Notes: generated from the letters alone by a model not told the origin. A stretch of 24,000 nucleotides of DNA from Steroidobacteraceae bacterium (GCA_025458905.1 JALORN010000008.1:58016-82015); one strand, 5' to 3'. Shown: positions 1 through 24,000, counted from the first letter of the stretch. Program-made: numbers and translations.

Positions 1-156
1 GCGATCTACGGCTGCGCGCTCGCCGCGGGCGCTGCCGCGACGCTACCGGTGCAGGCGGCGACGATGGCGATCGTCGACGTCGGCCTGGCGTCGGCGCTGA
101 TGCCCCTGCTGCTGGCGGTGCTGCGCCGGCCCGCCCGGCGCGACGCGTTGCGCTGA
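1..156 (+). CDS. 3' end of an unidentified CDS (hydrophobic, probably an integral membrane protein), 5'-truncated by the window edge
   Basis: Frame +1 is open from base 1 to TGA at 154-156. The translation AIYGCALAAGAAATLPVQAATMAIVDVGLASALMPLLLAVLRRPARRDALR looks like a membrane segment with a basic tail. Nearly every third codon position is G/C, as in the confident genes here. It is absent from the ORF track because it has no start in the window. Confidence 0.4.
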   Translation, partial: AIYGCALAAGAAATLPVQAATMAIVDVGLASALMPLLLAVLRRPARRDALR

Positions 157-238
157 GCTTCGCGACGGCCCTTCCCGGCACGGTACCGCGGTCGGCGGCT
201 GCCCTGCTTCGGCCGGATTCGGGCGCGTCGCGCCGCCC

Positions 239-1267
239 TCAGCCCGCCGGTCGCTGCGCCGGCGTGGCCGATACCGGCGGCGTGGGCTGGGCGGCCGGCA
301 CGCGCGGCGGCGCCGGCTTGCGCTCCTGCATGTAGACCGTGAAGCTCGAGTCGTTCGGCTGCCCCCAGGTGTCGTCCCCCGGCGCGCGCAGGAACTCGGG
401 GAAGCGCTCCTTCGCCCGCGCGTAGAGCTTCGGCGGCAGCTTCTCTGCGGCGCCCAGCTTGTTGATGAAGGTGCGGTACAGGATGTGCCCGGGCGCCTGT
501 CCCATCAGCATCCACGGCAGCCATGGCCCGACCCGCGTCCAGGTGCCGGTGCTCGGCACCGAGGTGAGCTTCGGATCGTCGAGGTCGGCGACGCGGCAGG
601 TGCGCTGGAAGATCTCGCTGACCCGCGTCACCGGGCCCGAGGACTCGCGGGGCCAGTCGGCGACCTTCATCGGGTTCGGGAAGGCTGCGTGCAGCTCGAA
701 TACCTGGAAGGCCTGCCCCTCGACGAACGTCCACGGCGGGTTGAAGGGGCGCTCGACCATGTGGCCGTCGAAGTCCTGGCGCACCACCGGCGCGACCGTC
801 GCATTGACGATGCGGTTGTGGATCGGGCTCACCTGGCACTTCTCGCTGGTCAGCGGGTTGGTCCACTCGTCGACGAACTCGTCGGTCTTCGGATCCTTGT
901 AGAACGCCAGCTCGCGGTTGAACACACGGTAGGTGCCGTCCTTCTGGGGCGCGACCCGCATCACGCCGAAGCCCTCGACGCCGCACAGCATCTGCAGCGG
1001 CTTGTCGTCGATCACGGCGAAGATGTGGCCGCCGAACCAGCCGGTGGTCTCCTTCGACGGATCGACGTCGGCGGTGAGGCGCATGAAGGCGCGCAGGTTC
1101 TGCACCGGATCGGCGAAGTCGATCCCGGGGCGGCCCGGGCCAGCGGGTGCCGGGGCCGCGAGCGCGCCCGGCAGTCCGGCGAGCATCGCCGGCGCGGCCA
1201 GCGACGTGCCCGCGGCGGCCAGCAGGCTGCGGCGGCTGAGGAAGCTCGGGGAGAAGGGCGTGTCCAT
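239..1267 (-). CDS. Tat-exported periplasmic protein, DUF1838-like, unknown function
   Basis: ORF track gives 239..1279 (-). The codon at 1279 is TTG, whereas the in-frame ATG at 1267 has GGAG 6 nt upstream, so 1267 is preferred. The N-terminus carries a twin-arginine motif (SRRSLLAAAG) followed by a hydrophobic stretch. The body (WFGGHIFAV, FYKDPKTDEF, NPPWTF) matches my recollection of the DUF1838 family, which I cannot verify by search here. Confidence 0.7.
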   Translation of the reverse strand: MDTPFSPSFLSRRSLLAAAGTSLAAPAMLAGLPGALAAPAPAGPGRPGIDFADPVQNLRAFMRLTADVDPSKETTGWFGGHIFAVIDDKPLQMLCGVEGFGVMRVAPQKDGTYRVFNRELAFYKDPKTDEFVDEWTNPLTSEKCQVSPIHNRIVNATVAPVVRQDFDGHMVERPFNPPWTFVEGQAFQVFELHAAFPNPMKVADWPRESSGPVTRVSEIFQRTCRVADLDDPKLTSVPSTGTWTRVGPWLPWMLMGQAPGHILYRTFINKLGAAEKLPPKLYARAKERFPEFLRAPGDDTWGQPNDSSFTVYMQERKPAPPRVPAAQPTPPVSATPAQRPAG

Positions 1268-1692
1268 GGACGACTCCAACGGTGGGACGGAGCGGCCCTT
1301 ATGCCGCAGGGCCGTCGTGCGCGGTCCCGCCGATCGGCGCCGCTATCCGCAAGGTGGCGTCGTCACGCGGCGGCAGGCGGCGGGCGTCAGCCCGCAGGCC
1401 CGAGCACCCGCGAGGCGCGCACCGGCTCAGTCCCCGCCGGTGCCGGGCAGCAGCGCCCACGGCCCAGAGAGTGGGGCGAGCCGCAGACAGGACGCGACGA
1501 CGACAGGCTTCATCGAGTCTCGGGACTCCGGCCGGGAACCCTGGGCCCCGCGCGACGGGTCGCAGTACCGGTGGCCTGAGGTTGGCGGGGTCGCCTGCCG
1601 CCCGTCACGCCGTCTCGGTAACTGCGCATGGGCGAGCCCGCGGCGGATCGTACGATCGAGACAGGGCGCCGCGGAGCGCACGAGGTGAGGCC

Positions 1693-2451
1693 ATGAACAC
1701 TCGATTCACGCGCGACCGCGGGTGGCTGTCCGCCGTCGCCGCCACCCTGGTCCTCACGATCGGCCTCGTTCCAGTCTCGCTCCCTGCGGCCGCAGACGGG
1801 CCGCGCCCGGCGGCGGCGCCAGCCGACCGGGCCGCGGCTCCGGGCGCCGTGCGCGCCACGGCGCGGAACGAACTGCGCGACGCGATGCTGGCCACGCCGG
1901 ATCCGAGGCGTGGCGAGGAGCTCTATGCGCCCTGCGGCGCCTGCCACGGTGCTGCAGGTCTCGGGGTCGCCGACGGCTCGGTGCCGGCGATCGCCGGGCA
2001 GCACTTCACCGTGGTCGCGAAGCAGCTGGTGGACTTCCGCCACGGCCGGCGCTGGGACATCCAGATGGAGCACGCCTCGCGCATGGCGCACCTCGCCGGC
2101 GGCCAGGACATCGCCGACGTCGCGGCGTTCGTCGCGACGCTGCCACGCGGCTTCGGCTCTGGCCACGGGGACGGCTCGAGCCTCGGCACCGGTGCGGCCA
2201 CCTACTTCGAGCGCTGCGAGCGCTGCCACGGCCCGCTCGGCGAGGGCGATGGCGAGCGCGGCATCCCGCGGCTCGCCGGCCAGCACTATGCCTACCTGTA
2301 CCGGCAGTTCTTCGACGCGGTCGAGCAGCGCCGCCCGAACATGGGCGCGCTGCACCTCGGCCTGATGAAGCCGCTGGAGCGCGCGCAGATCGTCGGCATC
2401 TCGGATTACCTGTCGCGTACCGGCCTCGAGCTGACGCGGGAGCGGCCCTGA
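1693..2451 (+). CDS. Dihaem class I cytochrome c (cytochrome c4-type), Sec-exported
   Basis: ATG at 1693 lies in the frame of ORF 1282..2451 and is preceded by GAGGTGAGG. There is a signal peptide (SAVAATLVLTIGLVPVSLPAAADG). Two CxxCH haem-binding motifs (CGACHG, CERCHG) are each followed by a P..AGQH segment and a Met-containing stretch, which is the two-domain c4 layout. Confidence 0.85.
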   Translation: MNTRFTRDRGWLSAVAATLVLTIGLVPVSLPAAADGPRPAAAPADRAAAPGAVRATARNELRDAMLATPDPRRGEELYAPCGACHGAAGLGVADGSVPAIAGQHFTVVAKQLVDFRHGRRWDIQMEHASRMAHLAGGQDIADVAAFVATLPRGFGSGHGDGSSLGTGAATYFERCERCHGPLGEGDGERGIPRLAGQHYAYLYRQFFDAVEQRRPNMGALHLGLMKPLERAQIVGISDYLSRTGLELTRERP

Positions 2452-2466
2452 GGCCGCGGCCGGTCC

Positions 2467-3363
2467 TCAGGCCGCCGGATCGGCGCGCCGGCCCCGCTCG
2501 AGCAGCTCGCGCAGCAGCGGGTTCGGGAAGCGGCGGCTGGTGGTGATGGCGTAGAAGTCCTCGGTGACCTGCGGCAGGCGGTGCCGCTCGACCAGCGCGC
2601 CGCTGCGCAGCTCGTCCTGCACCACGACGAGCGGCACCAGCGACAGCGCATCGCTCTCGCGCGCGATCAGGCGCAGCATCGCCATGTCGTCGACCTCGGC
2701 GAGGATCGTCGGCACCACGCCGGCTTCCTCGAGCAGCCGGTCGAACTCGGCGCGCATGCCGCTCTGCAGGCTGGGGAGCACCACGGGCTGGGTGCGCAGG
2801 TCTTCGGGGAAGCGCAGCGGCCGCCGGCCGCGGACGCGCCGCCCCACCAGGCCCACCGGCTGGCGATCGAGCAGCTGGCTGTGCAGGCGGCTCTCGGCAT
2901 CGCGCGGCAACGGCACGCTCGAGAGCACTGCATCCAGCGCGTGCGCGCCGAGCTGCGCGAGCAGCTCGCGCAGCGTGCCCGAGCGCAGCACCAGGTCGAC
3001 GTCGGCACGGCCCAGCAGCGGACGGAACAGCTCGAGCTGCCAGTTGCGCGACAGGGTCGCGACCGCACCGATGCGCAGCACCGCGCGGCTGCCGACGGCG
3101 CGCCCGCGCAGCGCTCCCACCAGCTCGTCGCCGGTGCGGAAGATCGCCTGCGCATGCTCGAGCGCGATGCGCCCGGCCTCGGTCAGGGTGAGCTGGCGGT
3201 TCTCGCGCACGAACAGCGGGTGCCCGAGGCGCTCCTCGAGCTTGCGCAGCTGCGTAGAGAGCGCCGACTGCGAGACGTGCAGGCGCTTCGCGGCGCGCGT
3301 CAGGCTGCGCTCGCGCGCGATCGCATAGAAATAGTGGAGGTGATGGTAGTTGAGTTCGGCCAC
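2467..3363 (-). CDS. LysR-family transcriptional regulator, NhaR-like N-terminus
   Basis: 298-aa ORF with a GTG start at 3363. The N-terminal wHTH is LNYHHLHYFYAIARERSLTRAAKRLHVSQSALSTQLRKLEERLGHPLF. The NYxHLxYF start resembles NhaR-type LysR regulators. It is divergent from the padR operon. Confidence 0.9.
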   Translation of the reverse strand: MAELNYHHLHYFYAIARERSLTRAAKRLHVSQSALSTQLRKLEERLGHPLFVRENRQLTLTEAGRIALEHAQAIFRTGDELVGALRGRAVGSRAVLRIGAVATLSRNWQLELFRPLLGRADVDLVLRSGTLRELLAQLGAHALDAVLSSVPLPRDAESRLHSQLLDRQPVGLVGRRVRGRRPLRFPEDLRTQPVVLPSLQSGMRAEFDRLLEEAGVVPTILAEVDDMAMLRLIARESDALSLVPLVVVQDELRSGALVERHRLPQVTEDFYAITTSRRFPNPLLRELLERGRRADPAA

Positions 3364-3469
3364 GACAGGCTTCTACTCCTGGCGCCGCGCGACGGCAACG
3401 GGCGCGACGCGCCGGCAGGCAGCTGTCCGTCCACGCTCCGGACGGCGGGTCGCGGGATAGGGGCGGCAC

Positions 3470-3508
3470 ATCTATCGGCTTGATATATCGGTCCGGTATA
3501 TCCGGCGG
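3470..3508. promoter_or_regulatory. Three tandem imperfect 13-bp repeats (ATCTATCGGCTTG / ATATATCGGTCCG / GTATATCCGGCGG), a candidate operator/promoter core of the divergent lysR-padR region
   Basis: The repeat units start at 3470, 3483 and 3496, an exact 13-bp spacing, and end 10 bp before the padR ATG. This is the only AT-rich patch in the 154-bp intergenic region. It contains the palindrome GATATATC (3482-3489) and TATAT -10-like elements. Confidence 0.3.
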
Positions 3509-3517
3509 GGGGTCGCC

Positions 3518-4156
3518 ATGGACGTGAAGACGGTCTGCCTCGGCCTGCTGACCTTCGGCGAGGCGAGCGGCTACGACATCAAGAAGCACCTCGAGGCGGG
3601 CTTCGAGCACTTCTTCTCGACCGGCTTCGGCTCGATCTACCCGGCCCTCGCGGCGCTCGCCGAGGAGGGGTTCGCGACCGTCATCGCCGCGAACCCGGGC
3701 GGGCGTCCCGAGCGCAAGGTGTACCGGATCACCGCGGCCGGCGAGAAGGCCCTGCGGCACGCGCTGTCCACCTGCGAGCCGGCGCACAAGCTGCGCTCGG
3801 AGCTGCTGGCGCTGCTGTACTTCGCGCACCTGGTGCCGCCCGAGCGGATCGGCGCCGTGCTCGACGCACAGCTGGCGCAGATGCGTGACGCGCTGGCACG
3901 GATGAAGCGCACCGGCTGCCCCGGCGAGCACGAGTGGCCAGGCAGCGTGCGCTTCGTGCAGGGGTTCGGCATCGCGCTGCACGAGGCCGCCGTGCGCTAC
4001 ATGGCCGCGAATCGCCAGCTGCTCGTGCCGCCGGCGCCGCGCGTGCCCGCGCCGCGACGCCCGCGGCCGGCGGCGGGCGCGACGGCGGAATCCGTCCGCA
4101 AGCCATCGAAGCCGGCGCGCGAGCGCGCCGTCAAGCACCGCCGGAGGGCCGCATGA
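3518..4156 (+). CDS. PadR-family transcriptional regulator with a Pro/Arg-rich basic C-terminal tail
   Basis: ATG at 3518, 212 aa. The N-terminus CLGLLTFGEASGYDIKKHLEAGFEHFFSTGFGSIYPALAALAEEGF...RKVYRITAAGEKAL is the PadR winged-helix signature. The stop overlaps the next start (ATGA at 4153-4156). Confidence 0.85.
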   Translation: MDVKTVCLGLLTFGEASGYDIKKHLEAGFEHFFSTGFGSIYPALAALAEEGFATVIAANPGGRPERKVYRITAAGEKALRHALSTCEPAHKLRSELLALLYFAHLVPPERIGAVLDAQLAQMRDALARMKRTGCPGEHEWPGSVRFVQGFGIALHEAAVRYMAANRQLLVPPAPRVPAPRRPRPAAGATAESVRKPSKPARERAVKHRRRAA

Positions 4157-5298
4157 ACGCCCCTGGATCTGCCCTGTCCCGCCTCGCGCGCCGCCCCTGG
4201 CTGCTCGCCGCCGTGCTGCTGGCGCTGCTCGCCGCCTGGCTGCTCTCCGGCCTGCTGGTGCCGCACCCCCGCGAGGTCGACCAGCCGGCGCCGGCCGCGC
4301 GGGTGGCGCCGCCGACCCCGGTGCAGGTGGCGCGCCTCGTGGCCGAGCCGATCGAGCGCACCGTGACCCTCTCGGGCCGCACCGCACCGGCGCGCACCGT
4401 CGAGCTGAAGGCCGAGACCAGCGGCCGCGTGGTCGCCGTCGGTGCGGCGCGCGGTTCGCGCGTCGAGTCCCGCGCACTGCTCCTGCGGCTCGACGCCGGG
4501 GACCGGGTCGCGCGCCTCGCCCAGGCGCGTGCCGAGTTGCGGCAGCGCGAGCTCGAGTACGACGGGCAGACCCGCCTCAAGCCCCAGGGCTACATCTCGG
4601 ACGCGCGCCTCGCCGAGTCACTCGCGCAGCTCGAGAAGGCCCGCGCCGAGGTCAAGCGCGCCGAGCTCGACGTCGAGCGGATGCAGCTGCGCGCGCCGTT
4701 CGCCGGCGCGCTGCAGGATCGGCTGGTCGAGGTTGGCGACTACGTCTCGCCGGGCACCCCGGTCGCCACCTTCGTCGACGACCGGCGGCTCGCCGTCGCC
4801 GGCAGCGTCGCGGAGGGCCAGGCGTCGCTGGTCCGCGCCGGCCTCGCGGGCACCGCGCACCTCGCCTCCGGGCAGGTCGTGCCCGGGCGGCTGCGCTACG
4901 TCGCGCCGGTCGCCGACGAGGCGACGCGCACGTTCGCCGTGGAGCTCGAGATCCCGAATCCCCGGGGCGAGCTGCCGGTTGGCGTGACCGCGGACATCGA
5001 GCTGCCGGTCGGCCGCGTGTCCGCGCACCGCCTCTCGCCGGCGCTGCTGACCCTCGACGACGCCGGCGTGGTCGGCGTGAAGATCCAGGCGGCCGGCGAC
5101 CGGGTGAAGTTCGTGCCTGCGACGGTGGTGCGCACCGCGCCCGACGGCGTCTGGATCACCGGCCTGCCGGACCCCGCGCCGGTGATCGTCGGCGGCCAGG
5201 GCTTCGTGCGCGACGGCGACCGCGTCGCCGTGACGCTCGCGCCCGCGGAGGCCTCGCCCGCGGTGGCCTCGAGCGCCGTGCCAGAGGCGCGGCCGTGA
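4153..5298 (+). CDS. Efflux RND transporter periplasmic adaptor subunit (MFP/HlyD family)
   Basis: In-frame ATG at 4153 within ORF 3934..5298. There is an N-terminal membrane anchor (RRPWLLAAVLLALLAAWLLSGLL). A coiled-coil hairpin region (ARLAQARAELRQRELEYD...LAQLEKARAEVKRAELDVERMQLRAPFAG) and beta-barrel segments are typical of adaptor proteins. Confidence 0.85.
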   Translation: MNAPGSALSRLARRPWLLAAVLLALLAAWLLSGLLVPHPREVDQPAPAARVAPPTPVQVARLVAEPIERTVTLSGRTAPARTVELKAETSGRVVAVGAARGSRVESRALLLRLDAGDRVARLAQARAELRQRELEYDGQTRLKPQGYISDARLAESLAQLEKARAEVKRAELDVERMQLRAPFAGALQDRLVEVGDYVSPGTPVATFVDDRRLAVAGSVAEGQASLVRAGLAGTAHLASGQVVPGRLRYVAPVADEATRTFAVELEIPNPRGELPVGVTADIELPVGRVSAHRLSPALLTLDDAGVVGVKIQAAGDRVKFVPATVVRTAPDGVWITGLPDPAPVIVGGQGFVRDGDRVAVTLAPAEASPAVASSAVPEARP

Positions 5299-8200
5299 GC
5301 GCCCCGGACGTGCTGCGCGGCTCCGGCTCCGCGGCGCCCGGGGTCGTGGTCGACAGCTTCATCGACAAGGCGATGCGCCAGAACCGCGCGGTGCTGCTGT
5401 CGCTGCTGGCGCTGCTCGTGGCGGGCGTCGCCGTCTACCTGCGGATGCCCAAGGAGTTCTATCCCGACGTCGAGGTGCCGCTGGTCAACGTGCGCCTGGT
5501 GCATTTCGGCATCTCGCCCGAGGACTCGGAGCGCCTGCTGGTGCGCCCGGTCGAGCAGGAGCTGCGCACCCTGGAAGGTGTCAAGTCGCTGAACTCCCTC
5601 GCCTACCAGGACGGCGCGAACCTCGTCGTCGAGTTCGACGCCGGCCGCGACACCGACGCCTCGCTCGCCGAGGTGCGGGCGCGTGTCGACATGGCGAAGT
5701 CCAAGCTGCCGGCGGACAGCGAGGAACCGGTGGTCGTCGCCTCGACGATGGCCGAGCAGCAGCCGATCCTGGTGCTGAACGTCAAGGGCACCGCGCCCGA
5801 GCGCACGCTGACGCAGCTCGCACGCCGCCTGCGCGACCGCATCGAGGCCGTGCCAGGGGTGCTGCGGGTGAACCTGACCGGTGCGCGCGAGGAACTGCTC
5901 GAGATCACGATCGACCCGCGCTCGATCGAGAGCTATGGCCTCTCGCAGGCCGAGGTCCTGCAGCTCGTCCAGCGCAACAACCGGATCGTCGCCGCCGGCT
6001 CCCTGCAGGCTGCCCAGGGCAGCTTCCCGGTGAAGATCCCCGGCGTGATCGAGGATGCGACCGACCTGCTGAACCTGCCGGTCAAGGCGATCGGCGACCG
6101 GCTGGTGCGCCTCTCGGACGTCGCCACGGTCCGGCGCACCTTCAAGGATGCCGAGACCTTCTCGCGGATCAACGGCGAGCAGGCGATCGCGCTCGAGGTG
6201 GTGCAGCGCGGCAACTCGAACGTGCTGCAGACCGCGCTGACGGTCAAGGACGTGATCGCCGAGGCGCAGCGCGACTTCCCCGCGGGCGCCGGAGTGGTGA
6301 TCTCCACCGACCGCTCGAACGAGATCCTCGACCAGTCGAACGAGCTGCAGAGCCACATCCTCTCGGCCGTGCTGCTGGTCGTGATCCTGATCGTCGCGAC
6401 GCTCGGCGTGCGCAACGCCGCGCTGGTCGCGGTGTCGATCCCGGGCTCCTTCCTCGCCGGCATCCTGGTGCTGGCGATGCTCGGCATGACGATGAACATG
6501 GTGACCATGTTCGCGCTGATCATCTCGGTCGGCATCGTCGTCGACGGCGCGATCATCGTGGTCGAGTTCGCGGACCGGAAGATGGCCGAGGGCCTCGCGC
6601 CGCGCGCCGCCTACGCGATCGCCGCGCGCCGCATGTTCTGGCCGGTGGTGTGCTCGATCGGCGCCACGCTCGTGGCGTTCGTGCCGCTGGCGTTCTGGCC
6701 GGGCTCGATCGGCAAGATGATGATGTACATGCCGGTGACGCTGGTCGCCGTGCTGGCCGCGTCGATCGTGATGGCGCTGCTGTACGTGCCGGTCATGGGC
6801 GCGGCCTTCGGCGGCAGTGGGGGTGGCACGCACGACGCAGGCGAGCGCCACAACCTCGCGATCGCGGAGACCGGCGACCTCGAGCAGCTGACCGGACTCA
6901 CCGGGCGCTACTACCGGTTCCTGAAATGGGCGCTGCGCCATCCCGGGCGCGTCGCCGCGTCCGTCTGCGGGCTGCTGCTCGGGATCTTCGTGCTGTTCGG
7001 ACTGTTCAACCCCGGCGTCGACATGATGCCGCGCACCGACCCCACCTACATCTCGGTCGACGTCCGCGCCCGCGGCGACCTTTCCTCGCTCGAGAAGGAC
7101 GCGCTGGTGCGCGCCGCGGAGGCACGGCTGGCCGGCATGGCCGACGTCAAGTACCACTACGCCAAGACCGGCGCAGGCGGCGGCGGCACGGCGATGGGCC
7201 AGACCGACCAGGTCGGCACCATCCAGCTGATCCTGGTCAACTGGCGCGATCGCCGCAGCAGCGTCGACGCCCTGATGGAGGAGGCGCGGCGGCGCCTCGT
7301 CGGCCTGCCCGGCGCCATCGCCGACGTGCGCCGCAGCGAGGGCATGTCCGGCGGCGGCAAGCGACCGATCGACATCCTGGTGGCCGCGCAGTCGGTCGAC
7401 CAGCTGCTGCCCGCCGTGGAGAGGCTGCGCGCCGCGCTCGATGCGGTGCCGGGCGTGATCAACGCCCGCGACAACCGCTCGCTGCCGGGCATCGAGTGGC
7501 GGCTCGAGGTCAACCGCGCGCTGGCCGCGCGCTTCGGCGCCGACGTCACGACCATCGGCAGCGCGGTCCAGCTGGTCACCAACGGTGTCAAGGTGGGCGA
7601 GTTCCGCCCCGACGACGCCGACGACGAGATAGACATCCGCGTGCGCCTGCCCTATGGGCAGCGCACGCTCGAGCAGCTGGACGCGATGCGGGTGATGACC
7701 AACCAGGGCATGGTGCCGATCAGCACCTTCGTCACGCGCAGCGCCCACCAGAAGATCTCGACCATCAGCAAGACCGACACGCGCCCGACCATGCGCATCG
7801 AGGCCGACCTCGCGCCGGGCGCCCTCGCCGACCAGGTGACGCGGGAGGTGCGCACCCGGCTGCCGGCGCTCGGCCTGGATCCCGGGGTGTCGGTCGCCTT
7901 CGAGGGGACCGCCAAGGACCAGAGCGAGTCCTCGGTCTTCCTGTCGATCGCGCTGCTGGTCGCGATGGCGATGATCGCGATCATCCTGGTGCTGGAGTTC
8001 AACAGCATCTCGCAGACCTTCCTGATCCTCACGGCGATCGTCTTCGCCGCAGGCGGCGTGCTGCTGGGCTACCTCGTCACCCGCAATCCCTTCGGCCTGG
8101 TGATGGGTGGCCTCGGGATCATCACGCTGACCGGCATCGTGGTGAACAACAACATCGTGCTCATCGACACGTACAACGCGCTGCGCGCGGCGGGCGTGGC

Positions 8201-8528
8201 GCCCTACGAGGCGGTGATCCGCACCTGCATCCAGCGCGCGCGACCGGTGCTGCTGACCAAGGTCACGATCATCCTGGCGCTGTTGCCGATGGTGTTCGAG
8301 GTCAACGTCGACCTCGTGCATCGCGACATCACGGTCGGCGGCAACTCCGGCGCGTTCTGGTCGCAGCTCGCGACCGCGGTGGTCGCCGGCGCGGCGTTCG
8401 CGACCCTGCTGACGCTGCTGTTCACGCCCGCGTTGCTGCTGCTGCAGGCCGGGGCCGGGGAGCGCTGGCGCCGCTGGCGCGGCGCACGCGCCGGCGCTCC
8501 CGCGGGCACCGCCGCAGCGCCGGGCTGA
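5295..8528 (+). CDS. Efflux RND transporter permease subunit (AcrB/AcrD/AcrF superfamily)
   Basis: 1077-aa ORF with a twelve-TM/large-periplasmic-loop layout. The N-terminus SFIDKAMRQNRAVLLSLLALLVAGV aligns with the FFIDRP start of AcrB-type pumps. GTG at 5295 overlaps the adaptor stop (GTGA). An alternative GTG at 5346 would give MVDSFIDK. Confidence 0.9.
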   Translation: MSAPDVLRGSGSAAPGVVVDSFIDKAMRQNRAVLLSLLALLVAGVAVYLRMPKEFYPDVEVPLVNVRLVHFGISPEDSERLLVRPVEQELRTLEGVKSLNSLAYQDGANLVVEFDAGRDTDASLAEVRARVDMAKSKLPADSEEPVVVASTMAEQQPILVLNVKGTAPERTLTQLARRLRDRIEAVPGVLRVNLTGAREELLEITIDPRSIESYGLSQAEVLQLVQRNNRIVAAGSLQAAQGSFPVKIPGVIEDATDLLNLPVKAIGDRLVRLSDVATVRRTFKDAETFSRINGEQAIALEVVQRGNSNVLQTALTVKDVIAEAQRDFPAGAGVVISTDRSNEILDQSNELQSHILSAVLLVVILIVATLGVRNAALVAVSIPGSFLAGILVLAMLGMTMNMVTMFALIISVGIVVDGAIIVVEFADRKMAEGLAPRAAYAIAARRMFWPVVCSIGATLVAFVPLAFWPGSIGKMMMYMPVTLVAVLAASIVMALLYVPVMGAAFGGSGGGTHDAGERHNLAIAETGDLEQLTGLTGRYYRFLKWALRHPGRVAASVCGLLLGIFVLFGLFNPGVDMMPRTDPTYISVDVRARGDLSSLEKDALVRAAEARLAGMADVKYHYAKTGAGGGGTAMGQTDQVGTIQLILVNWRDRRSSVDALMEEARRRLVGLPGAIADVRRSEGMSGGGKRPIDILVAAQSVDQLLPAVERLRAALDAVPGVINARDNRSLPGIEWRLEVNRALAARFGADVTTIGSAVQLVTNGVKVGEFRPDDADDEIDIRVRLPYGQRTLEQLDAMRVMTNQGMVPISTFVTRSAHQKISTISKTDTRPTMRIEADLAPGALADQVTREVRTRLPALGLDPGVSVAFEGTAKDQSESSVFLSIALLVAMAMIAIILVLEFNSISQTFLILTAIVFAAGGVLLGYLVTRNPFGLVMGGLGIITLTGIVVNNNIVLIDTYNALRAAGVAPYEAVIRTCIQRARPVLLTKVTIILALLPMVFEVNVDLVHRDITVGGNSGAFWSQLATAVVAGAAFATLLTLLFTPALLLLQAGAGERWRRWRGARAGAPAGTAAAPG

Positions 8529-8568
8529 GCACCCGGGATCGCCGCTGTGCGCGCCGCAGCCGCGTGCC

Positions 8569-10554
8569 TCAGCGCGCGGCGGCGTCCAGTCGATGCAGGG
8601 GCACGGCCTTCGCGGGCGGCGGCCGCGACGCCGACGCCCGCACGCTCTCGATCACCTTGTCGGCGAGGAATGCCGCCACCGCGGGGTCGCCGTTCGGCGG
8701 TTGCCAGAGGTCCCAGGTGCCGCGGTACTGGCGCTGCACCGGCCCGCGCGCGCTGGGGCGCCCGAGCGCAGGGTCGTAGCCGAGATGTCCGTGGTCCGAG
8801 ACGTCGTACGCCAGGGAGGGATCGAGGTCGTCGCGCGGCCGGTCGGCCGGCGTCAGGCGCGGCGGCGGGTAGGGCCGGCCGTCCTCGCAGCCGCCCATCG
8901 TGAAGCAGCAGGGCTCGCGCCCGGTGCCGCTGCGCGCCGGGCAGTCGGTCTCGACCCAGATCCCCCAGTAGTCCGCGAACGGGTGACCGGCCTCGGGCCA
9001 GGTCTCGCGGTCCAGCGCGTCGATCCGCGCCCAGCTGCGCCAGCCGATCTCCTTGGCCACCTGGTTCGGCACCTCGACGAGGTTCAACACCGAGTCGACC
9101 ATGATCTGCGGGAAGGCGACCACGATGTGCTCGACGCCCTGGTCCTTCAGTCGCTCCAGCGCCTGCCAGTAGAGCAGGCCCGAGTCGCCGCGCGGCAGCT
9201 GGTCGGTCTCGTAGAGATAGGCCTCGCCGAGGTTCTCGCCGCGCATCTCACGGGTGCGTTCGAGCTGCGAGGACGCCGGCGTGCGCTTCGGCAGCGCCGG
9301 GTTGACCTCGCGCCGGCCGAACCAGGCCTCGACGACGTTGCGCGGGTCGAGCCCGGGATGGCGCGCGAGCAGCATCCGGCGGATGTTCGCGTTGAACACC
9401 AGCGTGTCGTCGATCTTCGGGTCGAACCAGCGGTTGCCCTCCCGCGTCGCGTGGTTCACGAGCAGCACGCCGGTCTTCGTGACCGGCACGCGCCGCGAGA
9501 AGCGCCGCTCGATGCCGGTGACCTGCAGCGCCGCGAGCCGCGGGTCGTCCGAGACCGGGTTCGGGCGTCCTGCGAGCGGCACGGCGACGTCGCGCGCCGG
9601 CTCGCCGAGCGACAGCGTCCAGCCGGCAGGTTCCGCCGGATAGGACGCCGTCATGAGATCGGCCGGGTCGTTGACCCAGTGCACCGCGACCTTCGCGCCC
9701 CGGCGCGCGTTGTGGCGGTCGACGACCTGGCGCGCGAGGTTCACGACGTCCCAGCTCTTGAAGAACCGTACGCCGGAGGTCGTGAGGTCGACCATGTGGA
9801 TCTCCTCGACGCCCGCGGCCAGCAGCCGCTCGATCGTCCCGTCTACGTCGTAGCGGCGGGGATCACACTCCTTCCACGAGGCATCGCAGAAGGTGACCGG
9901 CGAGCCTCCGGGCACGCGTGGCTCGTGGATCAGCCGCGGATAGGCGTGGTGCCGCGGGTCGGGCGCGATCCACGAGGCGTGGTCGACGACGAAGTCGACG
10001 CCGAGCTCGCGCTCCCGTGCCTCGAGCCGCGCGGCGAGCTGGCGGGCGACCTCGAGCGAGTGGCCCTCCGCGGGGTCGCGACCGCCGATGCGGCCATAGG
10101 AGAACGCGTACTTGGCGAGTTCCTTGGGTGCGTTGCCGGCCGCGAGGATCGCCGGCCATTGCTCGGGGTTCCAGATCACCCGCCGGTAAACCGGGCTGTT
10201 GGGGTCGTAGACGAAGATCTGCAGCGTCGCTTCCCAACTGCTGCGCGGGCCGGCCTCGGCCGAACCACCGTGGAACACGTAGACCACGCCGATCCGCCGC
10301 GGCGCGTCGCGCGTCGTCGCGCGCCCCTGCAACGGCAAGGACGGTGCGGTGGCGGTCGCCGGCGTCGAAGCCTGCGGCGGCGATCGGACGACCCTCGACC
10401 CGGCGCCGCTCGCCGCGCAGGCCGCCAACGACAGCGCCAGCGCCACGGCGGCGAGCGCCGCCAGGCCCGGCCCCGCGCTGCGCGACCGCGCGCCGGCGCT
10501 GCGCGCGCGCGCCAGCTGGGGCCGCACCGTCATCCCGGGGAACCTGCTCGGCAT
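8569..10554 (-). CDS. Large lipoprotein of unknown function (661 aa)
   Basis: ATG at 10554 is preceded by GGGAGGA 6 nt upstream. The signal peptide ends in the lipobox LSLAAC. GC3 is high throughout. I recognise no family. Weak two-lobed motif resemblance is described in the findings. Confidence 0.8.
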   Translation of the reverse strand: MPSRFPGMTVRPQLARARSAGARSRSAGPGLAALAAVALALSLAACAASGAGSRVVRSPPQASTPATATAPSLPLQGRATTRDAPRRIGVVYVFHGGSAEAGPRSSWEATLQIFVYDPNSPVYRRVIWNPEQWPAILAAGNAPKELAKYAFSYGRIGGRDPAEGHSLEVARQLAARLEARERELGVDFVVDHASWIAPDPRHHAYPRLIHEPRVPGGSPVTFCDASWKECDPRRYDVDGTIERLLAAGVEEIHMVDLTTSGVRFFKSWDVVNLARQVVDRHNARRGAKVAVHWVNDPADLMTASYPAEPAGWTLSLGEPARDVAVPLAGRPNPVSDDPRLAALQVTGIERRFSRRVPVTKTGVLLVNHATREGNRWFDPKIDDTLVFNANIRRMLLARHPGLDPRNVVEAWFGRREVNPALPKRTPASSQLERTREMRGENLGEAYLYETDQLPRGDSGLLYWQALERLKDQGVEHIVVAFPQIMVDSVLNLVEVPNQVAKEIGWRSWARIDALDRETWPEAGHPFADYWGIWVETDCPARSGTGREPCCFTMGGCEDGRPYPPPRLTPADRPRDDLDPSLAYDVSDHGHLGYDPALGRPSARGPVQRQYRGTWDLWQPPNGDPAVAAFLADKVIESVRASASRPPPAKAVPLHRLDAAAR

Positions 10555-10637
10555 CGGCTATCCTCCCTGGCCGCGGACCGACGCTAGCGCGAGCGGCCGT
10601 CGCGCCGCGATCCCGCATCGCGCGCGCTGTCCGATGC

Positions 10638-11147
10638 GTGGAGGATCCGTTGAGCGAGCACCGATTGTTCTTCGCCTTCTGGCCCGACGAGGCCACCCGC
10701 GCCGCGCTCGAGGCCGCACGCGCCGGACTGTTCCCGCTGAGCGGCCGGCCGGTCGAGCCGGCCAACCTGCACGTCACCGTGGCCTTCCTCGGCGGCGTGG
10801 AGGCCTCGCGCCTCGAGCGCCTCGCCGCGCTCGCCGGTCCGGTCGCGCCGTTCACGATCGCCTTCGACCGGCTCGAGCTGTGGCGCAAGCCGAAGGTGCT
10901 GACCGCGACCTCGAGCCAGCCGGCGCCGCGCGCCGCGGCGATCGTCGATGGCCTCTGGCAGCGCCTCGACCGCCTCGGGTTCGCGCGCGACCCGCGGCCG
11001 TTCGTGCCGCACGTCACGCTGGCGCGCGACGTGCGCTCGGTGCGGCCGGGCCTGCGCTGGACGACGGTCGCGTGGACCGTCGACCGGGTGTGCCTGGTGG
11101 AGTCCACCGTCGCCGAGGCGGGCGTCCGCTACCTGCCGCTCGCCTGA
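10638..11147 (+). CDS. thpR: RNA 2',3'-cyclic phosphodiesterase (2H phosphoesterase, ThpR/LigT family)
   Basis: This is the C-terminal part of ORF 9918..11147. The sequence HRLFFAFWPDE is followed by two HxTx motifs (HVTVAF, HVTLAR) at the expected spacing. The start is either GTG 10638 or TTG 10650; the latter has GGAGGA 4 nt upstream. Confidence 0.8.
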   Translation: MEDPLSEHRLFFAFWPDEATRAALEAARAGLFPLSGRPVEPANLHVTVAFLGGVEASRLERLAALAGPVAPFTIAFDRLELWRKPKVLTATSSQPAPRAAAIVDGLWQRLDRLGFARDPRPFVPHVTLARDVRSVRPGLRWTTVAWTVDRVCLVESTVAEAGVRYLPLA

Positions 11148-12520
11148 GGGTCCGAGGGGCCGCCGGCCTTCCACCAGTCGAAGCGCCGGGTCGCGAGCAT
11201 CAGGGTCGCGAGTGTCGTGAACACGGTCAGGGCCCCGAGCAGCAGCGCATGATCCTCGGAGGCGAGGATCGCGTAGAGCAGGGCGTAGGCTGCGGCGAGC
11301 GCCGCCGACATCGCGAGCGCGACCCGCCGGCTCGCCGCGACGCCGGCGACGTAGACACCGACCAGCCCGACCAGTGCCGTCGCCGCGATCGCATAGGCGA
11401 TCGCGAACCCCAGGTGCTCCGAGAGCGCGAGCAGCAGCAGGAAGAACACCGCGAGCGCGAGCCCGACCAGCAGGTACTGCATCGGATGCAGCCGCACGCC
11501 ACGCGTCGCATGCTCCCAGGCGAACAGCGCGAGGAAGGTCACGGCGACGAACAGCACGCCGTGGCGCACGGCGCGATAGTTCAGGGCATACAGGTCCAGC
11601 GGCTGGAACAGGGCGACGCCCGAGGCCCCCGCACGCAGCCCCTCGATGCCGATCGGCTCGCCACGCCAGGCCTCGGGCAGCGTCCAGCGCAGGCGGGTGG
11701 AAGACCAGTTCGCCGCGAAGCCGGTGGCGCCCACCTCCCGGCGGGCGGGCGACTCCGCGCCGGAGAAGTCCGGATGCGGCCAGTCGCCCCGCAGCGCGAT
11801 CGTGCTCGCCGCCGCGAGCGGCACCACGTCGAGCGCCTCGCTGCCCGAGAGCACCACCACGACCTCGAACGTCAGTTCGCGCTCGCGCTGCCCCTCGACG
11901 AGCGGTGCCGGGCCGGCGAGGGCACGACCCTGCAGGAACTCGTCACCCACGGTCGCGAGCGCCGCTTCGTCGAGCATGAAGCGCTCGATGCGGCGGATCG
12001 ACCCGAGCGCGGCCAGGGGTACCACCAGCCGCGCCTGCGACCAGACGAGCCGCTCGTGCGCGCCTGCGAGTGCGCCGCTCGCCGCCGCGACGGCGCCGAA
12101 TCGACCGCGCAACCGCAAGGTTGCCTCGTAGGTCGGTATCCGGTAGAGGCCCCTGCTGAGCAGGGCGGTGCGCAGCATGCCATCGACGTCCAGTTCCGCG
12201 GCCCGCAGGTAGACGGGGGGCGCATCCTCCCAGGCATCGGCAGCGGGCGGCGCGGGCACCGTCGCATCGCCTGGGCCTGCGACCGTCGCCCCGCTCTCCC
12301 GCGGCCGCAAGCGCTGCACCGGCACGCGCAGGACCGGCCCGCCGATCCACTGGCGTTCGCCGACGCTCGCGGCGATCCGCGTCCGCGCCGCGTCGCGCAT
12401 CGCCTCGCGCTCGCTGACCAGGCCTGCGACCTGGCCGAGCGGCCACAACAGCAACAGGGTCAGGAGGCCGATCAGCCCGCCCTTGACCATCACCGACTGC
12501 GATCCTGGAAACCGTGCCAT
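11129..12520 (-). CDS. creD: Cell envelope integrity inner-membrane protein CreD
   Basis: Lies within ORF 11129..12643 (-). It has one N-terminal TM helix, a large periplasmic domain and a C-terminal cluster of TM helices (LFVAVTFLALFAWEH...MQYLLVGLALAVFFLLLLALSEHLGFAIAYAIAA), matching the CreD family as I recall it. The start is ATG 12520 or ATG 12490. Confidence 0.75.
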   Translation of the reverse strand: MARFPGSQSVMVKGGLIGLLTLLLLWPLGQVAGLVSEREAMRDAARTRIAASVGERQWIGGPVLRVPVQRLRPRESGATVAGPGDATVPAPPAADAWEDAPPVYLRAAELDVDGMLRTALLSRGLYRIPTYEATLRLRGRFGAVAAASGALAGAHERLVWSQARLVVPLAALGSIRRIERFMLDEAALATVGDEFLQGRALAGPAPLVEGQRERELTFEVVVVLSGSEALDVVPLAAASTIALRGDWPHPDFSGAESPARREVGATGFAANWSSTRLRWTLPEAWRGEPIGIEGLRAGASGVALFQPLDLYALNYRAVRHGVLFVAVTFLALFAWEHATRGVRLHPMQYLLVGLALAVFFLLLLALSEHLGFAIAYAIAATALVGLVGVYVAGVAASRRVALAMSAALAAAYALLYAILASEDHALLLGALTVFTTLATLMLATRRFDWWKAGGPSDPQASGR

Positions 12521-12917
12521 CCCGACTTGCCCCACGTGCCGTGCCCTGGACGGCATACAGCCTCGGGCCGCCCGGTGCGGCAGCGGTGACGGAAATCGGG
12601 CGAAACCTGGCGCTGCCGAGACCGGGTGTTGCGTGGCATCCAACGCGGCATCGCGCCGGCAGGTTCATGGGCTGATACAGCGGTTCGCTCGCACGGGCGC
12701 ACGAGACTCGCACGATCGCGGCGCCGGGTCGGGTTGGTCCATCGAATCAGGAGCTTGGAGCCGATCGAGGGTGCTTCACCCGGCCACCATAATCGTTGCT
12801 CATGCCATTCATCAGCATCTGTGTTTTCCGTTGGGCGCGCGGTGGCGCACGATGCGCCGATCCAACATCCGGTCGGTGCGGCCGGGTCGCGTCGCGTTCT
12901 CCAGGGGGATTCAGCTC

Positions 12918-15386
12918 ATGACGATCCATCACACGCCGCCGCGCATGCTGGTCGCCGCGGCGGTCGCTGCCGCGCTCTCGGGCCATGCGGTGGCACAGGC
13001 GCAGCTCGAGGAAGTCACCGTCACGGCGCGCAAGACCACCGAGAACCTGCAGGACGTGCCACTGACGATCACGGCCTTCTCGGCCGACACGATCGAGCGT
13101 GCCAACATCAGGAACGCCGAGGACGTGGTCCGGTACACCCCTGGCCTCAACTTCGACAAGGGTTTCGCGCCGCAGGACACGCGCATCAGCATCCGTGGCC
13201 TGCCGGTCGTGCGCGGCAAGCCGCCGGTCGGCGTGCTGCTCGACGGCATCGACATCTCCTCGGAGTCGATCTCGACCGCCGGCGGCTCGATGCTCGTCAA
13301 CGTCAAGCTCGTGGAGCTGCAGCAGATCGAGGTGGTCAAGGGCCCGCAGAGCGCGCTCTACGGCCGCTCGGCGTTCGGCGGTGCCGTGGTCTACACCTCC
13401 AAGCGGCCCAACCTCGAGCAGGTCGAGGGCAATGCCTCGCTCGAGGTCGCGAGCTACGAGTCCTACGACGCGCGCGCTGCGATCAGCATCCCGCTGGTGC
13501 AGGACAGGCTGTCCGTGCGCATCAACGCGGTCTACAGCGAGTTCGATGGCTTCTACCGCAACACGACCACCGGCAACCGGATCGGCGGCGACGAGTTCGT
13601 CGGCGCCTCGGTGGCGCTGCGCTTCAAGCCGACCGACTCGGCCGACTTCACGCTGCGGGCGTCGTACAGTGAGGACCAGATCGAGTCGCGGCCGTCGTAC
13701 TACTACGGCACCGCCAATGGCCGCACGACCCTGCTGCCGGTGCCCGCCAACGCCGTCGGCCTGCGACTCGGCCTGCCGCCGGGCGGCGCGCCGCTGCCGG
13801 CCACCTGGCGCTTCCCGGCCACCGGGGAGATCACCACCGCCGGGAATTCGATCCGTCTCAGCGTCGACCCCCTGACCGGCCGCGACTTCGAGGCCGGCGA
13901 GCTCAAGCCCTTCGTGCTGAGCCTGGTGGGCGACGTCGACCTCGGCTTCGCGAAGCTCTCGAACTGGACCGGCTACACCAGCGCCGAGAGCTTCGGTCGC
14001 GCCGATGCGGACTTCTTCGCCGCACCGACCGGCAGCGTCACGGTGCCGTCCGCGGGCACCGCGGAGACCGGTCCGGTCATCTTCATCACCGACATCGCGG
14101 TGAAGGCGCGGCAGTTCAGCCAGGACCTGCGCCTCGCGCAGGACGAGGGCCGCCTGCGCTGGGCGATCGGCGCGCTGTACTGGCAGGAGCGCTACGACAG
14201 CGACAACGCCTCGCTGTCCTCGGCACAGTCCGCGCCGCGCCCGGCCGGCTTCTCCGCCGCCCGCGCCTACCAGGTGCTCGGCCAGGCGCCGGCCGCGCGC
14301 AGCGTCCGCGACACCGACCACCGCTCGATCTATGGCACCGTCGGGTTCGACTTCACCGACCGCATCGAGGGCAGCGTCGAGGCACGTTACGCCAAGGAGA
14401 GCGTGGACTCGGTGTTCGGCGCCGCCCTGAACCTGGTCGCGACGCCCGCCGCACCGACACCGTCGTATGCCTTCGGTGTCGTGCCGCTGAATCCCACGCC
14501 GTCGTACGAGACCAGCATGTTCACGCCGCGCGCGATGCTGAAGTACAAGTTCGAGGACGATGCCAACGTCTACGTGTCGTTCGCGCGCGGCAAGAAGCCA
14601 GGCGGCTACCTGAACGTCGGCGTGGTCGCCGACACCCGGCTCGCCCGCTACAACCCGGAGCTGATCGACACCGGCGAGATCGGCTTCAAGTCGAGCTGGC
14701 TCGACAACCGGCTGCGCGTCAACGGCGCCTACTTCAAGTCGTACAACAAGGACCGCCTGAACCAGGTGCTGATCCCCGATGCCGCCAGCCCGCAGGGGGT
14801 CGTGACCCAGGCGGTCAACATCGGCGAGGTGGAGATCGACGGCATCGAGTTCGACTTCACCGCCGCGCTCACCGACGGCCTCACCGCGAGCCTCGCCTAC
14901 ACCTGGCTGGACGCGCGCTACACCGAGTCGGACGCGCCGCAGACCACGGCCTTCGCGGTCGCCGGCCCCGGCAACTGCACGGTCGGCGCGGTCGGTCCGC
15001 AGGTCGTCTGCATCACCAACACCAACGGCAACCAGCTCGACTTCGCGGCCGAGCACTCGATCGCCGCTTCGCTCGGCTACACCCGCGAGCTCGGCGGCGA
15101 CTGGACCCTGGTCTCGGCGATCGACGCGCAGTACCGCAGCAAGCGCTACCTCGACCCGAACAACCTGTTCATCCTGCCGGACTACGTCAACGTGGACCTG
15201 CGCGTCTCGGCCGAGACCGAGAAGTACGGGGTGACGCTGTTCGTCAACAACGCGACCGACGTCGACACCGTCCAGTCGGGACAGACCAGCGGCGACAACT
15301 ACGCGCTGGTGCCGCCGCAGCTGGCCTATACCGCGTATGCGCCGGACCGGCGGCAGTACGGCGTGCGCTTCACCGTCAAGTTCTAG
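12918..15386 (+). CDS. TonB-dependent outer-membrane receptor (paralog 1)
   Basis: ATG 12918 lies in the frame of ORF 12483..15386 and is preceded by AGGGGGA. There is a signal peptide ending AVAQAQ and a TonB-box-like LEEVTVTARK. Plug motifs include IEVVKGPQSALYGRSAFGGAV. The C-terminus is RFTVKF, with the terminal Phe typical of beta-barrel OMPs. Confidence 0.9.
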   Translation: MTIHHTPPRMLVAAAVAAALSGHAVAQAQLEEVTVTARKTTENLQDVPLTITAFSADTIERANIRNAEDVVRYTPGLNFDKGFAPQDTRISIRGLPVVRGKPPVGVLLDGIDISSESISTAGGSMLVNVKLVELQQIEVVKGPQSALYGRSAFGGAVVYTSKRPNLEQVEGNASLEVASYESYDARAAISIPLVQDRLSVRINAVYSEFDGFYRNTTTGNRIGGDEFVGASVALRFKPTDSADFTLRASYSEDQIESRPSYYYGTANGRTTLLPVPANAVGLRLGLPPGGAPLPATWRFPATGEITTAGNSIRLSVDPLTGRDFEAGELKPFVLSLVGDVDLGFAKLSNWTGYTSAESFGRADADFFAAPTGSVTVPSAGTAETGPVIFITDIAVKARQFSQDLRLAQDEGRLRWAIGALYWQERYDSDNASLSSAQSAPRPAGFSAARAYQVLGQAPAARSVRDTDHRSIYGTVGFDFTDRIEGSVEARYAKESVDSVFGAALNLVATPAAPTPSYAFGVVPLNPTPSYETSMFTPRAMLKYKFEDDANVYVSFARGKKPGGYLNVGVVADTRLARYNPELIDTGEIGFKSSWLDNRLRVNGAYFKSYNKDRLNQVLIPDAASPQGVVTQAVNIGEVEIDGIEFDFTAALTDGLTASLAYTWLDARYTESDAPQTTAFAVAGPGNCTVGAVGPQVVCITNTNGNQLDFAAEHSIAASLGYTRELGGDWTLVSAIDAQYRSKRYLDPNNLFILPDYVNVDLRVSAETEKYGVTLFVNNATDVDTVQSGQTSGDNYALVPPQLAYTAYAPDRRQYGVRFTVKF

Positions 15387-15708
15387 CGCGACAAATGTTG
15401 TGCGGTGACAACAGCGGCGCGTGGATGTCTCGGCTACTGAGACCGTTCCGGGCAACCTGGCCGGCGCGCAGTCGACGGTCGGCGGCGCTGCCCGAGCTGT
15501 TCCGGGCCCGCGCGGACGCCGCGGACGCGCGGCGTTTCGGCACGCGAATCAATGCGTTGAGGCGCCACCTCAGCGCGGTCCAGTCATCAGCTGAATGCAT
15601 GGCAGCCGTATCCGAACGCATGGCCAACGGGCTTCGCTTTGCTCAGGATCAGGCGGGGAAGGTACTTTCCTGCTGACGTTTCCGGGACACACGTGGCCAG
15701 CGCGTGCG

Positions 15709-15783
15709 TTCCTGCACGAAGGTGGCAGTGCGAGTTGCTGCACTGGTGCCTGCACGAGCTTTCCTGCACAAGTTTTCCTGTAC
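15709..15783 (+). promoter_or_regulatory. Five direct copies of a TTCCTGCAC-like 9-mer upstream of TonB-dependent receptor 2, a candidate regulator-binding array
   Basis: The copies are TTCCTGCAC 15709-15717, TTGCTGCAC 15735-15743, TGCCTGCAC 15747-15755, TTCCTGCAC 15761-15769 and TTCCTGTAC 15775-15783. The last three intervals are 12, 14 and 14 bp. The array ends 18 bp before the ATG at 15801. A degenerate copy, TTCCTGCTGAC, lies at 15667-15677. Confidence 0.3.
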
Positions 15784-15800
15784 ACAGGGGGATTCCACTC

Positions 15801-18320
15801 ATGACCATGCCCATCCATCGTCCGGCTCGCGTGCTCGTCGCCGCCGCCGTCGCCGCCGCGATCTCCGGCACCGCGCTCGCGCAGGCGCAGCTCGAGGAGG
15901 TCACGGTCACCGCACGCAAGCGCACCGAGTCGCTGCAGGAAGTGCCGATCACCGTCACGGCGTTCTCCGAGGAGACGATCGTGGCGCAGGGCATCCGCAA
16001 CGTGCAGGACGTCGCCAAGTTCACCCCCGGCCTGTCGTGGGACAAGGGCTTCGCGCCCCAGGACACGCGTCCCAACATCCGCGGCCTGCCGACCACCCGC
16101 GGCCGCCCGCCGATCGGCATCCTGCTCGACGGCATCGACATCTCCTCCGAGTCGATCGCGACCGCCGGCGGCTCGATGCTGATGAACCTGAAGCTGGTCG
16201 ACGTCGAGCGCATCGAGGTCGTCAAGGGCCCGCAGAGCGCGCTCTACGGCCGCGTCGCCTTCGGCGGCGCCATCAACTACGTCTCGAAGCGGCCCAACCT
16301 CGACGAGGTCGAGGGCAACCTGCTGGCCGACGTCGCGACCGACTCGCTCTACGAGGTCCGCGGCGCCTTCAACGTGCCGCTGCTCGGCGGCAAGGCGGCG
16401 CTTCGCATCAACGGCCTCTACAGCGACTTCGACGGTTTCTTCAGGAACGAGATCTCGGGCGAGAACGTCGGTGGCTGGAACACGCGCGGCATCGCCGCGG
16501 CCCTGCGCTTCGCGCCGACCGAAGGCATCGACTTCACGCTGCGCATGTCCTACTCGGACGACGAGGCGGAGCCGCGCGCGTCCTACTACGTCGGCCAGGC
16601 GGTTCCGGGGAGGAACCAGCCGCTGGCTTCGCCGGCCAATGCCGTGGGCGTGCGCGTCGGTGCACCTCCGGGCGCCACGACCGGCGGTAGCGTCGTGCCG
16701 GCCACGATTCCCTATCCTCTGCTCGGCGAGGTGCGCAACTACGATCGCGTCCTGCTCAGCGTCGATCCGCTGACCGGCCGCGACTACGCGGGCGGCGACC
16801 TCGAATCCTTCATCACGAGCCTCGTCGGCGAGATCGACCTCGGCTTCGCGACCCTGACCTCGTACACCGGCTACACCCGCGCCAACGCCCTCAGCGTTTC
16901 GGATGCCGACTTCTTCGCCGCGCCGGCGACGGCCGTCACGCGCCCGACGCCCGGTACGGCGGAGCCGCTGCCGGCGCTCAGCATCACCGACGTCTATTCG
17001 GAAGCCCGTCAGTTCAGCCAGGAGTTCCGCCTCGGCACCCTCGACACCGACGATCGCCTGCGCTGGGCCGTCGGCGCCCTGTACTGGCGCGAGGACTACG
17101 ATGCCATCAACTCCTCGATCTTCATCAGCGGCTTCGTGCGCAACCCGCCGCTGGCGCCGGCAGGCTGGTCCGCGGCCCGTGAGCTGCAGCTCCGTGGCCG
17201 GATCCCGGGTGACCTGAACTTCCGCAACACCCGCCACAAGTCCGGCTACGGCATGCTCGACTTCCGCTTCAACGACCAGTGGAGCGCCTCGGCCGAGTGG
17301 CGCTACAGCGAGGAGGACTTCGACTACCTCTTCGGCCGCCCGATCGCGCTGAACATCGTCCCGGCCACTGGCGCCCTGGTCCCGTGGCCCGGATACACCG
17401 GCGCAACCTTCCGGCCGTCGGCCTCGTCCTCGTTCAATGCGCCGCGCTTCACGGTCAACTACAAGGCCAACGAGGACCTGCTGTTCTACGGCAGCGTTTC
17501 CAAGGGCGTGAAGCCCGCGGGCTTCCTGAACGTCGGCGTGGTGCTGGACGCGAACGACGCGCGCTACGAGCCCGAGACCCTGTGGAACTACGAGGTCGGT
17601 GCCAAGACCTCGTGGCTCGACGACCGGCTGCGCCTGAACGCCGCCTACTTCCACATGGTCTACGAGGATCGCATCACCCAGCTGCTGGTGCCGGACCCGG
17701 GCAACCCGCTCAACCCGCAGGGCACCCGCAACGTGGTCCGCAACATCGGCGAAGCCAAGGTCGATGGCGTCGAGCTCGAGCTGACCGCCGTCCTCACCGA
17801 GGGCTTGACGCTGTCGGCGGCCTACACCTACCTCGATCCGCGGTTCACGGATTCCGAGGTGCCGAACACGGCGCCGCTCAACATCGCCGGGTCGGGCAAC
17901 TGCCGCGTCGGCACGGTCGGTCCGACCCAGGTGTGCTTCACCAACACCAACGGCAGGCAGCTCGAACAGAGCGCGAGGCATGCCCTCGTCGCGACGCTCG
18001 ACTATCGTCGCCCGCTGGCCAATGACTGGACGCTGAACAGCCAGCTCGCCGCGCAGTACCGCAGCAAGCGCTTCACCTCGCCGGACAACCTCACCTGGAT
18101 GCCGGCGTGGACCAACGTCGACGCGCAGGTCGGGTTCGAGAACGAGAGCTTCGGCGTGACGCTCTACGTCACCAACCTGCTCGACTTCGACAAGCCGGTC
18201 TCGGCGCAGACCTACGGTGACCCGTTCATCGCCTCGCCGGTCGCGCCGCCGGTGCTCGCCTACACGACCTTCCCGGCCGACCCGCGGCAGTTCGGCGTGC
18301 GCGCGACGTTCCGGTTCTGA
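15801..18320 (+). CDS. TonB-dependent outer-membrane receptor (paralog 2)
   Basis: ATG 15801 lies in the frame of ORF 15639..18320 and is preceded by AGGGGGA. There is a signal peptide ending ALAQAQ and the sequence LEEVTVTARKR. The plug motif is IEVVKGPQSALYGRVAFGGAI and the C-terminus is RATFRF. It is clearly homologous to 12918..15386 along its whole length. Confidence 0.9.
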   Translation: MTMPIHRPARVLVAAAVAAAISGTALAQAQLEEVTVTARKRTESLQEVPITVTAFSEETIVAQGIRNVQDVAKFTPGLSWDKGFAPQDTRPNIRGLPTTRGRPPIGILLDGIDISSESIATAGGSMLMNLKLVDVERIEVVKGPQSALYGRVAFGGAINYVSKRPNLDEVEGNLLADVATDSLYEVRGAFNVPLLGGKAALRINGLYSDFDGFFRNEISGENVGGWNTRGIAAALRFAPTEGIDFTLRMSYSDDEAEPRASYYVGQAVPGRNQPLASPANAVGVRVGAPPGATTGGSVVPATIPYPLLGEVRNYDRVLLSVDPLTGRDYAGGDLESFITSLVGEIDLGFATLTSYTGYTRANALSVSDADFFAAPATAVTRPTPGTAEPLPALSITDVYSEARQFSQEFRLGTLDTDDRLRWAVGALYWREDYDAINSSIFISGFVRNPPLAPAGWSAARELQLRGRIPGDLNFRNTRHKSGYGMLDFRFNDQWSASAEWRYSEEDFDYLFGRPIALNIVPATGALVPWPGYTGATFRPSASSSFNAPRFTVNYKANEDLLFYGSVSKGVKPAGFLNVGVVLDANDARYEPETLWNYEVGAKTSWLDDRLRLNAAYFHMVYEDRITQLLVPDPGNPLNPQGTRNVVRNIGEAKVDGVELELTAVLTEGLTLSAAYTYLDPRFTDSEVPNTAPLNIAGSGNCRVGTVGPTQVCFTNTNGRQLEQSARHALVATLDYRRPLANDWTLNSQLAAQYRSKRFTSPDNLTWMPAWTNVDAQVGFENESFGVTLYVTNLLDFDKPVSAQTYGDPFIASPVAPPVLAYTTFPADPRQFGVRATFRF

Positions 18321-18338
18321 TCGCCGCCTCGTGAACCT

Positions 18339-18381
18339 CGGCCCCGTCGTCGTGCCGCATCGCGGCGTGGCGGCGGGGCCG
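18339..18381 (+). terminator. GC-rich RNA hairpin between receptor 2 and the LLM gene (possible partial terminator or mRNA-stabilising structure)
   Basis: Bases 18339-18358 can pair with 18362-18381 around the loop AUC. This gives about 20 bp if G-U pairs are allowed, with the outer 8 bp CGGCCCCG/CGGGGCCG perfect. It starts 19 nt after the receptor stop. The downstream sequence AUCCGCUUCUGG is only weakly U-rich. Confidence 0.35.
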
Positions 18382-18409
18382 ATCCGCTTCTGGAGCCCGT
18401 GAGGCCCGC

Positions 18410-19438
18410 ATGACCGAGTTCGGCATCGTGATGGAGGCCTCGCCGGGCTATACGGCGCGGCTGGCGCGCGAGGTCGAAGCGCTCGGCTTCGACCTGCTGC
18501 TCTGCCCCGACACCCAGAACCTCAGTCCCGATCCGCTCGGCCAGCTGTCGCTGGCGGCGCACGCGACCTCGCGCCTGCGGCTCGGTACCGGCGTCACCAA
18601 TCCCGTGACCCGCGACGTCGCGGTCACGGCCACGGCGTTCGCGACGCTGCAGGCGGAGGCGGGGGGGCGCGCGGTCTGCGGCATCGGCCGCGGTGATTCC
18701 TCGGCGGCGCACGCCGGGCTGCGCAACGGCACCACCGCACAGTTGCGCAGCTTCGTCGAGCGGATGAAGGCCTACCTGCGCGGCGAGACGATCGACCGCA
18801 ACGGCACCGCCTCGAAGCTGCGCTGGCTCGATTCGGTGGACGTCGCGCCGGTGCCGATCGACGTCGCCTGCACGGGGCCGAAGACCATCGAGATGGCGGT
18901 CGACGTCGCGGACCGCGTGAGTTTCGCGGTCGGCAGCGCGCCCGAGCGCCTCGAGTGGGCGCTGGGCGTGGCGCGGGCGCGGCTCGCGGCGACGGGCCGC
19001 CCGCGCGACAGCCTGCGGATCGGTGCCTACGTCAACCTCGTCTGCGATCCCGACGAGCAGCGCGCGATCCACCTCGGGCGGATGATCTCGGGCATGGTGG
19101 CCCACTTCGCCGGCATGAAGGACGCGCCGCTCGACCACCTGCCGCCGCGGCTGCGCCAGGTCGCCGAGGTGATGCAGAGCGGCTACGACATGAAGCGCCA
19201 CGCGCAGGATTCGGGCTCGCACCTGCAGGCCGTGCCCGACGACTTCGTCGAGTGGTTCTCGATCTGCGGGCCGCCCGACAAGTGCCGGGCGCGGCTGCGC
19301 GAGCTGGTCGACCTCGGGCTCGACCACGTCTACCAGCTCGGCGGCTCGCCGGTGGCGCACCCGCATGGGGCGCGACAGGAAGCCATGGTCCGCCAGGCCG
19401 TCCTGTTCGCGACCGACGTGATGCCCTACTTCCGCTAA
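18410..19438 (+). CDS. Luciferase-like (LLM class) flavin- or F420-dependent oxidoreductase
   Basis: 342-aa ORF with ATG 18410 preceded by GTGAGG. The N-terminal TIM-barrel pattern is FGIVMEA...ARLAREVEALGFDLLLCPDTQNL...RLRLGTGVTNPVTRDVAVTATAFATLQAEAGGRAVCGIGRGDS. The C-terminal GPPDKCRARLRELVDLGLDHV is typical of the Mer/LLM family. Confidence 0.8.
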   Translation: MTEFGIVMEASPGYTARLAREVEALGFDLLLCPDTQNLSPDPLGQLSLAAHATSRLRLGTGVTNPVTRDVAVTATAFATLQAEAGGRAVCGIGRGDSSAAHAGLRNGTTAQLRSFVERMKAYLRGETIDRNGTASKLRWLDSVDVAPVPIDVACTGPKTIEMAVDVADRVSFAVGSAPERLEWALGVARARLAATGRPRDSLRIGAYVNLVCDPDEQRAIHLGRMISGMVAHFAGMKDAPLDHLPPRLRQVAEVMQSGYDMKRHAQDSGSHLQAVPDDFVEWFSICGPPDKCRARLRELVDLGLDHVYQLGGSPVAHPHGARQEAMVRQAVLFATDVMPYFR

Positions 19439-19609
19439 GGAAAAAGGGGACCGAAAAAGGGGACAGATTTATTTTTGAAAAAATAGGGACAGATTTGTTT
19501 TCTTCCGTTCTGCGGACTGTCGGTCCGCAGAACGGAAGAAAACAAATCTGTCCCTATTTTTTCAAAAATAAATCTGTCCCCTTTTTCGGCTTTTTCGGTC
19601 CCCTGTTTC
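19439..19609. repeat. AT-rich giant palindromic element filling the whole convergent intergenic gap
   Basis: I checked the arms base by base. 19451-19517 is the exact reverse complement of 19523-19589 (67 nt each) around the loop TGTCG (19518-19522). The outer arms extend about 12 nt further after a 9-nt tandem duplication (CTTTTTCGG x2) on the right side. Each arm contains GGGACAGATTT twice. The left end has AAAAAGGGGA twice. Confidence 0.9.
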
Positions 19610-20770
<1,161 letters not shown>

Positions 20771-20863
20771 CTACCGGCGCCTGCCCGGACTTGCCAAGCA
20801 TGGCTCCTGCCCCCGGCGCCGGTCGCCGCGGCGGGCGGGGTCCATGCCTGTAGAGCGGACACC

Positions 20864-20895
20864 GGGGGGTCGGGGGGGGGGAAAGGGGCCCGGGG
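20864..20895 (+). repeat. Homopolymeric G tracts (G6, G10, G4, G4) forming a G-quadruplex-type motif
   Basis: Counted directly: G6 at 20864-20869, G10 at 20872-20881, G4 at 20885-20888 and G4 at 20892-20895, separated by TC, AAA and CCC. Further G3/G4 runs lie at 20833-20840 and 20901-20903. Confidence 0.6.
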
Positions 20896-20954
20896 CCTGC
20901 GGGAAAGAGGCCGGCGCGGGCTAGAATCCGGCTCCCAACGGAGGAGGTCCATCC

Positions 20955-21770
20955 ATGCGCAAAGCCCTGATCGCCACCTGCCTGGCGCTCGCCCTGCCGG
21001 TCGCGCTGCCCGTCGCGGCCCAGTCCAGGCCGGATGCGGCGCTCGTTGCCGCCGTCGCGAGCCCTGCCCGCAGCCCGCAGTTCTCCGCGCGCGACGCTGC
21101 GCGCAAGCCGGCCGAGGTGCTGGCCTTCGCCGGGCTCCAGCCGAACATGACGGTCGTCGAGATCGGGCCGTCCGGCGGCTACTGGACCGAGATCCTCGCG
21201 CCCTATCTCGCCGGCAAGGGGACCTACTACACGGCCATCGCGCCGCGCGCGATGAGCGAGCGTGCCGCCACCGCCGCCGACAACTGGGCGAAGAAGCTGG
21301 AGTCGAACAAGGCGAGCTGGGGCGACGTCAAGGTCAGCGACTTCGGCAAGGGCGCGATGAGCATTGCCCCGGTGGGCTCGGCCGACGCCGTCCTGACCTT
21401 CCGCAACGTCCACAACTGGATGGCCCAGGGCTACGCCGAGGAGGCCTTCAAGGCCTTCTACGATGCGCTGAAGCCGGGCGGCGTGCTGGTCGTCGAGGAA
21501 CATCGCGCCCCGACCGACAAGCCGCAGGATCCGAAGGCCGCGAGCGGCTACGTGCGCGAGGACTACACCAAGGACCTCGCCAAGGCCGCCGGCTTCGAGT
21601 TCGTCGGGTCATCCGAGATCCTCGCGAACCCCCGCGACACCAAGAACTGGGAGAAGGGTGTCTGGACGCTGCCCCCGACGCTCGCCCTCGGCGAGCAGGA
21701 TCGCGCCAAGTACGTGGCGATCGGCGAGGCCGACAACTTCCTGCTGAAGTTCCGCAAGCCGAAGAAGTGA
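20955..21770 (+). CDS. Class I SAM-dependent methyltransferase-fold protein with an N-terminal signal peptide
   Basis: ATG 20955 is preceded by GGAGGA 8 nt upstream. The signal peptide is MRKALIATCLALALPVALPVAAQS. It carries SAM-binding motif I (MTVVEIGPSGGYWTE) and a later LKPGGVLVVEEH strand. It resembles the 'predicted methyltransferase' family found with signal peptides in many proteobacteria; that is recollection, not a search. Confidence 0.75.
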   Translation: MRKALIATCLALALPVALPVAAQSRPDAALVAAVASPARSPQFSARDAARKPAEVLAFAGLQPNMTVVEIGPSGGYWTEILAPYLAGKGTYYTAIAPRAMSERAATAADNWAKKLESNKASWGDVKVSDFGKGAMSIAPVGSADAVLTFRNVHNWMAQGYAEEAFKAFYDALKPGGVLVVEEHRAPTDKPQDPKAASGYVREDYTKDLAKAAGFEFVGSSEILANPRDTKNWEKGVWTLPPTLALGEQDRAKYVAIGEADNFLLKFRKPKK

Positions 21771-21802
21771 CCTCGTTTCGCGCGTCGCGGACGCGTGACG
21801 GC

Positions 21803-21841
21803 GGGCCGGGCGGCGCGAGCCGCCCGGCCCGCTGCGTTTCC
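21803..21841 (+). terminator. Intrinsic terminator candidate after the methyltransferase gene
   Basis: GGGCCGGGCGG (21803-21813) pairs perfectly with CCGCCCGGCCC (21820-21830) around the loop CGCGAG. It is followed by GCUGCGUUUCC. It starts 33 nt after the stop codon. Confidence 0.55.
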
Positions 21842-22040
21842 GGTGCTGCGGATCTCCCGCGCCGACCCCCATCGCGGCGCAACTCGCCCGCCGTCGACCC
21901 GCCCGGCCTGTGGTGCCTGACCGGAAGCGCGCGTCCAGTCGATCCTTGACTTCGTTTTTTCCGTTGCATGGAACATCATCGGATCGGGAACGCCGATGTT
22001 TCCGGGATGTCTGAACGACCACTCCGGAACAGGATCCGCC

Positions 22041-22538
22041 ATGATCACGAACGACTCCGCAACCCGTTCCTCCCTCGCCCGGAGCGCGACGCTCGCGCTC
22101 GTCTCAGCGGCGCTGGTCGCCTGTGCGAGCCCGCCGCGGGTCTCGTCCACGCGCTTCACCGCGGCCTTCCCGCCGCGCTCCGCCGACGCGCCCGTGCGCC
22201 TCTACCAAACCAGCCGGCCCGACTGCGCCTACGAGGAGATCGGCAGCGTGAAGGTGAAGGGTCGCGACTTCGAGCGCGCCGACCTGCTCGCCGATGCGAT
22301 GCGCGCCCGTGTCCGCGAGCTCGGTGGCGATGCGATCGTCAACTTCACCAAGGGCGAGGTCGTCGTCGGCTCGCGTGGCACGGCGATGGGTGGCCCGATG
22401 ATCGGCGATCCCTGGATGGGCGGGCCGTGGATCGGCGGCTTCCCGCCGGCCGTGATGACCGACGTGCGCAACGACACGAAGCTGGTGATGACGGGGACCG
22501 TGATCCGCTTCACCGGCGACTGCCCGGCCTCACGCTAG
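22041..22538 (+). CDS. Small lipoprotein, unknown function
   Basis: In-frame ATG 22041 within ORF 21996..22538; ATG 21996 is an alternative. The signal peptide MITNDSATRSSLARSATLALVSAALVAC ends in a lipobox. GC3 is high. The core YEEIGSVKVKG...LLADAMRARVRELGGDAIVNF...LVMTGTVIRF loosely resembles the YbjQ/DUF74 arrangement. Confidence 0.65.
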   Translation: MITNDSATRSSLARSATLALVSAALVACASPPRVSSTRFTAAFPPRSADAPVRLYQTSRPDCAYEEIGSVKVKGRDFERADLLADAMRARVRELGGDAIVNFTKGEVVVGSRGTAMGGPMIGDPWMGGPWIGGFPPAVMTDVRNDTKLVMTGTVIRFTGDCPASR

Positions 22539-22578
22539 CCCGCCGGCCCGCCCGCGTGCACGCCGCTGGGGCGTGCGC

Positions 22579-23247
22579 TCAGAAGGGCTTGAGTGCCCCG
22601 AGCGCCCCGATCGTGAAGAGGATCACCCACAGCCCGACCAGCACCCAGGTCGCGCGGACGATCGTCATCTGGAAGATCGCGTTCTCCTCGGGGCCTGCCG
22701 TGTCGGCGGCGATCGCCGGCAAGGCGCGCTCGTAGGCCATGCGGATGTAGTAGCGCACCCCGAGCCCGCAGGCGATCGCCGGTGCGATGAGGAAGACCTT
22801 GAGCGCGAGCCACTTCGAGGCGAACGGCCAGCCGGTCGCGAGCGAGACCGCGCCCGAGATGCCGAAGGCGGCGATCAGGACGTAGCGCACGCGCCAGTCC
22901 CAGGCGGCGAGCTTCGGACCGAGCGGCGTCTTGCGCTTCAGGTGGGTGGCCCACATCAGCCAGAACCACGCGATCGACAGCACCCAGACCAGCGCGAGCC
23001 ACGGGCCCGTCAACGGCGAGAGGCCCATCCAGGCCGCGAGCGACAGGCCGAGCGGCACCGACATGATCATCGCGTTGCGCACGTGCTGGTCGACGTCCAG
23101 CACGAAGTCCCACAGGTCCATGCGTTGCCTGCCGGTGAGCCAGGTGGCGCGCCCGCAGTAGTGCGAGAGGGCATTGATCACCAGTTCGCTGCCGAGCCAG
23201 TAGCCCATCACGAGCACGTGCGCCCAGAGCACCAGGGAGTAGGTCAT
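22579..23247 (-). CDS. Integral membrane protein, unknown function (about 6 predicted TM helices)
   Basis: 222-aa ORF with ATG at 23247. It has repeated hydrophobic, Trp-rich helices (LVLWAHVLVMGYWLG, PWLALVWVLSIAWFWLMWA, ATWVLVGLWVILFTIGALG). GC3 is high. It is divergent from a LysR gene. Confidence 0.7.
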   Translation of the reverse strand: MTYSLVLWAHVLVMGYWLGSELVINALSHYCGRATWLTGRQRMDLWDFVLDVDQHVRNAMIMSVPLGLSLAAWMGLSPLTGPWLALVWVLSIAWFWLMWATHLKRKTPLGPKLAAWDWRVRYVLIAAFGISGAVSLATGWPFASKWLALKVFLIAPAIACGLGVRYYIRMAYERALPAIAADTAGPEENAIFQMTIVRATWVLVGLWVILFTIGALGALKPF

Positions 23248-23420
23248 CGAGCAGGCGGTCCTTTCAGCGGGGTGGGGCGATGCCGGGCCGGATCAGCGTG
23301 CCGATCGAGGGCGGCGCAGGAGGGGGTGGGGCATCGCGGGCGAAACATGCCATGCGGCTGGCGGAGGGTGAAACAACTAAAGGTTACCGGCCAGGGGGTG
23401 GAGGGTATCCTCGCCGGGTC

Positions 23421-24000
23421 ATGCAGATGCAGCAGCTCCGGTACTTCCTCGCGGTGGTCGAGCAAGGCGGCTTCACGCGCGCCGCGCAGCAGCTCGGTCG
23501 CACCCAGCAGGCCGTCAGCAAGGCGCTGCGGCTGCTGGAGCAGGACCTCGGCGTACGACTGCTCGATCGCGAGGCGGGAGGTCCCCGGCCGACGGCCTTC
23601 GGCCTGATGCTGCTCGAGTTCGCGCGCCGCGTGACGCGCGACGAGGGCGAGTTCCGTGCGCGCCTGCAGCAGGTGCGCAGCGCCTCGCGCGGCGAGGTGC
23701 GGATCGGCGCGAGCGTCACGGTCGCCGGCTCGCTGGTGACGCCGGCCGCCGAGCAGCTGCTGGCCGCGCACCGCGGCATCGCCGTCAGCGTGGTCGATGG
23801 CATCCAGCAGACACTGGTGCCGGCGGTGGGCCGTGGCGAACTCGACCTCGCGGTGTTCATCCGTACGCTCGACGAGCCCGTGGATGGCGCACTGACGGTG
23901 GAGACGCTGTCGCAGCAGGACTACCGGATCGTGGCCGGCGCGCACCACCCGCTCGCGACGGCGGGCACCCCGCCCGCCGTGGAGCAGCTCGCGGCTGCCG
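23421..24000 (+). CDS. LysR-family transcriptional regulator, 3'-truncated by the window end
   Basis: This is my own translation from ATG 23421: MQMQQLRYFLAVVEQGGFTRAAQQLGRTQQAVSKALRLLEQDLGVRLLDRE... It has a LysR wHTH followed by a substrate-binding domain, and the frame stays open to base 24000. It is not in the ORF track because there is no stop in the window. Confidence 0.85.
   Translation, partial: MQMQQLRYFLAVVEQGGFTRAAQQLGRTQQAVSKALRLLEQDLGVRLLDREAGGPRPTAFGLMLLEFARRVTRDEGEFRARLQQVRSASRGEVRIGASVTVAGSLVTPAAEQLLAAHRGIAVSVVDGIQQTLVPAVGRGELDLAVFIRTLDEPVDGALTVETLSQQDYRIVAGAHHPLATAGTPPAVEQLAAA

Follow-up and report, generated by a model that had tools for sequence, protein, structure and literature searches.

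A perfect 139-bp palindrome between convergent genes of a Steroidobacteraceae bacterium as a probable non-autonomous TIRtron

The palindromic element that separates two convergent genes, LLM (luciferase-like monooxygenase) and asd (aspartate-semialdehyde dehydrogenase), within the 24,000-nucleotide stretch of Steroidobacteraceae DNA analysed here (the window), is, as judged by sequence comparison, a further member of the known but little-studied TIRYT/TIRtron family. According to the text and supplements of Di Nocera et al. (2013; BMC Genomics 14:522, PMC3733652), RAYT-like genes flanked by terminal inverted repeats (TIRs) are named 'TIRYT' and their units 'TIRtrons', and their TIR families share the motif GGGGWSAS and are 'moderately abundant', occurring as singles, dimers and clusters in a few complete genomes. 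We read the window element as a gene-less, non-autonomous copy of such a unit, namely, a MITE- or REPIN-like TIR dimer, which would have been mobilised in trans in recent times and which is now a putative bidirectional terminator, and to this reading we give a probability of about 80%. The assignment as a TIR dimer rests on the dispersal of its core, on the inverted cores that flank TIRYT genes, and on the fit to GGGGWSAS.

Structure of the element and integrity of its assembly

The preliminary description of this DNA had reported a 139-bp perfect palindrome with 67-nt arms, AT-rich within GC-rich flanks, filling the LLM/asd gap exactly, with direct repeats inside each arm and a 9-nt tandem duplication at the right end, and all of these observations were reproduced. 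The two arms are 100% complementary around the 5-nt spacer TGTCG, and 26 of the 67 bases of an arm are G or C. With a GC content of 41.5%, versus 71.4% for the window, the 171-bp element is the sole strong AT island across the 24 kb, and it constitutes the entire intergenic gap, starting directly 3' of the LLM stop codon (19436-19438) and abutting the asd stop codon (19610-19612). The motif GGGACAGATTT is found twice per arm, that is, four times in the window and always within the element, against a chance expectation of 0.04. Two further features are absent from the preliminary description: beyond the perfect palindrome, an additional outer pair (19440-19459 and 19590-19609), with 95% complementarity, is offset by the tandem duplication, and complementarity extends into the last codon and the stop codon of both genes (CCGCTAAG at 19432-19439 versus CTTAGCGG at 19610-19617), both of which terminate in TAA. 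The features of the junction are collected in Table 1.

Table 1. Features of the LLM/asd junction, with positions counted from the first nucleotide of the window.
Feature	Position	Strand	Evidence or remark
LLM (luciferase-like monooxygenase) gene	18410..19438	+	Pfam Bac_luciferase, 172 bits
LLM end, last codon and TAA stop (CGC TAA)			within extended palindrome
Whole AT-rich 171-bp element, predicted non-autonomous TIR dimer of the TIRYT/TIRtron family	19439..19609	.	composition, alignment
Outermost truncated TIR copy GAAAAAGGGGAC, then CG (19452-19453)	19440..19451	+	sequence
Perfect palindrome, left arm	19451..19517		67 nt
Outer full TIR copy, left arm, AAAAAGGGGACAGATTTATTTTTG	19454..19477	+	matches family core GGGGACAGATTTATTTT and published GGGGWSAS
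Inner TIR copy, left arm, variant AAAAAATAGGGACAGATTTGTTTTC	19478..19502	+	86% identical to outer copy
Central hairpin, G+C-richer: stem TTCCGTTCTGCGGAC / GTCCGCAGAACGGAA, loop TGTCG	19503..19537	.	
Spacer of the palindrome (loop)	19518..19522		5 nt
Perfect palindrome, right arm	19523..19589		67 nt
Inner TIR copy, right arm, exact mirror of 19478-19502	19538..19562	-	
Outer full TIR copy, right arm, exact mirror of 19454-19477	19563..19586	-	
Tandem duplication CTTTTTCGG x2, 9 nt, sole arm asymmetry	19581..19598	+	also recovered in metagenome contig L186
Outermost truncated TIR copy, right side, GTCCCCTGTTTC	19598..19609	-	95% complementary to 19440-19459
asd (aspartate-semialdehyde dehydrogenase) gene	19610..20638	-	Pfam Semialdhyde_dh and Semialdhyde_dhC
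asd end, TAA stop and last codon			within extended palindrome; called as 342 aa in L001

Within each arm the inner TIR copies read AGGGACAG. An octamer within the outer copy, GGGGACAG, located at 19459-19466 and mirrored at 19574-19581, fits the published TIR motif GGGGWSAS. The 9-nt duplication is probably a product of slippage, and the junction at the outermost truncated TIR copy, AAAAAGGGGAC-CG-AAAAAGGGGACAG, is also present in Pseudomonas sp. PLMAX (L144). Folding of the element, suggested in the preliminary description, gave -145.1 kcal/mol as RNA, versus -50.4 +/- 4.5 kcal/mol for shuffled sequences (z = -21). At gathering thresholds no Rfam family matched in the window, and the E-value mode returned only eukaryotic miRNA precursors, far below their gathering scores, which we discarded as generic long-hairpin artefacts.

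That the palindrome might be a fold-back chimera created by the assembler had been named from the outset as the finding that would overturn the observation. Contigs from three JGI metagenomes (samples 3300037462, 3300049811 and 3300048597) encode a protein identical to the window LLM, and breaks inside the palindrome do occur, in four contigs (L002, L003, L172 and the start of L186) and in two of the three samples (3300049811 and 3300048597): L002 and L003 end just beyond the loop, L003 comprising the left arm plus the loop, and L186, from the same sample as L002, begins in the right arm. Since a perfect inverted repeat breaks short-read assemblies, these contig ends are no argument against the sequence. 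Against a chimera, the full and identical element is present in L001, another metagenome assembly; both of its halves were independently recovered in sample 3300049811, where L186 reproduces the right arm, including the 9-nt duplication that makes the outer arms asymmetric; a unique and different gene lies on each side; and homologous elements exist in isolates, namely, in the complete genome of Pseudomonas sp. PLMAX and in the assemblies of P. graminis UASWS1507 (L163) and P. aeruginosa 2858 (L184). An artefact is thus extremely improbable. The more general lesson is that perfect arms of at least 50 nt interrupt short-read assemblies, as the four contigs ending within this element illustrate.

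A dispersed repeat family and its Y1/HUH transposase

The suggestion that this could be a MITE- or REP-like dispersed element of foreign composition has been borne out by its presence in many genomes, by a dedicated Y1 transposase, and by empty sites in relatives. Two direct copies of the arm motif, GGGACAGATTT-N12-18-GGGACAGATTT, were found in at least 120 metagenome stretches, and a stricter three-motif architecture in 48 stretches upon a complete scan of the GTDB species-representative genomes, these counts of the family elsewhere being minimum or ascertainment-biased values. In the latter scan, the stretches per metagenome-assembled genome (MAG) reached about 13 in a Steroidobacteraceae, about 9 in a Woeseiaceae and 7 in a Desulfobacteraceae, on several contigs per MAG. 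Other carriers, most of them labelled according to the titles of their MAGs, include two Coprothermobacterota MAGs, an Aerophobetes MAG, Thermoanaerobaculia, Acetobacteraceae, Desulfobulbales and Motiliproteus, together with two isolates, Pseudomonas sp. PLMAX and P. graminis. Overall, over 160 unrelated loci of many taxa share the 17-nt core and the nested layout, the 11-nt core, mostly extended by ATTTT, is present in several phyla, and local density reaches up to 3-5 separate elements per 8-kb locus.

The usual layout begins with an A-run and GGGGACAGATTTATTTT, continues with a central hairpin of 20-45 nt, variable and for the most part imperfect, and closes with AAAATAAATCTGTCCCC and a T-run; a short form, GGGGACAGATTT-N-AAATCTGTCCCC, was also found. 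Frequently there are two TIR copies per arm with truncated extra copies outside, which is exactly the layout of the window element; the latter aligns from end to end, at 72-80%, with copies from the Steroidobacteraceae and Woeseiaceae MAGs. The longest perfect arm has a median of 17 nt across 169 dimeric elements, and the 67-nt arms of the window are the second longest; in only two others does a perfect palindrome with a tiny loop take up nearly the whole element (L112, with 57-nt arms and a 1-nt loop, and L007, with 53-nt arms and a 4-nt loop). Partial TIR copies are most commonly truncated after GGGAC or GGGACA (52 of 81), with truncation points spread over 5-10 nt, and (TTTTGTCC)n arrays, which represent extreme slippage, adjoin the TIRs in L216. 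The spread and the arrays together point to slippage, and a cleavage-site model built on the truncated outer copies was rejected for the same spread of 5-10 nt.

The link with a transposase emerged from the Steroidobacteraceae locus L127, in which a '+' core and a '-' core lie 850 bp apart with an ORF of 261 aa between them. This ORF matches Pfam Y1_Tnp with 39 bits (cutoff 23), and its best NCBIfam match is REP_Tyr_transpos ('REP-associated tyrosine transposase'), at 75.7 bits against a cutoff of 80. Homologues of its product, with 45-60% identity by tblastn, are encoded in at least 16 other loci that had been collected by DNA motif alone. In all of the 12 loci that we inspected, a core lies within about 10-60 bp of the transposase gene, and in 10 of them inverted cores occupy both sides of the gene, L053 and L082 having a core on a single side; two-sided inverted TIRs are found in L127, L139, L072, L087, L089, L106, L033, L117, L066 and L101, as well as around three copies in L184. 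The downstream TIR frequently overlaps the stop codon of the transposase gene. L184 corresponds to P. aeruginosa strain 2858 (NZ_CP116719.1), a record reached via one short match in a plasmid DNA search with the element, whose three transposase genes are annotated merely as 'transposase', and which also holds at least five shortened copies of about 160-180 bp, internally deleted and all bearing the same TIR, GGGGACAGATTTATTTTCCCTACTCTAAT. TIR copies and the transposase thus coexist within the same genome in this strain and in the MAGs DASQOR01 (Steroidobacteraceae) and DATGQI01 (Woeseiaceae).

These transposases of about 230-260 aa have the motifs NHVH, WE and Y[IV]xLNP and a long conserved C-terminal tail. 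Five of the proteins scored 66.4-78 bits on the NCBIfam RayT equivalog NF047646, below its 80-bit cutoff, and the five proteins tested on the IS200 model NF033573 scored 17-28 bits, with a cutoff of 55. The published TIRYT 'tkm 1558', a member of the supplementary alignment of PMC3733652, shows 67% identity with the L033 protein and 53% with that of L127. A phmmer search of the PDB with a single transposase retrieved nothing at E <= 0.01.

Some searches around the family were negative. A 16-mer scan of viral contigs gave 36 matches, by rough estimate not clearly above chance and mostly solitary; none of these 36 contigs contained a transposase homologue and a real array was found in L216 only, so that the scan provides no evidence of viruses carrying the TIR family. 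A literature search for the 11-mer yielded only eukaryotic primer or antibody sequences among the matches listed. Iterons or a replication origin, a dif/Xer site, CRISPR, a retron msd and DNA uptake sequences were discarded for want of associated genes or matching motifs; the earlier proposal of a protein-recognition or recombination site survives only in the sense of presumed transposase recognition sequences.

The preliminary description had also noted that no transposase is nearby, which is true for the window, and had called for a count of copies in the source genome and its relatives, which turned out to be many in other genomes, with neither a second copy nor a TIRYT gene in about 32 kb of the source genome (the window and L185). 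For this reason, mobility within the source genome is inferred from relatives, in which the orthologous junction was compared, as had likewise been proposed. Going by the names that the sources give, LLM homologues put the organism in the Gammaproteobacteria, close to Steroidobacteraceae. The synteny of TonB receptor, LLM and asd is retained at LLM identities of 89% (L173, L175 and L183), 87% (L179) and 83% (L180-182), and there the LLM-asd gap is a GC-rich stretch of 28-30 bp with a small GC hairpin or, in L179, a 230-bp GC-rich repeat, both stop codons being TGA. No GGGGACAG was found in the 4-21 kb of sequence of these relatives. In L172, at 97% LLM identity and from the sample that also yielded L003, the same site reads TAG-GGAAAAAAGGGGACAGATTTATTTTTTTCCTTTCTGCGGCCC-AAC-GGGCCGCAGAAAGGAAAAAA, after which the contig ends. 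The left arm of this version has one TIR, and its central stem (TTTCCTTTCTGCGGCCC AAC GGGCCGCAGAAAGGAAA) is homologous to that of the window, with differences mirrored on both sides; in the window form, each arm has a second full TIR, and a truncated outer copy is present as well. The LLM stop falls at the same codon in the window and in the relatives, in which it is TGA or TAG instead of TAA. The window asd is 4 residues shorter than in the 89% relatives (..AARRQRKS*), and its C-terminal length varies in the 83% relative too.

An empty site at 83-89% and a simpler version at 97% show a recent insertion whose structure is still changing, in line with one of the three implications (recent insertion, gene conversion or selection) that had been drawn from the perfect arms. 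The arrival of the element is thereby dated to after the split from relatives with 89% LLM identity.

Mechanism, gene-end placement and rival readings

Family copies sit preferentially just 3' of genes. An ORF of at least 120 codons ends within 40 nt of the outermost core in 130 of 301 testable flanks (43%), versus 56 of 865 (6.5%) for random positions in the same loci, and 36 of 128 elements (28%) lie between convergent ORF ends. The adjoining stop codons are TAA (50), TGA (49) and TAG (31), and 54% of the cores have at least three T within the next 4 nt. In the window element, the GGGGAC...GTCCCC stem base is flanked by A5/T5, such that T5 follows on both strands, and A-rich sequence comes after the inner stem of 20 bp. 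A consensus terminator scan returned 0 sites, because it models stems of up to 20 bp and here the T-tract comes after a stem of 41-67 bp rather than after a short one. As read from the sequence, the arrangement of A-tract, GC-rich stem base and T-tract fits a predicted bidirectional terminator, such as has been proposed for REPs and had been among the three readings of the preliminary description; it is probably a secondary role.

The full-length form, or 'TIRtron', carries an IS200-like HUH/Y1 transposase of the TIRYT type between TIRs with the core (A)nGGGGACAGATTTATTTT, and in the explanation that we favour the window element has a central hairpin of about 35 nt in place of this gene. Each of its ends holds two TIR copies plus a truncated third, so that the ends pair into one long hairpin, either as single-stranded DNA or as RNA. 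HUH/Y1 enzymes, such as IS608 TnpA and E. coli TnpA_REP, work on single-stranded DNA, and by analogy a TIRYT would mobilise the element in trans on single-stranded DNA with its inverted TIRs paired. Quasi-palindrome template-switch mutagenesis is a known process, and similar hairpin-templated copying may have made or kept the symmetry between arms: inner and outer TIRs differ from each other and each is exactly mirrored, which points to arm-to-arm copying or to one-step fold-back synthesis, and not to duplications that took place separately in the two arms. Slippage would account for the partial outer copies and for the 9-nt duplication. Once in place of the short GC-rich hairpin present in relatives, which it seems to replace, the A5-GGGGAC...GTCCCC-T5 hairpin may serve both convergent genes as a bidirectional intrinsic terminator and 3'-end stabiliser. 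The TIRYT/RAYT literature that we searched contained no biochemical data on TIRYT, and neither a cleavage site nor a target rule nor a target-site duplication could be derived from the element copies, the flanks in the window being inverted and not direct; the copying proposed for the nested double-TIR symmetry is a putative mechanism.

Three other origins were weighed against a TIRtron. If the palindrome were simply a terminator that grew in place and never moved, one would expect what is indeed seen at this junction, that is, an exact fill of the convergent gap, an A-tract and a T-tract around a stem with a GC-rich base, and a small GC hairpin at the same position in relatives; what such a single-copy origin does not accommodate is the dispersal of core and nested layout over unrelated loci, the same core flanking a transposase gene elsewhere, the unrelated GC-rich gaps of the 83-89% relatives and a composition as foreign as 41% versus 71% GC. 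Dispersal and empty sites effectively refute it, and we deem it very improbable. An origin as a classical MITE from an IS with a DDE transposase, be it IS630/Tc1 with a TA target or IS5 with a TNA target, fares equally badly: a small and AT-rich element that has terminal inverted repeats and is bordered by TAA/TTA on either side would suit it, and yet CCGCTAAG and CTTAGCGG are inverted flanks without a direct target-site duplication, no consistent duplication accompanies the eight P. aeruginosa copies, and 12 or more full-length copies all encode a Y1/HUH protein, and none a DDE transposase, between their TIRs. It is the lack of a target-site duplication and the parents with a Y1 transposase that place the element with the TIRtrons rather than with DDE MITEs.

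A canonical REP or REPIN, of the kind that group 2/3 RAYTs mobilise in E. coli or Pseudomonas fluorescens, seems to us improbable, and it would share much with the window element, including inverted repeat pairs that form a long hairpin, an extragenic location just past gene ends, a Y1 transposase homologous to TnpA_REP and REP_Tyr_transpos as its best NCBIfam match. Nevertheless, neither the window element nor the family consensus has GT[AG]G (GTAG/GTGG) at the TIR foot, and the core is not self-complementary, unlike a REP unit, which is an imperfect palindrome of 20-40 nt, hairpins arising here only when two inverted copies pair; these two features decide against filing the element as a canonical REP or REPIN. 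The transposases argue in the same direction, since they fall short of the equivalog cutoff (66-78 bits), show 22% identity to E. coli TnpA_REP (E = 3e-8, pairwise BLASTP) versus 53-67% to the TIRYT, and possess the long C-terminal tail typical of subclass 2.1. IS200/IS605 elements or PATEs, in which hairpins are subterminal, TIRs are lacking and TnpA has about 150 aa and matches the IS200 model, were set aside given the true TIRs, the protein of about 230 aa and the NF033573 scores found here.

Beyond the TIRtron assignment itself, it is tempting to join these observations into a broader picture, which we consider tentative and somewhat less probable than even, in which a TIRYT drives a REPIN-like population that spreads between phyla, lands at 3' ends, provides portable terminators and grows palindromes by templated copying. 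In such a case, the TIR core of 11-17 nt may be unchanged between Coprothermobacterota and Pseudomonas, and this would mean that one lineage of Y1 transposon has recently spread between phyla; gene-less dimers may land preferentially at the 3' ends of genes and often supply the stop codon, in the window for both genes; and nested or templated duplication may yield perfect palindromes of more than 130 bp that are tolerated by the host. If dimers terminate transcription both ways, a selfish element would be delivering a ready-made gene-end signal, stop codon included.

Comparison with known systems

With the TIRtron reading, an odd-looking perfect palindrome is explained as an identifiable mobile element, and one TIRYT clade is tied to an abundant and easily searchable satellite repeat with a fixed 17-nt core. 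This repeat is a concrete substrate for biochemistry, using single-stranded TIR hairpins, and a marker for tracing horizontal spread across phyla, for enzymes (TIRYT, or group 1 RAYT) about which little is known and which were without repeat partners in one survey. In Neisseria, DNA uptake sequences in inverted pairs and Correia elements act as terminators, and they too place a short and highly conserved motif just past genes, where its inverted pairs give ready-made terminator hairpins. Both are confined to their lineage and connected with competence or with other transposition systems. Unlike these, the motif described here is tied to a Y1 transposase and spans phyla.

Quentin et al. (2018; PMC6006769) equate most TIRYTs with TnpAY1 subclass 2.1, the group 1 RAYTs of Bertels, whose proteins have a median of 238 aa, the signatures NHVH, WE and Y[IV]xLNP and a tail conserved at the C-terminus. 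Beside the genes of this subclass, these authors did not find any REP-like sequences. Group 1, the largest RAYT group in the 2017 census, has IS-like traits, namely, duplicates, plasmid copies and the widest taxonomic range, and its flanking 16-mers occur only about 12 times per replicon (Bertels et al., 2017; PMC5581495). The transposases associated with our family resemble this subclass in their key motifs, in their length of about 230-260 aa with a C-terminal tail, in a broad and patchy taxonomy, and in occasional multiple identical copies and plasmid location. In contrast with the subclass as described, the clade has an abundant REPIN-like satellite population in the loci that we examined.

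Several traits are shared with the REPINs and BIMEs associated with group 2/3 RAYTs (Bertels and Rainey, 2011; Nunvar et al., 2010; Ton-Hoang et al., 2012): a long hairpin arises from a pair of inverted repeats, the elements accompany, as non-autonomous partners, a Y1 transposase with the repeats around its own gene, they are extragenic and enriched past gene ends and between convergent genes, and they probably act as terminators or mRNA stabilisers. The elements described here differ in that there is no GTAG/GTGG foot, in that the repeat unit is not palindromic, in that the transposase is of a different subclass and below the RayT equivalog cutoff, and in a distribution that suggests horizontal spread and not strict vertical inheritance.

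The closest resemblance is with the TIRtrons as presented in the text and supplements of PMC3733652, in which the family core itself is absent. In common with them, the TIRs carry GGGGWSAS, here GGGGACAG, are inverted at short and fixed distances around a Y1/HUH transposase, and also occur gene-less, as singles, dimers and clusters. Unlike what those parts of the source describe, the same core is found here in several phyla, with high local density in some MAGs; the TIRs are doubled, with nested symmetry and stepwise truncated outer copies; and the copy in the window has become a fully perfect palindrome of 139 bp.

Contig ends and element copy number

In two samples, four metagenome contigs break off within the palindrome or its homologue, namely, two contigs encoding the identical LLM protein (ends of L002 and L003), the 97% LLM relative (end of L172) and a right-arm contig from the same sample as L002 (start of L186). 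Short-read assemblies are systematically fragmented by the perfect inverted repeats of this terminal inverted repeat (TIR) element family, and copy numbers in MAGs are therefore probably underestimated.

The window and the LLM-asd junction

In the 87% LLM relative (L179), the place of the TIR element is taken by filler built of GCAGC/GCCGC-type units, which is an intergenic repeat of another kind at the identical junction. Within the window, the sole stretch below 50% GC besides the palindrome-bearing element carries a TTGACT...T-run sequence and is a possible promoter region. The two TonB-dependent receptor paralogues share ~68% DNA identity. The second is split into two gene calls (261 + 558 aa) in L001, another contig encoding the identical LLM, and intact (839 aa) in L002 and L003, pointing to a frameshifted or pseudogene form in one population.

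Locations of the features discussed
Feature	Position	Record or context
TIRYT genes (2)	215-937; 1709-2047	L089, single small metagenome contig
Low-GC stretch, 47% GC	21941-22002	Window, gap upstream of ORF starting at 21968
TIR cores with unit arrays	3650-3900	L216, IMG/VR contig 3300046542_000320
Short-form element	1290-1420	L133, Coprothermobacterota MAG
P. aeruginosa strain 2858 'plasmid unnamed1'	Whole 24.3-kb record	L184, NZ_CP116719.1
GC-rich repetitive filler, ~230 bp	5943-6180	L179, LLM-asd gap, 87% relative
Tandem TonB-dependent receptor paralogues (2)	12902-15368; 15785-18302	Window

Element and transposase arrangements elsewhere

At L216, each of four same-strand TIR cores is followed by a long TTTTGTCC array of up to ~8 copies, an extreme instance of the stepwise partial duplication found at TIR outer ends. 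The short-form element of L133 bears two extra TIR copies on its right, and begins ~11 nt past an apparent tRNA 3' end (GGTTCGAGTCC...GCGCACCA). Both genes for TIR-associated Y1 tyrosine transposases (TIRYTs) in L089 lie inside 2 kb, with ~51-54% identity to the 261-aa Steroidobacteraceae TIRYT of L127; the second continues past the contig end.

The P. aeruginosa record carries three TIRYT 'transposase' genes, an identical pair (WP_033954923.1) among them, together with no fewer than five deletion derivatives, each ~160-180 bp long and bounded by TIRs. These are scattered between orphan cassettes that resemble toxin/immunity modules (DUF637, EndoU, deaminase, glutamine deamidase and non-specific endonuclease types), in whose shuffling the TIR element may have a role.
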